64,000 nucleotides of DNA, taken from contig JAOMDP010000002.1 in assembly GCA_028345515.1 (NCBI GenBank), positions 65,180 to 129,179 on the forward strand, given 5' to 3'. Position numbers and translations under genes: made by a program. Position 1 is the first letter of the stretch; every line of letters starts with the position of its first letter. The notes beneath the pieces were generated by a model. That model made no database searches and was not told the origin of the DNA. It was given only the letters and a program-made list of their open reading frames with translations. The DNA is from Nitrospinota bacterium. GTDB lineage: Bacteria > Nitrospinota > Nitrospinia > Nitrospinales > VA-1. This document shows positions 1 through 64,000 of this stretch, one piece after another.

Positions 1-133
1 ATCACTTATAGATTAAACCCATAATGCTTTAGTGGATAAATTCTTTTGATACTAATGAGTTTTTTAACATTAATAGAACCTTTTGGATTAAACACAAGAT
101 ATTAATGAAAAAATAAGGAAGGGTTTAAATCAA

Positions 134-541
134 CTATTTTTGTTTACTGAGAAGGGTTTTTAGGGTAAGAAATCCATAACCTATTAAAAAAAAGCCTATT
201 AGGCCACTCGAAAATGAATTCTGCCCGACGGCACTGGTAAAAACAAAAATTCCCATACCGCTTAAAAGTAGCCCCAGAAAAAAATAAGCACCGGTTCTAT
301 AAAAAGGCGTTTTTGATTCAGATTTTTCTATTTCACCTCGCTTTTGCTTGAGCTGCCAACGCCATCTAAGAATATAATAAGTTTGCCGAACCCAGTTTAT
401 TAACCCCGCATCTTCAATCAGGCTGGTGCGGCAGTACATGCAATGGCTATCTGTATTGCGGTTGGGGAAACCACAATTAAGACATAGCTTTGACTCTTGA
501 TTTCCACTTAGAGTTATCGGTTCTTTTTTAGAGTCATCCAT
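134..541 (-). CDS. Hypothetical zinc-ribbon membrane protein
   Basis: 135-aa ORF. Paired CxxC motifs (CLNCG...CMYCR) near the N-terminus, hydrophobic helices near the C-terminus. Confidence 0.55.
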   Translation of the reverse strand: MDDSKKEPITLSGNQESKLCLNCGFPNRNTDSHCMYCRTSLIEDAGLINWVRQTYYILRWRWQLKQKRGEIEKSESKTPFYRTGAYFFLGLLLSGMGIFVFTSAVGQNSFSSGLIGFFLIGYGFLTLKTLLSKQK

Positions 542-773
542 TTATAGCTCCTGATTTATCTTATTAATCGGCTACCAATATGAATAAGTTTAAAAAATCT
601 TTGTTGTTTTAAGGATGCGAAATTCTATTACTTATATACAAAGCTGTCAATTTTCATTAGCCCATGGATATAGATACGGTTAATATTTTTTTTAAAATGC
701 CATTTCAATTACCCGATTGCCTTGCTGCATTGATTTGTCTATAATCCCATTTTTAAAAATCCAGCCAATAGCA

Positions 774-1562
774 ATGAAGACCATAATTTTATTAATTTTG
801 TCTATAGTTTTAATTTTCCCGGCTTATGGTGAAAAACCAGTACCGATGGGCATGGTATTAATTCAAAAAGGAGCTTTCCAAATGGGAAGCAAAAAATCTA
901 TGCTTGAGTTGAGGCCACATGATCTATTTAATACCGATAGACATACATTGGGTCCTGAAAATCCCGCGCACGAAATCTATCTTGACAGTTTTTATATAGA
1001 TATATACGAAGTCACAAATTCTGCTTATGCCAAATATATGGAGAAAACAGGAGCTAAAAACCCAAAGGGTTGGAATAATAAAGATTTTAACAAGTTGCAG
1101 CAGCCTGTGGTGGGAATGAATTGGAAAGAAGCCGTAAAATTTTGTAAATGGAACGGGAAACGGTTGCCGACAGAAGCGGAGTGGGAAAAAGCAGCTCGGG
1201 GAAAACGTCCAGTAAAATATCCTTGGGGTAACACGCCTCCTGATTCCAACAATCTCAACTATAATGAGGAAATAAAAAAAACTACGGCGGTTGGTTCTTT
1301 CGAAAAGGGAAAGTCAGATTATGGCCTCTATGACCTTTCTGGGAATGTATCCGAATGGGTAAGCGATTGGCATTCTCCTGAATACTATCTCTTTTCGCCA
1401 AAAAAAAATCCCCAAGGGCCCAAGAAAGGACAATATAAAGTTATTCGTGGAGGTAGCTGGAGAAACAATGCTGAAGACGTTAACCTTGTATATCGAAATG
1501 CCACTACTCCTAGAAACCGTTCTTTGGCAATCGGCTTTCGCTGTGCCAAGTCGTCAGACTAG
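774..1562 (+). CDS. Secreted formylglycine-generating-enzyme (SUMF1/FGE) domain protein
   Basis: ATG at 774 gives the signal peptide MKTIILLILSIVLIFPAYG. FGE-sulfatase hallmarks: LPTEAEWEKAARG, YPWGN, RGGSWRN, GFRCA. The ORF-track start at 717 is a TTG upstream of the signal peptide. Confidence 0.85.
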   Translation: MKTIILLILSIVLIFPAYGEKPVPMGMVLIQKGAFQMGSKKSMLELRPHDLFNTDRHTLGPENPAHEIYLDSFYIDIYEVTNSAYAKYMEKTGAKNPKGWNNKDFNKLQQPVVGMNWKEAVKFCKWNGKRLPTEAEWEKAARGKRPVKYPWGNTPPDSNNLNYNEEIKKTTAVGSFEKGKSDYGLYDLSGNVSEWVSDWHSPEYYLFSPKKNPQGPKKGQYKVIRGGSWRNNAEDVNLVYRNATTPRNRSLAIGFRCAKSSD

Positions 1563-2752
1563 GGCTGCAATTGTTTGATTTTATCCAATAGGATATTTGC
1601 AATTTCTTTTTTGGTCATTCGGGGAAGATTTTCAATTCTTTCACTGGAATCAATTAAGGACACCTGATTATTATCCGACTGAAATCCGATGCCGGGCGCG
1701 CTGATATCGTTAGCCACAATCAAGTCGAGTTTCTTATTTCTTAACTTTTCTAGCGCACTTTGAATCAAGTTTTGCGTTTCCGCTGCAAATCCAACTACAA
1801 ACTGTTTAGTTTTAACTTTAGAAACTTCCATTAGAATATCTTTAGTAGGGACAAGATTCAGAACCAAGCTATCCCCGCTACACTTTTTAATTTTTTCCTT
1901 TTCCAGTGTTTCCGCTGTGAAATCTCCTACCGCCGCAGTCATAACTAGCACATCACATTCAGGCAAATACTTCTGTACCAAACTATTCATTTCTGCTGCA
2001 GTTTTACAAGGCGTGAATTTGGCTACCGCAGGCGGTTTAAGATAGGTAGGACCGCTGATCAAAGTCACTTCAGCGCCTCGTATTTGCGCCGTGTCAGCAA
2101 TCGCATATCCCATTTTCCCGGAGGAGGGATTAGAAAGATACCTGACTGGGTCCAAGGGTTCATGAGTCGGACCCGCTGTCACAAGAATTCTCAGTCCCTG
2201 TAAATCCTCAAGTTTGGTAAAATGTTTTTTTACCTTATTTAAAATGGTATCGAGATTTGCCAATCGACCGAGGCCAGTGCTCCCACATGCTAATGTCCCT
2301 ACTTCTGGATCGACAAACTCTACACCTCTTGCTTTTAATTTTTCTATATTCTCCTGAACCGCCAAGTTTTCCCACATACCCCCATTCATTGCAGGCGCAA
2401 CCATTACATGTCCCTTAAATGCTAAATAGAGACTGCTCAGAGCATCATCTGCCAAACCATTTGCCATCTTGCCTAATGTAGAAGCTGTAGCGGGGGCTAC
2501 CAATAAAAGGTCGGCTTGCTCAGAAATACGGATATGCTGCATATCAGCAGAGTTTTCAGAATTAAAAAGCTTGTCGTAAACTGGATATCCAGACAGAGCT
2601 TCGAAAGTCAAAGGGGTCACAAACTCTCCCGCATTAGCACTCATGGTTACCCGGACCTCACTGCCCTCTTTAATCATCATTCTTAATAATTCAATAGCCT
2701 TGTAGGCTGATATACCTGCCGACACCGCTAGCGCAATTTTTTTATTTCTCAT
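1559..2752 (-). CDS. coaBC: Bifunctional phosphopantothenoylcysteine decarboxylase / phosphopantothenate-cysteine ligase
   Basis: 397 aa. N-terminal flavoprotein domain (KKIALAVSAGISAYKA) plus C-terminal DFP ligase domain (ILVTAGPTHEPLDPVRYLSNPSSGKMG). Stop overlaps the convergent FGE gene by 4 bp. Confidence 0.95.
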   Translation of the reverse strand: MRNKKIALAVSAGISAYKAIELLRMMIKEGSEVRVTMSANAGEFVTPLTFEALSGYPVYDKLFNSENSADMQHIRISEQADLLLVAPATASTLGKMANGLADDALSSLYLAFKGHVMVAPAMNGGMWENLAVQENIEKLKARGVEFVDPEVGTLACGSTGLGRLANLDTILNKVKKHFTKLEDLQGLRILVTAGPTHEPLDPVRYLSNPSSGKMGYAIADTAQIRGAEVTLISGPTYLKPPAVAKFTPCKTAAEMNSLVQKYLPECDVLVMTAAVGDFTAETLEKEKIKKCSGDSLVLNLVPTKDILMEVSKVKTKQFVVGFAAETQNLIQSALEKLRNKKLDLIVANDISAPGIGFQSDNNQVSLIDSSERIENLPRMTKKEIANILLDKIKQLQP

Positions 2753-3113
2753 TTGATTTCATTCTGGGTTCAATGCCTAGATTATAGTTATTAATTGCAA
2801 TGCAATCAATGCTTTTGGGAGGCATCTTGCTTTAATTACCTTTTGATCTCAAATTTTAAAATGATTGGAAAACAATGAGTCTAGCGCAAATAGTTGTCTT
2901 CCCTTAGTCTACTTATTAAAAAATAGGAAATTTTGAGGATTTATTTTGTGTTAATCCAACCAAGGATTATTCCCCCTTTAATTTAGAAGATTTCCAGTCC
3001 TAGGCCCAACCATTAAACATTGCAATAATAGCTCGATTATTATAAAAACTAAGCGCGGAGGGGAAGCAATACATTTTCCGTAGCCCTTATAATTTAACAA
3101 TTCAATAATTACC

Positions 3114-3488
3114 TTGAGTATAAATTCAAAAAAAATCCTTATAGTAGATGCCCCAAATGATCAGCACACATCTCTGTATCAAGAACTTAAAAGTGAAGGT
3201 TTTACGGTTTCTATTTTTAGTTCTCTTGAGGATGCAGAAAAGGGTGGATACATACCGCAACTCGTCATAATGAACTCAATATTAAATGGTGAAAGTAGCA
3301 TTAAATTTATCGAACTAAATAAAAGCCAAAATATACCTACCATTATTTGCTCAGAATGGGGTAAAGATAAAATGAGTTTTCCCATTTGGGCGTCTGATTT
3401 AAAAGTCGTTAAATCTGGAGATTACAGAGATTTGAAGTTAACCATCCAAGAAATTTTAGGGCAGCTTAAAGGGGTTAGTAACCGATGA
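3114..3488 (+). CDS. Stand-alone receiver-like (pseudo-receiver) domain protein
   Basis: 124 aa with a CheY-like pattern (KILIVDAPND...QLVIMNSILNG...IICSEWG...VVKSGD). Asn occupies the expected phospho-acceptor Asp position. TTG start. The stop overlaps the next gene's start (ATGA). Confidence 0.6.
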   Translation: MSINSKKILIVDAPNDQHTSLYQELKSEGFTVSIFSSLEDAEKGGYIPQLVIMNSILNGESSIKFIELNKSQNIPTIICSEWGKDKMSFPIWASDLKVVKSGDYRDLKLTIQEILGQLKGVSNR

Positions 3489-4135
3489 CGAAATCTACCA
3501 TCGAACCTAGATTCATTGCTGTTGAAGGTGCTATTGGAGCTGGTAAAACATCTCTAGTTAACCTTCTTGGTGAAAATTATGGGGCAAGATTAATATTAGA
3601 GGAAACCGAATCAAATCCATTTATATCTAAATTTTATGAAGATAAAGAAGCATATTCCTTTCAGACCCAAGTTTTTTTTTTACTAAGCCGTTACAACCAA
3701 TATATGCAACTTGCACAAAGGGACCTCTTCAATTCAGTAGTGGTTATTGACTATTTATTCCAACGGGACAAAGTTTTTGCCCGACTCAACTTGGAAGATC
3801 ATGAATATAATTTATACGAACAGATTTTCAGCCTGATTGATGCCAAGGCTCCAAAACCGGATTTAGTCATTTATTTGCAGGCCAGCACAGAAGTATTGCA
3901 GGAAAGAGTTGCCAAGCGAGGGCGAGATTACGAAGCGTTTATGGACCCAGACTACCTCGATTCGGTAAATAAAGCATTCAACAATTTCTTTTTTTATTAT
4001 TCTGAGACACCGCTTTTGGTCATAAATACCAATGATATCGACTTCGTTGAAAAAAAATGTGACCTTGATGAGTTGATAAAAAAGATTAACAGCCATAAAA
4101 TAGGCCGAGAATATTACAATCCGCTTGGATCCTGA
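3485..4135 (+). CDS. Deoxynucleoside kinase (dCK/dGK/dAK family)
   Basis: P-loop IAVEGAIGAGKTSL, DRS-type motif region, LID motif RVAKRGRDYE. Length 216 aa is typical. Confidence 0.85.
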   Translation: MTKSTIEPRFIAVEGAIGAGKTSLVNLLGENYGARLILEETESNPFISKFYEDKEAYSFQTQVFFLLSRYNQYMQLAQRDLFNSVVVIDYLFQRDKVFARLNLEDHEYNLYEQIFSLIDAKAPKPDLVIYLQASTEVLQERVAKRGRDYEAFMDPDYLDSVNKAFNNFFFYYSETPLLVINTNDIDFVEKKCDLDELIKKINSHKIGREYYNPLGS

Positions 4136-4329
4136 TGGACCGGGACGGAGAAAGCTTAGACCAGACAAATAAACGTTTGAAATACGAAGACCCTAAAAGG
4201 CTTTAAGTTTTAGTTTGCGTTTATAAGTCACCTTGCTTCTCTTTGGGCAATTGCCTAAGAGTATCGTTGATTTATTTTCGATCTCTTACCCGCCTCCTAA
4301 CTGATTCCCAGCCATAATTAAAAATAAAA

Positions 4330-5175
4330 ATGAAGAATCTACCTATCACTGTCCCTGCTATTGCAAAACGAAAAAACTCAGGAAAAAAAATTACTGCATT
4401 GACTGCCTACGACTACAGTTTTGCAAAATTGCTGGATAGTACTCCCATTGATATCCTTTTGGTTGGCGACTCGCTTGGAATGGTCTCTCAGGGCCATATA
4501 AATACCCTATCTGTAACCCTTGAAGATATCGTTTACCACACGCGATGCGTTAACCAAGGGGTAGAAAGAGCATTGGTCGTCGCAGACATGCCTTTCATGT
4601 CTTACCAGGTTTCTGTAGAACAAGCCGTGACCAATGCTGGAATTTTAATTCAGCAAGGTGGAGCAGCAGCCGTAAAACTCGAAGGTGGTGAACGGATAAT
4701 CAATCAGGTAAATGCCATTTTAAAAGCTGGAATCCCGGTTATGGGACATATTGGCTTAACTCCTCAATCAGTTCATCAGTTCGGTGGATATAAAATTCAA
4801 GGCAAAAATTTCCTCGACTCCAAGCAAATCAAACAAGATGCAAAGGATTTGCAAAAAGCGGGGGTCTTCTCCTTGGTTTTGGAAGGAATACCAGAAGAAC
4901 TGGCCAAAGAAATCACCAATGATCTCAAAATTCCCACTATAGGAATTGGTGCCGGTTCAAATTGCGATGGGCAAATTCTTGTGACCCATGACCTTCTCGG
5001 GTTGAATCCTGACTTCGCGCCAAAATTTGTCAAACGTTACGCTCATTTATCAGATGTAATTCAAAATGCAGTCATTGATTTCATTAGCGAGGTTCAAAGT
5101 GAAAAATTTCCAGGCTCTGAACACGCCTATAATTTAAAAAAAGGCCCCCTTAAGCAGGTGAATAATGATCGTTGA
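4330..5175 (+). CDS. panB: 3-methyl-2-oxobutanoate hydroxymethyltransferase
   Basis: KITALTAYDYSFAKLLD, LLVGDSLGMV, VKLEGG, GHIGLTPQS. Followed by panC and panD. Confidence 0.95.
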   Translation: MKNLPITVPAIAKRKNSGKKITALTAYDYSFAKLLDSTPIDILLVGDSLGMVSQGHINTLSVTLEDIVYHTRCVNQGVERALVVADMPFMSYQVSVEQAVTNAGILIQQGGAAAVKLEGGERIINQVNAILKAGIPVMGHIGLTPQSVHQFGGYKIQGKNFLDSKQIKQDAKDLQKAGVFSLVLEGIPEELAKEITNDLKIPTIGIGAGSNCDGQILVTHDLLGLNPDFAPKFVKRYAHLSDVIQNAVIDFISEVQSEKFPGSEHAYNLKKGPLKQVNNDR

Positions 5176-6028
5176 TTTAAAACAGCAAACTGTCGTAATT
5201 ACTACAATTGACGAAATGAAAAAAGTAACTGCCGATTTAGATGGGCAAACTCTGGGCTTGATACCAACAATGGGATATTTACACGAAGGTCATATGAGCT
5301 TGGTAAAGCAATCCATTAAAACCTGCGACTATACCGTAGTCAGCATCTTCGTCAACCCCCGACAATTTAGTCCGAATGAAGATCTGGATATTTATCCCCA
5401 TGATTTACCAAGAGATTTAGAAAAATTGGGAGCTGCAGGAGTAAATGCGTTATTTCACCCAGAAAAAGAATTGATTTATCCCGAAGGGTTCAAAACAAAT
5501 ATAGAAGTGGAAACAATTACCGATCAACTATGTGGAAAAAGCAGACCTGATTTATTCAAGGGTGTGGCAACAATAATTGTCAAACTATTTAATATAATTC
5601 GCCCACAACACGCCTTTTTCGGGGAAAAAGATTGGCAGCAACTTGCAGTTATAGAAGCTTTAAACAGGGATTTAAATATGGATGTACAAATTCACAGAGT
5701 TCCTCTAATGCGTGAGCCTGATGGTTTGGCTATGAGTTCTCGAAACAACAATCTTTCACCTGAAGAAAGATTAAAAGCTCTTTGTCTTTCAAAATCCCTG
5801 AAATTTGCAAGGCAAAAAATTAAGCAGGGAGTTATTTCTTCAACCCAATTACGCCAGAGTATAAAAAATATTATTTCCGCTGAGCATGGTATACAAATTG
5901 ATTATATTTCTATTTGTGATCCCATAAGTTTAAAAGAAAAATTCGAGGTGAAAGGCCGAACGCTGATCGCACTGGCAGTAAAAATTGGGCCTACTCGACT
6001 TATCGATAATTGCATAGTAGAGGGCTAA
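5165..6028 (+). CDS. panC: Pantoate-beta-alanine ligase
   Basis: PTMGYLHEGHMSL, FVNPRQF, FGEKDWQQ, GLAMSSRN. Overlaps panB by 11 bp. Confidence 0.95.
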   Translation: MIVDLKQQTVVITTIDEMKKVTADLDGQTLGLIPTMGYLHEGHMSLVKQSIKTCDYTVVSIFVNPRQFSPNEDLDIYPHDLPRDLEKLGAAGVNALFHPEKELIYPEGFKTNIEVETITDQLCGKSRPDLFKGVATIIVKLFNIIRPQHAFFGEKDWQQLAVIEALNRDLNMDVQIHRVPLMREPDGLAMSSRNNNLSPEERLKALCLSKSLKFARQKIKQGVISSTQLRQSIKNIISAEHGIQIDYISICDPISLKEKFEVKGRTLIALAVKIGPTRLIDNCIVEG

Positions 6029-6031
6029 AAA

Positions 6032-6385
6032 TTGCAAAGAATAATGTTAAAATCAAAGCTGCACAGAGCCTCCGTGACAGCCACTGAAATTGATTATGAA
6101 GGTAGTATCGCCATTGATGAGGATTTACTGGAGCTCGTCGATATACAACCATATGAGCAGGTTCATATATATAATATCAATAGTGGTAGTCGCTTTATCA
6201 CTTATGTTATAGCTGCCAAACGGGGTTCAGGTATATTTTCCATAAATGGAGCAGCTGCACGCCTCGCACAGATAAATGATCGCATCATCGTTGCGGCTTA
6301 TGGTAATATAGATACTGATAAAGAAAAATATCAGCCAAAAACATTACTCCTCGATGCATTAAATAAAGTGGTTGAGGATGACTAA
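6032..6385 (+). CDS. panD: Aspartate 1-decarboxylase
   Basis: MLKSKLHRASVT, YEGSIAID (Gly-Ser self-processing site). 117 aa. TTG start 3 nt after the panC stop. Confidence 0.95.
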   Translation: MQRIMLKSKLHRASVTATEIDYEGSIAIDEDLLELVDIQPYEQVHIYNINSGSRFITYVIAAKRGSGIFSINGAAARLAQINDRIIVAAYGNIDTDKEKYQPKTLLLDALNKVVEDD

Positions 6386-6451
6386 TTTAAATAGGAAATT
6401 TTAACCGGGCAATGGTTTTTTAATTGCTCCTAAAAACAAAAAGAGGATAAG

Positions 6452-7225
6452 TTGGGAGAAATATTCAATTATTTGGCATTCGGATTTATGTTATGGATGT
6501 GCATGGATTGTATTCAAAGACGTGAACATTTTGTCTGGATAATAATTATAATTCTGCTTCCGCCAATTGGAGCCGTAGCATATTTTTTTGCAATCAAAAA
6601 TAGGTCTGGCAGTGTAGCCACAAGTAGGGCAACGGGCGGCAACATTATTCCTTTTGGTAAATCCGAGAGAAAAGAAGTAGAGACCGATGAAACTCTACAA
6701 TTAAAAGATTTAATTGGCAAATATCAAAAAGCATATCACTACGAAAAACTCGGACAAGCTTATGTTGAACAAAAAAATTATGACTCCGCTATAGCCAATT
6801 TTGAAGAAGCTATCCAGCGCGATCCTGAAATGCTGGAGGCTAGATACGGTCTTGCAAAATGCCTACATGGTTTGCAACGCTATGATGAAGCCGCTACCGC
6901 ATTAGAAAAACTAACCGCTCTGGATAAAAAATATGACTACGGAAATGCCATTTTTGGACTAGCTGAATCCTACCGTTTAGCTGGAAATGATGAAAAGGCA
7001 TTAGCCGCATATGGAGAAGTGATTAACTCGTTTCATTTCTTCAAAGCTTATTATCACTACGCACGGCTACTGGATAAAAATGGCAAAAAGCAGGAGGCCA
7101 TAGACTACATGAAAAGCATTGTTGGTTCCTCAAAAGATCTGCCTGATTATAAGCTGGAAAAAGAGCGCTTCTGGATCGATGAAGCCTATAAATATTTAAG
7201 GAAGAATGGCATTGAATTAGCATAA
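6452..7225 (+). CDS. Membrane protein with PLD-N-terminal-like small helix pair fused to TPR repeats
   Basis: N-terminus FVWIIIIILLPPIGAVAYFFAIKNR resembles the PLDc_N motif. The C-terminal 170 aa are TPR-like (AYVEQKNYDSAIANFEEAIQRDPEMLEA...). Confidence 0.65.
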   Translation: MGEIFNYLAFGFMLWMCMDCIQRREHFVWIIIIILLPPIGAVAYFFAIKNRSGSVATSRATGGNIIPFGKSERKEVETDETLQLKDLIGKYQKAYHYEKLGQAYVEQKNYDSAIANFEEAIQRDPEMLEARYGLAKCLHGLQRYDEAATALEKLTALDKKYDYGNAIFGLAESYRLAGNDEKALAAYGEVINSFHFFKAYYHYARLLDKNGKKQEAIDYMKSIVGSSKDLPDYKLEKERFWIDEAYKYLRKNGIELA

Positions 7226-7250
7226 ATATAAAGGCTATTACCCTTAAATT

Positions 7251-7805
7251 ATGACCATCCTCTCAAATAATTTAAAAGTAATCCGCAAAAATCTAAACTG
7301 TACACAGACAGCCTTGGCTGAAGTCCTTGAAATAGGATTCAGAACCTATGTCCGCTATGAGGCAGGTGAAAGAGATGCCCCCATTGCAACGTTGGTAAAA
7401 CTAGCACGATTGGGAAACATTTCTCTAGACCGCCTGTTGACAACACAAGTTTTTCCTGAAGATTTAAAAGTTCCCGACCAAAAAATTTTTCCAACTTCAA
7501 AAGCTCCCCTAGAAGTTATTGGAGGTGGTTTAGAAGAAGGACGCCTTATGTTTAAAGGCTTATTAAATGACAATCTAATTAGCACCAATAAAGAAGAGCA
7601 AAAACTTCTTAAATTTTTTCGAGAAATGAACCCCACCAATCAAAAAAAGTTTTTACAAGATACCGAATGGGCTTTTACCAATACTCGCAAATCTGCTCTC
7701 TATCGCAAAACAAAAAAAATCTCACGCAAAGAAGAAAAAGCTAAAAACGCTATCAAACTCAGAAATTTGGCAAAATCTATCAAAAAAACCACCGTCCGCG
7801 GCTAA
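7251..7805 (+). CDS. XRE-family helix-turn-helix transcriptional regulator with Lys-rich tail
   Basis: N-terminal HTH_3 pattern (LKVIRKNLNCTQTALAEVLEIGFRTYVRYEAGERDAPIATLVKLA). Basic C-terminus. Confidence 0.75.
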   Translation: MTILSNNLKVIRKNLNCTQTALAEVLEIGFRTYVRYEAGERDAPIATLVKLARLGNISLDRLLTTQVFPEDLKVPDQKIFPTSKAPLEVIGGGLEEGRLMFKGLLNDNLISTNKEEQKLLKFFREMNPTNQKKFLQDTEWAFTNTRKSALYRKTKKISRKEEKAKNAIKLRNLAKSIKKTTVRG

Positions 7806-7900
7806 CCGGCTAGCCATCGAAATTATTTGTCAAATACCTCATGGAATCTGGTAGAAAAAAATCAACCAATAGATCTATTGGTTACTAACCTTGCTTCAAA

Positions 7901-9748
7901 CTATTTGCGTAGAAATTTTTTAAGGATGTCGTCCATATCGAATAGAAGCGATATGGGTCTTCCGTGTGGGCAGGTAAATGGCATACTCGTTTGCTCTAAA
8001 TCAGAAATCAGTTTGCGAATCTGTTCAAGGTTCAAAGGGTGGTTTACCTTAATTGCATTGCGGCAGGACATCATTATCAAGATATCTTCATATTTGTCAT
8101 GCAAAATATCTTCATGACCTCCTTTTGGAAGAAGCTCGATGGTATCTCGAAGTATTTTTTCATTATCAATATTTTTCAGAATAGCTGGAACAGAACGCAA
8201 AAGAAACTCGTTCTTACCAAAGGTTTCTAGTTCCAACCCCAAATGTTGCAATCGTTCAAGATGAGGAGTCAGTATTTCTGTCTCTGCAGCAGAGAGTTCA
8301 ACCGTAAGTGGAAATAAAAGGTTTTGCACTTCGATTTTTCTTTCCTTTGCTGCTTCGCGGAACCTTTCATATAAAATTCGTTCATGGGCCACATGTTGGT
8401 CTACCACCAATAATCCCTTTTTTCCCTGCATAATAATAAATGAGCTATCTAACTGACCCAGCGGTTCAAATTCGGAGTAAATAAGATTCGAAACTGGAAT
8501 GGGTGGCTTATCGAAACCTATAACCTGTTGGGGTGAAGAAGGCACTTGCTGTTCGAAACCAACTGAATAATTCTTTCCTCTTAAAAGCTCGGATATTTTT
8601 TCTTGTTCAAACGAACAAGTTTCATACTTTTTGCTCACTCCAGAAGGTATCTTTTGTTTAAAAACGCGATTTTGAGAACTGGGACTTATTGGGATATCGT
8701 CATAAACAGGTCGAGTTTCTTCGACCGGTGTCTGTACATTTTTCTCAAGGGCATCGCGGATACTTCGTGATACAAATTGATGAACATCCTGCTGAAAAGC
8801 AAAACGCACCTCAGCTTTAGAGGGGTGAACATTCACATCCAATAACTTGGGGTCCATGTTCAAAAATAAAAATAGGGCCGGATGTTGACCTTTTGGCAAT
8901 AAATGACTATATCCTTGCTGTGTGGCATGAAGTATTACCTTATCACGGACGAATCGTCCATTGATGAAGCAATATTGTGCAGACCGATTAGATCGGCTAT
9001 ATACCGGATTTGAAACATAGCCTTGCAGCTTATAATCTGCGGAATTTGATGTAACCTGCACCAATGACTTGGCAAGATCAGCTCCAAAAAGTTCTGCTAT
9101 ACGGTAATGAATCTGATCGGTGGGCAGAGTTTGAATGACCTCCCTGCCATTATGAGTAAGTTGAAAGTGAATGTTTGGATAAGCTAACGCATGTTGCGTG
9201 ACCACCTGAGTAATATGTGAAAACTCGGTAGAGTCTCCTTTTAAAAATTTACTACGTGCAGGGGTCACATAAAATAATTGATCCACTTCAATTGTTGTCC
9301 CTTGCGGACAAGCAAAATCTTTTTCTTCTATAAGGTTTCCCCCCTCTATTACGATTAATTTTCCTCCTTGATTTTCATTACGAGCACTAATGCAGCGAAC
9401 CTTTGAAACGGAGGCAACACTAGGTAAAGCTTCTCCTCGAAAGCCCAGCGATCGAATAGACTCTAGATCGCTAAATTCAGAAATTTTACTGGTTGCATGC
9501 CTGGAGAAAGCGATACTGCACTCTTCTGGCAACATCCCAATACCATTATCCATAACACGAATTTTCTTTTTACCTCCGCCCTCAATATCTAGTCGAATAA
9601 TAGTAGCGCCTGCATCGATTGAGTTTTCAACCAACTCCTTAACAACAGAGGCCGGTCGTTCCACGACCTCCCCTGCGGCTATCTGGTTTGCCAAATCTTC
9701 AGAAAGAACACGTATTTGCGGGTTATTTTTATCTTCCGGGGAGAACAT
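7901..9748 (-). CDS. mutL: DNA mismatch repair protein MutL
   Basis: IRVLSEDLANQIAAGEVVERPASVVKELVENSIDAG, GFRGEAL, and a C-terminal dimerisation domain. 615 aa. Confidence 0.95.
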   Translation of the reverse strand: MFSPEDKNNPQIRVLSEDLANQIAAGEVVERPASVVKELVENSIDAGATIIRLDIEGGGKKKIRVMDNGIGMLPEECSIAFSRHATSKISEFSDLESIRSLGFRGEALPSVASVSKVRCISARNENQGGKLIVIEGGNLIEEKDFACPQGTTIEVDQLFYVTPARSKFLKGDSTEFSHITQVVTQHALAYPNIHFQLTHNGREVIQTLPTDQIHYRIAELFGADLAKSLVQVTSNSADYKLQGYVSNPVYSRSNRSAQYCFINGRFVRDKVILHATQQGYSHLLPKGQHPALFLFLNMDPKLLDVNVHPSKAEVRFAFQQDVHQFVSRSIRDALEKNVQTPVEETRPVYDDIPISPSSQNRVFKQKIPSGVSKKYETCSFEQEKISELLRGKNYSVGFEQQVPSSPQQVIGFDKPPIPVSNLIYSEFEPLGQLDSSFIIMQGKKGLLVVDQHVAHERILYERFREAAKERKIEVQNLLFPLTVELSAAETEILTPHLERLQHLGLELETFGKNEFLLRSVPAILKNIDNEKILRDTIELLPKGGHEDILHDKYEDILIMMSCRNAIKVNHPLNLEQIRKLISDLEQTSMPFTCPHGRPISLLFDMDDILKKFLRK

Positions 9749-10110
9749 AACATTCCTTGCCAGTTTGGTTTTACAGACTTTAGCCTGTGCTTAAAGAGCT
9801 TGCAAATATTTAAAGCTTTAGGTTTATGTCTTAAACTTAAGGGAATTTGCGGTATTTGTAATACAAAAAGAACAAAGAAATAAGGGATAAGCTACTTGCA
9901 AGTTTTTAAAATAAATTAAAAAAGGTTGTAAGCCAATTAGCATGGACCTGCTAAACATTTTTTAAGACAATATTATGAATTTTCTCTACTTCTTACTTAA
10001 ACAACATTCAAATACTCAAAAAAATAACTTTAAAGCACCTATAATTACTATCAACAGATAAAGAAAAAACCCCAAAGTATGGACTTATCGGCTTTGAGAA
10101 ACCTGAATAA

Positions 10111-10581
10111 TTACCAACCGGCTTTCAACATATTATCCAGCTCGGATTTTAATTTATTACTTTGTTGAGAAAGAGGCTCTTTGGGATTTGGCAATTGAAT
10201 AGACGCCATCAATTTATCATGTATTTTTTTTATACTTATTACACCGTTACGCATCACTGTTAGTTCGCTACATCCATTTTCCTTTGAGTCAACAAGCAAT
10301 TTTTCCATAACCACAGTATATCTATCAAGATTACCAAATAGAATATTCATATGGCGGTTATATTTATCAATAATTTGGTTGCTTTGAAGTGTCTGGTGGA
10401 GAACCTTGTGAACCTTTAAAGCTTTATTTAATCGCACTTTAAAAAAACTCTTTAGTTCAATGCAACTTTCATTTTGTTTAGCACCTTGGTTTCTAACATC
10501 AGTTGTTTGTGCATGAACCATGGCTGTCGAGCACATAAAAAATAAGGTTATGCTTAATGTAATTCTTTTAATATTTTTCAT
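10111..10581 (-). CDS. Secreted hypothetical protein
   Basis: 156 aa. Signal peptide MKNIKRITLSITLFFMCSTAMVHA, helical body, two Cys. No family recognised. Confidence 0.55.
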   Translation of the reverse strand: MKNIKRITLSITLFFMCSTAMVHAQTTDVRNQGAKQNESCIELKSFFKVRLNKALKVHKVLHQTLQSNQIIDKYNRHMNILFGNLDRYTVVMEKLLVDSKENGCSELTVMRNGVISIKKIHDKLMASIQLPNPKEPLSQQSNKLKSELDNMLKAGW

Positions 10582-10993
10582 TTAAATATCATCCTAAAAA
10601 GTTCTAAGATTCTCATAATAAGTTATTTATATAATGAAATAGAGATTGTCTTCAGCTTATAAAATAATGCTGCAGCCAAATATGATTTATAAGCCTATTT
10701 TATCAACCATTCCGAAATAATAAATTGAATTATTGAATGTTGTCAAAAAAATAACTTTTAATTTAGCTTACCTTTTGTGTTTTTTATAAATCAGCTACAA
10801 ATCGATAGCCTGAATTCTCACAATTTTTAAGTTCAGACCTTACAATTTTACCTTGAGAAAGTAGATTTTTAAACTTGCCATACAATTTAACGCTGGCTGA
10901 TAGTGGAAAGATCTATTTTATAAGGCTTAATGCCTAAACTTGTAGCATTTTTTTTGGAAAAATGACAATACCTTTTCTAAGTCAATTGATGAT

Positions 10994-12424
10994 ATGATTG
11001 AAATGATACAATTTGGAGATCCTCGGTTGGACAATCACTTCTTCGAAATAAACCTTGCCTTACTTAAAAATCACCTTTCAAAGCCTATAGCTATTAAAAA
11101 TCAGCTATCTGAAAAAATTACTATTATTAATGCAAATTCCGGACAACCGACTATTCAATACAAAGGGATTTTGCTGCATAGCAAATACGATCCAAACAAA
11201 GAGGGTATTGATTTTGCCAAAAATATCAAACCTGGTAGCCGAATATGCCTCTATGGATTCGGTCTAGGTTATCATCTAGAACCCTTGCTTGAAAAAATCG
11301 GCCCAGATGGTTTTCTGCTTGTAATAGAACTTAATCCAGATCTTCTTAGTGCAGCTATGAAGTTGAAAAATCATACCCAACTTTTTCATAACAACCGTTT
11401 CAAATTAATTTTCGGAGTAGATGAGTTTGATGTATCTAATACTGTATCAAAAGAAATGCACCGTATCTCAGAATCTGGATCAGAGAAACTAGAGATTTTA
11501 TTTCATGCCCCATCATTTAAATGTCTACCCAAAAATTTTCCGGCACTCAAAAACGCTTTGGAGATATTATTAATAGAACGTAGATTCCCAACCGTTTTCC
11601 GTGATCTGGAGGAAGCCAATTATTCCCTTAATAAAGAAAAAATTACAGATTCATCGGGAATCAACTCTTTAAAAAATGCTCATCTTGGAAAACCTGCTCT
11701 TATGGTAAGTGCCGGCCCCTCTCTCGACACAGTCTTACCCTACCTTAAACATTTACAAAACAACTTAATTTTAGCTTGTGTTGATACGGCTTTTCCTGCT
11801 CTTTTAAAAAATGACATAAGTCCCAAGTATGTCTTTACCCTCGACCCACAAATAGATAGTGCCTACTATTTTGCGGATTACAAAAAAGGTTCAACCAAAC
11901 TTATTTATACACCTACAGCAAATCATAATATTTTAAAACATTTCCCCGGTGAATATTATGTGGTTTATAAAGAAGGAAAAATATTTTCTAATCATGAGCA
12001 ATCTGAAACAAAGGGAATCACACAAGCTGGTGGTTCAGTAGCCTGCCTGGGTGTCGACGCTTTAATTCAATTTGGATGCGAACCTATTTTTTTAATCGGA
12101 CAGGATTGTGCTTTTACCGGAAAACGTTATTATTCAAAACATACCCATTTCAATGAAAAACTATTCCCAAAGGTTTTCGGAATCTCCCAGTTAGACAAAC
12201 TTCACAAAGATAAATTCTATGAAAAAAAATCTGTGGAAGTCAGTAATACTTATGGGGCCCCAGGTATTACCGATCAAGTTATGTACAGTTATTTACGCAA
12301 CCTTGAAGAAATAGCAGACCAACGAAAAAATACTCGAATATATAATCTATGCTCGCAGGGAGCCGCTATTGCAGGCGTTAATTCTTTACATTCGATCAGC
12401 GAATTAAAACGCTGGTTTTCATAG
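10994..12424 (+). CDS. MptE-like / DUF115 (motility-accessory-factor-like) domain protein
   Basis: Core GKPALMVSAGPSLD...ILACVDTAFPALLKNDISPKYVFTLDPQ matches the DUF115/Maf signature as I recall it. 476 aa. Confidence 0.7.
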   Translation: MIEMIQFGDPRLDNHFFEINLALLKNHLSKPIAIKNQLSEKITIINANSGQPTIQYKGILLHSKYDPNKEGIDFAKNIKPGSRICLYGFGLGYHLEPLLEKIGPDGFLLVIELNPDLLSAAMKLKNHTQLFHNNRFKLIFGVDEFDVSNTVSKEMHRISESGSEKLEILFHAPSFKCLPKNFPALKNALEILLIERRFPTVFRDLEEANYSLNKEKITDSSGINSLKNAHLGKPALMVSAGPSLDTVLPYLKHLQNNLILACVDTAFPALLKNDISPKYVFTLDPQIDSAYYFADYKKGSTKLIYTPTANHNILKHFPGEYYVVYKEGKIFSNHEQSETKGITQAGGSVACLGVDALIQFGCEPIFLIGQDCAFTGKRYYSKHTHFNEKLFPKVFGISQLDKLHKDKFYEKKSVEVSNTYGAPGITDQVMYSYLRNLEEIADQRKNTRIYNLCSQGAAIAGVNSLHSISELKRWFS

Positions 12425-12435
12425 TTGTTACACAG

Positions 12436-13029
12436 ATGAAATCCTTAAAATATCTTCCACATTTTGGACTTTTAGCGCTTATTATTTTTTTAATCACAGA
12501 TACCCCTATAATTAAAGAAACCTCTTCAAAAATAAAAAGTCAACTACAAAAAAGCGAGGGTAGCGATAGCGAAGGTAGCCATAAAGAAGGGAGTAACGGT
12601 CAAAATATTCCTCAGGAAGAAAAAGAAAAAAGAATGGGCATATTCCACTACAACGAAGGAAACAAAAATTTCAAAGCGGGCCGTTACGACGAAGCAATTA
12701 TAAATTATAGAAAAGCGCTCCATCATAACAAGAGTTTTAAAGAAGCAACTATAAATTTAAGTACCGCTTATATGAAAAATTCAAATTATGATAAAGCTTT
12801 GGAAACTTTAAAGATAGGAATGTTATTAGATTCAAAAAACCCAGACATTCATTATAACTATGCCTGCTATTATTCGTTAATAGGACAACCTAAAAGAAGT
12901 TTAGAAATGTTGAAAGCTGCGATTCATTTTGGTTTTAATAAGTTAGATCAAATCGAAATAGATCCAGATCTCCAAACACTTAGGCAATCTCCAGCATTCA
13001 AAGACTGGTCTCGCAATTCTAGTATCTAG
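12436..13029 (+). CDS. Membrane-anchored TPR-repeat protein
   Basis: N-terminal TM helix, then TPR units (GNKNFKAGRYDEAIINYRKALHHNKSFKEA...). Starts 11 nt after the DUF115 gene. Confidence 0.7.
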   Translation: MKSLKYLPHFGLLALIIFLITDTPIIKETSSKIKSQLQKSEGSDSEGSHKEGSNGQNIPQEEKEKRMGIFHYNEGNKNFKAGRYDEAIINYRKALHHNKSFKEATINLSTAYMKNSNYDKALETLKIGMLLDSKNPDIHYNYACYYSLIGQPKRSLEMLKAAIHFGFNKLDQIEIDPDLQTLRQSPAFKDWSRNSSI

Positions 13030-13032
13030 AGT

Positions 13033-14196
13033 CTATTTTATGGGTATGAGTGTGACCTGCCCTGAAGGATTGATTTTTAAACCAACTTCGCCATTTAGTA
13101 ATGACAACATAGGTTTACCAATGCATTCTTTTCTCCAACCCTGCAAGAGAAAATGATCATCCATATTAATACTTTGTTCAAAGTGAGTGGCAAACGAATG
13201 GATACGTTTGCGGTCAGCCAGAACTGAAGGCTCAATTTTTAATTCTTCAGATCGGATTTGCACAAAGGCAGACAACAACTCTTCAATACCACGCGTTGTA
13301 GAATGACCATCGGATTCAGGTAGTGTGGGCAATTCATTTTCTGGCACTTCGTTTCCGCGTTTAATCGATTCTATTATAGCTTTTCCACTTTTGCCGATTT
13401 CCTTATGATAAAAACCCCTAAGTGAAGAGAGATCTTTAACATCAGTAGGCATTTTCCTAGCGATTTCCAAAAGGGTTTCATCTCGCACAATAGACTTTGC
13501 CAAGCAATCACGAGAGACAGCAACTTTTTCTCTCCAGGCGGCCAGTTCCCTTAAAACAGCCATATTTCTAGGATTTAGGCTTCTTAAGCTTTTAATTTTC
13601 ATATAACGCGTTTGTGGATCAGGCAAAGCAAATGTTGCAGAATCTTCCCAAATTGCCACCTCTCCTCTCATCCAATCAGATCTATTTAGTTCTTTGAGTT
13701 TCTCAAGGAGGCTTTCATAAGCTGGCATAAGATAGCGCACATCGTCTATAGCGTATTGGATTTGATTCTGACTTAAAGGGCGTCGACACCAATCTGTATA
13801 AGTTTCAGTTTTATGAATGCGTTTACCTAAAGCTTTTTGAATTAACTTAGCAAAAGATATTTGTGATCCCCAGCCTACAAGAGCAGCGGCAATTTGTGTA
13901 TCAAAGACAGGAGGGATAACCTGACCACAAAGGCGTACCAGAATCTCAAGGTCCTGACGGGCTGCGTGAAATACCTTTGTTTTATTCGGGTCTTTAAGTA
14001 ATTCCAACAAAGGGGTTAGATCATCCAATTGAATCGGATCTATTGCTGCACATTCATTATTTCCTGCAACCTGAATGAGCCCTATTCTATGAAAATAAGT
14101 TCTTTCGCGGACAAATTCAGTATCCACAGCAAGAACTTTTGCTGAATAAAGACGGGAACAAAAATCATTTAACTGGTCCGCAGATGTTATATACAT
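13033..14196 (-). CDS. rnd: Ribonuclease D
   Basis: DEDD 3'-5' exonuclease motifs (LAVDTEF, HAARQDLEIL, YAIDDVRYL) plus an HRDC region. 387 aa. Confidence 0.9.
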   Translation of the reverse strand: MYITSADQLNDFCSRLYSAKVLAVDTEFVRERTYFHRIGLIQVAGNNECAAIDPIQLDDLTPLLELLKDPNKTKVFHAARQDLEILVRLCGQVIPPVFDTQIAAALVGWGSQISFAKLIQKALGKRIHKTETYTDWCRRPLSQNQIQYAIDDVRYLMPAYESLLEKLKELNRSDWMRGEVAIWEDSATFALPDPQTRYMKIKSLRSLNPRNMAVLRELAAWREKVAVSRDCLAKSIVRDETLLEIARKMPTDVKDLSSLRGFYHKEIGKSGKAIIESIKRGNEVPENELPTLPESDGHSTTRGIEELLSAFVQIRSEELKIEPSVLADRKRIHSFATHFEQSINMDDHFLLQGWRKECIGKPMLSLLNGEVGLKINPSGQVTLIPIK

Positions 14197-14300
14197 AAAA
14201 CCTTTTTAGTTCGTGATCAAATAGTAAAACCAAAACTGGCAATTATAGGAAATTGCTAAGGGTATGGGTAGAGTTAATTACGCTTAAGCTAAATTTAAAT

Positions 14301-14339
14301 AAAAAAAGGTATAGTGACTCAGTCACTATACCTTTTTTT
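14301..14339 (-). terminator. Rho-independent (bidirectional) terminator
   Basis: Perfect 11-bp stem GGTATAGTGAC/GTCACTATACC (14308-14318 / 14322-14332), 3-nt loop, flanked by A7 (14301-14307) and T7 (14333-14339). Lies just downstream of the small minus-strand ORF. Confidence 0.75.
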
Positions 14340-14366
14340 CCTATTAATTATTGACCTACATCCTAA

Positions 14367-14558
14367 TCAACTATCTTCTAATTGAAACTCGTCTGTTGTA
14401 TCATTTTTATTGTTTCCACTTACGGAAACACTATCTTTATCAGTAAAGTCTATTAATCTTTGCTCCCCTTCCTTCCAGAAACGATTGCTCAACTTCTTTG
14501 GAGATAAAACTTTTTTGAGTTGACCCTCAGCGTCGAAAACTTTCACCTCATAGAACAT
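14367..14558 (-). CDS. Small hypothetical protein (63 aa)
   Basis: ATG at 14558 is preceded by GGAGG (reverse complement of 14570-14574) and the gene is followed by a strong terminator. The longer 100-aa ORF-track version lacks an RBS. Confidence 0.5.
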   Translation of the reverse strand: MFYEVKVFDAEGQLKKVLSPKKLSNRFWKEGEQRLIDFTDKDSVSVSGNNKNDTTDEFQLEDS

Positions 14559-15005
14559 AACTCTCTTTGCCTCCAGAAAATGTTCTAAAATCTTTGTTTT
14601 TAAAAGCTTTAAAAATTTACAAAACAAAACTTTTCCTGACCAACGAAATAACCTTAAATTTAATAACAACTAATGTCAAGCAAATAAGTCTATTTTTTTC
14701 AATGGTTAAGCAGGAAATCGCAGTAGTTTTATAAAATAAGTTGGCCCTATAAGACCAAATTGCCAAAGAATAATAGTTACCAAAAAATCTCTTTAAAAAG
14801 TTAATTACAGCAAAATATCTTTTAACCAAATAATTATCTAAGTATTTAATTTTAAATGATTTATTTGGCATAGGCAGGGCCTTGAAAGGTTCCGGTTTTT
14901 CATTGACTTTCCGCATGCCATAACCTATGTTTACATTAAGGCATAAGGTCTATTTTGATAGGCACTTTTTACAATCCCATCACCATAGTAGCCCCGTTGA
15001 AAACC

Positions 15006-15695
15006 ATGAAGATACTGGGAATAGACACATCCTCACCGGCAGGAAGTGTTGCCCTGTTGGATAATAACCGCATTATTTCAGAATCTACGCTTGGTGGTTC
15101 AAAGGCCTATTCCCATAGTATTTTGGAGGAGGTGGATACGCTACTCAAACGTACCGAAACAAAACTAAAAGATCTGGAAGGATTTGCCATAACAAATGGT
15201 CCAGGGTCATTTACAGGACTTCGAGTTGGAATTAGTTTGCTTAAAGGGTTAGTAATGGCAACTGAAAAACCTTTTGCAGCGGTGAACACACTAGATGCCT
15301 ATGCCGAAACAGTAAAGCCAGGTTCATACCTTATTTGCCCAGTTTTGGATGCACGAAAAAAAGAAGTTTATACTGCTTTATTTAATTCTAATAACCATAT
15401 ATACCAAAGAAAAACTCACGATCAAGCCATCACTCCCGCGAGATTGTGCGATCAAATAAGCCAGCCCACCGTTTTTGTAGGAAATGGCTTAGAAGTTTAT
15501 AAAAATACCTTTATATCCTGTCTAAAAGAAAATTATGTACACGACACACCCATGAAAAATCTAACAGTTGCTGCCAGCGCCGGCTTGATCGCCTCTCGAA
15601 ATCTAAAGAAAAACTTTAACTACGATCTAGATTCCTTAAAAATTAATTACATAAGACCTTCAGAGGCCGAACTAAATCATACAGTTTCTAAATAA
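15006..15695 (+). CDS. tsaB: tRNA threonylcarbamoyladenosine biosynthesis protein TsaB
   Basis: MKILGIDTSS start, then GFAITNGPGSFTGLRVG. Start chosen at the ATG at 15006 rather than the track's 14955. Confidence 0.9.
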   Translation: MKILGIDTSSPAGSVALLDNNRIISESTLGGSKAYSHSILEEVDTLLKRTETKLKDLEGFAITNGPGSFTGLRVGISLLKGLVMATEKPFAAVNTLDAYAETVKPGSYLICPVLDARKKEVYTALFNSNNHIYQRKTHDQAITPARLCDQISQPTVFVGNGLEVYKNTFISCLKENYVHDTPMKNLTVAASAGLIASRNLKKNFNYDLDSLKINYIRPSEAELNHTVSK

Positions 15696-15707
15696 GGAGA
15701 TTGAAAA

Positions 15708-15935
15708 ATGAATATCAACCCCGAGTTACTCGAAAAAGTCCAAAAAGAAAATAAAGAATTTCGCGGACTTTATGAAAAACACACCTCGCTCAAACAAAAA
15801 GTCGAAGCCTTTAACAAAATGAAAATCATCACGCCCGAGCAAGAAGTGGAAAAAAAAATAAATCAAAAGGAAAAATTAAATCTCAAGGATCGAATGGAAA
15901 AAATCTTAAGTGAGTATGAATCCAGCATCCATTAA
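15708..15935 (+). CDS. DUF465 (YdcH-like) small coiled-coil protein
   Basis: 75 aa. Strong RBS AAGGAG 8 nt upstream. Pattern LYEKHTSLKQKVE...LKDRM is typical of DUF465. Confidence 0.65.
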   Translation: MNINPELLEKVQKENKEFRGLYEKHTSLKQKVEAFNKMKIITPEQEVEKKINQKEKLNLKDRMEKILSEYESSIH

Positions 15936-16199
15936 ACCAAATGCAAAAATAAATAAGAGATAAATTTACTCTCTGATTGAAAGCAAGCGAAATCTTCTAT
16001 TCAGGGATATACCATGACTACTGAACGTCTCGTATTTTAGATAAGAACGGTTAGGTTTTAGAAAAAGGTAGCTGGATCGACTGGAATGTCTCAAGTCTTA
16101 AAGATTACTAAAGGACCCGATGAAAAGAAAAAATATAATGTTTTAGGAATTAACCCTACCCTACTTGATTTCTCCCGAAACTTGACTCTTAGATGGCAG

Positions 16200-17453
16200 T
16201 CAGACTTTTCTTCCCACAAAATGAAAGGTAGGTTTTTCTCTGAGGTAAGCTCCCACCAATTGTGATAAAAACTTGAATGACACCACCCTCTCGGCAGGTA
16301 CCAAATCCCCTATAACGCCCACCAAAATTTCGGCAAGTTCACGTTTTTCTTTTAAAACCCGTACAACCTGATCACAAAAAAATTGGTTGTAAATGATTTT
16401 CTGTAAAATCCGACTCAATAAAAACTTCTTTTCAAATTCCTGCTTTCGTTTCTTCTCATAAACCTTAAGAAATTCCAAAGAAACATCCGCATTTTTCAAA
16501 GCCAAATCTGCAATTTGAACTGCAATTTCAGAACTTCGCAAGGAAAGATAAATACCTTCTCCAGTAAAAGGATCGATAAACCCCATTGCGTCCCCAACTG
16601 CCAGCAGACCGCCACAGGGAATAGGTTTAACTGAAAAACCCAAAGACTCGACTGCGCGGACCGATTCTAGACATTCTGCATTTTGTAAAATCTTACGCCG
16701 GAATCGATTTTTCATTACCATACGCCCATAAAAACTATCAGGTTTTTCCCCACGCATCGAATTTTGATCAACCACCAGAACTACATTAATCTTATCTTGG
16801 CTCACGCTGGATATACCAGTGTAGCCGGGACGCGAGACATGCATATAACAATAATCATCCAAAATTTGCGCCCCCTGCCAATGCGCCGCCATGGCGATTT
16901 TAGCATTTCTTGAAGACTCTCTCTTTAAGTTGAATTTTTTTAGCGACAGCGAATTGCGTCCTCCTGCATCAATTACCAAAGGGGCTTTAAGGGTAAAGGA
17001 AGATTTATTTTCATCCCAGCCCTTTACACCAGAAACGCAACCTTCTTCAAATAAAAAATCAGTAATTTTGTTTTGTTCCCGAATTTCCACTCCAACCCGC
17101 CGCACCTGTTCAATAAAAAGAGAATCTAATTCATATCTTGGCACAGACAAGCTTGTCGGTCGCTCTATCTGTCCTGGTTGGCAGGGATAATCAATTATGA
17201 GTTCTTCTCCTTCATAGGAAGAAATAGCAACTCCCTTTAATCTTTTTGGGGCCAAAGCCTCGATATCATCTAAAACTCCCAAACGGTCTAGTATTGGGTC
17301 TGCTGCTGGGCTGATAAACTCACCACAAATTTTATCGCGTGGGAATTTAGCCTGGTCGCAAAGTATCACATGATAACCAAGCTGATTGAGCCCCAGTGCT
17401 GCTGAGCAACCCGCTGGCCCGCCACCAATAATAATTACATCTGCTTTATCCAT
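16200..17453 (-). CDS. FAD-dependent oxidoreductase, geranylgeranyl-reductase family
   Basis: DVIIIGGGPAGCSAA dinucleotide fold, GDAMGFIDPFTGEGI motif. 417 aa. Overlaps the upstream methyltransferase by 8 bp. Confidence 0.85.
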   Translation of the reverse strand: MDKADVIIIGGGPAGCSAALGLNQLGYHVILCDQAKFPRDKICGEFISPAADPILDRLGVLDDIEALAPKRLKGVAISSYEGEELIIDYPCQPGQIERPTSLSVPRYELDSLFIEQVRRVGVEIREQNKITDFLFEEGCVSGVKGWDENKSSFTLKAPLVIDAGGRNSLSLKKFNLKRESSRNAKIAMAAHWQGAQILDDYCYMHVSRPGYTGISSVSQDKINVVLVVDQNSMRGEKPDSFYGRMVMKNRFRRKILQNAECLESVRAVESLGFSVKPIPCGGLLAVGDAMGFIDPFTGEGIYLSLRSSEIAVQIADLALKNADVSLEFLKVYEKKRKQEFEKKFLLSRILQKIIYNQFFCDQVVRVLKEKRELAEILVGVIGDLVPAERVVSFKFLSQLVGAYLREKPTFHFVGRKV

Positions 17454-18231
17454 TATTTTTCTTTCCTAAAAATGCAATGCGGTAGGGGAAATGGCGATGA
17501 ACCTCAAAAGGTTCTACTCCCGCTTCCATAGCAAGCACACCAAATTCCGAAGGAGTGAATGCATTCATCACAGATACCGGAGCATCATAACGGGTGAGGC
17601 GATTACGAGTAAAAATTCGCGTTAAAATAAATATAACTGCATGCGCAATTCGACTTCGGTGCAAATCGTTAATCAAAAACCCCAAGCGTGCCGATTTATA
17701 AATAGCTTTAATAACAGCCACTGCATTGTCCCAACTGAAGTGATGTAACGAAAGATTGTTGATTGCCAAATCAAAGACATTATCTTTAAAGGGCAGCTCA
17801 AGTATATTGCATTGCACCAGGCGGATTTCTGGGTATTCATAGATTTCTTCTTTTGCCATTTTCAGCATCTTGGCGTTGATATCAATTGCAGTGATTCTAA
17901 TAGGAATACCCATAGACCTGGCAAGCTTGGCTAGAGCAACTGGTTGATCAGCAGAGCCAGTCGCCGCATCTAGCACAGAAAAAGGTCGATCTAATTTATG
18001 CTCTCTTAAAAACTTTTTAGCATGATAAAGCAAAACCCGGTAGCCACTTAAATAGCGGTTTACAGTAGCAACATCGTTCAGGCTATCACGAACCTCTTCA
18101 TAAGGAGCTTCATCCAAATCCAATAATTCGTCTCTTAGGTTTCGGGGGGGGAAGAAAAACGATTTCACAGCGAAACGCCTCCAACCACTAATGTGTGAAG
18201 TAATTGGAAATTGCCATCGGCAACTCGCCAA
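17446..18231 (-). CDS. Class I SAM-dependent methyltransferase
   Basis: VLDAATGSADQ (motif I), ITAIDIN, DLAINNLSLHHF. TTG start 2 nt after the fxsA stop. Confidence 0.8.
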   Translation of the reverse strand: MASCRWQFPITSHISGWRRFAVKSFFFPPRNLRDELLDLDEAPYEEVRDSLNDVATVNRYLSGYRVLLYHAKKFLREHKLDRPFSVLDAATGSADQPVALAKLARSMGIPIRITAIDINAKMLKMAKEEIYEYPEIRLVQCNILELPFKDNVFDLAINNLSLHHFSWDNAVAVIKAIYKSARLGFLINDLHRSRIAHAVIFILTRIFTRNRLTRYDAPVSVMNAFTPSEFGVLAMEAGVEPFEVHRHFPYRIAFLGKKNNG

Positions 18232-18233
18232 AG

Positions 18234-18626
18234 CTAATTTTTAAAGAAAAAATATTGCTGACCTGTTTTAATTCTTTTCTGCGTAAGGTTTAATGCCATA
18301 CCTTTGAACAAGCCACGAGTGGCAGGAATCATTATGAGCAATCCAATCGTATCCGTTATAAAACCCGGTGTAATGAGCAACATACTGCAAAGGCTCATCA
18401 CAGCACCATTTAAAACATCATCAACAGGAGCTTCACGTGATTTGAGAGACCGTTGGATTCTTTCAAGGCATTCATCACCATAACTACGGCTAACAACAAT
18501 CCCCACAAGAAATGAAAACATTACCCATGAGATGGTATTCATGATACTGATCGATTCACTTACCCATTTCAGTCCATAAAGCTCAATTCCTGTTCCTAAA
18601 GCAAAAAAAGCGGCAACTGGTAGCAT
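18234..18626 (-). CDS. fxsA: FxsA-family membrane protein
   Basis: 130 aa. ITPGFITDTIGLLIMIPATR signature, three TM segments. Confidence 0.75.
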   Translation of the reverse strand: MLPVAAFFALGTGIELYGLKWVSESISIMNTISWVMFSFLVGIVVSRSYGDECLERIQRSLKSREAPVDDVLNGAVMSLCSMLLITPGFITDTIGLLIMIPATRGLFKGMALNLTQKRIKTGQQYFFFKN

Positions 18627-18916
18627 TATTTATATTTCCCTTAATATTTAGCTAAATAAAAGATACATTAAACAATATCACGCTCTTATTGCACTAAAAA
18701 GGAAAAAACAGACTGCACAAAATCTCTAAAACGGAAATCCTGTTATTCCTGAAATATTTGGGCTAAAAAATATTGTTTTTTCAATAATTTGAACGTTATA
18801 TAAGAAAAAATTTGGACAACCAAAACCTTCCAAAAAAATTTGATTTTATAGAGTGCAAGAACGTGCTAATAGTTTTATCTTGCCTGGTGGAAAATTAATT
18901 TATAAATATTTCTTTA

Positions 18917-19498
18917 ATGAATCAAAATATTACAACCTCTTTTGAAAATGAACGCCTTACATGGGCTAAAATTTCTCGTTTCATTGCTCTTCCATTTCAA
19001 CCTTCACGTTTAACAACCTATCTTTCCGTAAAAAGGTTTGAAGAGGTTCCTATTGATGTTCTGTTAAACGATGGTGTAAGGGGAATACTTCTTGATGCGG
19101 ATGGAACACTGGGCCCTCACCATACGAAATTTTTTGAACCCACGATTTTAGAACATTTACAAAAGATGCTGCAAAAGGGATTCAAAATTGCCATTTATAC
19201 TAACGCCGCCCAGAACCGCTTTGAATCTTTTGAAAAACTTGGAGTCAAAATTGTTAATAACGTACCGCCTAAACCCGACCGCTCTGGATTCGTAAAAGCT
19301 ATGAAAAATTTCCTGGAGTTGGACGATCCTTTAAAAGTTTGCATGATCGGAGATAACTACATCACCGATGGGGGTGCCATTGATGCAGGAATACGTTTCA
19401 TACATATTCAGCCCGTTCCAGGTAACGAGCCTTTCATTCATGCCTTAACACGTTATTTCGCATATTTGTGCGTACGTTTTCACAAAAAAACCCCATAA
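18917..19498 (+). CDS. HAD-IIIA phosphatase, YqeG-like
   Basis: GILLDADGTL (HAD motif I), IYTNA, MIGDNYITDGGAIDAGIRFIHIQPV. Confidence 0.75.
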   Translation: MNQNITTSFENERLTWAKISRFIALPFQPSRLTTYLSVKRFEEVPIDVLLNDGVRGILLDADGTLGPHHTKFFEPTILEHLQKMLQKGFKIAIYTNAAQNRFESFEKLGVKIVNNVPPKPDRSGFVKAMKNFLELDDPLKVCMIGDNYITDGGAIDAGIRFIHIQPVPGNEPFIHALTRYFAYLCVRFHKKTP

Positions 19499-19669
19499 CT
19501 TCATTAAAAGAACATTTTTAGGACATCGAATAGCCCCCCAAAAAAAATGTAGATTTTTCAAAAAACCTTTAATTTCTTCCTAAATTTTGGGGCATAAATA
19601 CAAAAGGGGGTTTACTTCTCATTCATTTCCAAGAATAATAACCCTTATTCTTACCTAGTCATAAAATTT

Positions 19670-20143
19670 ATGGAAAACGAACAGATTCAAGAGTTTTGCC
19701 AAGAGGGTTTAAAGATTTCTGAACTAAAGGGAGTGCAAAATGGGCTTTCTTTTTTAATTGGAGAAAAATTTAGAAGAACCTTTTTGCAACTTAAAAAAGC
19801 ACGTGAAAAACTACAATTCTTATATCCTAGTGAAGATGAATCTGAAAACCACCCCTTAAATAAAGGGGGACGTGCCCTGAAAATGAGCTATGCACTAGCT
19901 ATTCAGGAACACTACAGCACACCTTTAGAGCAGGTGAAACATTTTGAATTATTTTTAAAGACATTCGCAGTCGCCATTAAAAATAGTTTTTCTAAGGATG
20001 ATATTAAAAATTATTTCGAATCCTCTCCCACGCTAGGCACATATGATGAAGATCGTTCAGATTCGGAATTAGATTACACAGGTGTTTTGCTGGAAGCCGA
20101 AGAGATTCTCACCTTGGAAGAAATGAGAAAGTTGTTCATTTAA
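19670..20143 (+). CDS. Hypothetical protein
   Basis: 157-aa ORF with plausible codon usage. No family recognised. Confidence 0.5.
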   Translation: MENEQIQEFCQEGLKISELKGVQNGLSFLIGEKFRRTFLQLKKAREKLQFLYPSEDESENHPLNKGGRALKMSYALAIQEHYSTPLEQVKHFELFLKTFAVAIKNSFSKDDIKNYFESSPTLGTYDEDRSDSELDYTGVLLEAEEILTLEEMRKLFI

Positions 20144-20173
20144 TTAAACAATATTATTTCTCGGTCAAAATAT

Positions 20174-20347
20174 ATGGATCAAGAACCTGAACCCATTTTA
20201 AAACAAAGAACGCGGCTTATAATTGCTTTTATAATTCTCTGTGCCGCCTCCGTACTCATTTTATTTACCGGGCCTGAGTTCAATTTTGTATGGCAAGTAA
20301 TCCTTTCCAGTTTTTTATTTTTTTTCCTCTTCTGGCTGATAACCTAA
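20174..20347 (+). CDS. Possible small membrane protein (57 aa)
   Basis: ATG ORF below the track threshold, found by hand translation. Two hydrophobic helices (LIIAFIILCAASVLILF, VILSSFLFFFLFWLI). Confidence 0.3.
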   Translation: MDQEPEPILKQRTRLIIAFIILCAASVLILFTGPEFNFVWQVILSSFLFFFLFWLIT

Positions 20348-20477
20348 CCAAGAACCGCCTGGGTCAATGCAATTGATTTTAGTCAAAGAAAGCTTTAACT
20401 AGGCTCAATGGATTCTAGTAATATGCACGCATACCAAGAAGAAGGTAAATCGTTCTAAAAGTTAAATCATACGAGTA

Positions 20478-21014
20478 TCAGCGAAACATCAGAAATAATA
20501 TTCCTAACAAGGCGAGAGAACCTAAACCCATCGAAATTAAGATGCGAATTTTAGCGTCATTTAATCTTTGATCGATTTTTTCTTGTAAAGGGGTCAAGGT
20601 ACTTTGAATGGTTTTTTGCAGGTCTTTTTTAACTTCGGTAAGGATTTCCATTTTCACAAAGCGGATATTTTCGGCTATCACCTTATCAAGATCTTCTAAA
20701 ATTTTTTGCGATATCTCTGGTGTTGCATTTTGGAGTTCCTCACGAACCGACTCCAAACCATCTTCATTTAATCGCCGCATTTTTCGATCAATTTCTTCCA
20801 TTTTAGCGTGGATGGCTTTCTCAACCTTTGGCGCAATGTTTTCCTGAATACGTTCTATGGAGTCACGCGCATTCGCCAATGATTCATGTAAGTGTTCCTG
20901 AATTTCTTCTTCCAGGGCTTCTTTTCTGGACTCCACATGTTCTATCAAAATATCCAACCGCTGCTGAATTTCTGACACCTTTTTAAACTCCTCTTGATTT
21001 TTTGAATCAGTCAT
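20478..21014 (-). CDS. Tail-anchored coiled-coil protein
   Basis: Start at the ATG at 21014 (MTDSKNQEEF) with an AGGAAAA RBS. Long heptad-like acidic helices and a C-terminal TM (ILISMGLGSLALLGILFLMF). Confidence 0.6.
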   Translation of the reverse strand: MTDSKNQEEFKKVSEIQQRLDILIEHVESRKEALEEEIQEHLHESLANARDSIERIQENIAPKVEKAIHAKMEEIDRKMRRLNEDGLESVREELQNATPEISQKILEDLDKVIAENIRFVKMEILTEVKKDLQKTIQSTLTPLQEKIDQRLNDAKIRILISMGLGSLALLGILFLMFR

Positions 21015-21166
21015 AGCTTTTCCTGAATTGTGAGCGTTTGTAATATTAGATGTCAAATATTTAAAATAATTGCAAATAATTATGGACTCAACCTTTGATA
21101 GTTTCAAATAGATTTGAAGAAACCTCGCTCTTGACTTCACGATAGCATTAGACTACCTTTATATCA

Positions 21167-22102
21167 TTGATAAGTAAGAGGTTATTTTTGAAGAAATACA
21201 TAAAAGAATTCAAAAATTATTTGGTAGCGGAAAAAAATGCTTCGCCCCATACTCTGGATAGTTACCTCAATGATATATTCCAGTTCGAGGAATTTTTAAA
21301 ACAGTCGGGACATGGTCTTGAGTCAGGCGCCCCTGAAATAACGTCGATAGATCGCTTAGCTGTTCGTTCCTATCTAGGCTTCTTATATGACAAAAAGTTA
21401 TCTGCTTCTTCCATGCGAAGAAAACTTTCCACATTAAGTTCCTTTTTCCGTTTTTTATGCCGCGAGGGCCACTTAAAGAATAATGTGGTTAAATCTATTC
21501 CTGCACCAAAAATGGAAAACAAACTTCCCACCTTTCTTTCTGTAGACGAAATGTTCCGTCTGATTGATTTACCTCAAGGAGATGGTTTTCTGGTTATTCG
21601 TGATCGTGCAATGCTTGAATTATTTTATAATACCGGGTTGAGAATCAGCGAATTGGTTTCTCTAAAGGTTATAGATATTGACCTTGTTACTCAAACTTTA
21701 AAAGTTCTTGGGAAAGGAAACAAAGAACGTCTACTTCCCTTCGGTCAAAAATGTTTAGAGGCATTGGGAAATTACAAAAAAGCTCGCTCTGATAAAATAG
21801 TGTCTGCAAAAACAAATACTGACTTCCTCTTTCTCAACCACCGTGGTAGAGGTATTTCAACCCGTGGAGTTAGAAAAATTATTGATAAGTATGTTACAAC
21901 AGGAAATTTCCCTGGAAAAGTTTCACCTCACTCCATTCGACACTCCTTTGCCACTCATCTACTAGAAAGTGGCGCCGACCTCCGGTCTATTCAGGAATTA
22001 CTGGGCCATGCAAGTCTTTCTACTACACAAAAATACACTCATCTGACAATCGACAAATTGTTAGAAACCTATGATCAAGCTCACCCCAGAGCAAAAGAAT
22101 AA
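21167..22102 (+). CDS. xerC: Tyrosine recombinase XerC/CodV-type
   Basis: SAM-like N-domain (HTLDSYLNDIFQFEEF). Catalytic RHSFATHLL...LLGHASLSTTQKYTH. Sits directly upstream of hslVU. An alternative TTG start lies at 21188. Confidence 0.9.
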   Translation: MISKRLFLKKYIKEFKNYLVAEKNASPHTLDSYLNDIFQFEEFLKQSGHGLESGAPEITSIDRLAVRSYLGFLYDKKLSASSMRRKLSTLSSFFRFLCREGHLKNNVVKSIPAPKMENKLPTFLSVDEMFRLIDLPQGDGFLVIRDRAMLELFYNTGLRISELVSLKVIDIDLVTQTLKVLGKGNKERLLPFGQKCLEALGNYKKARSDKIVSAKTNTDFLFLNHRGRGISTRGVRKIIDKYVTTGNFPGKVSPHSIRHSFATHLLESGADLRSIQELLGHASLSTTQKYTHLTIDKLLETYDQAHPRAKE

Positions 22103-22156
22103 ATCCTCTTTCAATAAAATCTTTATTTTTCTTACTTTACAAGTACAATAACTAAC

Positions 22157-22684
22157 ATGATGCATGCGACCACAATTTTAGCTGTACGCCATAAAGGCAA
22201 AATCGTTATGGGTGGAGATGGACAAGTGAGCCTTGGCAATACTGTCATGAAACATACTGCCAGTAAAGTAAGGCGAATATTTAATAATAAAGTAGTCGGA
22301 GGTTTTGCCGGTTCCACCGCCGATGCGTTCTCTCTGTTTAGTCGATTCGAGGAAAAACTAGAAAAATTTCAAGGTAACCTGTATCGATCCGCAGTCGAGA
22401 TGGCAAAAGACTGGCGAACCGATAAAATGTTACGCCGACTAGAGGCGATGCTAATTGTTGCCGACAAAGAAAACTTCCTTTTATTATCAGGTACTGGAGA
22501 TGTGATCGAACCTGATGATGAAATATTGGCGATTGGTTCCGGTGGAATGTTTGCACTTTCAGCAGCTAAGGCATTACTTGCACATAGTGATCTGTCTGCA
22601 CGTGAAATTGTTGAAGAGGCTATGAAAATTACTGAAACTATCTGCATATATACCAACGGTAATCTCACTATTGAAGAACTATAA
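22157..22684 (+). CDS. hslV: ATP-dependent protease subunit HslV (CodW-like)
   Basis: [35 protein letters not shown] 4-residue extension (MMHA) precedes the catalytic Thr. Confidence 0.95.
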
Positions 22685-22687
22685 CGT

Positions 22688-24106
22688 ATGAACGAATTAA
22701 CAATGACTCAACCTGAAGAAAAATCAAATACCCCGGCAGGGGAATTTATGGCTTCCTTGACTCCGAAACAGATTGTAGAAGAGCTGGACAAGTTTATCGT
22801 AGGACAAAATAAAGCCAAGCGCGCTGTTGCAATTGCATTGAGAAATCGCTGGCGAAGGCAACAGCTACCCGACTCATTACGAGATGAGGTGGGGCCCAAA
22901 AATATTCTTATGATCGGCCCCACAGGGGTTGGAAAAACTGAAATCGCAAGACGGCTGGCTAAACTTGCCAAATCTCCTTTTATAAAAGTAGAAGCTTCTA
23001 AGTATACCGAAGTCGGTTATGTCGGGCGTGATGTCGAATCGATGATCCGAGATCTCGTCGAACTCAGCAAAACCATGGTTAAGGAGGAAATGCAGGTAGA
23101 GGTAAGGCAAAAAGCCCGTGAACAAGCAACTGAAGAATTACTCGATCTGCTTTTGCCGCCTCCACCGGGTCATTCCGGAAAAACAGACTTTAAATCTGAC
23201 CCTAATGGAAAACTACATTACGATCAAACTCGTGAAAAGTTTAAACAAATGCTTAAAGAAGGGCGTCTTGATGATCGAGAAGTGGATATCGATGTGACAG
23301 AAAAACGCCCTCCCATGATTGATGTTGTATCGGGTGCGGGAATGGAAGAAATGGGAAATAATTTAAAAGATATGCTCGGCTCAATCATGCCAAGCAAAAC
23401 AAAAAAACGCAAACTCCTAGTTCCCGAAGCTTTTAAAGTACTCTGCCAGGAAGAAGCAGAAAAGCTATTAGATGAAGACGCAATAATTCAGGAAGCATTA
23501 AAACGGGTGGCGCAAAACGGAATCGTCTTCATTGACGAAATAGATAAAATAACAGGTCGCTCAGGTCAAGGTACAAGCGGCCCAGATGTGTCTCGTGAAG
23601 GAGTGCAGCGAGACTTATTACCGATTGTCGAAGGTTCGTCTATAAATACTAAATACGGAATTGTAAAAACGGATCACATCCTTTTTGTTTCTGCGGGAGC
23701 TTTTCATTCCTCCAAACCTTCTGACTTGATTCCTGAATTCCAAGGGCGTTTTCCAATCCGAGTTGAGCTGGATTCGCTCACAAAAGAAGATTTTATTCAA
23801 ATCTTAACGGAACCTAAAAATGCATTAGTCAAGCAATATACCGCTCTGCTAAAAGCCGAAGATGTTCACTTAACTTTCAAAGAAGATGCAATTGACCAAA
23901 TTGCTGAAATGTCTGCACTGGTGAATTTACGAACTGAAAATATTGGTGCGCGACGTCTACAAACCATTATGGAAAAATTTTTGGAAGATATTTCTTTCGA
24001 TGCACCCGACCTTGAAGATAAAAATATCTCTATTGACGCATCTTATATTCGAGAAAAATTAAAAGACATTATTCAAGATGAAGATCTAAGTCGATATATT
24101 CTTTAA
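22688..24106 (+). CDS. hslU: ATP-dependent protease ATPase subunit HslU
   Basis: [17 protein letters not shown], Walker [26 protein letters not shown]. An alternative start at 22748 (MASLTPKQ) has an AGGGGAA RBS. Confidence 0.95.
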
Positions 24107-24114
24107 AACCTATC

Positions 24115-25035
24115 GTGAAAAAACTTATCCAAAAAGCCGAAATCTTGTTGGAGGCGCTGCCTTTCATCAAAAAATTCTATGGTAAAACTTTCGTTATTAA
24201 ATACGGAGGTAATGCTATGGTTTCAGAGAATTTAAAAAATAACTTTGCTTTAGATATTGTTATGATGAAATACATTGGCATCAATCCGGTGATCGTTCAT
24301 GGAGGCGGTCCTCAAATCGACAAAACTTTGAAAGCACTAGGTATAAAATCTCAATTTTTTGAAGGCCAGCGTGTCACTAATAAGGAAACCATTGACGTCG
24401 TAGAAATGGTATTAGGAGGAAAAGTAAATAAAGAAATTGTTTCTCTTATCAATCGTCACGGTGGTAATGCAGTAGGCCTAACAGGAAAAGACGGAGATTT
24501 GATAACGGCTAAACGCCATAGCAAAGGCAAGAAACAATCTCCTGAAATGGATCATCCGGAAATCATTGATCTTGGCCTGGTAGGTGAAATCACTCAAGTG
24601 AATCCACGGATCTTGGAAACACTCGATAAAAACGAATTCGTACCGGTAATCGCACCTATTGGCAAAGGAGAAAACGGAGAAACTTTAAATATTAACGCAG
24701 ACTTCGTTGCTTCTAAAATTGCTTCAGCGCTTAAAGCTGAAAAACTTATTCTAATGACAGATACAGAAGGTGTGAAAAACAAAACCGGCAATCTACAATC
24801 AGGACTCACCAAAAAAGAAGTTGGGTCTATGATCAAAGAAAAAGTGATTAAAGATGGAATGCTCCCAAAAGCCAATTGCTGTCTCGATGCCCTAAAATCT
24901 GGCGTAAATAAAACCCATATCGTTGATGGACGAATTCAACATGCCTTATTACTGGAAATATTTACAGAAGACGGAATCGGCACACAAATCGTAGAGAAAA
25001 AATCTGACCTTGCACCCATTTCTACACCTGTATAA
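24115..25035 (+). CDS. argB: Acetylglutamate kinase
   Basis: [30 protein letters not shown] start. Confidence 0.95.
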
Positions 25036-25152
25036 ATCCAGTTTCCGTTATTAACTAATAATATCGCAAAGTATTGACATTAAATTTTTGGGTTGATAAC
25101 TTACTCTAAAGGGTTTAAGTCGAAATATAATTACTATAAATAATAGATTTTT

Positions 25153-26208
25153 ATGAACACACCGATGCTCGATGAACGAAGTAAATCGATACTTCTGGCA
25201 ATTATCGACAAATACATTGAAAGTGCGGAACCCGTTGGTTCAAAAACCATTGCGAAATTTCACCCCAAGCATTTAAGTTCAGCAACAATCAGAAATGCTA
25301 TGGCCGAATTAGAAAATAATGGTTTTTTAAGTCAACCACATACCTCTGCCGGTCGCATTCCCACTGACAAAGGATACCGTTTCTATGTAGACCATCTCTT
25401 ACGCCCACAAAATTTCTTAATGGAAGCAGAAATTCTTTCAGAAACACGACCTTTTGAATACACCCCGGGAAAAGAAAACTTACAAAGTGTATTGGAAAAG
25501 GCTTGCGATAATTTGTCTACAGGATCCCAGCAAACAGGCCTGGTTATGCTCCCTGGCTTCTCAACGACCTGCTTCAAACATATAGAGTTTACAAAAATAA
25601 CGCCTCAGACTGCCCTGGCTGTGTTTTTCTCAGAACACGGAATATTGCAAAATAAAATCCTCCCAATAAACGCAGATTTAACGCAGGATCAACTCACTTC
25701 TATTTCCAATTATTTAAATGATGAATTCAGTGGGAAACCCATTAAATGGATTCGTAATGAGCTTTTAAGACGTTTGAGGCTCGAAAAAGCGCATTACAAT
25801 GAACTGGCTCAAAAAGCGCATGACCTTTCTGCCGCCTTATTTAAGGATTCCAACAATGAACTAATAGTGCAAGGAGCTTTAAATCTTCTTGATCAACCGG
25901 AATTTAATGAAGATATAGAAAAGATTAAAACATTATTGACAACCCTCGAAGAAAAAACCAAGTTAATAAATTTACTGGATTTATGCTTGGATCATGAGGG
26001 TATGACCATTCTTATTGGCGAAGAAAACTTGCAAGAAGAAATGGGTAATTGCAGCTTGATTGCTCAGAACTACCAGCTGGGAACAGAAAAAGTAGGAACC
26101 TTGGCTGTATTCGGTTCAAAAAGAATGGACTATAAAAAAATCATCTCAATTGTAAATCATACCGCGCGAATGGTATCAAAATTAATTTCAGAAAATCAAG
26201 GAGTATAA
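25153..26208 (+). CDS. hrcA: Heat-inducible transcriptional repressor HrcA
   Basis: LDERSKSILLAIIDKYIESAEPVGSKTI, AELENNGFLSQPHTSAGRIPTDKGYRFYVD. Followed by grpE. Confidence 0.95.
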   Translation: MNTPMLDERSKSILLAIIDKYIESAEPVGSKTIAKFHPKHLSSATIRNAMAELENNGFLSQPHTSAGRIPTDKGYRFYVDHLLRPQNFLMEAEILSETRPFEYTPGKENLQSVLEKACDNLSTGSQQTGLVMLPGFSTTCFKHIEFTKITPQTALAVFFSEHGILQNKILPINADLTQDQLTSISNYLNDEFSGKPIKWIRNELLRRLRLEKAHYNELAQKAHDLSAALFKDSNNELIVQGALNLLDQPEFNEDIEKIKTLLTTLEEKTKLINLLDLCLDHEGMTILIGEENLQEEMGNCSLIAQNYQLGTEKVGTLAVFGSKRMDYKKIISIVNHTARMVSKLISENQGV

Positions 26209-26217
26209 AAAAGCTTT

Positions 26218-26835
26218 ATGACAACGAAGACTGATAACGACCAGGATGAGGTAGAGCCTGAAGAAGAATTAGAAGAGAAACTAGAAGAAGACTCTGTTGA
26301 AGAAGAAGAGGCTGTCAAGAAAGAAGAAGCTAAAGAATTGAGCCCTCTCGAACAACTCGAAGAACAAATTCGCTTAAAGGATGAAGAAATTTTAAAACAA
26401 AAAGATACCTTCCTTCGTGAAAAAGCTGAACTTGAAAACTTCAAAAAACGACTTACCAAAGAAAAAGAAGACTTTGTCCAGTTTGCAAATGAACGTTTAC
26501 TCAAAGAACTGTTACAAATAGAAGATAACTTGGAAAGGGCTATGGCAGCACCCAATGCAACCCTTGAAAGCCTTAAAGAAGGCGTCGAGATGATCCAAAA
26601 ACAATTCAAGGATTTTCTTAAAAATCAAAAGGTTGAAGCCATCGAAGCACTTGGAAAACCTTTCGACCCCAATTTACACGAGGTTTTAAACCAGCAGGAA
26701 TCCGAAGAACATGAAGAAAATACGGTAATCGAAGAATATTCTAAGGGATTTACTCTAAATGGAAGAATACTTCGGTCTGCCAAAGTAGTGATCTCTAAAA
26801 AACCTGCGGAGAAGAACGAAGATGAAAATTCTTAA
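26218..26835 (+). CDS. grpE: Nucleotide exchange factor GrpE
   Basis: Acidic N-terminus, FLREKAELENFKKR, GKPFDPNLHEV, RILRSAKVVIS. Confidence 0.95.
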   Translation: MTTKTDNDQDEVEPEEELEEKLEEDSVEEEEAVKKEEAKELSPLEQLEEQIRLKDEEILKQKDTFLREKAELENFKKRLTKEKEDFVQFANERLLKELLQIEDNLERAMAAPNATLESLKEGVEMIQKQFKDFLKNQKVEAIEALGKPFDPNLHEVLNQQESEEHEENTVIEEYSKGFTLNGRILRSAKVVISKKPAEKNEDENS

Positions 26836-26934
26836 ATTCTTCGTCTAATCACTTTATTTAAAATCCAACCTTTTCCTGATCGAGTTTTAAAAAAAAGATC
26901 CTACTAACAAAGATTGGTTAAAATTTATTAACCT

Positions 26935-27753
26935 ATGCCCGAACTACCTGAAGTAGAAACTCTTCGTCGCTCGCTTTTACCTCTAGTTAAAAACAAAGTT
27001 TGCCAAGCAGTAAAATTTTTTCGTAAAGATATTCGATTTCCTATCCCCCAGGAATCCTTGGTAAAAGGCCTAACCAACAATGAGGTTCAAGACATCAGCC
27101 GGCAAGGCAAGTATCTTTTGTTTCATGTGCCTGAAGGGTTCATGCTGTTACATTTAGGGATGAGCGGCAGAGTCACATTACAATCTACTCTTGAACCTCA
27201 AGAAAAACATACGCATGCCGTTTTTTGGTTTTCAGAAAAAACCTATTTACATTTTATCGACCCTCGACGTTTTGGGAGCATTTCATGGGTACCCTTATCT
27301 GGAAAACACCCGTTGATAGATAATCTGGGTTGTGATCCTTTCTCCGAGAAAATGAATGCCAAAACCATGAAATTTCTTGCAAGAAAAAGCCGGGCTCCCA
27401 TTAAATCTTTTATTATGAACTCACAGAAAGTAACAGGGGTGGGAAATATTTATGCTTGCGAATCCCTTTTTCATGCAGGAATACGGCCACAAAAACAATC
27501 AGGAAAAGTCACATTAGCTCAATGGGAGAAATGGATTAAATGCCTTCGAGACATTCTCACCAAAAGTATTACCCGAGGAGGTACCACCTTGCGTGATTTT
27601 TTTGATCCCAGTGGATCTCAAGGTTATTTTTCTGTAAGCCTCTCAGTATATGGAAAAGAAAATGAACCTTGTCCAAAATGCTCCCGCCCTATAACCCGTC
27701 ATGTTCATTCAGGTCGCTCTACTTTTTTTTGCAAAGTTTGCCAGCCAGCATGA
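26935..27753 (+). CDS. mutM: Formamidopyrimidine-DNA glycosylase
   Basis: MPELPEVE N-terminus, H2TH region, C-terminal zinc finger CPKC...CKVC. Confidence 0.95.
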   Translation: MPELPEVETLRRSLLPLVKNKVCQAVKFFRKDIRFPIPQESLVKGLTNNEVQDISRQGKYLLFHVPEGFMLLHLGMSGRVTLQSTLEPQEKHTHAVFWFSEKTYLHFIDPRRFGSISWVPLSGKHPLIDNLGCDPFSEKMNAKTMKFLARKSRAPIKSFIMNSQKVTGVGNIYACESLFHAGIRPQKQSGKVTLAQWEKWIKCLRDILTKSITRGGTTLRDFFDPSGSQGYFSVSLSVYGKENEPCPKCSRPITRHVHSGRSTFFCKVCQPA

Positions 27754-27867
27754 TCTTTTACTTATCGACAAGCATACAAAACCTAAAGCTAATAGAATAA
27801 TTTAATCCTTTCTATTCGATCGATTTTTGGCGAAAATAAAACCCTTTACTCTTAAAAGAGGTTTGAT

Positions 27868-29505
27868 TTGCAGCACTCAATAGGACTAATAACCTTAAAC
27901 GCTAAATTTATTCACGCATCATTAGGGCTTAGGTATCTAAGAAATGTGGCACGTGATGAAGGACATAAAAATGTTTGGATCAAAGAGTTTGTCATCAACC
28001 AACCGGTTTGGAAAATAGCTTCAGAAATCCAAAAACTAAAGCCAGATATTCTAGGAATAGGTATCTACATTTGGAATCGAAATCAAAGCTTCGAGCTAAT
28101 AGAACGACTGCAAAAACAAAATCCAAATTTAAAAATTGTCATCGGGGGGCCTGAGGTATCTTTTGAAACTGAAACATCCATCAAACGCCCTATCATTTCT
28201 GGTGAAGGTGAAAAAAAATGGCTGGAATATTTAGAAATAACCTGCAAGGGGCAAGTTCCTTCAGAAGAGGTTTTGAATCGCTGGAAAACTTATGGAGTAG
28301 ATCTCCCTGACCTTTCTCCTGGCTATATCGAAGAAGATTACGAGCAACTTAATAACCGTATCGTATATTTTGAAACATCGAGAGGCTGCCCCTACCTTTG
28401 TTCATTCTGTCTTTCAGCTCTCGACAAAACTGTTCGCTATTTTGACGACAAAGTTATCCACAAACAAATAGAAGGTTTAGTAAAAGCCAACGTTAAAAAA
28501 TTTAAATTTGTTGACCGCACTTTTAATCTCAAACCCAGTCGGATGCAAGATCTTATGAAATGGCTGTCTCAATTTAACGGTTGCGAATTTCATTTCGAAG
28601 TCGTCGGCGATATTCTCACCCCCAGTATTTTAAAATTTCTAAACACCGTTCCACCCGGAATGTTTCAGTTCGAAATCGGAATTCAAACCACCGATATAGT
28701 TGTCCAGGACAATATTCAAAGAAAACAAAATAACAAAAGGTTATTTGAAATTATAAAAACACTGGTGGAGCAAGATCGAATTCATTTTCATTGTGACCTC
28801 ATATTTGGTCTTCCTGGTGAAAATATGGAAAAAATATTGAACTCGTTTAAACAGGTCATTTCCCTTCTCCCTCACGAATTACAATTAGGTTTTTTAAAGT
28901 TTCTTCCCGGTGCTCCAATAAAAGATTCCATCTCTTTATATGAATACCAATATCAATCCACGCCACCTTATGAGCTGATTTCCAACAAAGATCTTGGTGC
29001 AGACGAAATTGACTACTTGAAAAAATTTGTAGATATTTTTGATCGTTTCTATAATTCAAAACGGTTTCGATTTTCAATTACGCATCTTTTATTAGAAATG
29101 GATGCGGTAACACTATTCAACAAGTTATTGCATTACCACGACTCAAGAGGGATATTTATGAATCCTGTATCTCTGGATGAACAATATAGAATTTTTCAGG
29201 AAACATTTTTTCATACTGTCTCCAGTGAAAATAAAGACCTGCTGAAGCTGGACTATCTGTATTCCCAGCGGTCATATAGGCTTCCAGCTTTCCTATCGGA
29301 AAAATCTGCTTACCCAAGAAAAACGTGGCAGAAAGACCGAAAAACCCCAATCACTTCTTTTATGCATACAATTGAAATTTCAGGTTCTCAAGCCCATTTA
29401 AAATCCATGAAACATCCTGTATACTACGCCATCGCGCACTCAAATAATGGGGATGGATATTTTAATCGCCCCGTACTAAATCGGATTATAGAGCCGGGAA
29501 TATAA
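27868..29505 (+). CDS. B12-binding-domain radical SAM protein with DUF4080-like C-terminus
   Basis: N-terminal cobalamin-binding-like domain, radical SAM cluster motif SRGCPYLCSFC. 545 aa. TTG start. Confidence 0.8.
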   Translation: MQHSIGLITLNAKFIHASLGLRYLRNVARDEGHKNVWIKEFVINQPVWKIASEIQKLKPDILGIGIYIWNRNQSFELIERLQKQNPNLKIVIGGPEVSFETETSIKRPIISGEGEKKWLEYLEITCKGQVPSEEVLNRWKTYGVDLPDLSPGYIEEDYEQLNNRIVYFETSRGCPYLCSFCLSALDKTVRYFDDKVIHKQIEGLVKANVKKFKFVDRTFNLKPSRMQDLMKWLSQFNGCEFHFEVVGDILTPSILKFLNTVPPGMFQFEIGIQTTDIVVQDNIQRKQNNKRLFEIIKTLVEQDRIHFHCDLIFGLPGENMEKILNSFKQVISLLPHELQLGFLKFLPGAPIKDSISLYEYQYQSTPPYELISNKDLGADEIDYLKKFVDIFDRFYNSKRFRFSITHLLLEMDAVTLFNKLLHYHDSRGIFMNPVSLDEQYRIFQETFFHTVSSENKDLLKLDYLYSQRSYRLPAFLSEKSAYPRKTWQKDRKTPITSFMHTIEISGSQAHLKSMKHPVYYAIAHSNNGDGYFNRPVLNRIIEPGI

Positions 29506-29587
29506 TCAGACTTTCAACCATCTTATATAAACAAAACTGTGTCCCCAGTGGCAACGATTTCATTATTTATTAATTAAGGAATTATTG

Positions 29588-31276
29588 ATGTCTCAAAAAT
29601 CTCAATCATTAAACTCTAAAAGCCAAGTAGTAACACAAGGAGACAGACGTGCACCTAATCGAGCTATGCTTCGGGCTGTAGGGTTTTCGGATGATGATTT
29701 TCAGAAACCTATTGTCGGTGTTGCAAACGGACAAAGTGATATTACTCCCTGTAATGCTGGACTGGGAAAACTAGCAGATATTGCAGCCGATCAAATTCGT
29801 AAAGAAGGAGGGATGCCACAAACATTCGGCACCATAACCATAAGCGATGGCATTTCCATGGGAACAGAAGGCATGAAATGTTCCCTCATTAGTCGGGATG
29901 TTATTGCCGATTCTATTGAGACTGTTTGCCTTGGCGCTAGTATGGATGCGGTTATTTGCATCGGTGGGTGTGACAAAAATATGCCAGGAGCCATGCTGGG
30001 TATGGCAAGACTTAATATCCCTGGAATTTTTGTCTATGGAGGGACTATCAAACCTGGCCATCTAGATGGTAAGGATCTTACAGTGGTCAGTGTTTTTGAA
30101 GCAGTGGGTCAGTTCGGTGCGGGAACCATCGATAAAAATCAACTTACTGCAATCGAAAAGAATGCCTGCCCCGGATTTGGTTCTTGTGGTGGGATGTACA
30201 CTGCTAACACGATGTCCTCTGCATTCGAAGCTATGGGAATGAGCTTACCTTATAGTTCAACAATGGCAAATGAAGATAAAGAAAAGGAACTCAATACAGG
30301 ACTCTGCGCAATAACACTTATGAACATGATAAAGCAGAATATCCTTCCTCGCGATATAATGACCCGAAAAGCCTTTGAAAATGCCATCGCAGTTATTATG
30401 GCCATTGGTGGATCCACCAATGCCGTACTGCATTTACTCGCCATCGCGCACTCCGCTGATGTAAATTTGACCATCGATGATTTTGAATCTATTCGAAAAA
30501 AAATTCCTCTTTTATGTGATTTGAAACCCTCAGGACAATACGTAGCTGTTGACTTGCATCATGCCGGAGGAATCCCGCAAGTAATGAAAATGATGCTAAA
30601 CGCAGGAATGATTCATGGGGATTGCCTTACGGTCACAGGTAAAACAGTCAAAGAAAACTTAGAAGATATTCCTGATCAACCTCTTGCAAACCAGAATGTC
30701 ATTCTTCCTATTAATAAACCCAAGTCAACAGAGGGACACTTGGTAGTTTTAAAAGGCAACCTTTGTGCGGAGGGTGCTATTGCAAAAGTATCTGGAGTAA
30801 AAACTCGTAAAATTACCGGGCCGGCAAAAGTTTTTGATTCTGAAGAAGAATGTCTCGATGCGATTCTTGAAGACCGCATAAAAGCAGGTGATGTTGTTAT
30901 CATACGCTTTGAAGGGCCTAAAGGTGGGCCAGGAATGCGGGAAATGCTGGCACCGACCGCTGCTATTGTAGGCAAAGGGTTAGGCGATAAAGTTGCACTT
31001 ATCACGGATGGTCGTTTTTCCGGGGGGACCTATGGGATTGTTATTGGTCACGTGGCTCCAGAAGCACAAGTAGGTGGAAACCTTGCTTTATTGGAAAATG
31101 GCGACATTATAAATATCGATATTGAAAAAAATAGAGTAGATGTTGAGTTAACGAATGAAGAACTCGATAAACGAAGAAATAAGTTTTCACCAAAAGAGAT
31201 TAAGTACAAAAAAGGTGTACTAGCTAAATATGCCAAGGTTGTTAGTTCTGCCAGTAAGGGTGCCGTTACGGATTAA
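29588..31276 (+). CDS. ilvD: Dihydroxy-acid dehydratase
   Basis: [53 protein letters not shown] at 29588 (the track's TTG is at 29585). Confidence 0.95.
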
Positions 31277-31281
31277 CAAAT

Positions 31282-32229
31282 ATGGATTATAAAACTCTTG
31301 CTGGACATCTTTACTCCCAAAACCAACGAATCAATCTCTATTATCTGCATAACCTTTTCAAAGAAGTGTCATCGCACATCTCTTCAGAGATGCAAGAAAA
31401 ATATGGTCTGGATATTCCCATCACTGCTGGAATGTGGGGCGGTTCTTATATGGTCGCCTTGAATGATGGAGAAGCTAGGACTAATGTAGTCCGTCTTTAC
31501 TCTATTGTCAGCCTACCCCAAAACAGTCCCTTGGATGAAAAAGATAATTTTGAACGCCTAATGGAACTTTACCAACAGAACTTAAAAAAAAATTTTGGGC
31601 GATATGGTTTAAATCTAGCTAACCCAAAGTGGGGCGAAATCATCCCCTATTCTAACAAAGTCCGTCCCACAACCGCGTTGCAGATGTGGGATACGAACGG
31701 CAAGGCAAATTTCATAAGAGTATTTTTCGTATGGAACCAGGCCAGTTGGGAAGAATCCATTATTTACGATATGATCCGTAACATAAAAACATTAAAGGAG
31801 CTTTTAAATTTAAATATCCGCCCACCCAAAAAGGAAATGTCTGAATTAAAATTTCTTCTCCAGGATGTCTTAATAACCTATAAAACTTTACATGCCGCAT
31901 TGACACCTGATTTTATTGAACACGCAGAACCTATTATTCAGAATTTATTCGATAAGTTTGTAAAAGGATTACATTCTGAGGAAAGTGTCGAAGAGCAATA
32001 CCATCGCGTTTATTCCTCCGCATTGGTATATGGTTTCGAGGAAGCTTTACTTGAACCCTACAAAAAGGATAACCTGGATATTCAAAATGTAGAGAATTGG
32101 CCAGTCGAAAAAATCAATTATGTTCCAGTCGAATTAAAAGAAAAATTGATACCTGCCCTTCAGGCTCCATGGAAAAAATTTCAAATGACCCTGGAAAATA
32201 AATACCGCCAGGCAAATTCGGTTAACTGA
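31282..32229 (+). CDS. Hypothetical protein, probably co-transcribed with ilvD
   Basis: 315-aa ORF starting 5 nt after the ilvD stop. No family recognised. Confidence 0.55.
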   Translation: MDYKTLAGHLYSQNQRINLYYLHNLFKEVSSHISSEMQEKYGLDIPITAGMWGGSYMVALNDGEARTNVVRLYSIVSLPQNSPLDEKDNFERLMELYQQNLKKNFGRYGLNLANPKWGEIIPYSNKVRPTTALQMWDTNGKANFIRVFFVWNQASWEESIIYDMIRNIKTLKELLNLNIRPPKKEMSELKFLLQDVLITYKTLHAALTPDFIEHAEPIIQNLFDKFVKGLHSEESVEEQYHRVYSSALVYGFEEALLEPYKKDNLDIQNVENWPVEKINYVPVELKEKLIPALQAPWKKFQMTLENKYRQANSVN

Positions 32230-32995
32230 ACTTCAATAACATCCAACCCGCCAATCCTTTTTGACCGTTTAATTCGCGGTTCGAACCATTCCACACTGCT
32301 ACCGCCATTAAAACAGATTGCCGAAACTGAACGTCATTGGGATCGTTATTGACTAGATCACGTTTAAATACTAAACGCCACTTCCCTTTTTTCCATAGCC
32401 CTGTCCCTTTAGCATTTTGCAAGCTTTGGTAAGTTAATGTACTGTATCCCTCTGCATTTAAATCTTCAACGGTTTGGTAAGCTATTTCGTTTTTTTGTTT
32501 GACCCCCGGTTGCCCCTTTTCACCACCAATGGATTTCCATTGCCAGATATTTACTGGAATTCCGTTTTCCCCCATGGTTAAGGAGGGCGGTTCTTTTTTA
32601 GACTGGACAGGAAACATGATAGCCGCACGATCTACATACAAAGAGGAATGCTCAAAAGTACCATCTCGAGAATCGTCTTTCCATTCGAGCATTACCACTA
32701 ACTCCTCACCATTTTTAACAGCACGTATCGCTACTTGTTGGGTAGATGGATTAGGCCATTTGGGATTGGTGATCATTTGCGGACCTAATTCAATTTTAAT
32801 AGGAGCAGGTGACTGTTCACCATTCCAAAATGGATCAAAAGGGTTATCCGGCAAACTCCCTTCATAATTGGCAACATTAATTATTGGTCCACAACTACCT
32901 TCTTCTATACAATCTTCGACATTTGAAGAACAACTCCAATTACCACATAAAAGTACAAGGCATAGAAACAGATGATGAGGAAAACGAACACACAT
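32222..32995 (-). CDS. Secreted EB_dh (ethylbenzene-dehydrogenase gamma / NxrC-like) heme-binding domain protein
   Basis: Signal peptide, then DPFWNGEQSPAPIKIELGPQ..., VAIRAVKNGEELVVMLEWKD, DRAAIMFPVQ, NIWQWKS, GKWRLVFKRDL, AVAVWNGSNRELNGQKGLAGW. This block order is as I recall for the EB_dh family. Confidence 0.65.
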   Translation of the reverse strand: MCVRFPHHLFLCLVLLCGNWSCSSNVEDCIEEGSCGPIINVANYEGSLPDNPFDPFWNGEQSPAPIKIELGPQMITNPKWPNPSTQQVAIRAVKNGEELVVMLEWKDDSRDGTFEHSSLYVDRAAIMFPVQSKKEPPSLTMGENGIPVNIWQWKSIGGEKGQPGVKQKNEIAYQTVEDLNAEGYSTLTYQSLQNAKGTGLWKKGKWRLVFKRDLVNNDPNDVQFRQSVLMAVAVWNGSNRELNGQKGLAGWMLLKFS

Positions 32996-33009
32996 ATTAA
33001 TTACGGAAA

Positions 33010-34320
33010 TTAGAATTGAAAAATCAATCCCTCAAGCTGGGATTTTAATTCTGAAGTATAGGGGCCCACTAAAATAAAATTGAGTTTTTTCGAATCAAAG
33101 ACCTTTTTAGCTACCGCCAACATTTTTTCAGCGGTTATAGATTCAATAAATATTCTTTCTTCCTCCAAAGACATTTCTCTCGAATAAAGATGAGGAAATG
33201 CATAACGCACCACCTGCTTATATGGGTCATCTAATTCTGAGTCCAGATCGAAAAAATATCTCTTTTTAATATGAGCAAGTTCTTTCGCGGTCGGCCCTTC
33301 CTTGCAAAAATTTTTTATTTCCTTCAGTAGAATCTCGGTGACCTCCACTACCTTTTCCTGTCTCACTGTAACGTCAAAATCGATAGTTCCAAGGTCTGAC
33401 ATGCTAGTGGCTCGACATTCCACAGAATAAACTAATCCCAACTCTTCTCTAAGAATCCGTTGCAGCCTTGAAGTAAATCCATCATCAAAAACACGACTAA
33501 TCAAAGCCAAAACAAAAAATTCAGGATCGTTATAGGAAAAAGTACGGAAACAAATCTGTAATTCAATCTGGCTGTCTGAATCTTTCTGGAAATGAAGTCC
33601 TGGCTTATCCTGTTTTTCATCAATACTTCCAATAAAATGATTTTTAGAAAAAGGTTCAAATCCGTTTTTCAGGCTTGAAAAATATTTATGACTAAGTTCC
33701 AAGGTTTGCGAATGTAAAACCGGACCCCCAAATGCCAAAACCATATTGCCGGCTATGTAATGCTTTTCAAAGTATTCCCTTATCATTTCTGTTGTAATAG
33801 TCTTGATCGTTTTTTCCGTGCCAATGGTCGGCCATGCCATCGGTGTATCCGGATATAACAATCTGCAAGCCTGATTGTTTATATCAACGTTTATCCCTTC
33901 TTCATTGAGTTCTTCAAAATACTCTTCAAGGATTATTCCACGTTCCAGTTCAATTTCCGGAAAAGTCGGAGAAGAAAAAAATTCCGCAAATAATTCTAAT
34001 CCTTTTTCTAATTGCGAAATATGAGGGCTAAAACCATACTGTGTATATTCTCCTAATGTGGAAGCCCTTAAATCATGCCCAATATTTTCAAACTCCATAT
34101 TTAATGCAATAGAATTAGGGTATTTTCGGTTGCCACGAAACATCATGTGTTCTAGAAAATGTGAAACCCCATTATTCTGAAGACTCTCGTACCGCAATCC
34201 CGCACGCACAAACATTGCAACCTCCATGGTGTGAATATGCGGCATTTCCACAGTAACTACCGTCAAACCGTTGGGCAAGGTGTCACTAAAATATTTTAAA
34301 GCAAATTCTTTAACTGTCAT
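33010..34320 (-). CDS. M16-family zinc peptidase (pitrilysin/insulinase-like)
   Basis: Inverted zinc motif HFLEHMMF, downstream E of the REVILEE-type region (GIILEE). 436 aa. Confidence 0.9.
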   Translation of the reverse strand: MTVKEFALKYFSDTLPNGLTVVTVEMPHIHTMEVAMFVRAGLRYESLQNNGVSHFLEHMMFRGNRKYPNSIALNMEFENIGHDLRASTLGEYTQYGFSPHISQLEKGLELFAEFFSSPTFPEIELERGIILEEYFEELNEEGINVDINNQACRLLYPDTPMAWPTIGTEKTIKTITTEMIREYFEKHYIAGNMVLAFGGPVLHSQTLELSHKYFSSLKNGFEPFSKNHFIGSIDEKQDKPGLHFQKDSDSQIELQICFRTFSYNDPEFFVLALISRVFDDGFTSRLQRILREELGLVYSVECRATSMSDLGTIDFDVTVRQEKVVEVTEILLKEIKNFCKEGPTAKELAHIKKRYFFDLDSELDDPYKQVVRYAFPHLYSREMSLEEERIFIESITAEKMLAVAKKVFDSKKLNFILVGPYTSELKSQLEGLIFQF

Positions 34321-34386
34321 ATTTACTTAGGTATCATACAAACCCTATCAGGGTCGAGTTTACTAATCCGAGTTGAACTATTTATT

Positions 34387-35040
34387 ATGTCACAAACCAA
34401 TCAAAAAGATGAGTCTGGAAAATGGTCTGAAAATGACTACCAAATTGGCTTAAACTTTATCAGAAATAATGAAGACCAAGCCAATTCAGATACTATTTTA
34501 TATACGGAAAATGACGTTTCGGTTATATCACCAAGCAGACTACCTATCTTTGGAGCAGGATTCTATGGTATTTTCATGCTCGCTCCAATAGTTCTTTTCA
34601 TGCTTATGATCAGCTACCTGATAATTATTGTCCTCACCGCAAATTCTTTAGAAACTCAATCTCAGTTACTTTTTTCTTCAGTATGCTTGTTTTTTCTATG
34701 GGCCCTGACTAAAATCTTAAAATTGATCATGTCAAAACACGAACTGTTTCCCAGAAAATATTTTTCAACTTTGGGGCCACGGGGTGTGGCGGGTCATTAC
34801 TCAAAATTACATTTTCCTTTCCATTCGACAGTAACCATTCGAAATGAAGAAATTGAATCTATTCGGTCTTATTCCACTTTTTTTCTTCCAGGATTTATTT
34901 TAGGTATCTTTAAAGTCTATATCGTTGCAATTTATTCTAAAGAGGGAAAAATATTAAAAATCCCATTCTACGCCTCAGCGAAAGAAGCGTCTGCTATTTC
35001 AGATAAAATCTTACAGTTAATTAACCCAAAACCTCTCTAA
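34387..35040 (+). CDS. Hypothetical membrane protein
   Basis: 217 aa with two to three predicted TM helices. No family recognised. Confidence 0.5.
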   Translation: MSQTNQKDESGKWSENDYQIGLNFIRNNEDQANSDTILYTENDVSVISPSRLPIFGAGFYGIFMLAPIVLFMLMISYLIIIVLTANSLETQSQLLFSSVCLFFLWALTKILKLIMSKHELFPRKYFSTLGPRGVAGHYSKLHFPFHSTVTIRNEEIESIRSYSTFFLPGFILGIFKVYIVAIYSKEGKILKIPFYASAKEASAISDKILQLINPKPL

Positions 35041-35111
35041 TAATACAAGTAGTTTCAAAATTTTTTCGTCCCAGTAAAGCTAGAATGACTTTTTAAGAGC
35101 GAGGCCTAAGC

Positions 35112-38100
35112 TTATTCAAACAAAATTGCGTCTTCACCTAACAAAGATTGAATTTGCTCAATAACCTCATCGGAGGGTTGGATGCGAAGGTCTTCAGAAA
35201 CGGTGACCACTCGCTCCTTATTGTCTGGAGAGATGAAATGTAACCTGGTATCGTTATTCCCTTTGTTAGCCGCCAAGATTTCTTTAACAGCATATAACGT
35301 TTCTTTTTCCAGGCCTAAGGTCCGGAAGTGGATCATCACCCTACCCTGAAATCTCTGCTTCGCCTGAATCAATGGAAATACCTCGCTAGCAATTACTTTT
35401 GCCATATTACCTTCGGAGTCCACCTGCCCCTTCACTAGAATAGGTTCTTCGGTAAGTAAAAGGGGTTCTACCTTGGCATAAATTTCAGGCCACAAAATCA
35501 CTTCAATGGATCCATGCAAATCTTCCAGCGTAATAATACCCATTTTATCGCCCTTACGGGTTGTTTTTGGAAGATGCTTGATGGGGATACCGGCAATACT
35601 AACCGCCTTATTGTTTCCAAATTCAGCAACGGATGCGGATGTCGCATCGGTAAACCGGGCAAGATCTTTTTGAAATCGATCAAGAGGATGTCCTGTTATA
35701 TAAAAGCCTATACTTTCTTTTTCAAATTTTAACCGGTCCATTTCATCCCATTCATTGACATGACTTCCATTATCTTTTTCGGAAACTGAATCTTCGGCGA
35801 AAGTATCAAACATACTTGACTGACCCAGTTGTTTATCGCGTTGTTTAGCTTGCCCCTGCTCCATAGATGCTTGAAGATCTTTTAACATTTTTGCTCGATT
35901 CTCCCCAAGTGAATCACAAGCACCGCTTTTTATTAAACTTTCAAAAACACGTTTGTTTGCCAATTGAAGGTCTACACTTTCACACAACTCGGTCAAAGAT
36001 TTAAAGTTTCCCAATCCTTGTCGAGCTTCAATAATATTATCGATGGCTTTAGTTCCAACATTTTTAATAGCACCCAAGCCAAACACGAGTTTATTATTCG
36101 AAACTGAAAAATCACGATCACTTAAATTTACATCAGGGGGCTGTACGGAAATTTTCATCTCGCGGCAATCATGGATATAACGTAGCACCTTATCTGTGTT
36201 ATCCATATCGCTCGTAATAAGGGCACCAAAAAACTCCAATGGATAATGTGCCTTAAGATAAGCGGTTTGATAAGAAACCTGTGCATAAGCTGCACTATGA
36301 GATTTATTAAATCCATAGCCTGCAAATTTTTCCATCAGGTCAAAAATTTTCTGCGCTTTTTTAACAGCAATTTTATTAACCTGAGCTCCTTCCATAAATT
36401 TTTCGCGTTGCGCGGCCATCTCTTCGGGTTTCTTCTTACCCATTGCTCGACGCAATAGATCTGCATCCCCTAAGCTGAAACCGGCCAAAACACTGGCTAT
36501 CTTCATCACCTGTTCCTGATAAAGGATTACCCCTTGTGTTTCTTTGAGGATATTCTCCAATTGTGGCAGATCAAATTTCAACTCCATCGTTCCATGCTTA
36601 CGCTTGACAAAATCATCCACCATTCCACTTTCTAATGGACCGGGTCGGTACATAGCAAGCAAAGCGATAATATCTTCGAAGCAATCTGGCTTTAGTTTTT
36701 TCAAAAGGTCACGCATTCCCGAGCTTTCCAATTGAAAAACACCCAAGGTTCTGGAAGCGCATAAAAGCTTAAACGTGGCTGGATCATTCAAAGGAATCAT
36801 GCTGATATCCAGATCTTTATCCTGGGACTGTTTAATGAGCTTCAACGCATTATGAATTACTGTCAATGTTCGAAGCCCAAGAAAATCCATTTTGAGCAGT
36901 CCCAGCTTTTCAATACTACCCATTGCGTACTGCGTAACTACTTCGTCATTACCGCCTTTATAAAGAGGGCAAAACTCCGTCAAGGCCTTCGAAGAAATAA
37001 CAACTCCAGCAGCATGCGTTGAACAATGTCTTTGTAATCCTTCCAGGCTCTTAGCAATATCCAGCAGTTCCGCGACTTTAATATTTTCTTTACGAATTTT
37101 AGCGAATTGTTTTTCTTCCTTGAAGGCATCGTCCAAAGTGATATTCAGTTTATTCGGAACCAGTTTTGCAAGTTTATCTACCTCACCATAAGACATATCG
37201 AGAACACGGCCCACGTCACGGATCACTCCTTTGGCGTTCATACTGCCAAAGGTGATGATCTGAGTTACGTTTTGGTTGCCACCATATTTTTCCGTTACAT
37301 ATTTGATAACGTCATCGCGACCATCCATACAGAAATCAATATCAATATCGGGCATACTCACCCGTTCTGGATTCAAAAAACGTTCAAACAGCAAATCGTA
37401 TTGCATCGGATCAATATCCGTGATTTTCAAGGCGTAAGCCGCAACGCTGCCCGCCGCTGAACCCCGACCCGGGCCTACAGGAATACCCTTTTCTTTCGCA
37501 TGCTTGATAAAGTCCCAAACAATTAGAAAGTAGCCTGGATATCCCATTCTTTGGATAATTCCCAACTCTTCTTCCAGACGTTTTTCATAGATGGATCGGT
37601 CAAAGTCGATTCCCAGTCGGTCCAATTCCACAAACCGGTCTTTAAGTCCCTTACGCGATATCTCTTCCAGATAGGTTTCCAGAGTATAAGATTCCGGCAC
37701 CGGGTAATCGGGCAAATTGAGTTTGTCGAACTCCAACTCCAGCTCACAACGTTCCGCAATTTTTAGTGTATTTGTAATGGCTTCCGGTATTTCCCTGAAT
37801 AACTCAGTCATCTCTTCAGGGGATTTGAAATAAAATTCAGGCGCAGGATATTGCATACGATAAGGATCGCTGATCGTTTTTCCCGTCTGCAAACAAAGAA
37901 GGATTTCATGGGCACGAAAATCTTCCTTATTAAGATAATGGCAGTTATTAGTCGCAACGATCGGGATATCAAGTTTTTTTCCTATGCCGGTAATTTCCTT
38001 GTTAATCCGGTCCTGATTTTCCAGCCCGTGATTTTGCAATTCGAGGTAAAAATTTTCTGGTCCCATAATTTCGGCATATTTAGCCGCAACCTTAGTCGCA

Positions 38101-38567
38101 CGCGGTACATTTTCGCGATTAACATTATGCGCAACCTCGCCACGAATACAGGAACTCAAGGCAATCAATCCTTCAGAGTGCTCCGCGAGCAGTTCCTTAT
38201 CAATACGGGGTTTGTAGTAAAATCCTTCCAGGTACCCCAGAGTGATCAGGCGCAACAGGTTCTTGTATCCGGTTTCATTTTTTGAGAGGAGAATCAGATG
38301 ATAAGAGGCATCCCGCAGACTATCTTTTGATTTTTTTTCATGACGACTCTCCGGGGCAACATACACCTCGCAACCCAGAATGGGTTTAATACCATGTTTT
38401 TTAGCGGTGTTGTAAAACTCAACGGCCCCAAACATATTACCGTGATCGGTCATGGCAACAGCAGGCATACCAAACTCAGCGGCCCTTTTGATCAACGGCT
38501 CATGACGAATGGAAGAGTCCAGTAAACTGTAGGAAGTATGAAGATGCAGGTGAACAAAATTGCTCAT
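35112..38567 (-). CDS. dnaE: DNA polymerase III alpha subunit
   Basis: PHP domain FVHLHLHTSYSLLDS, palm/fingers motifs (GPGRGSAAGS, PDIDIDF), OB-fold C-terminus. Start at the ATG at 38567 (the track's TTG is at 38591). Confidence 0.95.
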   Translation of the reverse strand: MSNFVHLHLHTSYSLLDSSIRHEPLIKRAAEFGMPAVAMTDHGNMFGAVEFYNTAKKHGIKPILGCEVYVAPESRHEKKSKDSLRDASYHLILLSKNETGYKNLLRLITLGYLEGFYYKPRIDKELLAEHSEGLIALSSCIRGEVAHNVNRENVPRATKVAAKYAEIMGPENFYLELQNHGLENQDRINKEITGIGKKLDIPIVATNNCHYLNKEDFRAHEILLCLQTGKTISDPYRMQYPAPEFYFKSPEEMTELFREIPEAITNTLKIAERCELELEFDKLNLPDYPVPESYTLETYLEEISRKGLKDRFVELDRLGIDFDRSIYEKRLEEELGIIQRMGYPGYFLIVWDFIKHAKEKGIPVGPGRGSAAGSVAAYALKITDIDPMQYDLLFERFLNPERVSMPDIDIDFCMDGRDDVIKYVTEKYGGNQNVTQIITFGSMNAKGVIRDVGRVLDMSYGEVDKLAKLVPNKLNITLDDAFKEEKQFAKIRKENIKVAELLDIAKSLEGLQRHCSTHAAGVVISSKALTEFCPLYKGGNDEVVTQYAMGSIEKLGLLKMDFLGLRTLTVIHNALKLIKQSQDKDLDISMIPLNDPATFKLLCASRTLGVFQLESSGMRDLLKKLKPDCFEDIIALLAMYRPGPLESGMVDDFVKRKHGTMELKFDLPQLENILKETQGVILYQEQVMKIASVLAGFSLGDADLLRRAMGKKKPEEMAAQREKFMEGAQVNKIAVKKAQKIFDLMEKFAGYGFNKSHSAAYAQVSYQTAYLKAHYPLEFFGALITSDMDNTDKVLRYIHDCREMKISVQPPDVNLSDRDFSVSNNKLVFGLGAIKNVGTKAIDNIIEARQGLGNFKSLTELCESVDLQLANKRVFESLIKSGACDSLGENRAKMLKDLQASMEQGQAKQRDKQLGQSSMFDTFAEDSVSEKDNGSHVNEWDEMDRLKFEKESIGFYITGHPLDRFQKDLARFTDATSASVAEFGNNKAVSIAGIPIKHLPKTTRKGDKMGIITLEDLHGSIEVILWPEIYAKVEPLLLTEEPILVKGQVDSEGNMAKVIASEVFPLIQAKQRFQGRVMIHFRTLGLEKETLYAVKEILAANKGNNDTRLHFISPDNKERVVTVSEDLRIQPSDEVIEQIQSLLGEDAILFE

Positions 38568-38934
38568 AATGCAACTATTTAGCAGGTTCAATTGCCTAAA
38601 TCAACTGCCTCTAATAACTGCCAATAAATCAATTAACCAAATAGGGATGTTAAATACTTAAGTGAGATAGATGAACGGGAAACTATACCTGAGTAGGGAT
38701 AGTTGATTATCGTTTACCAACAACGACAACTCAGATACCCAACAAAAAAATTAAATAAAATACTTTAATGTAAAGTTTTACTTCCCCAAAAAAAAATTTC
38801 TATTAAATTATTTTAAACTGGTCAAAAATATGATAAAAGACGATGCAAAAGTGGAGTCATTAATAAAAGTAATTAGTTTGCTAATAATTTTCTAACTGGT
38901 TTAGTAATATAAACTTAAATTAGGAGCCAACCCC

Positions 38935-39273
38935 ATGACTGATTGCACAACGCATCCAAACCATGACCATACTCACGGTGAAAACTGTGGTCATACAAAA
39001 ATTAAGCACGAAGATCATTACGATTTTCTCCACGATGGACACTTGCATCATCCCCATGAAGACCATATTGACGAGCATGTGTTAGAAGTAAATGATGATC
39101 AACCCAACGAATGTAATAAAAAACATCTTCACGATCATACTCATGGCCCTGACTGCGAACATGAGGCTGTAACTCACGGGGATCATATAGACTATATAGT
39201 TGATGGACGCCTTCATCAACAACATGGCGATCACTGTGACGACCATGGAGCGGTAGAGGTTCTAACAAATTAG
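38935..39273 (+). CDS. Histidine-rich, internally duplicated putative metal-binding protein
   Basis: 112 aa with AGGAG RBS. Two about 42-aa repeats share the pattern HDHTHGxxCxH...DHxD(F/Y)...DGxLHxxHxDHxD(E/D)H. Confidence 0.7.
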   Translation: MTDCTTHPNHDHTHGENCGHTKIKHEDHYDFLHDGHLHHPHEDHIDEHVLEVNDDQPNECNKKHLHDHTHGPDCEHEAVTHGDHIDYIVDGRLHQQHGDHCDDHGAVEVLTN

Positions 39274-39276
39274 ACA

Positions 39277-39316
39277 AAAGCTCCCCTAGACCACTCCAAG
39301 TGGTTTAGGGGCTTTA
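39277..39316. terminator. Hairpin terminator between convergent genes
   Basis: 13-bp stem CCCCTAGACCACT/AGTGGTTTAGGGG (one G-U pair), loop CCA, extended by AAAGC/GCTTT. Lies between the His-rich gene and the channel gene. Confidence 0.6.
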
Positions 39317-39409
39317 GGTCAATCATACAGAACTAACCCCAACTCCCAGACATCGCTACCAACTCCTTACGTATTACCCAATACATCTAACATCTGTCTC
39401 TTGCTCATG

Positions 39410-40315
39410 TTATATCTTTTCTTTCAATCGCCTCTTTTCCAAATCATCTAAGAAAGAAACATGTGTTTCTAACAAGGCCATATCTTTTTTTATTCTATTG
39501 AGCAATATTTTCATATTGGCTTCGGTTGTATCTATTTTTTCAAGTTTGGGGGCTAATTTGTATTTCTCTTCTTCTTTTAGGTCTTCCATATTATTGATAA
39601 TCACACCAATAATGAGATTAAGAAACACAAAAGTGGCCAGCAAAACAAAGCTGACAAAATACAACCAACCCAAAAAAGGAAATGCCTCTGAATTTTTACA
39701 CAATTCTTCCATCCCCGAATAACCATACTGTTGGCAACCATATATCGCTGTATACATGATGTCTGTCCAATCTTCCAATGTTGCCACACGGAATAGGCTT
39801 AGTAGGGTTAAGTGAAGACTTTCAAAGTGAATAGGATCGTTTGCACGAAATAAAAATGTTCCAAGGCATGCATATATATAAAACAAGATGGACAAGAGGG
39901 CTGCAATATAACCCATTGAGGGAATACTTTTTAAAAGTGTATTTACAATTAGTTTTAGTTCTGGGACCGTGCCCACTAAACGAACAACCCTCAATACTCT
40001 TAATAACCTTAAAACAATTATAGATTGCCCATCAAATGGAAGAAAACACGCACTGACAATGATAAAGTCAAAGGTATTCCACCCGTCCTTGAAAAACTCG
40101 GAAAATCTGCCACCTAAAGCGACCATTTTGAGTAAAATTTCAAAGACAAACAGCCATAATATAATGCTGTCCATAACATTTAAAATTCTTCCATATTGAG
40201 CAGAAATCGATGGATACGAATCTAGCCCCACTACTAATCCTGATAAAAGAATTATTGCTATAAAAAATATTTGAAATTGTTTTGATTCAGTAAGAGCTTT
40301 TAGTTTCTGTTGCAT
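39410..40315 (-). CDS. Voltage-gated cation channel, BacNaV (NaChBac) family
   Basis: Six TM segments. S4 is RLLRVLRVVR, pore is FRVATLEDWTDIMY, S6 is WLYFVSFVLLATFVFLNLIIGVIINN, with a C-terminal coiled coil. ATG at 40315 has an AAGGAAA RBS (the track's TTG is at 40330). Confidence 0.9.
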   Translation of the reverse strand: MQQKLKALTESKQFQIFFIAIILLSGLVVGLDSYPSISAQYGRILNVMDSIILWLFVFEILLKMVALGGRFSEFFKDGWNTFDFIIVSACFLPFDGQSIIVLRLLRVLRVVRLVGTVPELKLIVNTLLKSIPSMGYIAALLSILFYIYACLGTFLFRANDPIHFESLHLTLLSLFRVATLEDWTDIMYTAIYGCQQYGYSGMEELCKNSEAFPFLGWLYFVSFVLLATFVFLNLIIGVIINNMEDLKEEEKYKLAPKLEKIDTTEANMKILLNRIKKDMALLETHVSFLDDLEKRRLKEKI

Positions 40316-40586
40316 AACTTTCCTTAACAAGTATTAATTAGATTTAAAATTCTATTTTTATTTAATAATTTATTACTGCAATACTCCTACCCCAAAGGGT
40401 TATAAAGCGGGGCGATACGTTCAATTTTAGGGTAGTGCAATTCGAGTGTGACTTGATCTCTACCTAAAGGCCGGGAGTTCAATGGGGATGCCCAACAAGT
40501 TCTCCGGAAAGTATAAATATTGATTGGCTTTTTGGAGAATTGAATTACCTATAATAGCTTTTTTAGGTTCTAAATAAAGATCACAT

Positions 40587-40636
40587 AAGACCAGATGTAT
40601 GAAGCCATTGGTGCTTCTTCTCTGGTCTTATTTTTT
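40587..40636. terminator. Compound hairpin with T-tract
   Basis: AAGACCAGA/TCTGGTCTT (40587-40595 / 40621-40629) encloses an inner GAAGC/GCTTC helix and is followed by ATTTTTT on the + strand. It lies 15 nt downstream of the minus-strand ald stop. Confidence 0.5.
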
Positions 40637-40650
40637 GACAATGGATAATT

Positions 40651-41760
40651 TCACAAATAAGTTTCAGGCTCAACAAATTCTTTTCCAAGCGCCTTTGCTA
40701 CAGCAGGATGGGTGACGGAACCGAGGCAGACATTGAGTCCCCCTCTCAAAGCAGGGTCATCAGACATGGCTTTTTTATAACCCTCATTAGCTAGTTTTAA
40801 CGCGTAGGGAAAGGTAGCATTGGTGAGCGCGAATGTAGATGTACGTGCCAATGCCCCGGGCATATTGGCAACACAATAATGAATAACACCTTCCACTTCA
40901 AAAATCGGATCACTGTGTGTGGTGGGACGTGACGTTTCCAGCATTCCCCCTTGATCAATTCCCACATCGACAATCACCGATCCCTTTTGCATTTCTTTCA
41001 GCATATCGCGAGTGATTAAACGCGGTGCCCGCGCGCCAGGAATTAGAACAGCGCCAACAACCAGATCTGCCGTGCGCAAGGATTCGATTAGGTTGAATTT
41101 ATTCGACATCAAGGTTTTAAGTCGGCTGCCGTGAATGTCATCGAGATACCGCAATCTTGGCAAACTCACATCAAGCAAAGTTACCGATGCACCTGTCCCG
41201 ATAGCCATTTTTGCGGCATTGGCACCCACGATACCGCCGCCAACGATAACCACATGTCCCGGGTCAACACCGGGTACACCACCCAGCAAAATACCTCGTC
41301 CTCCATTTTCTCTCTCCAGGTATTTTGCACCTTCATGAACCGCCATTCTTCCGGCCACTTCACTCATGGGAATGAGTAGGGGTAAAGATTTATCTTTCAG
41401 TTGCACCGTTTCGTAGGCAATACCTACAATTTTTCTATCGAGCAAAGCTTGCGTCAGCTCTGGCGCGGGAGCAAGATGCAAGTAGGTGTATAAGATTTGT
41501 CCTTCACGTAATAAGGAATACTCCTGGGCAATGGGCTCCTTAACTTTCACAATCATTTCAGCTTTGGAAAATAGTTCGTCTCTGGGAACAACTTCAGCTC
41601 CCTGATTTAAGTAATCTTTATCAAGAATTCCACTTCCCTCTCCCGCCTTGTTTTCTACAAGTACTTGATGTCCATTACCCACCAGATCATGCACACCTGC
41701 CGGGGTTATGGAAACTCTATATTCATCGGGTTTAATCTCTTTTGGGATTCCTACAATCAT
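40651..41760 (-). CDS. ald: Alanine dehydrogenase
   Basis: [37 protein letters not shown] Rossmann motif. 369 aa. Confidence 0.95.
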
Positions 41761-41881
41761 TTTAACCTCTTAAAAATTTTCAGATTTCTCAATCTATTAT
41801 AAGCGAATGCCCCATTTGATCTTTCATATAAAATCCATTACAGTGGTTCATATAAAACAATAACATTTTGAGTATTCTTTA

Positions 41882-42685
41882 ATGGAAGAAGTAAGTTTTG
41901 AGCAAATAATAACGGCAAATCTAGTCGATAACGGTAAACTTTTAGATCTAGAAGACAAAAATATCGGTATTGAAGAATTACGTCTTTTAGCAGCAAGCAA
42001 AGAATTGACCGGGGTGAAACAACTTTATCTTAGCCAAAATCAGTTGTGTGGGGAAGCCATCGAAGTTCTTTGTCAGGTAAAGTGTTTACCTGAGCTTACC
42101 TCTCTTTACCTCAATCACAATATCATTGGCGACGAAGAAGCAAAGTCTCTTGCCCAGGCTGATCTTTTAAAAAGTTTAAAATGTATCATGCTGGAAGCCA
42201 ACAATATCGGCCCAAAAGGTGCAGCCGCCCTGGCCGAATCTCCAAACCTAAAAAATATGGAAATCATTTTTCTGGATTCAAATCCTATTGGAGCCGAAGG
42301 CGCAAGGGCGATTGCCACATCAGAACATTGGCCCAGTTTGAAAGCACTACACCTTGATAGCACCGGAATCGGTGATGCGGGGACCGAGGCACTTGCTCAA
42401 AGTAAGTATTTAACGGATCTGGAAAAACTATATTTATGCTCCAATAAAATGGGTAATGCTGGGGCTATAGCTATTGCAAACTCGCCCTACTTGAAGAACC
42501 TGACTGCTTTAAGTATCTGGAGGAACGAAATAAGAGATGAAGGGGGACAAGCTATCGCAGAATCAGAAACTTTTTCGAACCTGGACCGCCTTTATATGAG
42601 TCTAAACTATATAGAACGCCCCATTCGAAAAGTGATTCGAAGCTCTGGGCTTGCACAACGTTTAACCACTCTGGTAATGGACTGA
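41882..42685 (+). CDS. Ribonuclease-inhibitor-type leucine-rich repeat protein
   Basis: At least six consecutive 28-residue repeats of the form LxxLxLxxNxIGxxGaxaLAxSxxLxx, for example LKALHLDSTGIGDAGTEALAQSKYLTD. No signal peptide. Confidence 0.8.
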   Translation: MEEVSFEQIITANLVDNGKLLDLEDKNIGIEELRLLAASKELTGVKQLYLSQNQLCGEAIEVLCQVKCLPELTSLYLNHNIIGDEEAKSLAQADLLKSLKCIMLEANNIGPKGAAALAESPNLKNMEIIFLDSNPIGAEGARAIATSEHWPSLKALHLDSTGIGDAGTEALAQSKYLTDLEKLYLCSNKMGNAGAIAIANSPYLKNLTALSIWRNEIRDEGGQAIAESETFSNLDRLYMSLNYIERPIRKVIRSSGLAQRLTTLVMD

Positions 42686-42691
42686 ACTGTC

Positions 42692-42823
42692 ATGACAAAA
42701 GAAAATAAAGAAAATTATGATTACAGCCACGGCAAATTTTTTAATGTGTTTTTCCACGTGGGAGTTGTTTTTAACGTTATTCTAGTCATCTGGATGATTC
42801 TCGTCTTCACAGAGATCATTTAG
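42692..42823 (+). CDS. Possible small membrane peptide (43 aa)
   Basis: Hand-translated ATG ORF 6 nt after the LRR gene stop, with one hydrophobic helix (VGVVFNVILVIWMILVF). No clear RBS. Confidence 0.25.
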   Translation: MTKENKENYDYSHGKFFNVFFHVGVVFNVILVIWMILVFTEII

Positions 42824-42854
42824 ATAAAATATTGAACAGGTATTTATGCTTTAG

Positions 42855-43643
42855 TCAGTCGATGGTTAGGCTGGAAGAAGAAGCGGCTTTCACGAGAAGT
42901 TCTGAATTTTTCCATTGCAGGCGTTTTTTAGAAATCAGGTAATCTCCCCCGGCATTCCTAAATCGGCGCCATTCCCGTCCCATATAAATTTCATTTGGCC
43001 GAAAACTAGCTTTGTAGTTTAACGATGCATTCTCGGCAATATAATAACCAAGATAAAAGTATTTCATTCCATACTGGTTCGCATACTCTAATTGTTTTAA
43101 TACACTATAGGTTCCAAGGCTCATTCTTTTATCCGCCACATCATAAAAAGTATAGATAGCCGAAAAAGATTTTGATGTTTTATCACCTAAGGCCACGCCA
43201 ACAAGTTTACCATCCAAATAATACTCAAATTCTATACCGAATGGCGTATTGACATAAAATGACATTCGAAAGTTTTGTTCGTCTTCTACATCATCCTGTA
43301 ACGAATTAAATCTCTCTTTATGTTTTAGGTACAGTTTAAACTTTTCTTCTGTATAGACGGGATCACCAATTTTCATTTTGATATTTTCACATGTGGCCAA
43401 CGCGCGCTTCTGGTTACGTGTCATTTTAAATTCATTGATACGTACACGGATAGGGATACATAGGTAACAATTCTGGCAGCGGGGTCGAAAATAATAATCC
43501 CCAAAATGTCTCATACCATGTGCCAAAAGATACTCAAACTCCACTTCAGAAACATCTTCCAGTAAGTACTCTTCAAATAGTGACTGGCGGTCCTGAAAAT
43601 AACCACACTGAAAGGATCGGGAATCTATAAAATGCGCGAACAT
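42855..43643 (-). CDS. bpt: Arginyl/aspartyl-glutamyl tRNA-protein transferase (Bpt/ATE family)
   Basis: N-terminal CGYFQDR and RPRCQNCYLCIPIRV Cys motifs, C-terminal acyltransferase region (YLGYYI). 262 aa. Confidence 0.85.
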   Translation of the reverse strand: MFAHFIDSRSFQCGYFQDRQSLFEEYLLEDVSEVEFEYLLAHGMRHFGDYYFRPRCQNCYLCIPIRVRINEFKMTRNQKRALATCENIKMKIGDPVYTEEKFKLYLKHKERFNSLQDDVEDEQNFRMSFYVNTPFGIEFEYYLDGKLVGVALGDKTSKSFSAIYTFYDVADKRMSLGTYSVLKQLEYANQYGMKYFYLGYYIAENASLNYKASFRPNEIYMGREWRRFRNAGGDYLISKKRLQWKNSELLVKAASSSSLTID

Positions 43644-43773
43644 ATTTACGGGCCCTAATGAGTTGTGAAATAGGAAAATTGATTTTACTTTAACCTATTC
43701 TATAATATATTGACGCCTGATTACAAAGGGGTATTGAAATTAGGAGAAATTAGAAAATTATTGGGGCAATATT

Positions 43774-44451
43774 TTGAAAACTTCTATCATCATTCCCACC
43801 TTAAATGAAGCGCGGTATTTGAGTGAAACTTTGGCACAAATACAACAGCTATCGCCTCACGAAATTATTATTAGCGATGGGGGCAGCAATGATAACACCC
43901 TCAAAATCGCCTCTAAATTTACTCAAAATCTAATAAAAGGACCTGCTGGGCGTGCACTGCAAATGAACGCGGGAGCTCAGGTCGCCACAGGTGACCTTCT
44001 ACTTTTTCTCCATGCTGATAGCTGTATTGAACGCGCCAGTTATCAGAAAATGTTGGCCGCAATGAAAAAACCAGAAGTACTTGGAGGGGCCTTCTCGCTT
44101 CTAATTGATTCAGACAGATGGGCTTTACAAATAATCAACCAGTTTGCAAATCTGCGTTCAAGATACCTTGGAAGAGCATATGGGGATCAGGCTTTTTTTG
44201 TAAAAAAACATGTCTTTCAGGAAATGAGAGGGTTTACGGATTTTCCTATATGTGAAGACTTAGATTTCTATAAACGACTAAAAATTTTAGGTCCGGTAGT
44301 CCTCCTCAAAGAAGAAGTTCTCACTTCTCCTCGCAGGTGGATAAATGAAGGTATCTGGTTTACCACAATCAGAAATATTCTCATTGCGACTTTATTCGAA
44401 TTAGGTTTTCCGCCTCGCATTCTTACGAAATGGTACCAAATCATCCGCTAA
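43774..44451 (+). CDS. Family 2 glycosyltransferase
   Basis: SIIIPTLNEA, ISDGGSNDNT, LFLHADS (DxD-like region). TTG start. Confidence 0.85.
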   Translation: MKTSIIIPTLNEARYLSETLAQIQQLSPHEIIISDGGSNDNTLKIASKFTQNLIKGPAGRALQMNAGAQVATGDLLLFLHADSCIERASYQKMLAAMKKPEVLGGAFSLLIDSDRWALQIINQFANLRSRYLGRAYGDQAFFVKKHVFQEMRGFTDFPICEDLDFYKRLKILGPVVLLKEEVLTSPRRWINEGIWFTTIRNILIATLFELGFPPRILTKWYQIIR

Positions 44452-44605
44452 ACACTCAAAATGATACCTATTGCATTTCCCGCAAACCCAAAATAGCTCA
44501 TCCAACTGCTTACTCAAGCTTTTCTTTATTATCCCGTCAAAAACTCCAACTGCAATTTTTTAATAAAAAGATATGATATGCCTGCTATACGGTGGGGATT
44601 GACTG

Positions 44606-44634
44606 TTGCATCGTAGCATTCCAGTCCATATAAT
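44606..44634 (+). promoter_or_regulatory. Sigma70-like promoter for the 44679-47162 operon
   Basis: TTGCAT (44606-44611), 17-nt spacer, TATAAT (44629-44634). About 45 nt upstream of the ATG at 44679. Confidence 0.5.
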
Positions 44635-44678
44635 TAGTATTAACCTATACACAATTAAAAAAAGGTTTATTTCAAAAA

Positions 44679-45140
44679 ATGGCTAATAAAAAGAAACCTG
44701 GGCCAAAACACTCTAAAATTAATAAAAAACGTACCTCTAAAATAGCTATGGTAGTTTTTGTCTGTATCGTAGTTGTAGGGGTTTATGTAGGTACAAAACC
44801 TTCAGTAAAAGTTCAGCCTGTAGCACCAGCGACAGGAACATTAATTGAAACACGTCCCATCTTAACCGATGCAATGTTTGTAGGAAGAGTAGCAAAGGCC
44901 TACCGAATTGCTGCAGAAATACCTAAGGTGTTGGACAGTTTATTTTGCTACTGTTATTGCAAAAAAAATCACAATCATAAAACTTTGTTGACTTGCTACA
45001 CAAATAAGCATGGCTCAAAATGCGATATTTGCTTAAACGAAGTTTTTTATGCTTATGAATTATATAATCAAGGTAAAACTCTAGACGAAATTGTTGTTGC
45101 GGTAGACAAAAAATTCTATCGCCCTTATCGCCGAGCTTAA
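44679..45140 (+). CDS. Membrane-anchored Cys-rich protein, PCYCGC-motif-like
   Basis: Basic N-terminus plus a TM helix. Extracytoplasmic domain has FCYCYCKKNHNHKTLLTCY...HGSKCDICLNE, resembling the PCYCGC-motif family as I recall it. Confidence 0.55.
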   Translation: MANKKKPGPKHSKINKKRTSKIAMVVFVCIVVVGVYVGTKPSVKVQPVAPATGTLIETRPILTDAMFVGRVAKAYRIAAEIPKVLDSLFCYCYCKKNHNHKTLLTCYTNKHGSKCDICLNEVFYAYELYNQGKTLDEIVVAVDKKFYRPYRRA

Positions 45141-45173
45141 ACCCTTATAAAATCATTTCAAACCCACTCTAAA

Positions 45174-45737
45174 ATGGAAAACGTTTCTCAAGATAAACCT
45201 ATTAGCATTTACATTCCTTATACGTTTCTGGTAGCAGCATTACTGTCCGTATTTGTTATATCGCTCAACAAGGTAGAGTTAAAACCCTTTGAGACCGAAT
45301 ATCCCGCGGAAGCTTTTATATCTCCAAACTTTGAACTACCAAGTTTGTTAGGCGGCAAAGTAAAACTTTCTGACTACCGAGGTAAAGTAGTGTTTATAAA
45401 TTTCTGGGCTACCTGGTGTGGTACCTGCGAAGTTGAAATGCCCTCAATGGAAAAATTGTATCGTAAATTCAAGGACCATGGATTCGAAATGCTCACTATA
45501 AGTGTTGACAAAGATCAGACGTTGATCGAACCATTTATGAAAAAATTCAATCTAACCTTCCCCGTATTGTTAGACCCAGAAAGCATGGTGGCCAAAAAAG
45601 TTTACAAAACTACCGGAGTTCCAGAAACATTTATCGTTGGTCGAGAAGGATTGATTCGGCACAAAGCTGTTGGCCCTAGAGACTGGGCCAACGATGAAAC
45701 GATAGAAGCTTTTACGCAATTGGTAATGGGATCATGA
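45174..45737 (+). CDS. TlpA/ResA-like thiol-disulfide oxidoreductase
   Basis: TM anchor. Thioredoxin fold with the WATWCGTC active site and the GVPETFIV cis-Pro region. Confidence 0.85.
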   Translation: MENVSQDKPISIYIPYTFLVAALLSVFVISLNKVELKPFETEYPAEAFISPNFELPSLLGGKVKLSDYRGKVVFINFWATWCGTCEVEMPSMEKLYRKFKDHGFEMLTISVDKDQTLIEPFMKKFNLTFPVLLDPESMVAKKVYKTTGVPETFIVGREGLIRHKAVGPRDWANDETIEAFTQLVMGS

Positions 45738-46144
45738 AACAACTTTTAATCATTATTACCTTATCTATCTTTGCTTTTATCACCCAAAATGTATTTGCGC
45801 ATGGTGGGGGTCATAAAAAGGAAACGGCTCCAATTCCAGCTACTGAAGAACCAGCTGATTCGATGTATGTAACGGGAGAAAAGGAGTCAGATCCATTTGA
45901 AAGCCCTGAATTGTTTTCTCCCGGCGACCTATTTATGCCAGGAGAAATTGAGCCCGAAAAAAGTGAATCAATGGATATGGAGGGCAGCCACAGTGAAAAT
46001 AATGAGCACAGTATGCCCAAAGTGGAATCGGCAAAACATAAAGCTATAGAAACATCAAGCAAAGGCTATGCTACGGCATTAGGTATTACTGTTTTCGCAG
46101 GTCTTATTTTTGCAGGGCTTACTTTCATAAGACCAGGAGAATAA
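45734..46144 (+). CDS. Signal-peptide plus C-terminal-anchor protein with acidic Met/His-rich linker
   Basis: Start overlaps the tlpA-like stop (ATGA). Signal peptide ends ...[12 protein letters not shown]. Low-complexity E/D/P/M/H region. C-terminal [20 protein letters not shown]. Confidence 0.6.
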
Positions 46145-46148
46145 CAGC

Positions 46149-47162
46149 ATGGCTAACGGACTTACAAAAATCTTGGAAGACCGATTAGGCCTGCACCTTC
46201 TCGAATACGATATCCCCGAACATTCAAACTCCATAAAATATTCCCTAGGAGGAATGACCCTTTCTTCCTTTGGGATTCTGGTAATCAGTGGCATCTTGCT
46301 ATCGCAATTTTTCATCCCCGATCCCGAGCGCGCCAATCGAAGCCTGCATTACCTAGTCGATCAAGTTTATCTGGGTTGGTATCTTCGCGGCATTCACTTT
46401 TGGGCGGGAGAAGTATTGACCGTAACCATGATACTCCATGCCATTCGTGTTTTCTTCACCGCTTCCTATAAAAACCCACGAGAAATCAACTGGCTCATTG
46501 GAATCGGAATCATGACTATGATGGGCACTCTACTATTCACCGGCACAGTTCTAAAGTGGGATCAAGAAGCTTATGAGGCGTTGGCGCATTTCCTTTGGGT
46601 TGCCGAGAAAATGGGGCCTTTTGGTCTACCTCTTACCGAAGCTTTTGCTCAGGGGGTTCCTTTACTAAATAGGATTTACATGGCACATATTTCCCTATTA
46701 CCCATCATCGTGATCCTGATGATTGGATTGCATTTATTCTATATTAAATACCATAAGCTATCGCAATTACCGGATGCTACAAAGCCCGCTAAAAATATTC
46801 CATTTACTCAGCATATGGCCTACTTGAGGAGAGCCGGCGCCGGGATCTTATTATTAATTTGTCTGCTTGCACTTACTATTGCACCGCCTTTAGGAGAGGA
46901 ACCGGTATTGGGCCTCGAAGTTACCAAGCCTCCCTGGCAATTTGTTTGGATCTATGCATTGGAAAATGTGTGGGTACCTTTTTTAATTGTAGCCCCGCCT
47001 ATAATTATAGGATTTTTGCTAGCTGTTCCCATAGTTGATCAAAACAAAGAGCGCTATTGGAAAAAGCGCCCCCTCGCAAGCGCTGTTCTGGCAGGTTTTA
47101 TATTAATTTTTGCAGCCTTAATTATTTGGGGTAGTGTGACCACAATGACTCACTCCATGTAA
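46149..47162 (+). CDS. Cytochrome b (fused b6 plus subunit-IV-like), b6-type heme spacing
   Basis: Helix B His pair is [15 protein letters not shown] (14 apart). Helix D pair is [16 protein letters not shown] (15 apart). [13 protein letters not shown] is present. PPWQF stands where PEWY normally sits. About 7 TM helices. Starts 4 nt after the upstream stop. Confidence 0.85.
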
Positions 47163-47253
47163 CTGAACCACAACTGTGGAAACGGGTCAGCACCTATAAC
47201 AAAAATTCCATAACCGAAAAAATTCAAATTACTCGTTTTACCATCGTGAATTC

Positions 47254-47499
47254 ATGCAAATACAAATCGAAATCCTGACCAAAAAAGATTGTGGCTTATG
47301 CGATGATGCTAAAGAAATTGTTGAGCGGGTTTTGCCTGACTTCCCAGCAACACTAAAAATGATTGATATCGAATCCAACTCCGATCTTTTTGAGAAATAT
47401 AAAGAAAAAATACCTGTAGTGCGCATCAATGGAAAAGAAAACTTCGTATATAAAGTGCACGAAATAACTTTAAGAAAAAAACTAGAAAAACTTATTTAA
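47254..47499 (+). CDS. Glutaredoxin-like protein (DUF836 type)
   Basis: 81 aa. LTKKDCGLCDDAK CxxC motif and IPVVRING. Confidence 0.75.
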   Translation: MQIQIEILTKKDCGLCDDAKEIVERVLPDFPATLKMIDIESNSDLFEKYKEKIPVVRINGKENFVYKVHEITLRKKLEKLI

Positions 47500-47529
47500 T
47501 AATTTGCTTTGTAGGAATGGAGAATAGCA

Positions 47530-47835
47530 ATGGTAGAAAAAACTGCATTGACTGAACAGGAATTGGAAGAGAAGCTAAAAGATATGGCACCAGAATGGAA
47601 AACAGGCAAAAACGAAAAAGGGGTATCTTTTATTCAGCGGGTACACCATGCTTCAAAGTTTATGCAAGGAATTGATTTTGTCGGTAAAGTTGCGGAGGCT
47701 GCAGAAGAAAACAATCATCATCCCGATATCATCATAAACTACAAACGAATTTCCATCCGTTATTGGACGCATACAGCGAGTGGGGTTACCCTGGCAGATA
47801 TTCAAATGGCACAAAAAATCGATCCGTTATTTTAA
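47530..47835 (+). CDS. Pterin-4-alpha-carbinolamine dehydratase
   Basis: HHPDIIINYKRISIRYWTH signature. 101 aa. Confidence 0.9.
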   Translation: MVEKTALTEQELEEKLKDMAPEWKTGKNEKGVSFIQRVHHASKFMQGIDFVGKVAEAAEENNHHPDIIINYKRISIRYWTHTASGVTLADIQMAQKIDPLF

Positions 47836-49076
47836 CCGCCCTGAATCTCAGCCTGCATGATGTCATCCAGGGTTTGACGTTTTCGGGTCAGCGTGCAAAT
47901 ATCACCATCGATAATTACTTCGGGAATTAAAGGCTGGGAATTATAGTTCGAAGACATGACATGACCATAGGCCCCTGCCCCTCCAATTACGATGCAGTCA
48001 CCTGACTTAGGCATAGGTAATTTTCTTGGAACCGGTTCTTCATCCTTCTGGGTTAATACATCTCCAGATTCACAGACGGGACCAGCGATAATCAAATTTT
48101 GTTCGGGACCCAACTCTTCTCCATCAAACCAGATGGGATGAAAAGAACCATATGCCATTGGCCGGATTAAATGGCAAAAACCAACATTTGTTAAAACATA
48201 ATCGATTCGTTTTCCCTCTTCGTCAAAAGTGTGATTAAGAGATCGCACTTCGCCGATCAAATATCCACATCCTGCTACAAAGCGTCTTCCCGGCTCTATC
48301 TCACAAACCACTTCCCTGCCGAAATGTTCTCTAAGAACTTTCGCTCTCTCATCGATAATTGCTTTATAGCCCGTAATATCTTCCTGCGGTTGATCAGGAT
48401 CATACTGGTAAGGTAAACCACCTCCAAAATTAATGGTTTCTACATCTGGAAATTCTTTAGCAAATTCTACCAATTTTCCTGTAATACGCTTAAGGTGTTC
48501 CATATCTCCACCAGAACCAATATGCATATGCACACCAGATAGAGTCAGATTATATTTATTCAGTAATTGCTTGACCTCATCCAGGTTTTGGTACCAGATG
48601 CCATGTTTACTATAGGGTCCACCGGTATTGGTTTTTTTGGAGTGCCCTGCTCCCTCTCCCGGATTAATACGAATAGATATTTTGGGTGAACCAGTGGTCT
48701 GTTTTTTTAAAGCCTGACCATACTCTTCGACCATTCCTAATGTGCCGCAGTTACAATAAATATTATTTTCCAAACAATAGTTCACATCATTGGAATTAAA
48801 AAAAACATCGCTGGTGAAGCAAATATCTTCGGCCTTATAACCGGCTCTAAGAGCACGCTGTACTTCATATACACTAACCGCATCTATTTTTACTCCATTG
48901 GCCAACATCTCTTGCAAAATTCTCACATTGGAGGAAGCTTTCATTGCGTAACGCGTGACAGGAGATAGTTTTTTTATTTCCTGGATGGCCCTACGCAAAA
49001 TTTCCAAACTATATACATAAACAGGAGTACCAAACCTACTGGCGATCTCCCGAACTTCGACTTTTTCAATTTTCAT
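47832..49076 (-). CDS. lysA: Diaminopimelate decarboxylase family PLP enzyme
   Basis: FGTPVYVYS, YAMKASSN (PLP Lys), HMHIGSG, EPGRRFV, GPVCESGD. Divergent from speA, so an ornithine/lysine-type substrate cannot be excluded. Confidence 0.8.
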   Translation of the reverse strand: MKIEKVEVREIASRFGTPVYVYSLEILRRAIQEIKKLSPVTRYAMKASSNVRILQEMLANGVKIDAVSVYEVQRALRAGYKAEDICFTSDVFFNSNDVNYCLENNIYCNCGTLGMVEEYGQALKKQTTGSPKISIRINPGEGAGHSKKTNTGGPYSKHGIWYQNLDEVKQLLNKYNLTLSGVHMHIGSGGDMEHLKRITGKLVEFAKEFPDVETINFGGGLPYQYDPDQPQEDITGYKAIIDERAKVLREHFGREVVCEIEPGRRFVAGCGYLIGEVRSLNHTFDEEGKRIDYVLTNVGFCHLIRPMAYGSFHPIWFDGEELGPEQNLIIAGPVCESGDVLTQKDEEPVPRKLPMPKSGDCIVIGGAGAYGHVMSSNYNSQPLIPEVIIDGDICTLTRKRQTLDDIMQAEIQGG

Positions 49077-49242
49077 TTTAATCTCGTATTTACAGTGTTG
49101 ATTCAGCTAAACAGTCCAAAGTTTATAGCACAGTTTTGCAAAACAAAAAAAACGCTTTGTTTTCAATTGACATTTAAACACTTTAAGGTAATTTGAATAA
49201 ATTCAAATAATAAGTTTATATTGTAAAAAAGGACTCTCCTAA

Positions 49243-51165
49243 ATGCCGAAGTGGACCATTGAAGAAGCCCGCGAGCACTATAACATCCGGGGCTGGGGTG
49301 CAGGCTATTTCGATATCAATGCGAAAGGAAATATTGTAGTACGCCCTAATCGAAAAAACAAACATGACATAGATCTTAAGAATCTGGTCGATGACATTCA
49401 GTCGAAAGGTTATTCTCTCCCTGTCCTCATCCGTTTTTCAGATATTCTAAAAGCCAGCATCGCAAACCTTGCCAATTCTTTTCAACGCGCTATCGATGAA
49501 TACAAATATAATGGTAAATACCACGGGGTATATCCGATCAAGGTCAACCAACAAAGACAGGTTGTTGAAGAAATTGTCAAATTTGGTCAGCCCTACAACA
49601 TCGGACTTGAAGCCGGATCCAAACCAGAATTACACGCTATCCTTGCTATTTTGGATAACCCGGAAGCTCTGCTTGTTTGCAACGGCTACAAAGATGAATC
49701 ATTTATCAGGCTTGCATTGATGAGCCAGAAGCTGGGCAAAAAAGTTTTTATCGTAGTAGAAAAGCTCGATGAATTATCCCTTATAGATAAAGTCGCCAAA
49801 GATCTTGGTGTAAAACCGAATATTGGTTTGCGCATCAAACTATTGAGCACCGGGCAAGGTCGTTGGTCCTCTTCAGCAGGCGAATACTCAAAATTCGGTT
49901 TAAATTCGATAGAGCTGATGGAAGCTTTGCAAATAGCCAAAGACAATAGCATTCTCGACTGTATCAAATTAATACATTTTCATTTAGGTAGTCAGGTCAC
50001 TAATATCCGTCGCATCAAAAGCAGCTTGCAGGAAGTGGGAAGATTTTATTCTGAGCTAATGAAGTTTGGTTGCAACATTGAGCATATTGATGTCGGGGGA
50101 GGATTAGGAGTAGATTACGATGGTTCTCGTTCTACTTTTGCATCCAGCACCAATTATTCAGTGCAAGAGTATGCCAACGATGTCGTATACCACCTTTTAG
50201 AAATCTGTAATAAGGAAAACCTACCGCATCCAAACATTATCTCTGAATCAGGACGAGCCATGACCGCACACCATTCAATACTAGTGGTAAACGTTCTCGA
50301 TGTTACCAGCTTTCCTGAATGGAGTAATACCATCGAAGTCAAAGATGATGCTCCCGAAGTGGTAAAAGAAATTTTTTATGTGCTAGACTCCGCTTCGAAC
50401 AAAAATCTAATTGAATCCTGGCATGATGCGGTCCATTTAAAAGAGGAGGCACAAAACCAATTTCTTTTAGGGATCATTTCCCTTGAAAATAGAGCTCTGT
50501 CGGAAAGAATCTTCTGGGGTATTTGTCGAAAAATTGAACAACTCAGCTCTCGCTTGAAATTCATGCCCGACGAGATCCGCAGCTTAAAAACCACACTCGC
50601 AGATAAATACTTCTGTAATTTTTCTGTTTTTCAATCCGTTCCTGATTCTTGGGCTATTGACCAGGTTTTTCCAGTAGTACCCATCTACCGATTGAACGAA
50701 GAACCCTCACGCGACGCCACACTCGAAGATATTACCTGCGATTCAGACGGCAGGATAGACAATTTCATAGGTAGTCATCGTGGCACAGAAAGAACCCTGC
50801 GCGTCCATAATCTGGAACCCGGTGAAACCTACCCTCTTTGTATTTTTTTAACCGGAGCGTACCAGGAAATTCTGGGTGATCTACATAATCTGTTTGGTGA
50901 TACCAATACCGTTCATGTTTCTCTTAACGAGGATGGCACATTAAATTATGAACAGATTATTGAAGGTGAAGATGTAACCGATGTGCTCGATTATGTTCAG
51001 TTCTCAGCAGACGAGCTTGCAGGCCGTATTGATGGTTTTCTTATTGGCTGTGTGCAGCGAGGGATTGTCACACAAAAAGAGGCGAATGATTTTTCAAATC
51101 TATATAAAGAGGGTTTAGAGGGTTACACCTATTTGGTAGATCCCGATAGGGCTCATAAAAAATAA
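49243..51165 (+). CDS. speA: Biosynthetic arginine decarboxylase
   Basis: YNIRGWGAGYFDIN, YPIKVNQQ, HFHLGSQ, DVGGGLGVDYDG. 640 aa. Confidence 0.95.
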   Translation: MPKWTIEEAREHYNIRGWGAGYFDINAKGNIVVRPNRKNKHDIDLKNLVDDIQSKGYSLPVLIRFSDILKASIANLANSFQRAIDEYKYNGKYHGVYPIKVNQQRQVVEEIVKFGQPYNIGLEAGSKPELHAILAILDNPEALLVCNGYKDESFIRLALMSQKLGKKVFIVVEKLDELSLIDKVAKDLGVKPNIGLRIKLLSTGQGRWSSSAGEYSKFGLNSIELMEALQIAKDNSILDCIKLIHFHLGSQVTNIRRIKSSLQEVGRFYSELMKFGCNIEHIDVGGGLGVDYDGSRSTFASSTNYSVQEYANDVVYHLLEICNKENLPHPNIISESGRAMTAHHSILVVNVLDVTSFPEWSNTIEVKDDAPEVVKEIFYVLDSASNKNLIESWHDAVHLKEEAQNQFLLGIISLENRALSERIFWGICRKIEQLSSRLKFMPDEIRSLKTTLADKYFCNFSVFQSVPDSWAIDQVFPVVPIYRLNEEPSRDATLEDITCDSDGRIDNFIGSHRGTERTLRVHNLEPGETYPLCIFLTGAYQEILGDLHNLFGDTNTVHVSLNEDGTLNYEQIIEGEDVTDVLDYVQFSADELAGRIDGFLIGCVQRGIVTQKEANDFSNLYKEGLEGYTYLVDPDRAHKK

Positions 51166-51171
51166 TCCATA

Positions 51172-51804
51172 TCAATTATTTGATATTTGCAAATCTCTTA
51201 TTTTCTGTATCCTTTTTTTATTGGTCGGATGAGTGGAAAAATAACTTGCCTTTTTAGACTTACCTCCTGATTTTTTTTGAAGTACGTTTAAAAGTTGAAG
51301 ATAGTATTCGGTTGAAAGGCCAGCTTTATTTAAATACCCAACTCCAACTTTATCCGCTTCCAGTTCTTGAGGGCGAGAAAACCCATTCACAACTACTGGC
51401 TTAACTAAATATTCGCTATAACCTGCTCCCGGAACAAACATATTCAACACAGAAAATCCAATCGATGTCAGAATAGAAACTCCTAGTTTAGTGTAATAAT
51501 GTCCCGATTTTAAATGGGCAATCTCATGCGCTGCTACGGCGACGCGCTGCTCCTTCGTCAACTCGTGAAGAAAGTTTGCAGTAATGTGTACTTTATTTCC
51601 AGTGGTCACCCAAGCATTGGAGAAGTTATCGTAATGCACCACAGCAACAAACTCTTCATCAGGAAAGTTTGCCAAAGCAATCGTATCTATTGCTGTTTTC
51701 CACAAGGAAATATCATAAGCGCATCCAGCACAATCTTTTTTATGCGTAGATTGGCAAGCAGCTAATAAGAAAATTATCAGAAAAAATATGAAAGTTTTTT
51801 TCAT
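51172..51804 (-). CDS. M48-family zinc metallopeptidase lipoprotein
   Basis: Lipobox LLAAC, HEIAHLKSGH (HExxH), downstream ELEADKVG. Confidence 0.8.
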   Translation of the reverse strand: MKKTFIFFLIIFLLAACQSTHKKDCAGCAYDISLWKTAIDTIALANFPDEEFVAVVHYDNFSNAWVTTGNKVHITANFLHELTKEQRVAVAAHEIAHLKSGHYYTKLGVSILTSIGFSVLNMFVPGAGYSEYLVKPVVVNGFSRPQELEADKVGVGYLNKAGLSTEYYLQLLNVLQKKSGGKSKKASYFSTHPTNKKRIQKIRDLQISNN

Positions 51805-51830
51805 AGATGTTGCTAGGGCTATTGAAGGAA

Positions 51831-52613
51831 TTACAATTGTCCTTTTTGCAAAATATCTACCATCTCTTGGTGCACCAGCCCATTGCTGACAAGAATTTCC
51901 TGATCATAAATATTGGTCGGAGTACCATCAAATTTACTAGCCTTACCACCCGCCTCTAGAACAATCAGTAGTCCCGCGGCGACATCCCACGGATGAAGCA
52001 TCCGCTCCCAGAACCCTTCAAAGCGGCCCATCGCCGTATAAACTAAGTCCATAGCGGCAGAACCAGGGCGTCTCACGGCCTGGCAGGCTTTCATGAAATT
52101 GCAGAAATGATCAAGGTTATCTTTTTCCGATTTCACCACACGTGGTGCAAAACCTGTAACGAGTAAACTTTTTTTCAGAGTGGAAATAGTTGATACTTGA
52201 ATGGGCTTGCCATTTAGTATTGCGCCCTGTCCTTTTTCGGCTACGAACAATTCATCAAGGCAAGGGTTATAGATGACCCCCACTTTCACTTCACCTTGTT
52301 GCTCCAAAGCAATGGAAACACAATAGCAGGGATAACCATGCGAATAGTTTAACGTTCCATCTAATGGATCAATGATCCACTTGCTAGATGAATCATTGCC
52401 CTCTGAGTCACCTGATTCTTCTGCAAGAATATCGTGGTCGGGAAAAGTTTTTTTTATTCGGGTGATAACCGATTTTTCGGCAAGGTGGTCTACTTCCGTA
52501 ACCGGGTCATGAAATTCCTTGAAAGAAATTTTTCCAATATCGTTGGCACGCTCGCGAAGAATCTTTCCTGCTTGAAGCGCAGCTTCCACTGCGACGATGA
52601 CCTCCTGGCTCAT
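51831..52613 (-). CDS. suhB: Inositol monophosphatase family protein
   Basis: LAEESG, WIIDPLDGTLNY, WDVAAG. Confidence 0.9.
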   Translation of the reverse strand: MSQEVIVAVEAALQAGKILRERANDIGKISFKEFHDPVTEVDHLAEKSVITRIKKTFPDHDILAEESGDSEGNDSSSKWIIDPLDGTLNYSHGYPCYCVSIALEQQGEVKVGVIYNPCLDELFVAEKGQGAILNGKPIQVSTISTLKKSLLVTGFAPRVVKSEKDNLDHFCNFMKACQAVRRPGSAAMDLVYTAMGRFEGFWERMLHPWDVAAGLLIVLEAGGKASKFDGTPTNIYDQEILVSNGLVHQEMVDILQKGQL

Positions 52614-53683
52614 TCAAGCCACCCGCCACCGATAACGCAATCTTCCTGATAAAAAACAGCGGACTGACCAGGAGCTACAGATATTTGAGGCTGATCAAAT
52701 TCCACGCGAACACGAGAGTCCTCCATCTTGGTAATCTTAGCAGGGACACTTTGATGACGATAACGAATTTGCACATCGGCGCGAGTCGACTCCTCCACAT
52801 CCAGAGACCAAGTAACTTGTCCGACGACACAATTTGCTCTTTCCAATTCTTTTTTAGTTCCTACAGTTATGCGGTTATTGACGGGGTCGATATGTGTTAC
52901 GAAATGGGGCTCTTTGAGTCCACCCAAGTTCAAACCTTTGCGTTGGCCAATTGTAAATGCGGGGTAGCCTTGATGTTTACCTAGTACTTCGCCTTTTGAG
53001 TTAACAATTTCCCCCTGCTTAAAGGCATCATCGTTTAATTGCTTGGCAATGAATTTCGGATAATCATTGTCAGGTATAAAGCATATTTCATGAGATTCGG
53101 CTTTATCTGCCACATTTAACCCCAATTGCCGTGCTCGTTCGCGCACTTCATTTTTATCCATATCTCCTAAAGGAAACTCCAAACGAGACAGCTGGTCCTG
53201 CGATAAATTGAAAAGGAAGTAACTCTGGTCTTTCCAGCGGTCACGTCCTCGGCGAACCAAAAACCTACCACTCTTATGTTTCACGATGGAGGCATAATGC
53301 CCAGTCGCTACTCGTTGCACCCCAAATGATTCTGCTTTTTGGATCATTTCATCGAACTTTAATTTTTGGTTACATAAGGTGCAAGGGATTGGAGTTCGAG
53401 CTTGCATATATTCAGAAATGAAATAATCGACCACTTCTTCTTTGAATTTTTTTTCCATGTTGAGAATATAAAAGGGAATACCTACTTTTTCTGCAACACG
53501 GCGCGCATCAGCAAGATCATCCAGCGAACAACATGTTCCAAATCGGTTATCCGACTCGGAATAGTTCCACAACTGCAAAGAGATACCAACAGCTTGGTAG
53601 CCCTTCTCTTTAATAATCGATGCGGCGACCGAGCTGTCAACTCCGCCACTCATTGCAATGACAATTTTATTTGAATCCTTCAT
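52610..53683 (-). CDS. mnmA: tRNA-specific 2-thiouridylase
   Basis: IVIAMSGGVDSSVAA PP-loop, CCS..D, ATGHYA, KDQSYFL. Confidence 0.95.
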   Translation of the reverse strand: MKDSNKIVIAMSGGVDSSVAASIIKEKGYQAVGISLQLWNYSESDNRFGTCCSLDDLADARRVAEKVGIPFYILNMEKKFKEEVVDYFISEYMQARTPIPCTLCNQKLKFDEMIQKAESFGVQRVATGHYASIVKHKSGRFLVRRGRDRWKDQSYFLFNLSQDQLSRLEFPLGDMDKNEVRERARQLGLNVADKAESHEICFIPDNDYPKFIAKQLNDDAFKQGEIVNSKGEVLGKHQGYPAFTIGQRKGLNLGGLKEPHFVTHIDPVNNRITVGTKKELERANCVVGQVTWSLDVEESTRADVQIRYRHQSVPAKITKMEDSRVRVEFDQPQISVAPGQSAVFYQEDCVIGGGWLE

Positions 53684-54243
53684 AATTCCATTTCAAAAAA
53701 TGATAGACAAGTATCACCCAAACGTCTGTCTTTAAAAGACTTCAGTCTACCATAACTTTCTTGTAATTTTGTCTTGTAGAAGTGCTCTACAACAACTGAT
53801 CCATCCCTTTCTAATATATCAGGCAAGAGGATGAGAGAATTCTTGTACAAATTATCTTTAAAAGGTGGGTCGACATAAATTAAGTCGAAGTGAACACCTT
53901 TTTCTTTTAAAACCATTATAAATTCCAAAGCGCCCTGCTTAATTAATTGCCAGCGCTTTATTTGGTCTTCAGATATCATTCGACATTTTTCTAAATTACG
54001 AGTTATCAAAGCATTTGCAGTTGAGTTCTTCTCAACAAAAAATACCTTTTCTGCTCCTCGGCTGAGAGCTTCGATCCCTATTGAACCCGTTCCGGCAAAT
54101 AGATCCAAGAAGGTCCTACCTGAAATATCTTGCCCTACCTGATTGAAAAACGACTCTTTCACCCGATCCAAAGTGGGACGAATATCCGCATCTCCCAAAT
54201 CCACTAAGCGAGTGCCACGGGCACTGCCAGAAATAACTCTCAT
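53680..54243 (-). CDS. rsmD: 16S rRNA (guanine966-N2)-methyltransferase
   Basis: MRVISGSARGTRL, FLDLFAGTGSIGIEALSRGA, IYVDPPF. Confidence 0.9.
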   Translation of the reverse strand: MRVISGSARGTRLVDLGDADIRPTLDRVKESFFNQVGQDISGRTFLDLFAGTGSIGIEALSRGAEKVFFVEKNSTANALITRNLEKCRMISEDQIKRWQLIKQGALEFIMVLKEKGVHFDLIYVDPPFKDNLYKNSLILLPDILERDGSVVVEHFYKTKLQESYGRLKSFKDRRLGDTCLSFFEMEL

Positions 54244-54282
54244 ATAACAAAGCCCCTTATCTTTTAATTAAGGCAAACATTC

Positions 54283-54311
54283 TTGACATGGAAATTTATT
54301 AAAATTAAGAT
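54283..54311 (+). promoter_or_regulatory. Sigma70-like promoter upstream of tRNA-Gln
   Basis: TTGACA (54283-54288), 17-nt spacer, TAAGAT (54306-54311). Ends about 22 nt before the tRNA 5' end. Confidence 0.45.
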
Positions 54312-54333
54312 AAATAATTAATGAAATAAGCAT

Positions 54334-54407
54334 TCGGGTATCGTCTAATGGTAGGACGTTAGATTCTGGTTCTAAAGGTTGGGGTTCGACTCCCTGTACC
54401 CGAGCCA
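54334..54407 (+). tRNA. tRNA-Gln (anticodon CUG), CCA encoded
   Basis: Hand-folded cloverleaf. Acceptor TCGGGTA/TACCCGA with the U1-A72 pair typical of bacterial tRNA-Gln. D stem GTCT/GGAC. Anticodon arm TTAGA-TTCTGGT-TCTAA. T arm TGGGG-TTCGACT-CCCTG. Discriminator G followed by CCA. Confidence 0.9.
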
Positions 54408-54465
54408 ATTCCATTACGCCAAATTTGTTTCGGTTGGCTTCCCCAGTTTTTATTAAGAGGAGAAA

Positions 54466-54930
54466 ATGAATATTTATCGGAATCCATTTATTGTTGCGCT
54501 TTGTGCTCCCCTTTACCAACTGGTCGCTACCATCGCCATTACCAATGATTTTCTGATGGCGGCTATCTTCATCATGTTTACTTTGGGACTCATTGGAGCG
54601 TATGTTAGCGATTTCCCATTGCTGCCAACACTATATATGAATGAGGTAGCACATAAAACCTCCGTTTCTTCATTAATGGGGATGTTATTAGGACTGATGC
54701 TGTTCCTTGCCTTTGGCACAGGAGGTAATGAAGGCGGCGATGGCGGAATGATCTCCGCTGGTGGTAAGTTTATGGCGACCTGGGGAATTTTATGCCTACC
54801 CGCTTATCCACTTATGGTATTTCTAATTGTAGGGTTGAACAAACGTGATCTCGAAGCAGAAAATGTAATTAGAAAACAAAAGAAAAAGAAAAACAGCGGC
54901 CCACCAATCATGAAACGTGATGGGTTTTAA
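54466..54930 (+). CDS. Hypothetical polytopic membrane protein
   Basis: 154 aa. Strong RBS AAGAGGAGA. Four hydrophobic segments, a Gly-rich loop and a Lys-rich tail. Confidence 0.55.
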   Translation: MNIYRNPFIVALCAPLYQLVATIAITNDFLMAAIFIMFTLGLIGAYVSDFPLLPTLYMNEVAHKTSVSSLMGMLLGLMLFLAFGTGGNEGGDGGMISAGGKFMATWGILCLPAYPLMVFLIVGLNKRDLEAENVIRKQKKKKNSGPPIMKRDGF

Positions 54931-55102
54931 GAAACCCGTTCTTAGTTGAAGCTGTACGGTTCGGGACCGCAAAACTTAAATCCCTTCATAAAACCAGCAT
55001 TAGAAAATTTTTTCCCATGCCCTTTTGTCATTTATCTAAAAATTTTCCCTTTAGAGAAAATACGACAAAATTTAAGGCCAACCGTTTTTTGATTCCTTAA
55101 AA

Positions 55103-55249
55103 CTACTCCTTAAGCCCAAAAGCCTTGCCTGAAATCTCTAAATCTTTACTTTTTAATGTTTTAATTTGTTCGTTTGCAAGTTTTAGTTGAGATTCAACAA
55201 TTGCCAAACGCACCTTTAATTGATTATTTTTATCAAATTTAAGCTTCAT
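55103..55249 (-). CDS. Possible small coiled-coil protein (48 aa)
   Basis: Hand-translated ORF MKLKFDKNNQLKVRLAIVESQLKLANEQIKTLKSKDLEISGKAFGLKE. GGAGGA RBS lies 7 nt upstream of the ATG at 55249. Below the track threshold. Confidence 0.4.
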   Translation of the reverse strand: MKLKFDKNNQLKVRLAIVESQLKLANEQIKTLKSKDLEISGKAFGLKE

Positions 55250-55297
55250 ACAATTATCCTCCTAAATTTTTAAATGAATCAATGAATATAGAAAAGC

Positions 55298-55327
55298 TTG
55301 ACATTTTCCAACCTTTTTTATGATAAT
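55298..55327 (+). promoter_or_regulatory. Sigma70-like promoter
   Basis: TTGACA (55298-55303), 18-nt spacer, GATAAT (55322-55327). Confidence 0.55.
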
Positions 55328-55340
55328 GATAATCATTATT
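55322..55340 (+). promoter_or_regulatory. Fur box (ferric uptake regulator operator)
   Basis: GATAATGATAATCATTATT matches 18 of 19 positions of the classical consensus GATAATGATAATCATTATC. It overlaps the -10 hexamer. Confidence 0.75.
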
Positions 55341-55380
55341 AAAATCAAGTATTATTTTACTTAATTAATTAGGAAACAAA

Positions 55381-55521
55381 GTGTTCGAAAAAACATACTT
55401 ACTAATTGTTGGGGTAATCGCAATCGCCAATTTATTTCTGATTATCCTATCTATTTTTTACTCCACCAATCTATTCAATACTTTTTTTGAGAAGTTATTC
55501 GTATTGCAAGGGATCACATAA
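55381..55521 (+). CDS. Possible small membrane peptide (46 aa)
   Basis: GTG start with an AGGAAA RBS 5 nt upstream. One TM helix (LLIVGVIAIANLFLIILSIF). First ORF after the Fur-box promoter. Confidence 0.35.
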   Translation: MFEKTYLLIVGVIAIANLFLIILSIFYSTNLFNTFFEKLFVLQGIT

Positions 55522-55556
55522 GCTCGATGTTTAAGCTTGAAGATTGGAATTAGATT

Positions 55557-55739
55557 ATGACTAATAAAACTCTTTTCATATTGGTCCTGATATTAGGAGC
55601 TTTTTTTTTGGCTTTAAACATCATGATTTTAAATCCAACTAAAAATCAAATTCCAAACCAGATTAAAACAGTCAACCCAAAAATTATTAGTCCAATAGAT
55701 TCCACAGAAACTTTGAAAAATGATGGATCCATTAAATAA
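55557..55739 (+). CDS. Possible small membrane protein (60 aa)
   Basis: ATG ORF. N-terminal TM helix (LFILVLILGAFFLALNIMIL) followed by a Pro/Asn/Ile-rich tail. Confidence 0.4.
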   Translation: MTNKTLFILVLILGAFFLALNIMILNPTKNQIPNQIKTVNPKIISPIDSTETLKNDGSIK

Positions 55740-55761
55740 ATTTTGTCTTGAATGGGAGAAC

Positions 55762-57489
55762 ATGATGATTAAGCAGCTAATACTTATTTTTTTCTGGTTA
55801 GCCTTAATAGCTGGGAATGCTTCGGGGATGCAAATAACCAATTCAAATTTTCAACAAATTTCTCCTAAAACAGGGTTCCTGGTTTTAGCACCAGACCGCG
55901 GTTTTGTAGGAAATAAGGAGACTCTTTCGGTTTTTAAAAATTTTAAAAAAGAATACTTGGCAAAAATTGTTTTTATTGGAAGAAAGTATGACGGATTAGA
56001 TAGTAATTATTCAGGATACATTCAAAAGGCCTTGTCGGGTTTTGATTCACTTTCCGTATCAAAGGTCGTAATTATTCCTCTATTTCTATCAAAATATAAT
56101 CACATTTTAAAGGAAGTAAGAAAACATCTTCCAGCATATAAATTTAAAGATCAGATTCATTGGAACGAAACTATGTCCGAGAGTTATCTAACTGGACAAA
56201 TACTTTTAGATCGTGTGAAAAAAATCAGTAAAAATTCAACCCAAGAAAAGCTTGTGATCCTTGGAAGAGGAGCACTTAATGAAAAGTCAGAGAATTTTAT
56301 GAAAAAAGAACTCGAGGGGTTATCTGATTATATAAAACAAAGAAAGGAATTTAAAAGTATTCAAACAGGTATTTATTACAGTTATAACGCAAAAGAAAAA
56401 CTCAGAGTAACCAAAGACAATGAAGTTGATGAAATGGTTATACATACTGCGGCAAAAAAGGGAAACACCTTGGTAATACCTTTTTTTATAGGTCCAAAAT
56501 ATTCAAATATGATGTCTTTGACTCATTTTTTTGACCGTAGGTTCCGGGACATAGACATTATTCATAATCCAGAAGAGATCTTGCTTCACCCAAATGTCCT
56601 GCTTTGGATGAAAAAAACTGCAAATAAATATATACCTTTAAATAGTCACGAACCCATTGGCATTGTGATAATGCCCCACGGCGCAACGCAACCTTACAAT
56701 GATGCAGTTGAAAAAACTATAGAACCTCTAAGGTCAAAGTATAAAGTTGAAATGGCCTATGGGATGGGTGATGCCGTAACTATTCAAAATGCGGTTTCTA
56801 ATCTTGAGTTTCAGGGTGTGAAAAAAATCGTATTTGTAAGGATGTATCCAACATCTGATCAGCTTAAAGAAAAAACGGATTATATCTTGGGATTGAGCGC
56901 AAAAATACCTGAACAGTGGGATGGATTAACTCCGCCTCAAATTAGAAGCAGCGCTATCATAAATACTTTTGGGGGATACGAGGAAGATAATCTGATTGCA
57001 GGAATATTTTTAGAAAGAATTAAAGAAGTCAGTAAAAAACCAAAAGAAGAAACGATTGTTTTGCTAGCTCACGGAAGTAGTGATGATCAAGCAGAGGTTT
57101 TGCGAAAAAAGAAAATGAAGAATCATATCGATTGGATTCAGAAACAGTTCAATCCTCCTTTTAAAAATATAAAAGGTATGGCTTTGAGAGAGGATTGGCC
57201 AGACAAAAGAGAAAAAGCCTTGAACGAGATTAAAAATATTATAGAGGAAGGAAATAAACGAGGACGGGTTATTGTGATTTCAAACCGTCTTTACGGAAGT
57301 GGCCCTTACAAACATTTCCTTAAAGGATTGAATTTTGAAATGAACTCAAAGGGATTAGCACCACACCCTAATTTAACAAGTTGGTTAGAAAAGGGTATAG
57401 CGTCAGTAATAAAAAATGAATTTTCTAAACAAATTTCAAATCAAAACGTAACTGATTTGAATATAAAGGTTTCGTCCACTATCAGGTAA
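55762..57489 (+). CDS. Secreted protein with four tandem CbiX/SirB-like (class II chelatase fold) modules
   Basis: ATG at 55762 with a GGGAGA RBS. Signal peptide MMIKQLILIFFWLALIAGNASG. Module starts are LVLAPDRGF, LVILGRGALN, VIMPHGATQPYND and VLLAHGSSDD. Module ends are VVIIPLFLSKYNH, LVIPFFIGPKYSN, IVFVRMYPTSDQ and VIVISNRLYGSGPY. Confidence 0.75.
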   Translation: MMIKQLILIFFWLALIAGNASGMQITNSNFQQISPKTGFLVLAPDRGFVGNKETLSVFKNFKKEYLAKIVFIGRKYDGLDSNYSGYIQKALSGFDSLSVSKVVIIPLFLSKYNHILKEVRKHLPAYKFKDQIHWNETMSESYLTGQILLDRVKKISKNSTQEKLVILGRGALNEKSENFMKKELEGLSDYIKQRKEFKSIQTGIYYSYNAKEKLRVTKDNEVDEMVIHTAAKKGNTLVIPFFIGPKYSNMMSLTHFFDRRFRDIDIIHNPEEILLHPNVLLWMKKTANKYIPLNSHEPIGIVIMPHGATQPYNDAVEKTIEPLRSKYKVEMAYGMGDAVTIQNAVSNLEFQGVKKIVFVRMYPTSDQLKEKTDYILGLSAKIPEQWDGLTPPQIRSSAIINTFGGYEEDNLIAGIFLERIKEVSKKPKEETIVLLAHGSSDDQAEVLRKKKMKNHIDWIQKQFNPPFKNIKGMALREDWPDKREKALNEIKNIIEEGNKRGRVIVISNRLYGSGPYKHFLKGLNFEMNSKGLAPHPNLTSWLEKGIASVIKNEFSKQISNQNVTDLNIKVSSTIR

Positions 57490-57547
57490 GCAAAGGATAA
57501 TCGTTAATCTCTTAAAAATAATATTTTAAATTAGAAAGGATAAGTCG

Positions 57548-58234
57548 ATGAAAAAGTTACTTTATTCTTTAATTATTGGCGTGTTTGTTTTGCTGGTGCA
57601 AAATGCTATGGCTCAAATGCCTCCTCCAACGGCACCGCCTGGTACGCCTCCGATGGCAGGCCGCACTGTTGATGAGTGCAAACAAATGAAACCCCGAGGC
57701 GACTACCAGTTAATGAAAGACAAGAAAAGGTGTTTCAGGGATGCTGCAAGAGCATTAGGGGCAGAGGAAATTGCACCAGGGGAATTACAAAGGTGCAAAC
57801 AAATAAAAGCCCGAGGCGATTTCGCCTTGATGAAACAAAAGAAAAATTGCATGAGAGACCTTGCAAGATCTTTGATGGCTGGTCCGGGTATAGCTCCAAC
57901 AGGAGATCCTAACATGCCTCCAACAGGCGTTCCTAACATGCCTCCTCCAACGGCACCGCCTGGTACGCCTCCGATGGCAGGCCGCACTGTTGATGAGTGC
58001 AAACAAATGAAACCCCGAGGCGACTACCAGTTAATGAAAGACAAGAAAAGGTGTTTCAGGGATGCTGCAAGAGCATTAGGGGCAGAGGAAATTGCACCAG
58101 GGGAATTACAAAGGTGCAAACAAATAAAAGCCCGAGGCGATTTCGCCTTGATGAAACAAAAGAAAAATTGCATGAGGGACCTTGCAAGATCTTTGATGGC
58201 TGGTCCGGGTATAGCTCCAGGAACAAATCCGTAA
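57548..58234 (+). CDS. Secreted Pro/Cys-rich tandem-repeat protein with four RGD motifs
   Basis: Signal peptide MKKLLYSLIIGVFVLLVQNAMA. Two identical 94-aa units, each with two C-x17-C sub-repeats (CKQMKPRGDYQLMKDKKRC, CKQIKARGDFALMKQKKNC). AAAGGA RBS. Confidence 0.8.
   Translation: MKKLLYSLIIGVFVLLVQNAMAQMPPPTAPPGTPPMAGRTVDECKQMKPRGDYQLMKDKKRCFRDAARALGAEEIAPGELQRCKQIKARGDFALMKQKKNCMRDLARSLMAGPGIAPTGDPNMPPTGVPNMPPPTAPPGTPPMAGRTVDECKQMKPRGDYQLMKDKKRCFRDAARALGAEEIAPGELQRCKQIKARGDFALMKQKKNCMRDLARSLMAGPGIAPGTNP
57617..58219 (+). repeat. Tandem direct duplication, period 321 bp
   Basis: 57617-57898 and 57938-58219 differ at one position by eye (AGA vs AGG Arg codon, near 57856 and 58177). The 39-bp linker carries a short internal direct repeat of CCTAACATGCCTCC. 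Confidence 0.95.
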
Positions 58235-58397
58235 CGGAACTCCTGGAAATTAATAATTGATTGTATCCAAGCCCACGGGGCTGAGAAAAAGATGATCTTC
58301 TCCGCTTGTCCAAGTTTTTCTATATCCAAAATAGAAAAACTTGGAACAACAGAGCAAGACAGGCTTCTTTCTAATCCCTAAAGGGAGAAGTCTCTGG

Positions 58398-58441
58398 ATC
58401 AGAAGGGGTTGGGTCCCCATTACCAATCCCTTCTGATTTTC
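58398..58441 (+). terminator. Hairpin with short T-tract, possible terminator of the 55.3-58.2 kb transcription unit
   Basis: Perfect 10-bp stem ATCAGAAGGG/CCCTTCTGAT (58398-58407 / 58428-58437), 20-nt loop, followed by TTT. Confidence 0.4.
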
Positions 58442-58682
58442 AAACAAAAGGATTTTACTATGCAAGCCAAATTAAAATAGATATCTGGAAGGTGTCTCCA
58501 AGTCCAACCCCCAAGATAACTCTAATTTCTAACTAGCAGATACCTTAGTTCGAAGCGAAACAGGCTTTCTTTGATAGAAAGCTCTGGGTAAGCGGAAAGG
58601 GGTTGCGCCCTTTTCGCTTATCACGCTTTGCAAACCTTAATTTATTAAAAACAAACTTTTTGAGGATCAATGGAGAAATATT

Positions 58683-59417
58683 ATGAAAAAGTTTTACTTA
58701 ATAGCTGTCATTATAGGAACTATTTTTATAACTATTGTAAGTGGTTGTGCTGTCAAAACTGTCGACACAAAAAACGTAAATCAGGAAATGGAAAGATCAA
58801 AAAAAGCTCCTGTCGTAGGTAAAATTCCTGCTAAAGAAAAAACAATTGAACCTCCAATAAAAAAAATTATTCCAGATAAAAATTTGTCATCTTTTATCGT
58901 GGAAGAAAGCCTGACAAATGAAAATAATATTGATAAATTTTCCGATTCGAATATTGATGATATTAATTTAATGCAAACCGAAAAAGCAACACCATCAAAA
59001 GAGCAGTTTAATCCATTCTTCAATCCAAATTCTAACGACAACGAGAAAAAGGATACTAATACAAAATTTATTCAATCTGAAAAACTAGATGATGTTTATT
59101 TCAGTTTTGATCAATACAACATAGATGAATCGGCAAAAAAGATTCTATCTAAAAACGCAGAGTGGCTTAAATATAACCCCGCCTTAAAGATTCAGTTGGC
59201 AGGTCATTGTGATGAAAGAGGAACCAATAATTATAATATTGCTTTAGGAGATAGACGGGCACTTTATGTAAAGAAGCAGCTCGCATTTTTAGGCATAAGT
59301 GAGAATAGAATGTTTGCAATCAGTTATGGGGAAGAAAAACCAACTTGCTCGGAAGGTGAAGAGAAATGCTGGAGAAAAAATCGTCGTGTTCAATTTTTAA
59401 TAATTTCTGATCAATGA
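58683..59417 (+). CDS. pal: Peptidoglycan-associated OmpA-domain lipoprotein (Pal-like) with long linker
   Basis: Lipobox IVSGC. C-terminal VYFSFDQYNI...LAGHCDERGTNNYNIALGDRRA...ISYGEEKP is the Pal/OmpA_C signature. A 100-aa low-complexity linker is present. Confidence 0.85.
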   Translation: MKKFYLIAVIIGTIFITIVSGCAVKTVDTKNVNQEMERSKKAPVVGKIPAKEKTIEPPIKKIIPDKNLSSFIVEESLTNENNIDKFSDSNIDDINLMQTEKATPSKEQFNPFFNPNSNDNEKKDTNTKFIQSEKLDDVYFSFDQYNIDESAKKILSKNAEWLKYNPALKIQLAGHCDERGTNNYNIALGDRRALYVKKQLAFLGISENRMFAISYGEEKPTCSEGEEKCWRKNRRVQFLIISDQ

Positions 59418-59660
59418 TTTTGGGGGACTCCGGCGAAAAGCTTGTGCCTTCCATAAGACGCAGTACGCCTACTGTTGTCTCCTCCGGATAGCCGGGTGTT
59501 CCCTTTAATATTTAAAGTTCTTTAGATTCAGAATTGCTATATTAATCCACAACTATTATAAAGTTCCAGACACCATTCAATATTATAGGTTCATTTATTC
59601 CAAGAAAACCTTCTCTCCTTGCATAATATTTTTATCCAAAATATAGAAATTTCACTATTT

Positions 59661-61571
59661 TTAATTCCATCCATATGGGAACCCCAACAAGTCTGCCCTT
59701 GCCTTAATTCCCTTAGCAAGTTGATACTCGTTATTTAAATTTAAATGATTTATCAAACTCAAAAATATGGAACGACCTAAAATAGGATTGGCCCAATAAA
59801 AATTAACATGTTGCATAACAAACATGTTTTTAGTTTTGTTTGAAATATTCTTACTTTCCGGCAAAGAATTAAAAAGCACGAATTTGTAATTAGGATCGCT
59901 ACCTTGCTTTATAGCTTTCACAAACTCAAGGTAATCACTTATGAATGGATTTTGTTTATAGTTTTTCTGAAATTTTAATCTTTCCTTTTCAAAAGATATA
60001 TTTTTTAATAAAGGATTTAATTGTATTGATTTTAATAAATATTTTTTAGAAAGATTTTCTTCTTTTATTATTAAGTAAAGGCAACTCAATATCCAAGGAG
60101 TAATAGAATTATCAGGGCTCATCAAAATGGATTTTTTCAATAAGCTTTCAAGTTTTCTAAAAAGTTTTGGCTTTTTAGTATCTTCGTGAAACTGAAGCAA
60201 ACTTCCCAAGGCAAACTCGTTGATCGCCCTCACATAAATAAATACTTTAAGATTTTTATGTGAAGAACTGCAAAAAGTTTTACTTAAAGCAACGCAACCC
60301 GAACCTGCAAGATCTTCAATTCTATTAGAGGCAAAAATACTTTTTAAATAATCCAGTTCAAGTTTATTATTCGACCAACTTGCCTTGGAAATATTTATTT
60401 TATTATTATTTACTAAACCAATTATGGGCTCCAATAATTTAAATGCCATAATCCTATTACCCGACCCAGTTGGATGAACAGGGTCGAAAAAGAAGTCATT
60501 TTTACCAGGTATATTAATTGAAAGGCCATTATCAACATAAGATGCATGAGGATACTCTCTGGCCAATTTAATTTTAATTTCACTAGTAGATAGGAGCGCT
60601 TTTTGACGGTATGTTAACTCCCGAGTATTCATATTCCCGAACTGAACATATTCTTTAAAATTTTTTACGGAATTTTTTTCATAAACCCCTGGTAATCCCA
60701 TTAAAATTAATTTTATATTTTTTTCTTTTGTTTTTTCAGCAATCTCGCGCAAATTATTCTCATAAAGATCCAGGTTTTTCTTCAAAACATTAAACCCTAA
60801 TTCTGAATTTGTTTTTTTTACTAGTTCGATAATTTCAAGACGTAATAAACGAAATATATTTGACTTAATTAATAAAGGGTGGTGACTTTCACAATAATCC
60901 CTAGAGTTTGTTATGTCAGCTGATCTGAATTTGTTTATATCGTTCCAACCACTCATTAGAACTAGCAGATCCGGTTTCAATTCAATAATTTCATTTTGAA
61001 ATCTTGTTTTTATCTGACATGTATTATGACCCCACATACCAGCATTAATTACCTGGAAATATTCTTTTTTAGTTTTTGATTGATTTAGCATTCGCTCTAA
61101 AATTCTTGGATACGTCAATTCATTTTCATGCATCCCCGCAGTAGTGGAACCTCCCATAGTGACAATTCGAAAAATATTAGAATCCTTCTTTTTTACAAAG
61201 TAAGGCCCTCTATACCCTAAGCTGTTAATTGCAATATCACCATTTTCATTACGTATAATTCCTTCCTTTTTATTAAAATTTAATTTTGTTGATATAAGTT
61301 TCTTTGATACAACCTTATTGAGTTTGCCTTTCATGATTGTCTGAACCTCTATCGGAAAACTCTTTGTTTCCTTATCCATTGCTGCTTTACGTATCCTATA
61401 ACCTAAATTTTCATCATACTCCATAAAAGGATGATGCTTTTCCATCAACCCAATAATCCCATAAATATTTTTATTGGTAATTATATTTCCCGAAAACCAC
61501 TCCAGAGCCGCAAAGATTAAACTATTAATCAAAATAGTGAAAAATATAATTTTTTTCATTTTTGTTTGCAT
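59661..61571 (-). CDS. Membrane-anchored SGNH/GDSL-type hydrolase with helical-repeat C-terminal domain
   Basis: N-terminal TM. Block I IVTMGGSTTAG, block II NAGMWGHN, block III LMSGWNDI, block V DPVHPTGSG. 636 aa. Confidence 0.7.
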   Translation of the reverse strand: MQTKMKKIIFFTILINSLIFAALEWFSGNIITNKNIYGIIGLMEKHHPFMEYDENLGYRIRKAAMDKETKSFPIEVQTIMKGKLNKVVSKKLISTKLNFNKKEGIIRNENGDIAINSLGYRGPYFVKKKDSNIFRIVTMGGSTTAGMHENELTYPRILERMLNQSKTKKEYFQVINAGMWGHNTCQIKTRFQNEIIELKPDLLVLMSGWNDINKFRSADITNSRDYCESHHPLLIKSNIFRLLRLEIIELVKKTNSELGFNVLKKNLDLYENNLREIAEKTKEKNIKLILMGLPGVYEKNSVKNFKEYVQFGNMNTRELTYRQKALLSTSEIKIKLAREYPHASYVDNGLSINIPGKNDFFFDPVHPTGSGNRIMAFKLLEPIIGLVNNNKINISKASWSNNKLELDYLKSIFASNRIEDLAGSGCVALSKTFCSSSHKNLKVFIYVRAINEFALGSLLQFHEDTKKPKLFRKLESLLKKSILMSPDNSITPWILSCLYLIIKEENLSKKYLLKSIQLNPLLKNISFEKERLKFQKNYKQNPFISDYLEFVKAIKQGSDPNYKFVLFNSLPESKNISNKTKNMFVMQHVNFYWANPILGRSIFLSLINHLNLNNEYQLAKGIKARADLLGFPYGWN

Positions 61572-61957
61572 CTTTTAAATAATCGATGAATTCAATCGTT
61601 CTTCGATTTATATAAAGTTATTTAATAGGATTATAAAAAAGGCGAAAAACTAGGAAATTATGATGGGAAGTTGCCTTTTGTTTTTACAATGCTATTATAG
61701 CAGCGTTTATTGAAAATTTTCTTATTTGGCCCTATTGCCTAGCGTCTAAAACGCTGACTTCTCAAGCCGGCGAATTTATCAACGACCGATGAGGCCATCC
61801 AGCCCATTTATAATATGTTAGTATAACTTGCCAAAATTCTTTCCCAACTAAATGCTTGATACAAACCTAAAACACAGGTCATTTCTTATATTGATATGGA
61901 TTAAGTTTTGGAGGATTTAGTCTGAAAAAGATTTTTCAAAAATATTTAAAACTTTGC

Positions 61958-63004
61958 TTGGCCAATCTTATTATATTTTTTTTATTTTTCGCAATTTTAG
62001 AAGGTGTTGCAAGTTTCTATTATGCTTACCAAGAAGTGCGCCAAAAAATCAAGAAAGAACCGTTTCTTGCTGAACGGCTCCATACTGAATATGATCCATT
62101 ATTAGGGTGGATCAATAAGCCTAATATTTCTATTGATAACATGTATGGTCCGAATGTGTATCTCAAAACTAACGGCCAACGATTTAGGGGGGAAACTGAT
62201 TTCACTACCAACGTTCCAAACGGAAGAATTAGAGTTATATGTTCAGGTGATTCGTTTACCCTTGGTTATGGCGTAGATAACGCGAGCACTTGGTGTAATT
62301 ATCTTGAGCTGATTGACCCACGCATTCAGAGTGTCAACATGGGGCAGGGTGGATATGGCGTTGGCCAGGCTTATCTTTGGTATAAACGCGATGGTGCGCA
62401 ACTCGACCACTCAATACATATCTTCGCCTTCATCAGTGAAGACTTTAAACGCATGATGAAGAAAAGTTTTCTGGGCGTGCCAAAACCATTACTACGTGTA
62501 AGAAATGAAGAAATTATAGTTGAAAACACACCGATCAGTAGATTATCGTTTCGCAAAATTCATGAAAAATACTTAAAATTTTTTAATATTGCTAGACTAG
62601 CCAAAAAAGTTAGAGGAATCAGCTTTTCAGAAAACGTAAATAAGCCCTCGGTTTTAATTGAAAAGGAGATGGAGGAGTTAATAGGAAAAGTTTTTGGCAA
62701 TTTAAAAAAAATTAATAGAGCTAAAAACAGTAAACTTATACTCGTTCATTTACCGACACAATACGAACATAGAAGTGCCTACTATGAAAATATTTACAAA
62801 TTTGTTCGCCAGGAGGCAGAAAAAAAAGGAATTACTTACCTTAATTTAGTTAGGGAAATACGACAAGTTTCTTCTTCCGAAATGGTAAAGTTTTTTTTCC
62901 AAAAAGATATTAAAGATTTCGCCTATTCGAAAGGACATTTGACCCCTATAGGTAATTTGTACGTCGCTAAAAAGATTTCTAAAACTCTTACCAAAAGTAA
63001 TTAA
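61958..63004 (+). CDS. Membrane-anchored SGNH/GDSL-type hydrolase
   Basis: VICSGDSFTLGYG (GDS block), NMGQGGYG, and KGHLTPIG near the C-terminus. The track start is the TTG at 61958. An in-frame CTG at 61922 is preceded by GGAGGA at 6 nt and would give MKKIFQKYLKLC... Confidence 0.7.
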   Translation: MANLIIFFLFFAILEGVASFYYAYQEVRQKIKKEPFLAERLHTEYDPLLGWINKPNISIDNMYGPNVYLKTNGQRFRGETDFTTNVPNGRIRVICSGDSFTLGYGVDNASTWCNYLELIDPRIQSVNMGQGGYGVGQAYLWYKRDGAQLDHSIHIFAFISEDFKRMMKKSFLGVPKPLLRVRNEEIIVENTPISRLSFRKIHEKYLKFFNIARLAKKVRGISFSENVNKPSVLIEKEMEELIGKVFGNLKKINRAKNSKLILVHLPTQYEHRSAYYENIYKFVRQEAEKKGITYLNLVREIRQVSSSEMVKFFFQKDIKDFAYSKGHLTPIGNLYVAKKISKTLTKSN

Positions 63005-63091
63005 TCCTCTGTACCCATATTGAAGTAACAAAAAAAGTCTCCTAAATCTCCCGTCAATATTGCGATCCCTTTCTGCCTGTTCTCTATTTTA

Positions 63092-63119
63092 TTGAAAAAA
63101 TTTGATTTATTGCTAGAAT
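63092..63119 (+). promoter_or_regulatory. Sigma70-like promoter upstream of the tRNA-Glu-like gene
   Basis: TTGAAA (63092-63097), 16-nt spacer, TAGAAT (63114-63119). Ends 9 nt before the tRNA 5' end. Confidence 0.45.
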
Positions 63120-63128
63120 TACCATCAT

Positions 63129-63200
63129 GGCCCCATCGTCTAGCGGCTAGGACGCTGGCCTCTCACGCCGGAAACAGGGGTTCGATTCCCCGTAGTGCCA
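63129..63200 (+). tRNA. tRNA-Glu (anticodon CUC)-like gene with imperfect acceptor stem, no encoded CCA
   Basis: Aligns module by module with E. coli tRNA-Glu. Acceptor GGCCCCA, D arm GTC-TAGCGGCTAG-GAC, anticodon arm CTGGC-CTCTCAC-GCCGG, T arm AGGGG-TTCGATT-CCCCG. The 3' acceptor strand TAGTGCC gives C4-U69 and C6-A67 mismatches, and 49-65 is A-G. Confidence 0.65.
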
Positions 63201-63352
63201 CTTCTTTTTAAGTTCCTAACTTGGGCAGAAGATATAAAGAGGGCTTGTCTATTTTTATATTTGACGCATAGTTTTTAATTTTTTTATATACATAACTGTT
63301 TCTAGATTCTGATATAAAAAAACGGGTTTTTATTTTCACACAAATTAAAACA

Positions 63353-64000
63353 TTGAAAAATTTTTTTAAAATACTTACCGCTCAGCTATTAACAATAATA
63401 ATTGTATTAGTACTTATTGAAATAGGTGGGCAAATATATGCTCGCTTCCATCCAGGCTATGAAACTCTATCGGTGATACCTGATTCAACGGTCGGTTGGA
63501 GGCTGGCCCCCAATTTAAAATATACTTATACAGGTGGCCATTGGTATGCCCATGAATATAGCGCCAGGATCAAGAACAATGCTTTAGGGTTCCGAGATTT
63601 TAATAGAAAAAGGGTTAAACCACCTAACACTAAAAGAATTGCCTTGCTAGGAGATTCCTTAGTGCAGGCAGAACAAGTCGCATTTCAAAATACTCCAGGG
63701 CAAGTTTTAGAGCAACTCTTAAATAACATTTCGCTTAATAGGCCAAGTCAAAATTTTGAAGTTTTGAATTTTGGTATTGGGGGCATCGGCATCGGGCAAA
63801 GTTTATTAGTTTACCGTCAATACGCTCGGGCATTTAATCCCGATTTTGTATTCTTATTCATCTTTATAGATGATATCTATAGGACCATTGCCCCTTTTTC
63901 TTCTATCACTAACACAATTAAAAAAGAACAACAATTGGCAATCCGCCCGGTTTTTAATATAGCACCAAAAGGCATACAAAGTGATTTCAAATCTTTATTA
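63353..64000 (+). CDS. Membrane-anchored SGNH/GDSL-type hydrolase (3' end beyond the window)
   Basis: Hand-translated open frame running off the window, so not in the track. TTG start. TM ILTAQLLTIIIVLVLIEIGG, IALLGDSLV (GDS block), NFGIGGIGIGQ, PDFVFLFIFIDD. Confidence 0.6.
   Translation, partial: MKNFFKILTAQLLTIIIVLVLIEIGGQIYARFHPGYETLSVIPDSTVGWRLAPNLKYTYTGGHWYAHEYSARIKNNALGFRDFNRKRVKPPNTKRIALLGDSLVQAEQVAFQNTPGQVLEQLLNNISLNRPSQNFEVLNFGIGGIGIGQSLLVYRQYARAFNPDFVFLFIFIDDIYRTIAPFSSITNTIKKEQQLAIRPVFNIAPKGIQSDFKSLL

What the first reader, a model, noticed from the sequence alone, without database searches (positions are those of the whole stretch)
44606..47162. Orphan b6-type cytochrome b in an operon with thiol-redox and Cys-motif proteins, with no Rieske or c-type partner
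Four genes follow a TTGCAT-N17-TATAAT promoter. Two junctions are tightly coupled: 45734 overlaps the preceding stop as ATGA, and 46149 starts 4 nt after a stop. The genes are a membrane-anchored FCYCYC...CDIC protein (PCYCGC-like), a TlpA-like thioredoxin (WCGTC), a Met/His/acidic anchored protein, and a 337-aa fused cytochrome b. The cytochrome keeps both bis-His heme pairs with b6-type spacing (14 apart in helix B, 15 apart in helix D). It has PPWQF where the Qo-site PEWY motif sits, and [11 protein letters not shown] where the conserved GYxLPWGQ motif sits. No Rieske (CxH...CxxH) or CxxCH cytochrome ORF is present in the flanking genes I read. A cytochrome b detached from bc/b6f partners and wired to extracytoplasmic thiol-redox proteins suggests a non-canonical quinol-linked module. 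One possibility is that it transfers electrons to periplasmic thiol or metal centres.
Basis: partly seen in the sequence, partly recalled or inferred. Interest (0 to 1): 0.6.

Follow-up and report, generated by a model that had tools for sequence, protein, structure and literature searches.

The report
Rieske-less cytochrome b in copper-linked operon
A marine nitrite-oxidiser carries a second cytochrome b that has no iron-sulfur partner and belongs to a widespread, undescribed subfamily found beside copper-handling genes, so it probably passes electrons from membrane quinones to copper outside the cell membrane.

Summary
No Rieske or CxxCH ORF occurs anywhere in the 64 kb window.

The window comes from a marine Nitrospinota. 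The order CYCXC, TlpA-like, Met/His protein, cytochrome b and a fifth gene (cytoplasmic glutaredoxin-like) is conserved in about 80 Nitrospinota species genomes.

The cytochrome b belongs to a broad, uncurated subfamily found in Chloroflexota, Actinomycetota, Bacillota, Armatimonadota and Nitrospinota. Its outer face is remodelled and invariant (TGTxLKWDQExxEALxH; TKPPW). None of 171 loci has a Rieske gene next door.

The recurrent partner is a secreted protein anchored by its C-terminus, usually with His as its first mature residue. The Met/His protein here has that build. Outside Nitrospinota the neighbours are copper genes: Cu-ATPases, cupredoxins, CsoR, DUF2933, YHS and HMA. They are never thiol-redox genes. 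PCYCGC relatives sit in Burkholderia copper islands.

The best reading, by inference only, is a quinol-linked electron conduit to periplasmic copper with a thiol-based Cu(I) handling branch. The extra unsplit cytochrome b was noted in the N. gracilis genome paper (2013), without further analysis there.

The parts
44606..44634 (+). Putative promoter: TTGCAT (-35, 3 of 6 to consensus), 17-nt spacer, TATAAT (-10)
   Evidence: Sequence read. Not called by the consensus scan. GTTG(C/A)A(T/A)C and CAGTCCATATAATTAG are conserved in 10 relatives whose surrounding intergenic DNA cannot be aligned.
44679..45140 (+). CYCXC/PCYCGC-family protein, 153 aa: basic N-terminal tail, one TM helix, periplasmic Cys-rich domain (C90 C92 C94 H100 C106 C115 C118)
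   Evidence: NF041379 118.8 bits (cutoff 90) and PF13798 34.3 bits. All six Cys and His100 are invariant, including in Burkholderia homologs. The structure model is poor (pLDDT 57).
45174..45737 (+). TlpA/ResA-like membrane-anchored thioredoxin-fold protein, 187 aa, WCGTC active site
   Evidence: AhpC-TSA 101 bits and Redoxin 90 bits. ResA, TlpA and StoA equivalog models all score below their cutoffs. N-terminal hydrophobic segment and Cys82/Cys85.
45734..46144 (+). Met/His/acidic protein, 136 aa: signal peptide ending VFA|HGGGH, acidic linker, [16 protein letters not shown] patch, a His about 10 residues before the KGYA motif that opens the C-terminal TM anchor
   Evidence: No Pfam or NCBIfam family. 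The architecture is conserved in 75 distinct Nitrospinota orthologs. The same build sits next to distant subfamily members. The start overlaps the TlpA-like stop as ATGA.
46149..47162 (+). Fused, Rieske-less, b6-type cytochrome b, 337 aa, 7 TM helices, two bis-His haems, remodelled outer (P-side) face
   Evidence: PF00033 91 bits and PF13631 85 bits. His83/97/180/195. AF2 model pLDDT 92.3. Foldseek TM-score 0.84-0.86 to full-length cytochrome b. Profile E 4e-57 to cytochrome b6. PPWQ aligns to PEWY. Subfamily invariants listed.
47254..47499 (+). Cytoplasmic glutaredoxin-like protein (DUF836), 81 aa, CGLC motif; probable fifth gene of the operon
   Evidence: PF05768 60.8 bits. It directly follows the cytochrome b in nearly all Nitrospinota loci. 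No terminator-like site or stable hairpin lies in the 91-nt gap. No equivalent is found outside Nitrospinota.

Best explanation
The locus is a five-gene operon made of two modules.

Module 1 is the Met/His protein plus the cytochrome b. Together they form a membrane electron conduit between the quinone pool and a periplasmic copper site. The cytochrome keeps the two-haem, b6-like core and the b6-like cytoplasmic-side residues. Its Rieske-docking face is replaced by an invariant acidic/His patch. The anchored partner offers an N-terminal His, a Met/His patch and a His close to the membrane. The most likely reaction is quinol-driven reduction of Cu(II) to Cu(I), or redox poising of a copper-bound partner.

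Module 2 is the CYCXC protein plus the TlpA-like reductase. It is a periplasmic thiol-based Cu(I) handling branch. The six-Cys/one-His CYCXC domain takes or buffers Cu(I), and the TlpA-like protein keeps its cysteines reduced, as TlpA does for ScoI.

The role of the cytoplasmic Glrx-like protein is unresolved.

Shown: gene content, conservation, haem ligands, fold, absence of a Rieske gene nearby, and the copper-gene neighbourhoods of both families.

Inferred: copper binding, the direction of electron flow, which quinone site is used, and hand-over between the two modules.
For: Gene order is conserved in about 80 Nitrospinota species genomes, with tight junctions and a conserved promoter.

The cytochrome b subfamily has invariant G132 T133 K136 D138 Q139 E140 E143 A144 H147 P261 E272. 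The cytoplasmic-side motifs stay b6-like.

Among 86 non-Nitrospinota loci of the subfamily:
- 34 have a downstream secreted protein whose signal peptide ends A|H(E/G), with a C-terminal anchor.
- 13 have an upstream protein of the same build.
- 9 have a SHOCT-cupredoxin directly upstream.
- 16 have a Cu P-type ATPase within two genes.
- 5 have a CsoR-type repressor.
- DUF2933, YHS and HMA domains also occur.

The Amycolatopsis and Chloroflexota loci are clear copper islands. Copper-type motifs occur in 31 of 88 of these loci.

PCYCGC homologs on Burkholderia plasmids sit between DsbD/DUF2933 and a multicopper oxidase, with TlpA, DsbA and CopD nearby. DUF2933, cupredoxin and CopA clusters are documented in copper-resistance islands (PMC8478169).

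Sec forms of the CYCXC family (UxxC) point to redox or metal chemistry (PMC13188914). A haem-b membrane protein has recently been proposed as a periplasmic copper reductase (CrpH, PMC13038864).

From established knowledge: menaquinol to Cu(II) is thermodynamically downhill, and TlpA reduces the copper chaperone ScoI.
Against: No copper binding or reductase activity has been measured for any of these proteins.

The Nitrospinota loci themselves lie among housekeeping genes, not next to Cu-ATPase, CsoR or cupredoxin genes. The copper link there rests on family-level association and on sequence motifs.

The N-terminal His of the partner is frequent but not invariant; some orthologs have Asp, Gln or Arg.

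Some subfamily members sit beside multihaem cytochromes c (L004, L085) or beside an Rrf2 regulator gene, a hybrid-cluster-protein (prismane) gene and a two-component system (L174), so the subfamily may serve more than one acceptor.

CYCXC could not be modelled.

The gene calls in the high-GC metagenome contigs come from my own heuristic.
Confidence: 0.45

Rival explanations
1. Quinone-linked thiol-redox relay. The cytochrome b acts as electron sink or source for the TlpA-like/CYCXC pair. It would replace either DsbB/VKOR (oxidising) or CcdA/DsbD (reducing), with the cytoplasmic Glrx-like protein feeding electrons on the cytoplasmic side.
For: Three CxxC proteins share the operon with the cytochrome: two periplasmic and one cytoplasmic. 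This arrangement holds across the phylum. In L087 a CcdA gene and a thioredoxin gene lie near a subfamily member, although on the opposite strand and beyond a large gene.
Against: In 88 loci outside Nitrospinota the same cytochrome subfamily never has CYCXC or Glrx-like genes adjacent. The only TlpA-model hit is the L087 thioredoxin, which is not adjacent to the cytochrome b. The cytochrome has a single Cys, not among the invariant columns, so electrons would have to pass between thiols and haems, which has no precedent. Menaquinol is too weak a reductant for TlpA-type disulfides without an energy input (own knowledge). The conserved partner is the Met/His protein, not a thioredoxin.
Confidence: 0.2
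2. A general quinol:periplasmic-carrier oxidoreductase. The subfamily is a respiratory module that hands electrons to, or takes them from, whichever periplasmic carrier is encoded nearby: cupredoxin, multihaem cytochrome c, or the His-first anchored protein. In Nitrospinota it would serve energy metabolism, for example electron flow between copper carriers of the nitrite oxidation system and the quinone pool. The CYCXC/TlpA pair would act as assembly factors.
For: Cupredoxin is fused to a membrane anchor directly upstream in 9 loci. Multihaem c genes are adjacent in L004 and L085. The nearest curated family is ExtP of a Geobacter electron-transfer operon, though the score is below its cutoff. 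Rieske-less cytochrome b homologs do work in respiration, for example SoxC (own knowledge; weak NCBIfam hit). Nitrospina has cupredoxins in its NXR cluster (PMC3578206).
Against: The dominant neighbours are homeostasis genes (Cu-ATPase, CsoR, DUF2933, YHS, HMA), not respiratory enzymes. The Met/His protein is largely low-complexity sequence and does not look like a folded redox carrier.
Confidence: 0.2
3. A spare cytochrome b for the canonical complex. The protein pairs with the Rieske protein encoded elsewhere as an alternative isoform of complex III, and the neighbouring genes are only syntenic passengers.
For: Organisms with several cytochrome b copies are known (PMC4122944). All four haem ligands and the full fold are intact. 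Source annotations call it a bc-complex subunit.
Against: The cd and ef surfaces where the Rieske head docks are replaced by a different invariant signature, and PEWY has lost its acidic residue. None of 171 loci has a Rieske gene adjacent. The cytochrome b start is 4 nt from the stop of the Met/His gene, and that partner type recurs across phyla.
Confidence: 0.07

Closest known systems
Cytochrome b6 plus subunit IV of b6f / Bacillus-type bc complexes
   Same: Two bis-His haems with b6 spacing (14 and 15). Seven helices. Cytoplasmic-side motifs such as TGxxKxPRExxW and the C-terminal GIS of b6. The C-terminal domain aligns best to subunit IV.
   Different: It is fused into one chain. There is no Cys35 for haem ci. 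PEWY is PPWQ. GYxLPWDQ is GTVLKWDQE followed by EALxH. No Rieske or c-type partner is nearby.
The second, unsplit b/b6-type cytochrome b noted in Nitrospina gracilis (Lucker et al. 2013, PMC3578206)
   Same: Very probably the ortholog. The phylum-wide family is 65-97% identical to the window protein and is a single-copy syntenic locus.
   Different: In the passages I read, the paper only records its existence. They give no operon context, partners, subfamily or function.
SoxC of the Sulfolobus SoxABCD quinol oxidase, ExtP and other Rieske-less cytochrome b homologs
   Same: They are cytochrome b homologs that work without a Rieske protein. SoxC and SoxN carry PPWF at the Qo motif (PMC4122944). 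ExtP is the best-scoring curated model.
   Different: Scores are far below the cutoffs: ExtP 148 against 290, SoxC 55 against 740. Their partners are oxidase subunits or cytochromes c, not a His-first anchored protein or copper genes.
Haem-b transmembrane metalloreductases (PepSY_TM FoxB/CrpH; eukaryotic Dcytb, STEAP, Fre1)
   Same: The proposed mechanism is the same: two stacked b haems carry electrons across the membrane to reduce a metal outside. CrpH is proposed to be a periplasmic copper reductase (PMC13038864).
   Different: The fold and family are unrelated. Here the scaffold is a bc-type cytochrome b with quinone-site remnants. The electron donor would be quinol rather than a cytoplasmic reductant.
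TlpA-ScoI/PCuAC copper-chaperone maturation pathway and PCYCGC lipoproteins of Burkholderia copper islands
   Same: A periplasmic TlpA-type reductase sits beside a Cys-based candidate copper protein. PCYCGC homologs lie among DsbD, TlpA, multicopper oxidase and CopD genes.
   Different: No Sco or PCuAC domain is present. The function of CYCXC/PCYCGC has never been tested. Linkage to a cytochrome b is seen only in Nitrospinota.

Membership tests
Cytochrome b/b6 superfamily (PF00033, PF13631) | Pfam score above the gathering cutoff | tested here: met
   PF00033 91.4 bits (cutoff 27.2); PF13631 84.6 bits (cutoff 27).
Cytochrome b/b6 superfamily (PF00033, PF13631) | Four axial His ligands on helices B and D | tested here: met
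   His83, 97, 180 and 195 are invariant in the 26-sequence alignment.
Cytochrome b/b6 superfamily (PF00033, PF13631) | Cytochrome b fold | tested here: met
   AF2 pLDDT 92.3. Foldseek TM-score 0.84-0.86 to solved cytochromes b.
Rieske/cytochrome b complex (bc1, b6f, bcc) | Rieske iron-sulfur subunit encoded with, or associated with, the cytochrome b | tested here: not met
   No Rieske box in the 64 kb window, in 83 Nitrospinota loci or in 88 other loci. Physical association was not testable.
Rieske/cytochrome b complex (bc1, b6f, bcc) | Qo motif with an acidic residue (PEWY/PDWY) or a known compensating pattern | tested here: not met
   PPWQ aligns to PEWY. The second position is Pro in most subfamily members shown, and the fourth position varies.
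Rieske/cytochrome b complex (bc1, b6f, bcc) | c-type cytochrome or equivalent acceptor in the operon | tested here: not met
   No CxxCH ORF in the window. Only 2 of 88 distant loci have a multihaem c next door.
b6f-type cytochrome b6 | Cys35 (CxGG) for covalent haem ci | tested here: not met
   Ser32 aligns to Cys35. The only Cys is C238.
ExtP (NF040969) | Score at or above the curated cutoff | tested here: not met
   148.2 bits against a cutoff of 290. Distant subfamily members score 160-171.
CYCXC family (seleno)protein (NF041379) / PCYCGC (PF13798) | Score at or above the curated cutoff | tested here: met
   118.8 bits (cutoff 90) and 34.3 bits (cutoff 25).
CYCXC family (seleno)protein (NF041379) / PCYCGC (PF13798) | CxCxC plus a downstream Cys and CxxC | tested here: met
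   C90 C92 C94 C106 C115 C118 and H100 are invariant, including in Burkholderia homologs. Here the Cys form is present, not Sec.
TlpA / ResA / DsbE equivalogs | Score at or above the equivalog cutoff | tested here: not met
   ResA 121.7 against 170; TlpA 77.1 against 230; DsbE 53 against 123. It belongs only to the broader AhpC-TSA/Redoxin thioredoxin-fold group, with a WCxxC site.
DsbB/VKOR or CcdA/DsbD membrane thiol relays (function considered for the cytochrome b) | Conserved Cys pairs in or near the membrane domain | tested here: not met
   One Cys (C238), and no Cys among the invariant columns.
Histidine-brace-type copper proteins (CopC, YcnI, PmoB-like) for the Met/His protein | His as the first residue after signal-peptide cleavage | tested here: inconclusive
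   A|H follows the signal peptide in at least 80% of Nitrospinota orthologs and in most of the 47 partner proteins from other lineages, but Asp, Gln and Arg occur. The cleavage site is inferred from sequence only.
Histidine-brace-type copper proteins (CopC, YcnI, PmoB-like) for the Met/His protein | Copper binding and a brace geometry | not testable with these tools
   No family match. Testing needs metal analysis or a structure.
Glutaredoxin-like DUF836 (PF05768) | Pfam score above cutoff and a CxxC motif | tested here: met
   60.8 bits (cutoff 26); CGLC at residues 13-16.

The most novel reading that the evidence does not exclude
A widespread class of cytochrome b-copper complexes exists in Chloroflexota, Actinomycetota, Bacillota, Armatimonadota and Nitrospinota. 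In these complexes a copper centre takes the place of the Rieske cluster at the outer face of a bc-type cytochrome b. The copper is held by a His-first anchored protein or a tethered cupredoxin, together with the invariant KWDQE..EAL.H / TKPPW patch. The result would be a quinol:copper oxidoreductase used for copper reduction or detoxification that does not depend on oxygen.
Probability: 0.25. Interest if true: 0.85.

Novelty: new variant of a known kind. Interest (0 to 1): 0.62.

Why it matters
Cytochrome b is among the most studied membrane proteins, and it is normally treated as inseparable from the Rieske protein. A large, conserved, Rieske-less branch with its own invariant outer face and its own partner would add a new way of connecting the quinone pool to the periplasm.

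If the acceptor is copper, it would supply a missing enzyme of bacterial copper biology. That enzyme is a periplasmic cupric reductase, or a Cu(I)/Cu(II) redox poise, that needs no oxygen. This is relevant to Nitrospinota in oxygen-minimum zones, which depend on cuproproteins. It is also relevant to copper-resistance islands in soil Actinomycetota and Chloroflexota.

It would also give a first functional context to three families that have none. These are CYCXC/PCYCGC (also a selenoprotein family), the His-first anchored proteins, and this cytochrome b subfamily.

Tried and rejected
1. The sigma-70 and terminator scan of 44300-47900 found no promoter and only two terminator-like sites, both inside genes. 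I replaced it with phylogenetic footprinting.

2. The structure of CYCXC reached only pLDDT 57. I therefore ran no fold search on it.

3. phmmer of the C-terminal domain alone against the PDB found nothing relevant. A profile of 17 C-terminal domains was needed.

4. Both the genome-contig scan and the first protein search returned only Nitrospinota. I reached distant members through the representative search and through a metagenome scan seeded with a non-Nitrospinota sequence.

5. The CYCXC protein search listed only Nitrospinota in its top 120. tblastn against plasmids then gave the Burkholderia homologs.

6. I considered CYCXC as an Fe-S replacement for Rieske and rejected it. CYCXC has no twin-arginine signal for exporting a folded cluster protein (sequence), and it is absent beside the subfamily outside Nitrospinota.

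7. I considered a role in cytochrome c maturation and rejected it. No CxxCH substrate or Ccs/Ccm genes lie in the operon. Ccm genes occur near only one distant locus, L093.

8. Literature searches for 'orphan cytochrome b' with 'Rieske', and for 'cupric reductase' with 'cytochrome b', 'periplasm' and 'quinol', returned no description of this subfamily.
Full report
**1. The observation**

- 44679-45140, 153 aa
- 45174-45737, 187 aa
- 45734-46144, 136 aa
- 46149-47162, 337 aa

The third ORF starts inside the stop of the second (TCATGA). The fourth starts 4 nt after the third.

TTGCAT-N17-TATAAT lies at 44606-44634. The consensus scan did not report it because the -35 matches only 3 of 6 positions. 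However, aligning the upstream regions of ten relatives shows GTTG(C/A)A(T/A)C and CAGTCCATATAATTAG as the only conserved islands in DNA that otherwise cannot be aligned. That is better evidence for a promoter than a consensus match.

Family searches gave the following:
- Protein 1 is a CYCXC-family (seleno)protein. It scores 118.8 bits against NF041379 (cutoff 90) and 34 bits against PF13798 PCYCGC.
- Protein 2 is an AhpC-TSA/Redoxin thioredoxin-fold protein with WCGTC. It scores below the ResA, TlpA and DsbE equivalog cutoffs.
- Protein 3 matches no family.
- Protein 4 matches PF00033 and PF13631.

In the cytochrome, His83/His97 are 14 apart and His180/His195 are 15 apart, which is the b6 pattern. 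Against solved structures the best match is cytochrome b6 (E 2e-28; 4e-57 with a family profile). In that alignment [11 protein letters not shown] lies on GYSLPWDQIGY, and Ser32 lies on Cys35, the residue that attaches haem ci. A profile of the C-terminal domains aligns TKPPWxF to LPEWYF of subunit IV.

The AlphaFold model is confident (pLDDT 92.3) and superposes on full-length cytochromes b with TM-scores of 0.84-0.86.

A six-frame scan of all 64 kb found no CxxCH ORF and no genuine Rieske box.

**2. Source organism and conservation**

The closest homologs are named Nitrospinae, Nitrospinaceae, Nitrospinales or Nitromaritima. The best genome match, at 96%, is a Nitrospinales MAG from Station ALOHA.

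I compared 80 species-level Nitrospinota genomes whose cytochrome b is 65-96% identical. The order CYCXC, TlpA-like, Met/His protein, cytochrome b is kept wherever the contig allows. A fifth gene, a cytoplasmic glutaredoxin-like DUF836 protein with a CGLC motif, follows directly in nearly all of them, often within a few to about 40 nt. In the window it lies at 47254-47499, after a 91-nt gap with no terminator-like site and no stable hairpin.

The upstream glycosyltransferase flips strand between genomes, so it is not part of the unit.

No Rieske box occurs in 1.2 Mb of flanks from 83 Nitrospinota loci, and the genes are co-conserved.

[quoted passage not shown] So the orphan itself is not new. 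In the passages I read, that paper gives it no operon context.

**3. The cytochrome b belongs to a wider, distinct subfamily**

An exhaustive search of 50%-identity representatives found relatives at 37-51% identity. Aligned, they share an invariant outer-face signature that is absent from b6 and bc1: G132 T133 K136 (W137) D138 Q139 E140 E143 A144 H147, summarised as TGTxLKWDQExxEALxH. They also share GxExTKPPW and E272. The cytoplasmic-side motifs remain b6-like.

The pattern KWDQE[GA]xEA found 457 relatives among the GTDB species genomes. Named members come from Chloroflexota, Actinomycetota (Amycolatopsis, Microbacteriaceae), Bacillota (Vulcanibacillus, Calderihabitans) and Armatimonadota.

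No curated model covers the subfamily. ExtP, b6, SoxC and QcrB all score below their cutoffs.

**4. What sits next to the subfamily**

I examined 88 loci from outside Nitrospinota. None has a Rieske box, and only two have a multihaem cytochrome c.

Clustering the neighbouring genes of 86 of these loci gave two recurrent families with no Pfam or NCBIfam match:
- A 170-185 aa protein downstream, in 34 loci.
- A 150-200 aa protein directly upstream, in 13 loci.

Both have a signal peptide that ends A|H(G/E/K), so His would be the first mature residue. Both also have a C-terminal transmembrane anchor. The window's Met/His protein has this same build: VFA|HGGGH, an acidic linker, the patch [16 protein letters not shown], a His just outside the membrane, and a KGYAxAxGIT anchor. 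This build is conserved in 75 distinct Nitrospinota orthologs. An HMM built from the Nitrospinota proteins detects the upstream protein of L093.

The other recurrent neighbours are copper genes:
- A Cu P-type ATPase with HMA or YHS domains within two genes, in 16 loci.
- A SHOCT-cupredoxin directly upstream, in 9 loci.
- A further Cupredoxin_1 protein family, in 3 loci.
- A CsoR-type repressor, in 5 loci.
- DUF2933.
- Two-component systems.

The Amycolatopsis locus carries cupredoxin-ATPase, SHOCT, ICMT/PEMT, CsoR and DUF305 genes. The Chloroflexota locus carries an HMA-ATPase, two HMA proteins and a YHS protein. The set DUF2933, cupredoxin, CopA and ICMT is a documented copper-island module (PMC8478169).

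A typical genome has only a few such genes among thousands. Nineteen per cent of loci with a Cu-ATPase within two genes is therefore far above chance. That estimate is my own and was not formally tested.

**5. The thiol branch**

CYCXC has a basic cytoplasmic tail, one helix and a periplasmic domain. In that domain C90, C92, C94, H100, C106, C115 and C118 are invariant, including in 23-27% identical PCYCGC lipoproteins on Burkholderia plasmids. Those plasmid genes lie between an RND pump with a CusF-like protein, DsbD and DUF2933 on one side, and a multicopper oxidase, HiPIP, DsbA, two TlpA-family genes and CopD on the other.

The family has Sec-containing members with a UxxC motif (PMC13188914).

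Outside Nitrospinota, HMMs for CYCXC, TlpA-like and Glrx-like find nothing beside the cytochrome subfamily, apart from one non-adjacent thioredoxin in L087. So the operon is a lineage-specific joining of two modules. The cytochrome b is not generically 'wired' to thiol proteins.

**6. Mechanism**

Shown:
- A two-haem, b6-type, seven-helix cytochrome b with an intact fold.
- A remodelled and invariant surface where the Rieske head normally docks.
- A conserved anchored partner translationally coupled to the cytochrome.
- Copper-gene neighbourhoods for both the cytochrome subfamily and the PCYCGC family.

Inferred:
- The cytochrome and the Met/His protein form an electron conduit from the quinone pool to a periplasmic copper site. 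The most likely reaction is reduction of Cu(II) to Cu(I), which is downhill from menaquinol.
- CYCXC handles the resulting Cu(I), and the TlpA-like protein keeps it reduced, as TlpA does for ScoI (established knowledge).
- The quinone site in use, the direction of flow and the role of the Glrx-like protein remain open.

I put this explanation at 0.45.

Rivals:
- A quinone-linked thiol relay (0.2). The absence of thiol genes elsewhere and the lack of conserved Cys weaken it.
- A general quinol:periplasmic-carrier respiratory module (0.2). The cupredoxin and multihaem c neighbours support it, and the dominance of homeostasis genes weakens it.
- A spare subunit for the canonical Rieske complex (0.07). 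The remodelled docking face argues against it.

**7. Comparison and novelty**

The protein is a member of the cytochrome b/b6 superfamily. It fails the defining features of Rieske/cytochrome b complexes that could be tested: an adjacent Rieske gene, an acidic Qo motif, a c-type partner and haem ci.

Functionally its closest analogues fall into two groups. The first is Rieske-less homologs such as SoxC, which shares PPWF (PMC4122944). The second is unrelated haem-b transmembrane metalloreductases, including CrpH, which was proposed in 2026 as a periplasmic copper reductase (PMC13038864).

My literature searches found no description of the subfamily, its partner or its copper association. These searches cover open-access papers only.

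I rate it a new variant of a known kind, with interest 0.62. All functional statements are computational inference.

Noticed in passing
window 43774-44451 (+): A glycosyltransferase matches TIGR04283 ('arsenosugar biosynthesis glycosyltransferase') at 238 bits against a cutoff of 182. It is a conserved neighbour of the operon in Nitrospinota but lies on either strand, so it is not co-transcribed.
   Followed up: partly
window 47530-47835 (+): A pterin-4a-carbinolamine dehydratase gene follows the Glrx-like gene within about 10-60 nt in most Nitrospinota loci. It may be a sixth co-transcribed gene. No link to the operon's function is apparent.
   Followed up: partly
window 44599-44640: The conserved block CAGTCCATATAATTAG extends beyond the -10 hexamer on both sides in ten relatives. 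This could be a regulator site overlapping the promoter. A better -35-like TTGACT at 44599-44604 is 24 nt from the -10 and is not conserved.
   Followed up: partly
window 38908-39270 (+): A His/Asp-rich ORF (…CEHEAVTHGDHIDYIVDGRLHQQHGDHCDDH…) has no Pfam match. It might be a metal-binding protein or might not be a gene.
   Followed up: no
window 39410-40330 (-) and 41882-42685 (+): A voltage-gated-type Ion_trans channel and a leucine-rich-repeat protein lie in a bacterial genome. The LRR gene is syntenic in other Nitrospinota (270-aa gene without Pfam in L001/L002).
   Followed up: no
L001 6844-8214; L002 6746-8245: Some Nitrospinota carry an extra 456-499 aa gene with no Pfam match between the glycosyltransferase and the CYCXC gene. 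A second contig of the same assembly (L003/L040) lacks it.
   Followed up: no
L085 8001-9806; L174 7001-8779; P0127, P0391: A Bacillota-type branch of the subfamily has a C-terminal extension of 250-300 residues built of repeated helical units (…AAxKAxELDEILDAINxKIAAKD…). It sits next to an OmpR-type two-component system.
   Followed up: no
L175 1-10738 (Amycolatopsis sp.); L176 (Chloroflexota): An ICMT/PEMT-family methyltransferase recurs beside the cytochrome b in copper islands. This matches the unexplained ICMT gene of the DUF2933-cupredoxin-CopA clusters in Alteromonas (PMC8478169).
   Followed up: no
L004 3-1163: The closest non-Nitrospinota relative (51% identity) is preceded by a c-type cytochrome with at least 16 haems and by a small His-first anchored protein. 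This shows the subfamily can also pair with multihaem cytochromes.
   Followed up: partly

Follow-up and report, generated by a model that had tools for sequence, protein, structure and literature searches.

A Fur-type operator lies on the −10 element of a promoter ahead of a set of envelope genes in the 64-kb stretch of Nitrospinota DNA analysed here (hereafter, the window). With sufficient iron, the operator very probably serves to repress the promoter by occlusion, and derepression would release proteins for the periplasmic acquisition of iron or heme. Comparisons of sequences and predicted structures show the match to the Fur consensus, its statistical rarity, its conservation and geometry in other lineages, the protein fold and the links to neighbouring genes; from them we infer that Fur binds, that the promoter responds to iron, where transcription starts and stops and what the ligand is.

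In the mechanism that we propose, metallated Fur would occupy positions 55321–55341 at sufficient iron, most likely as two dimers on overlapping 7-1-7 repeats, and the bound protein would occlude RNA polymerase. When iron becomes scarce, Fur would dissociate and a transcript would start near position 55334, run through the genes for a 46-aa membrane protein, an exported double chelatase-fold protein and a Cys-rich secreted protein, and end near position 58440. A divergent gene for a 48-aa protein may be repressed from the same operator. The products would most likely be periplasmic and take part in iron acquisition, with the chelatase-fold protein binding heme, another metalloporphyrin or an iron chelate and possibly stripping the iron from it.

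An operator on the core promoter

By direct reading of the sequence, a TTGACA −35 hexamer is followed after 18 nt by a GATAAT −10 hexamer, which doubles as the first hexamer of a 19-bp Fur box, GATAATGATAATCATTATT (Table 1; surrounding sequence ...aagcTTGACAttttccaaccttttttatGATAATGATAATCATTATTaaaatc...). The box is identical to the classical consensus GATAATGATAATCATTATC at 18 of 19 positions. An earlier note on this DNA had described the two hexamers, their spacing and the box, and had read them as an iron-repressed promoter; all four elements were recovered in our reading. TTGACA/GATAAT is the top sigma-70-like match (11/12) between positions 54400 and 59800, promoter rules being not experimentally established for Nitrospinota, and the box, which begins with its −10 hexamer, overlaps a core promoter element. 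The usual distance from a −10 element places the predicted transcription start at about 55334–55335, within the box.

The operator can also be divided into two overlapping 7-1-7 repeats, TGATAATgATAATCA and TGATAATcATTATTA, which are offset by 6 bp and carry one mismatch each to TGATAATnATTATCA, the 7-1-7 consensus of the literature on B. subtilis and E. coli Fur. In that literature, the 19-bp Fur box is readable as a binding site for two Fur dimers. The window site is thus built like the classical Fur boxes of E. coli and B. subtilis, in its 18/19 match and in its two overlapping 7-1-7 repeats, and like them it covers the −10 element and the predicted start, which implies repression by promoter occlusion. 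It differs from them in its host, an uncultured marine Nitrospina of the phylum Nitrospinota, and in its targets, which lie outside the classical siderophore, Feo and TonB genes.

Table 1. Operator, promoter elements, genes and terminator-like hairpin in the window
Feature	Coordinates	Strand	Description
Gene for 48-aa coiled-coil-like protein	55103–55249	−	divergent; strong AGGAGG ribosome-binding site
−35 hexamer	55298–55303	+	TTGACA
Spacer	55304–55321		18 nt
Candidate promoter	55320–55348	−	TTGATT-17-TATCAT; brackets the Fur box; consensus match only, weak (9/12)
Fur operator	55321–55341	.	19-bp box plus two overlapping 7-1-7 repeats
First 7-1-7 repeat	55321–55335		TGATAATgATAATCA
−10 hexamer	55322–55327	+	GATAAT
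Fur box	55322–55340		19 bp
Second 7-1-7 repeat	55327–55341		TGATAATcATTATTA
Gene for 46-aa single-pass membrane protein	55381–55521	+	first gene of the operon; GTG start, AGGA ribosome-binding site
60-aa ORF	55557–55739	+	doubtful as a gene
Gene for exported 575-aa double chelatase-fold protein	55762–57489	+	likely start at the Met of MMIKQ...
Gene for 228-aa secreted Cys-rich protein	57548–58234	+	signal peptide; lineage-restricted
Tandem duplication in the 228-aa gene	57617–58219		321 bp, 1.9 copies, 99% identity
Terminator-like hairpin	58396–58445	+	17-bp stem, −26.7 kcal/mol, followed by UUUUC
pal, peptidoglycan-associated lipoprotein	58683–59417	+	TIGR02802, 129.2 bits (cut-off 125.35)

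The site compared with chance

We next consider the possibility that the box is an AT-rich palindrome that arose by chance in a good constitutive promoter without a regulator. Local GC is about 36% (30–42% in the window), and AT-rich promoters naturally hold hexamers like GATAAT or TATAAT. The number of promoter-like matches between 54400 and 59800 was likewise not above chance (15 observed, 15.9 expected from shuffled sequences), and because of this the promoter call rests on the quality of the match and on its conservation. The Fur box itself, however, stood far outside chance expectation. With up to three mismatches to the 19-mer, read on both strands because of its near-palindromic form, it was the sole site in the window, against 0.03 sites expected from 100 dinucleotide-preserving shuffles. 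A weight matrix trained on 11 sites from other loci, from which the window site had been excluded, gave it 26.6 bits, which is above the maximum of every one of 100 simulated 64-kb sequences (mean maximum 10.4 bits, sd 3.0, largest 21.1).

The next independent site in the window reached only 9.1 bits, in agreement with the earlier note's remark that the window holds no comparable site. This site (6538–6556) has four mismatches, lies within an ORF and scores at chance level, and it was rejected as a second box.

Conservation of the box across relatives

For a phylogenetic footprint, contigs with orthologues of the 575-aa protein were scanned for the Fur 19-mer (loci are numbered with the prefix L). 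The lineages compared carry orthologues of 48–96% protein identity, and a box with one to three mismatches was found upstream of the orthologous gene string in nine of the ten, including Nitrospina watsonii (Table 2). Three loci, L004–L006, carry a homologous gene without a box at up to five mismatches.

Table 2. Fur boxes at loci with orthologues of the 575-aa protein
Locus	Protein identity	Box	Position
L029	79%	GATAATGATTATCATAATC, 1 mismatch	upstream of gene string
L030/31	76%	2 mismatches	upstream of gene string
L033–35	73%	3 mismatches	upstream of gene string
L032	68%	two overlapping boxes, 1 mismatch each	2 kb upstream, heading a co-oriented gene string
L036–39	57%	2 mismatches	intergenic, with a fur-family gene diverging on the other side
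L043/44, L045/46 (GC 0.49–0.55)	49–50%	1–2 mismatches	some 50 bp ahead of the operon's first gene
L040/41 (N. watsonii)	48%	GATAATGAAAATCATTATC, 1 mismatch	26 bp ahead of a 36-aa membrane ORF and the gene for the chelatase-like protein (7848–9698 in L040)
L003/L042 (Nitrospinales, GC 0.58)	48%	5-mismatch site only	182 bp upstream

When the regions were anchored on the box, the mean frequency of the major base was 0.88 over the 19 box columns and 0.50–0.56 in the flanks. The consensus of the orthologue boxes is TGATAATGATTATCA, which equals the 7-1-7 consensus of Bacillus subtilis Fur. A functional operator would be expected to show such a kept box within diverged flanks. The pattern extends to N. 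watsonii and to contigs with a GC content of 0.49–0.55 and is not accounted for by AT-richness alone. The operator is very likely real, because the same site precedes the same genes in distant relatives, and its conservation largely refutes the reading as a chance palindrome, which we regard as extremely improbable.

The promoter elements around the box were kept less uniformly. In five of nine lineages (the window, L029, L032, L036 and L040), TTGAC(A/G) lies 17–18 nt upstream of the box; in L030, L033, L043 and L045, TTGAC(A/T) was found at other distances. The spacing between the box and the −35 element is thus variable in L030, L033 and L043/45, and in L043/45 the box is nearer to the predicted start site. 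On the whole, the earlier reading as an iron-repressed promoter gained support from two sides: the recurrence of the box before orthologous genes, across Nitrospinota and on unrelated GC-richer contigs, and the fur-family, TonB-dependent receptor and HmuY genes that accompany the operon in other lineages.

Fur-family genes near the operon

Using E. coli Fur and the Fur protein of L036 as tblastn queries, we found no Fur homologue in the 64-kb window. Fur-family genes (PF01475) adjoin the orthologous operon in L036–39 and lie within a few kb of it in L043/44 and L046. The copy in L036–39 is frameshifted, and intact 143-aa versions exist; a search with the reconstructed 143-aa protein returned 8 unnamed matches only. 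The Fur protein of L043 contains an HHDH motif, which is typical of Fur, together with two CxxC motifs.

The regulator could also be another member of the Fur family (PerR-, Zur-, Mur- or Nur-like), in which case the operon would respond to peroxide or to another metal and not to iron. Boxes of the Fur family are very similar, those of Fur and PerR-type regulators differing at one or two positions only, and TGATAATcATTATTA has two mismatches to the B. subtilis PerR consensus TTATAATnATTATAA as compared with one to the Fur consensus. In addition, the regulators beside the operons of L036–39 and L043–46 are identified at the level of the Pfam family, PF01475. We nevertheless consider a paralogue quite improbable. 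The discriminating G/C bases at positions 2 and 14 of the 7-1-7 unit are of the Fur type in the first repeat of the window and in TGATAATGATTATCA, and the adjacent Fur proteins carry the HHDH motif. The TonB-dependent receptor and HmuY loci, with ExbBD-TonB in L045/46, also fit the uptake of iron or heme and not a response to peroxide or zinc. Fur itself is the regulator in the mechanism that we favour.

Genes of the predicted transcription unit

The earlier note had described the genes behind the promoter as uncharacterised envelope genes, possibly extending as far as 59417. They resolve into the genes for the 46-aa membrane protein, the exported chelatase-fold protein and the Cys-rich secreted protein. 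The 60-aa ORF gave no tblastn match in any related locus and was rejected as a conserved gene. The region matching this ORF is a degenerate partial duplication in L029, and the ORF is missing from L030.

The 46-aa protein begins with VFEK or MFEK and contains one hydrophobic helix; it matched no Pfam or NCBIfam family. Its homologues are encoded just ahead of the chelatase-like gene, directly or at a short distance, in L029 (78% identity), L030/31 (54%), L033–35 (51%), L036–39 (41%) and L032 (9669–9818). For the chelatase-like gene, the mechanically called ORF starts at 55720 and encodes 589 aa, whereas a start at 55762 gives 575 aa and fits the length of the homologues (574–577 aa). The gene for the 228-aa protein has a more restricted distribution. 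Only five homologues were found, of which P0129 (92%) is likewise internally duplicated, and the gene is present in L001 and absent from L002.

On the other side of the operator, a homologue of the 48-aa protein occupies the same divergent position in L029 (55%), and in L032 the homologous gene (8431–8637) is co-oriented and lies downstream of the Fur box. The 48-aa gene thus belongs to the same conserved set, and the operator may control it together with the genes on the plus strand. The remaining neighbours in the window are housekeeping genes (mnmA, rsmD, a tRNA, arginine/ornithine decarboxylases, an M48 peptidase and a cytochrome b-like protein), and no transporter gene is adjacent to the operon in the window.

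Two tRNAs were the only Rfam matches at gathering score, and a permissive scan of 55200–58750 gave matches at chance level only. The predicted 5′ UTR is unstructured (z = −0.2), from which we conclude that no riboswitch takes part.

Probable end of the transcript

Between the 228-aa gene and pal, the region 58280–58450 is nearly identical to that of L002 and folds as three long hairpins (z = −6.9 for the whole gap). The last of these (hairpin proper 58396–58439, z = −4.6) is kept in L002 with one compensatory change from A-U to G-C. Its loop of 10 nt is the reason why a simple terminator scan missed it.

The transcript under Fur control probably ends at this hairpin, near 58440 and before pal. 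Read-through into pal is unlikely because of the strong conserved hairpin followed by UUUUC, and so is the suggested extension of the operon to 59417; pal, considered as a candidate member of the Fur unit, is probably a separate transcription unit. The assignment as Pal is supported, besides the TIGR02802 score, by an OmpA domain (8e-19) and by an N-terminus, MKKFYLIAVIIGTIFITIVSGC, that ends in a lipobox-like SGC. In L002, L030 and L032, pal likewise follows the chelatase-like gene, which is why it had been considered for the Fur unit.

A predicted exported protein with two chelatase-fold units

At the sequence level, the similarity of the 575-aa protein to known chelatases is low. It matched Pfam CbiX marginally (24.7 bits, cut-off 22), no single stretch being significant alone, and reached 39 bits to NCBIfam CfbA and PRK00923, which is below the cut-off of 120. 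A profile search against the PDB gave weak matches to SirB/CbiX, the best being to SirB (E = 0.002), and a single-sequence search of the PDB with the C-terminal unit returned noise only.

The predicted structure was more informative. An AF2 model based on a 37-sequence alignment (pLDDT 85.6, pTM 0.84) contains an N-terminal helix, a disordered linker and four alpha/beta subdomains. Foldseek matched it with a probability of 1.00 to SirB (target-normalised TM-score 0.68–0.73), CbiK, CpfC/HemH and the periplasmic CbiK(P) (2xvz), and DR2241 was also among the matches; lower-scoring matches were to periplasmic binding proteins. On this model, the protein is composed of two tandem class II chelatase units with the two-lobed alpha/beta fold. 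The N-terminal hydrophobic segment, MMIKQLILIFFWLALIAGNASG, looks like a Sec signal, and the protein is predicted to be exported.

The residues expected of a chelatase are partly kept. His-Gly after strand 1 is confined to subdomains 3 and 4, both of the C-terminal unit (H306, invariant; H437, at least 90%), and the N-terminal unit has D45-R46-G47 in its place. None of the subdomains conserves the canonical second metal-binding His (PLFL..H motif). Among the invariant residues, Tyr, Arg, Glu and Lys are frequent (Y205, Y206, Y333, R360, Y362, Y406, E407, E408, R476, E477, R509 and Y516).

Among proteins of known structure, SirB/CbiX (PDB 5zt7–5zta, 6jv6) gave the best structural matches and shares the His-Gly after the first strand with the C-terminal unit. 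SirB and CbiX are cytoplasmic, however, whereas the Nitrospina protein is predicted to be exported, has no neighbours of tetrapyrrole biosynthesis and carries Asp-Arg-Gly for His-Gly in its N-terminal unit. The signal-like segment and the neighbourhood of small envelope proteins, pal and housekeeping genes do not fit cytoplasmic biosynthesis of siroheme, B12 or heme. The cobaltochelatase-like CbiK(P) of Desulfovibrio vulgaris has the exported class II chelatase fold in common with the Nitrospina protein (target-normalised TM-score 0.60). The latter differs from it in comprising two tandem units in 575 aa and in lacking the canonical second His, and the two are similar only at the profile level, with 10–15% identity.

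Links to heme and iron uptake in other lineages

In L043–46, the operon encodes, in this order, proteins of 63 aa and 83 aa, the chelatase-like protein, a 74-aa protein, a TonB-dependent receptor (4e-51) and a HmuY-domain protein (7e-21). In L045/46, a second receptor together with ExbB-ExbD-TonB is encoded upstream, behind a Fur box of its own; these were the only loci in which ExbB/ExbD/TonB neighbours were found. When the receptor and HmuY proteins of L043 were used as tblastn queries, one or both of these neighbours were detected next to the gene for the chelatase-like protein in L004 (Gammaproteobacteria), L017/18 (Spirochaetia) and L019 (Thermodesulfobacteriota), and receptor or HmuY-like pieces were found near it in L005–L009 and L011–L016. 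Because the same neighbours recur across lineages, the chelatase-like family can be described as repeatedly embedded in TonB-dependent loci of the HmuY/HmuR type. In the window, the protein has a predicted export signal; the receptor/HmuY linkage is a property of many homologous loci and not of the window itself. These neighbours, recurring across phyla, suggest that the chelatase-like protein acts in the periplasmic acquisition of heme or iron.

In Porphyromonas gingivalis, HmuY/HmuR-type uptake imports heme, and IhtB is a CbiK-like heme-binding lipoprotein and putative reverse ferrochelatase (PMC12094164). IhtB, which we liken to the Nitrospina protein by description and not by sequence, is likewise chelatase-like and exported, and its genetic linkage to a TonB-dependent receptor has its counterpart in many loci of the Nitrospina protein's family, where HmuY-domain proteins are neighbours as well. 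It is, however, a lipoprotein, whereas the Nitrospina protein has no lipobox and no adjacent receptor or HmuY gene in the window. The transcripts of the iht operon were unchanged under iron and heme starvation (PMC12094164), whereas the Fur box of Nitrospina predicts control by iron. IhtB and CbiK(P) are precedents for a part of exported CbiK-like proteins in the uptake of heme or iron, and the chelatase-like protein may resemble them in its possible mode of action.

We tentatively propose that the 46-aa protein and the tandem chelatase-fold protein form an unrecognised periplasmic module for iron acquisition, which would bind imported heme, metalloporphyrin or an iron chelate, free its iron as a reverse chelatase and be common to marine nitrite oxidisers and to many TonB-receptor/HmuY loci of other phyla; as a whole, this proposal is somewhat doubtful. 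In the ocean, nitrite is oxidised mainly by Nitrospina, whose respiratory chain and nitrite oxidoreductase have a high demand for iron. If the proposal is true, a reverse-chelatase module could explain how the iron-hungry, genome-streamlined Nitrospina are supplied with iron.

A different function behind the same operator must also be weighed, namely periplasmic iron sparing or cofactor handling, or the binding of ferric ions without a porphyrin. One example would be the delivery of heme or metal to periplasmic respiratory enzymes such as nitrite oxidoreductase. This alternative overlaps with our main explanation in its regulatory part. It is in line with the occurrence of homologues in several nitrifier lineages (Nitrospina, Nitrospira, Nitrosomonas and Nitrosospira), with the lack of conservation of the second CbiX/SirB His, with invariant Tyr, Arg, Glu and Lys residues that would also suit the binding of Fe(III) or anions, with the lower-scoring fold matches to periplasmic binding proteins and with the lack of an adjacent transporter gene in the window. 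Repression by Fur at sufficient iron is, however, typical of acquisition functions, and the recurrent adjacency of TonB-dependent receptors and HmuY across phyla points to the handling of an imported substrate. We consider a function outside uptake, or one without a porphyrin ligand, unlikely, and periplasmic acquisition is the function that we retain for the operon.

Significance and distribution of the family

The regulatory switch itself is conventional and of textbook form; less ordinary are the target family and its link, across phyla, to Fur boxes and TonB/HmuY genes. In the searchable literature, we found no description of a Fur regulon in Nitrospina, of dedicated iron-acquisition genes or of the chelatase-like family, and nothing relevant on CbiX in connection with a Fur box and TonB; the N. 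gracilis genome paper makes no mention of Fur. The conserved, high-confidence operator can serve as a seed motif for the reconstruction of the Fur regulon in Nitrospinota. The operon also provides a candidate marker of iron stress, at the transcript or protein level, for metatranscriptomic and metaproteomic work on oxygen-minimum and mesopelagic zones.

The database names attached to the chelatase-like family, "sirohydrochlorin ferro-/cobaltochelatase" and "protoheme ferro-lyase", are probably misleading, and the family is uncharacterised and likely mis-annotated. Periplasmic iron or heme acquisition gives a testable function to a family of exported double chelatase-fold proteins that is now automatically named after cytoplasmic sirohydrochlorin or protoheme chelatases. 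A word-index search with the chelatase-like protein gave 446 matches, and the family comprises about 250 clusters at 50% identity (E ≤ 1e-30). Homologues of the 589-aa ORF with 90–92% identity are found in MAGs labelled uncultured Nitrospina sp., and that of Nitrospina watsonii has 48% identity. Single-unit proteins of about 300 aa, which match the C-terminal unit, also exist.

Domain architecture and the cysteine-rich secreted protein

Many members of the family of the window's exported chelatase-like protein (gene 55762-57489) are about 300 aa long and align only to its C-terminal unit, at profile positions of about 290-547. Duplication is the probable origin of the two-unit architecture, with the His-Gly motif lost from the N-terminal unit. 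In the neighboring cysteine-rich gene, a nearly identical tandem repeat yields two copies of a secreted module carrying two C-x17-C motifs, CKQ[MI]K[PA]RGD[YF].LMK.KK.C. A search of a 5.8-billion-protein database identified only five homologues of this product, and the duplication was also present in one of 92% identity (P0129). The gene was present in L001 and absent from L002.

Coordinates of the features described
Feature	Sequence	Positions	Details
Tandem duplication	window	57617-58219	within ORF 57548-58234; 321-bp unit, 1.9 copies, 99% identity
Small Cys-containing protein genes	L043	7423-8004, 9797-10021	equivalents in L045/L046
Small Cys-containing protein genes	L010	1597-1755, 5691-5792	
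HU-like genes (PF00216)	L032	8069-8404, 9346-9621	
HU-like gene (PF00216)	L033	1896-2249	
HU-like gene (PF00216)	L036	2363-2996	
HU-like gene (PF00216)	L030	6160-6504	
Inverted repeat	L032	7950-8040	21-bp, around two overlapping Fur boxes; gacacaaatctctatatattc ... gaatatatagagatttgtgtc
fur-family gene	L036	1555-2010	divergent from Fur-box operon; also in L037-L039
Non-coding gap upstream of pal	window	58280-58450	counterpart L002 1100-1270
tRNA genes	window	54334-54404, 63129-63200	Rfam, gathering score

Gene neighborhoods in related contigs

In the TonB-receptor/HmuY operons, Cys-containing proteins of 63, 83, and 74 aa were encoded on either side of the chelatase-like gene, and such proteins were found again in a Nitrospiria MAG. 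The 83-aa and 74-aa proteins were similar to one another, and the latter matched DUF6686 weakly. In several Nitrospinota lineages, the Fur box was separated from the chelatase-like gene by HU-like genes, and in L030 one such gene directly followed pal; none was found beside the window's own operon. This placement suggests iron-regulated nucleoid-protein paralogues. In L032, the inverted repeat that encloses the two overlapping Fur boxes also includes the TTGACA.

The fur-family gene of L036-L039 carried a 1-nt frameshift separating the DNA-binding N-terminus from the remainder, and the lesion was the same in all four independent assemblies. Intact 143-aa versions were found elsewhere (P0121 and P0123); in the L036-L039 population, the frameshifted copy may be a fur pseudogene.

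Conserved non-coding gap upstream of pal

The non-coding gap, present in one copy in the whole window, was nearly 100% identical to its L002 counterpart across ~170 nt. At gathering score, Rfam matched nothing in the whole window besides two tRNA genes, and the gap belongs to no Rfam family. Its predicted fold comprises three long hairpins, with a z-score of -6.9 over 58235-58682; the hairpin at 58310-58344 is perfect (z = -8.3). The gap could represent an sRNA, a 3′-UTR element, or merely a terminator cluster; it also contains an ORF of 29-32 aa (MKKMIFSACPSFSISKIEKLG...).

What the first reader, a model, noticed from the sequence alone, without database searches (positions are those of the whole stretch)
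55381..59417. Candidate iron-responsive envelope module of unknown function
All genes downstream of the Fur-box promoter are on the same strand and carry export signals. They are a 46-aa and a 60-aa single-TM peptide, a 575-aa secreted four-module chelatase-fold protein, a 228-aa secreted Cys/RGD repeat protein, and (after a 448-bp structured spacer) a Pal-like OmpA lipoprotein with an unusually long linker. There is no TonB-dependent receptor, ABC transporter, siderophore synthetase or heme oxygenase, which are the usual content of Fur regulons. The combination does not correspond to any iron or heme acquisition system I know. It could be a periplasmic tetrapyrrole or metal handling system.
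Basis: inference. Interest (0 to 1): 0.7.

Follow-up and report, generated by a model that had tools for sequence, protein, structure and literature searches.

The report
Iron-regulated periplasmic chelatase-like protein, Nitrospina
A marine nitrite-oxidising bacterium (Nitrospina) has an iron-repressed operon for a tiny membrane peptide and a secreted double chelatase-fold protein; in related bacteria the same protein sits beside haem-type outer-membrane receptors, so it is probably an uncharacterised periplasmic step in taking iron from haem-like compounds.

Summary
There is an 18/19 Fur box over the -10 of an 11/12 sigma-70 promoter, followed by 46-aa and 60-aa TM peptides. Next come a secreted 575-aa four-module class II chelatase-fold protein, a 228-aa Cys/RGD repeat protein, a strongly structured 448-bp spacer and a Pal-like OmpA lipoprotein.

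It is not one conserved five-gene module. Across about 95 related loci, the recurring unit in Nitrospinaceae is Fur-box promoter, small TM peptide and CbiX-like protein. This unit is also found in cultured Nitrospina watsonii. The 60-aa peptide and the repeat protein come and go between relatives that are 83-92% identical. The OmpA gene is only syntenic, and it lies beyond a terminator-like hairpin.

The claim that this resembles no known iron system fails once relatives are examined. In Nitrospirota, some gammaproteobacterial MAGs and distant metagenomic relatives, the gene lies beside a TonB-dependent receptor, often with TonB, an HmuY-like lipoprotein and bacterioferritin. The receptors match haem or B12 receptor families best.

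My best reading is a periplasmic haem or metalloporphyrin-handling protein for iron acquisition, either a binder or a dechelatase. It is analogous to P. gingivalis IhtA/IhtB and to HmuY-HmuR-HmuS. The family is uncharacterised, and I file it as a new variant of a known kind.

The parts
55298..55327 (+). Sigma-70-type promoter TTGACA-18 nt-GATAAT
   Evidence: 11/12 match and the best site in the region. Nearly identical in L077, L060, L061, L065 and L004. N. watsonii has the same layout, TTGACG-N17-TATGAT.
55322..55340 (.). Fur box GATAATGATAATCATTATT overlapping the -10 hexamer
   Evidence: 18/19 match to the E. coli consensus. It is the only site in the window, and 0 of 100 shuffles reached the observed count. 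Orthologous boxes at 17-18/19 occur in L001, L004, L005/6, L060, L061, L065, L070, L077, L016, L021 and L031.
55381..55521 (+). 46-aa single-TM peptide (pep46), first gene of the Fur-controlled operon
   Evidence: AGGAAA lies 6 nt upstream of the GTG start. Homologues at 52-98% identity occupy the same position in L004, L005/6, L007-9/L063, L060, L061, L065, L070 and L077. L003 has a 49-aa MFEK... peptide, and N. watsonii has a 36-aa TM peptide that shows no clear sequence similarity, at the same place.
55557..55739 (+). 60-aa single-TM ORF (pep60); variable, probably dispensable
   Evidence: Present in L077 at 98% identity. Its body is deleted in L060, L061 and L065, and L004 has only short duplicated remnants.
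55762..57489 (+). Secreted 575-aa tandem class II chelatase-fold (CbiX-like) protein. Modules: M1 36-155, M2 162-290, M3 299-423, M4 430-554. Invariant residues: H306-G, H437-G and REDW 476-479.
   Evidence: GGGAG ribosome-binding site. Pfam CbiX at 24.7 bits against a cutoff of 22. AF2 model with pLDDT 86. Foldseek matches to SirB, CbiK(P), CbiK and DR2241. Internal duplication at E 1.4e-19. 449 homologues and 254 clusters at E<=1e-30. Relatives are linked to TonB-dependent receptors and HmuY-like proteins.
57548..58234 (+). 228-aa secreted Pro-rich protein with four C-X17-C helix-loop-helix units; strain-variable accessory gene
   Evidence: Internal 298-nt repeat at 97% identity. Only 6 homologues among 5.8e9 proteins. 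Next to the CbiX-like gene in L010, L058 and L060, but cleanly deleted in L011. RGD is not conserved. AF2 model has low to moderate confidence.
58396..58444 (+). Terminator-like hairpin (15-17 bp stem followed by UUUUC); probable end of the Fur-controlled transcript
   Evidence: dG -27.5 kcal/mol, z -5.1. The same hairpin with compensatory changes occurs in L011 (inverted repeat I4).
58549..58636 (+). Conserved Y-shaped RNA structure (closing stem plus two hairpins, then UCACGCUUU) between the operon and the OmpA gene
   Evidence: z -6.0. The same three-way fold is predicted in L007 and L003. Seven of 13 P3 pairs show compensatory changes. The covariance model finds it in loci outside the training set: L071 at 51.6 bits, and L003, L066 and L072. 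No Rfam match.
58683..59417 (+). Pal-like OmpA-family lipoprotein (lipobox VSGC, linker of about 110 aa, OmpA domain 135-240); syntenic neighbour, probably transcribed separately
   Evidence: PF00691 at 68 bits. TIGR02802 at 129.2 against 125.35. Lies downstream of the CbiX-like gene in L011, L005/6, L071, L003 and L066. Absent in L001 and in the L007 clade.
55103..55249 (-). 48-aa ORF, coiled-coil-like judged by eye from the sequence, divergent from the Fur-box promoter (AGGAGG ribosome-binding site); conserved neighbour of unknown role
   Evidence: Homologues at 53-81% identity in L077, L060, L061, L065, L004, L003 and L068. Its distance to the Fur box varies, with a ~115-nt insertion in L060, L061 and L065.

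Best explanation
The functional unit is a Fur-repressed operon. Its parts are a promoter with an overlapping Fur box, a small inner-membrane peptide and a Sec-exported 575-aa protein made of two homologous class II (CbiX-type) chelatase folds.

When iron is scarce, Fur leaves the -10 region and the protein is exported to the periplasm. There it handles a metallo-tetrapyrrole, most probably haem, that has crossed the outer membrane through a TonB-dependent receptor. It either holds the haem or removes its iron, acting as a chelatase run in reverse. The iron can then enter the cell by a general ferrous or ferric importer.

The C-terminal half keeps the two family-wide invariant 'HG' histidines, H306 and H437, which are presumed from homology with SirB to face the inter-domain cleft, and is the likely ligand site. 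The N-terminal half has lost both histidines (D45-R46 and R-G) but is highly conserved, so it probably binds a partner or a second ligand.

In Nitrospirota the gene is still embedded in the receptor/TonB/HmuY-like locus. In marine Nitrospina it has become a stand-alone Fur unit.

The repeat protein and the Pal-like lipoprotein are neighbours and do not belong to the mechanism.

Shown here: the Fur box and its conservation, the export signal, the fold, the duplication and the gene neighbourhoods. Inferred: haem as the ligand, the dechelation or binding chemistry, and the role of the peptide.
For: **Fur box**
- 18/19 match over the -10 hexamer.
- Identical architecture in N. watsonii and in close relatives.
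- Enriched upstream of the operon across the family: 22 of 71 loci against at most 6.6% of background windows.

**Fold**
- AF2 pLDDT 86.
- SirB TM 0.72, plus periplasmic CbiK of D. vulgaris, CbiK and CpfC.
- Pfam CbiX hit in the window protein and in 15 of 21 relatives, including single-unit forms.

**Neighbourhood**
- A TonB-dependent receptor is present in 43 of 91 loci and adjacent in 34.
- Pfam confirms the receptor barrel and plug, TonB_C, HmuY (PF14064), ferritin, PepSY_TM and MacB/FtsX.
- The same holds in relatives at only 27-40% identity.
- The best NCBIfam family for the adjacent receptors is the haem/haemoglobin receptor family in 4 of 6 tested. One of these (L021) is above the curated cutoff, 388.8 against 323.75.

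**Against a B12 role**
- No cobalamin riboswitch in the window region or in 11 related loci.

**Precedents**
- IhtB/FetB is an exported CbiK-like haemin-binding chelatase encoded next to the receptor IhtA (PMC12094164, PMC13065792).
- HmuS is a chelatase-family haem dechelatase in an HmuY-HmuR operon (PMC12583661).
Against: - The window itself has no receptor, TonB or HmuY-like gene near the operon, so the link to haem rests on relatives at 50% identity or less.
- The canonical His pair of CbiX/SirB (His10 and His76 in one domain) is not kept in any module. Chelatase or dechelatase chemistry is therefore unproven, and simple binding is at least as likely.
- Two of six adjacent receptors score best against the B12 receptor model, and five of six are below all curated cutoffs.
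- The HmuY-like proteins carry a cupredoxin-like domain, which leaves another metal as a possible substrate.
- FetB, the nearest studied analogue, showed no reverse activity on haemin in vitro (PMC13065792).
- No expression, binding or phenotype data exist for this family.
Confidence: 0.5

Rival explanations
1. It is a periplasmic binding or shuttle protein for a ferric siderophore or another non-tetrapyrrole iron chelate. The two-lobed alpha/beta fold would be used as a periplasmic-binding-protein-like clamp, with iron released by reduction in the periplasm.
For: - The fold also matches type I periplasmic binding proteins, though weakly (TM 0.26-0.39).
- PepSY_TM proteins lie in several loci; members of that family act as siderophore reductases (my own knowledge).
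- AraC-type regulators lie in several loci. This is my reading of the cluster-10 sequence, and Pfam was not run on it.
- The adjacent receptors also hit siderophore receptor models.
- No FecCD-type importer is adjacent, which fits release of iron in the periplasm.
Against: - Structural similarity to chelatases is much stronger (SirB TM 0.72) than to binding proteins.
- Pfam places the family in CbiX.
- HmuY-like partners and haem-family best hits for the receptors point to tetrapyrroles.
Confidence: 0.17
2. It handles corrinoids or cobalt. It would be a periplasmic cobaltochelatase-like protein that binds or remodels B12 precursors taken up through a BtuB-like receptor.
For: - CbiX and CbiK are cobaltochelatases.
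- Two of six adjacent receptors score best against the TonB-B12 model.
- N. marina depends on salvage of B12 intermediates (bioRxiv 10.1101/2020.07.02.185504).
Against: - Control is by a Fur box.
- No cobalamin riboswitch in the window region or in 11 related loci.
- Bacterioferritin and TonB are the recurring neighbours, and cob/cbi genes are not among them.
- The B12 receptor scores are far below the cutoff (177-216 against 599.7).
Confidence: 0.08
3. It is a periplasmic metal (Fe2+, Mn2+, Ni2+ or Cu) chaperone or buffer that uses the conserved His, Glu and Asp residues and involves no tetrapyrrole.
For: - The invariant residues H306, H437, E477 and D478 could form a metal site.
- A cupredoxin-like domain occurs in the HmuY-like neighbour.
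- D. vulgaris CbiK(P) and FetB bind Co and Mn (PMC13065792).
Against: - TonB-dependent receptors import chelates, not free ions, in most known cases.
- The large inter-domain cleft of the chelatase fold fits a macrocycle.
- Nothing in the neighbourhood encodes a metal-ion importer.
Confidence: 0.1
4. One reading: all five genes form one co-transcribed, iron-responsive envelope module in which the peptides, the repeat protein and the long-linker Pal-like lipoprotein work together with the chelatase-like protein.
For: - All five genes are on the same strand, close together, and all carry export signals.
- The OmpA gene follows the CbiX-like gene in four marine lineages.
- The repeat protein is found only next to the CbiX-like gene.
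Against: - pep60 and the repeat protein are presence/absence polymorphisms among relatives at 83-92% identity.
- OmpA is absent in N. watsonii and in the L007 clade.
- A conserved terminator-like hairpin and a further structured element lie before the OmpA gene.
- None of the Nitrospirota or more distant loci whose gene maps were clustered carries the repeat protein or this OmpA gene.
Confidence: 0.08

Closest known systems
P. gingivalis Iht system (IhtA receptor plus IhtB/FetB, an exported CbiK-like haemin-binding chelatase)
   Same: An exported class II chelatase-fold protein is encoded next to a TonB-dependent receptor in an iron/haem acquisition locus, and is proposed to act as a reverse ferrochelatase (PMC12094164, PMC13065792). 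The receptor adjacency is seen here in relatives.
   Different: - IhtB is a single 269-residue CbiK-type unit and an outer-membrane lipoprotein. This protein is a 575-aa tandem duplication of the CbiX type with a plain signal peptide.
- The window protein has no Pfam CbiK hit.
- The Iht system has an FecCD-type ABC importer. These loci have a MacB-type ABC transporter or none.
- The window operon has no receptor at all.
Desulfovibrio vulgaris periplasmic CbiK (CbiK-P; PDB 2xvx/2xvz)
   Same: A Sec-exported class II chelatase fold in the periplasm that binds metalloporphyrins (PMC13065792). It is a structural match to the model.
   Different: - The Foldseek match is modest (TM 0.58-0.59, 10-11% identity).
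- CbiK-P keeps the catalytic histidines and retains cobaltochelatase activity (my own knowledge).
- CbiK-P is a single unit.
- No Fur-box or small-peptide operon is known for it.
Bacteroidota hmu operon (HmuY hemophore, HmuR receptor, HmuS dechelatase)
   Same: The locus logic in Nitrospirota and distant relatives is the same: an HmuY-family lipoprotein, a haem-type TonB-dependent receptor and a chelatase-superfamily protein. HmuS has been shown to strip iron from haem (PMC12583661).
   Different: - HmuS is a class I (CobN/ChlH-like), membrane-bound, NADH-dependent enzyme of very different size and sequence. This protein is a soluble class II fold.
- The HmuY-like partner here has an added cupredoxin-like domain.
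- None of these partner genes is in the window.
Cytoplasmic CbiX/SirB sirohydrochlorin chelatases (PF01903)
   Same: Best structural match (SirB TM 0.72). Pfam CbiX above threshold. The PLFL and HG motifs are recognisable.
   Different: - This protein is exported.
- It is a tandem duplication.
- The His10/His76 pair is not retained in any one module.
- There is no sirohaem or B12 gene context.
- It is Fur-controlled.
Deinococcus radiodurans DR2241 (PDB 2jh3)
   Same: Top Foldseek hit (E 1.4e-5). It is also a multi-domain protein built on CbiX-like modules.
   Different: 13% identity and TM 0.30-0.37. DR2241 has additional, unrelated domains, as stated in its PDB entry title. Its function is also unknown (my own knowledge).

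Membership tests
CbiX/SirB class II chelatases (PF01903) | Two-lobed (beta-alpha)4 chelatase fold | tested here: met
   AF2 model with pLDDT 86. Foldseek SirB TM 0.72, plus CbiK and CpfC. The fold is present twice (hhalign N half against C half, E 1.4e-19).
CbiX/SirB class II chelatases (PF01903) | Sequence score above the Pfam gathering threshold | tested here: met
   24.7 bits against 22, confined to residues 100-145 of the 589-aa ORF translation, i.e. about 86-131 of the 575-aa protein. Fifteen of 21 relatives also hit CbiX, best E 4.6e-12. The PDB profile search gives only E 0.0015 to SirB.
CbiX/SirB class II chelatases (PF01903) | Catalytic histidine pair in one domain (SirB His10 and His76) | tested here: not met
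   - M1 has D45-R46 in place of His-Gly, and the His76-equivalent H114 varies between H and P.
- M3 and M4 keep only the first His (H306, H437).
- The second position is occupied by the RMY and NRLY motifs.

CbiX/SirB class II chelatases (PF01903) | Cytoplasmic enzyme in a sirohaem or cobalamin biosynthesis context | tested here: not met
   All members have an N-terminal signal peptide. The neighbours are iron-uptake genes, not cob/cbi/sir genes. No cobalamin riboswitch was found.
Exported CbiK-type haem-binding chelatases (IhtB/FetB, CbiK-P) | Export signal on a class II chelatase fold | tested here: met
   The signal peptide is read from the sequence. Single-unit homologues carry signal peptides or lipoboxes.
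Exported CbiK-type haem-binding chelatases (IhtB/FetB, CbiK-P) | Sequence membership in the CbiK family | tested here: not met
   No CbiK Pfam hit. Identity to 2xvx/2xvz in Foldseek is 10-11%.
Exported CbiK-type haem-binding chelatases (IhtB/FetB, CbiK-P) | Haem or metalloporphyrin binding | not testable with these tools
   This needs purified protein and spectroscopy.
Fur regulon member | Fur box matching the consensus and placed to block the promoter | tested here: met
   18/19 match overlapping the -10 hexamer.
Fur regulon member | Box conserved upstream of orthologues | tested here: met
   Found in N. watsonii, L004, L005/6, L060, L061, L065, L070, L077, L016, L021, L031 and others.
Fur regulon member | Iron-dependent expression and Fur binding | not testable with these tools
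   No transcriptome or proteome data on this gene were found.
Hmu-type haem uptake locus | HmuY-family lipoprotein next to a haem-type TonB-dependent receptor | tested here: inconclusive
   Met in relatives: PF14064 at 62 bits, HmuY-like genes in 13 loci, and one receptor above the TIGR01786 cutoff. Not met in the window.
Hmu-type haem uptake locus | HmuS, a CobN/ChlH-like class I chelatase-family protein | tested here: not met
   The chelatase-like protein here has a class II fold. No CobN-like gene appears in any of the clustered loci.
Pal (Tol-Pal peptidoglycan-associated lipoprotein), for the 244-aa protein | Lipobox plus C-terminal OmpA domain scoring above TIGR02802 | tested here: met
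   Lipobox VSGC. TIGR02802 at 129.2 against 125.35, a marginal pass. NF008067 Pal at 95.5 against 261 does not pass.
Pal (Tol-Pal peptidoglycan-associated lipoprotein), for the 244-aa protein | Encoded in a tolQRAB-pal cluster | tested here: not met
   No tol genes flank it. The neighbours are the CbiX-like operon and a GDSL-like gene.

The most novel reading that the evidence does not exclude
The tandem CbiX-like proteins would be a new family of soluble periplasmic haem dechelatases, that is, class II chelatases running in reverse. They would give nitrite oxidisers (Nitrospina, Nitrospira) and Manganitrophus an oxygen-independent way to strip iron from haem or other metalloporphyrins. The His-less N-terminal copy and the small Fur-co-regulated membrane peptide would couple the reaction to an inner-membrane partner. 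In marine Nitrospina this would be a stand-alone iron-stress response, relevant to iron-limited oxygen-minimum zones.
Probability: 0.2. Interest if true: 0.8.

Novelty: new variant of a known kind. Interest (0 to 1): 0.58.

Why it matters
Nitrospina and Nitrospira carry out most nitrite oxidation in the ocean and in engineered systems, and their nitrite oxidoreductase is very rich in iron. How they obtain iron is largely unknown: they make no siderophores, and genome papers only note 'multiple TonB-like receptors'.

This work gives a conserved, Fur-controlled, uncharacterised periplasmic protein family of about 250 clusters at 50% identity. The family is tied by gene neighbourhood to haem-type receptors.

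It also gives a concrete, testable candidate for haem-iron use by nitrifiers, and a second, structurally unrelated case alongside HmuS of a chelatase-family protein recruited to iron acquisition. The protein could additionally serve as an iron-stress marker in ocean metaproteomes.

Tried and rejected
- **pep46 homologues.** The search gave only 3 proteins, because small ORFs are rarely called. Conservation had to be shown by tblastn and ORF scans of the loci.
- **pep60.** No tblastn homologues beyond L077. It was shown to be an indel polymorphism and rejected as a core part.
- **HAMP_2 hit on the repeat protein.** 26.3 bits with no stretch passing on its own. I rejected it as a compositional artefact of a helical, Lys/Arg-rich sequence.
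- **RGD as a functional motif.** Rejected because homologues carry KGK or KGN.
- **AF2 model of the repeat protein.** Too uncertain (pLDDT 63, pTM 0.32) to justify a fold search.
- **Riboswitch or known RNA in the spacer or leader.** Nothing in Rfam at E<=1 apart from a tRNA and a chance S15 hit.
- **Cobalamin control.** No riboswitch in 11 loci.
- **Link to periplasmic nitrite oxidoreductase maturation.** Considered because the family is concentrated in nitrite oxidisers, and one locus (L004) has a NarJ-like gene 7 kb away. Rejected because the family also occurs in Manganitrophaceae, gammaproteobacterial MAGs and high-GC metagenome contigs, always with uptake genes. Fur repression also argues against a cofactor-insertion role that would be needed when iron is plentiful.
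- **Literature.** Searches found no paper on this family.
- **Operon-start Fur-box scan.** The automatic scan is imperfect because of spurious ORF calls. For example, it missed the N. watsonii box that searches show.

Full report
**1. What is in the window**

- A TTGACA-18-GATAAT promoter at 55298-55327 is an 11/12 match and the best promoter-like site in the region.
- Its -10 hexamer is overlapped by GATAATGATAATCATTATT (55322-55340), which matches the E. coli Fur box at 18/19. This is the only such site in 64 kb. The expected count is 0.03, and none of 100 shuffles reached the observed count.
- Downstream lie a 46-aa ORF (GTG start, AGGAAA ribosome-binding site) and a 60-aa ORF, each with one hydrophobic segment.
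- Next is a 575-aa ORF (GGGAG ribosome-binding site, start at 55762 or 55765) with a signal peptide.
- Then comes a 228-aa ORF with a signal peptide ending AMA|Q, followed by a 448-nt spacer.
- Last is a 244-aa lipoprotein (lipobox VSGC) with an OmpA domain.

The genomic context is housekeeping: MnmA-like and RsmD-like ORFs (my reading of the translations; Pfam was not run on them), tRNA-Gln, arginine decarboxylase and DnaE. The closest relatives of the large protein are labelled uncultured Nitrospina sp. and are 90-92% identical at the protein level. The organism is therefore a marine Nitrospina.

**2. The large protein**

- Pfam gives a weak but above-threshold CbiX hit, 24.7 bits against a cutoff of 22. 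NCBIfam gives sub-threshold hits to the CfbA nickelochelatase. A profile search against PDB sequences reaches SirB only at E 0.0015.
- An AF2 model built on 37 homologues is confident (pLDDT 86, pTM 0.84). It shows four (beta-alpha)4 modules: M1 36-155, M2 162-290, M3 299-423 and M4 430-554.
- The best Foldseek matches in the PDB are class II chelatases. They are DR2241, SirB (target-normalised TM 0.72), the periplasmic CbiK of D. vulgaris, Salmonella CbiK and CpfC/HemH. Periplasmic sugar-binding proteins match much more weakly, at TM 0.26-0.39.
- The two halves are homologous (hhalign 99.2%, E 1.4e-19). M1 pairs with M3, and M2 pairs with M4. More precisely, the protein is a tandem duplication of a CbiX-type unit.
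- The canonical SirB/CbiX histidine pair is not kept in any module.
  - The C half keeps the 'HG' histidine at the end of the first strand of each module (H306, H437).
  - The position of the second histidine is taken by the conserved RMY (360-362) and NRLY (508-511) motifs.
  - The N half has D45-R46 and R-G where the C half has H-G. Its His76-equivalent, H114, is not conserved.
- An exhaustive profile search finds 254 clusters (50% identity) at E<=1e-30 and 1139 at E<=1e-3. These include forms of about 300 aa that match only the C half and carry a signal peptide or lipobox. H306-G, H437-G, R419, R476, D478 and G514 are invariant across both the tandem and the single forms. Fifteen of 21 hit Pfam CbiX.
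- I infer that the C half is the ancestral working unit. The N half is a histidine-less copy that is nevertheless strongly constrained.

**3. Is the five-gene set a module?**

I collected about 95 related loci from genomes and metagenomes.

*Conserved in the marine Nitrospina clade (65-97% identity)*
- The promoter and Fur box are almost invariant.
- pep46 homologues sit between the box and the CbiX-like gene in every locus of the 73-97% identity clades that has enough upstream sequence. These are L004, L005/6, L007-9/L063, L060, L061, L065, L070 and L077. In the 65-69% identity clade (L003, L066-L069, L072) tblastn finds no pep46 homologue and there is no Fur box close to the gene. L003 has a 49-aa MFEK... 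peptide at the pep46 position, with its nearest Fur box 2 kb upstream.
- Cultured N. watsonii (59% GC, 48% protein identity) has the same design. The order is TTGACG-N17-TATGAT with GATAATGAAAATCATTATC over the -10, then a 36-aa TM peptide with no clear sequence similarity to pep46, then the CbiX-like gene.

*Not conserved*
- The body of pep60 is deleted in L060, L061 and L065. L004 has only duplicated short remnants.
- The repeat-protein gene is present in L010, L058 and L060. It is cleanly missing in L011, a 92% relative, where the sequence joins ATGAAAAAG directly to the spacer. Its family has 6 members among 5.8 billion proteins. Their motif reads KGK or KGN where the window protein has RGD.
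- The OmpA gene follows the CbiX-like gene in L011, L005/6, L071, L003 and L066. It is absent in N. watsonii and in the L007 clade. In the L007 clade its upstream region survives without the gene.

*The spacer*
- It is strongly structured (z -6.9).
- It contains a terminator-like hairpin at 58396-58439 followed by UUUUC (dG -27.5 kcal/mol, z -5.1). The hairpin is conserved in L011 with compensatory changes.
- It also contains a separate Y-shaped element at 58549-58636, described in section 7.

I conclude that the Fur-controlled unit is the peptide or peptides plus the CbiX-like gene, with the repeat protein added in this strain. The Pal-like gene is a syntenic neighbour and is most likely transcribed on its own.

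**4. What the relatives reveal**

I clustered all ORFs in the loci and ran Pfam on cluster representatives.
- Outside marine Nitrospina, the CbiX-like gene sits in iron-uptake loci. A TonB-dependent receptor (barrel plus plug) is present in 43 of 91 loci and adjacent in 34.
- Other recurring neighbours are:
  - TonB;
  - a lipoprotein with an HmuY domain (PF14064, 62 bits) plus a cupredoxin-like domain;
  - bacterioferritin;
  - a PepSY_TM-like protein;
  - a MacB/FtsX-type ABC system.
- This holds for Nitrospira, Manganitrophaceae and four 'Gammaproteobacteria' MAGs. It also holds for metagenome contigs whose protein is only 27-40% identical (GC 53-74%), where the order is often receptor, HmuY-like, CbiX-like.
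- Of six adjacent receptors tested, four score best against the TonB haem/haemoglobin receptor family. One of these (L021) is above the curated cutoff, 388.8 against 323.75. The other two score best against the B12 receptor model, far below its cutoff.
- No cobalamin riboswitch occurs in the window region or in 11 loci.
- Fur-like boxes (15/19 or better) lie upstream of the operon in 22 of 71 distinct loci, against at most 6.6% of random windows of equal length. Several Nitrospira loci share the variant GATATTGAGAATTAGTATC upstream of the TonB gene.

**5. Mechanism**

*Shown*
- Iron-type transcriptional control by sequence, and its conservation across orthologues.
- Export to the periplasm, judged from the signal peptide.
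- A duplicated class II chelatase fold.
- Linkage to haem-type TonB-dependent uptake genes across several phyla.

*Inferred*
- Under iron limitation the protein accumulates in the periplasm. There it binds a metalloporphyrin, most likely haem, imported by a TonB-dependent receptor.
- It either holds the haem or releases its iron.
- H306 and H437 are the candidate ligand or catalytic residues.
- The His-less N half and the small membrane peptide may mediate docking.

*Why dechelation is plausible but unproven*
- Chelatase-family proteins are known to be used this way. HmuS, a class I enzyme, converts haem to PPIX and Fe(II) in an HmuY-HmuR operon (PMC12583661).
- IhtB/FetB is an exported CbiK-like haemin-binding protein next to the receptor IhtA, and is proposed to be a reverse ferrochelatase (PMC12094164). 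In vitro, however, FetB inserted Mn and Co and showed no reverse activity on haemin (PMC13065792).
- Since the canonical His pair is missing here, I rate 'binder or shuttle' and 'dechelatase' about equally.
- I put the overall haem/metalloporphyrin iron-acquisition reading at 0.5. The narrower statement 'Fur-regulated periplasmic component of TonB-dependent iron acquisition' I put at about 0.75.

*Rivals*
- A siderophore or other chelate binder (0.17).
- A metal-ion chaperone (0.10).
- Corrinoid or cobalt handling (0.08).

**6. Comparison and novelty**

The system works like the Iht and Hmu systems but is a member of neither. The protein is not CbiK-type by sequence (no CbiK Pfam hit and 10-11% identity to CbiK-P), and it is not CobN-like. 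It belongs to the CbiX superfamily by fold and by Pfam score. It fails the catalytic-histidine and cytoplasmic-pathway criteria of bona fide CbiX/SirB enzymes.

I found no publication on this family. I therefore class it as a new variant of a known kind, namely an exported chelatase-fold protein in iron or haem acquisition. Its distinctive points are the tandem duplication, the co-regulated TM peptide and its concentration in nitrite oxidisers.

Interest is moderate to good. For specialists in nitrifier physiology or haem uptake it is a concrete, testable lead. It is not a categorically new system, and the window by itself carries only the stand-alone version.

**7. Side observations**

- The Y-shaped RNA element at 58549-58636 has a closing stem CGAAGCG/CGCUUUG, two hairpins and then UCACGCUUU.
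  - It is predicted with the same architecture in three diverged lineages (z -4.7 to -6.3).
  - Seven of 13 pairs in its long hairpin show compensatory changes.
  - A covariance model built on five sequences recovers it in loci outside the training set. It lies downstream of the CbiX-like gene in L071, L003 and L066, and upstream of it in L072 and L012.
  - It has no Rfam match.
- A 48-aa ORF that looks coiled-coil-like by eye (55103-55249, minus strand, AGGAGG ribosome-binding site) is conserved divergently from the Fur promoter.
- HU-like genes recur in the relatives' loci. In L007 one lies inside the presumed Fur operon.

Noticed in passing
window 58549-58636 (+); also L005 5249-5336, L007 4107-4214, L011 1346-1432, L071 1047-1134, L003 7915-8021, L072 77-182, L012 5777-5871: A conserved Y-shaped RNA structure of about 90-110 nt: a closing stem, two hairpins, then UCACGCUUU. 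It shows compensatory base changes and has no Rfam match. It usually lies just downstream of the CbiX-like gene, even where the OmpA gene has been lost. In three loci it lies upstream of that gene instead. It could be a 3' UTR or terminator structure, a leader of the OmpA gene, or a small mobile structured repeat.
   Followed up: partly
window 55103-55249 (-): A 48-aa ORF, coiled-coil-like by eye, with a strong AGGAGG ribosome-binding site. It is transcribed divergently from the Fur-box promoter and is conserved at 53-81% identity in seven related loci. The Fur box lies 73 nt upstream of its start here, but the spacing varies in relatives. No family match in NCBIfam; it was not run against Pfam.
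   Followed up: partly
window 57548-58234 versus L011 1090-1110: The repeat-protein gene is a presence/absence polymorphism between near-identical strains. The junction lies at short ATGAAAAAG / GAAAAAG repeats. The gene itself contains a 298-nt internal duplication at 97% identity, and relatives differ in the number of Pro-rich PPTGDPNMPP units.
   Followed up: yes
L003 4069-4404 and 5361-5621; L005 6160-6504; L007 1896-2249: HU/IHF-like (Bac_DNA_binding) genes recur beside the CbiX-like gene in marine Nitrospina relatives. In L007 one lies between pep46 and the CbiX-like gene, downstream of a 16/19 Fur box, which suggests an iron-regulated nucleoid protein. None is near the operon in the window.
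   Followed up: partly
L024, L054, L055, L032, L035, L040, L043 (about 1.0-1.2 kb upstream of the CbiX-like gene, ahead of the TonB gene): Nitrospira loci share a variant palindrome, GAT(A/T)TTGAGAAT(T/A)(A/G)(T/A)T(A/C)TC (core GAGAAT..ATTCTC), in place of the classical GATAAT..ATTATC Fur box. It may be the Nitrospira Fur-family operator.
   Followed up: no
P0192-P0276: Single-unit homologues of about 290-330 aa match only the C-terminal half. Many have lipoprotein signal sequences. They keep both HG histidines and the REDW motif, and they probably represent the ancestral exported form of the family.
   Followed up: partly
L016 9998-11584, L019 10895-12427, L079 3339-4568: Lipoproteins that combine a cupredoxin-like domain with an HmuY domain are encoded directly after the TonB-dependent receptor in the CbiX-like loci of Nitrospirota and distant relatives. 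They have no NCBIfam family. I did not check whether this domain combination has been described before.
   Followed up: no
window 59661-61571 (-) and 61958-63004 (+): Two divergent, AT-rich (about 30% GC) genes encode GDSL/SGNH-like proteins of 636 and 348 aa just downstream of the OmpA gene. Their GC content is lower than that of the flanking housekeeping genes, so this may be an acquired envelope or polysaccharide-modification island.
   Followed up: no
window 54334-54407 (+): tRNA-Gln (CTG) lies immediately upstream of the region. A 154-aa membrane ORF with no family match lies at 54466-54930.
   Followed up: no
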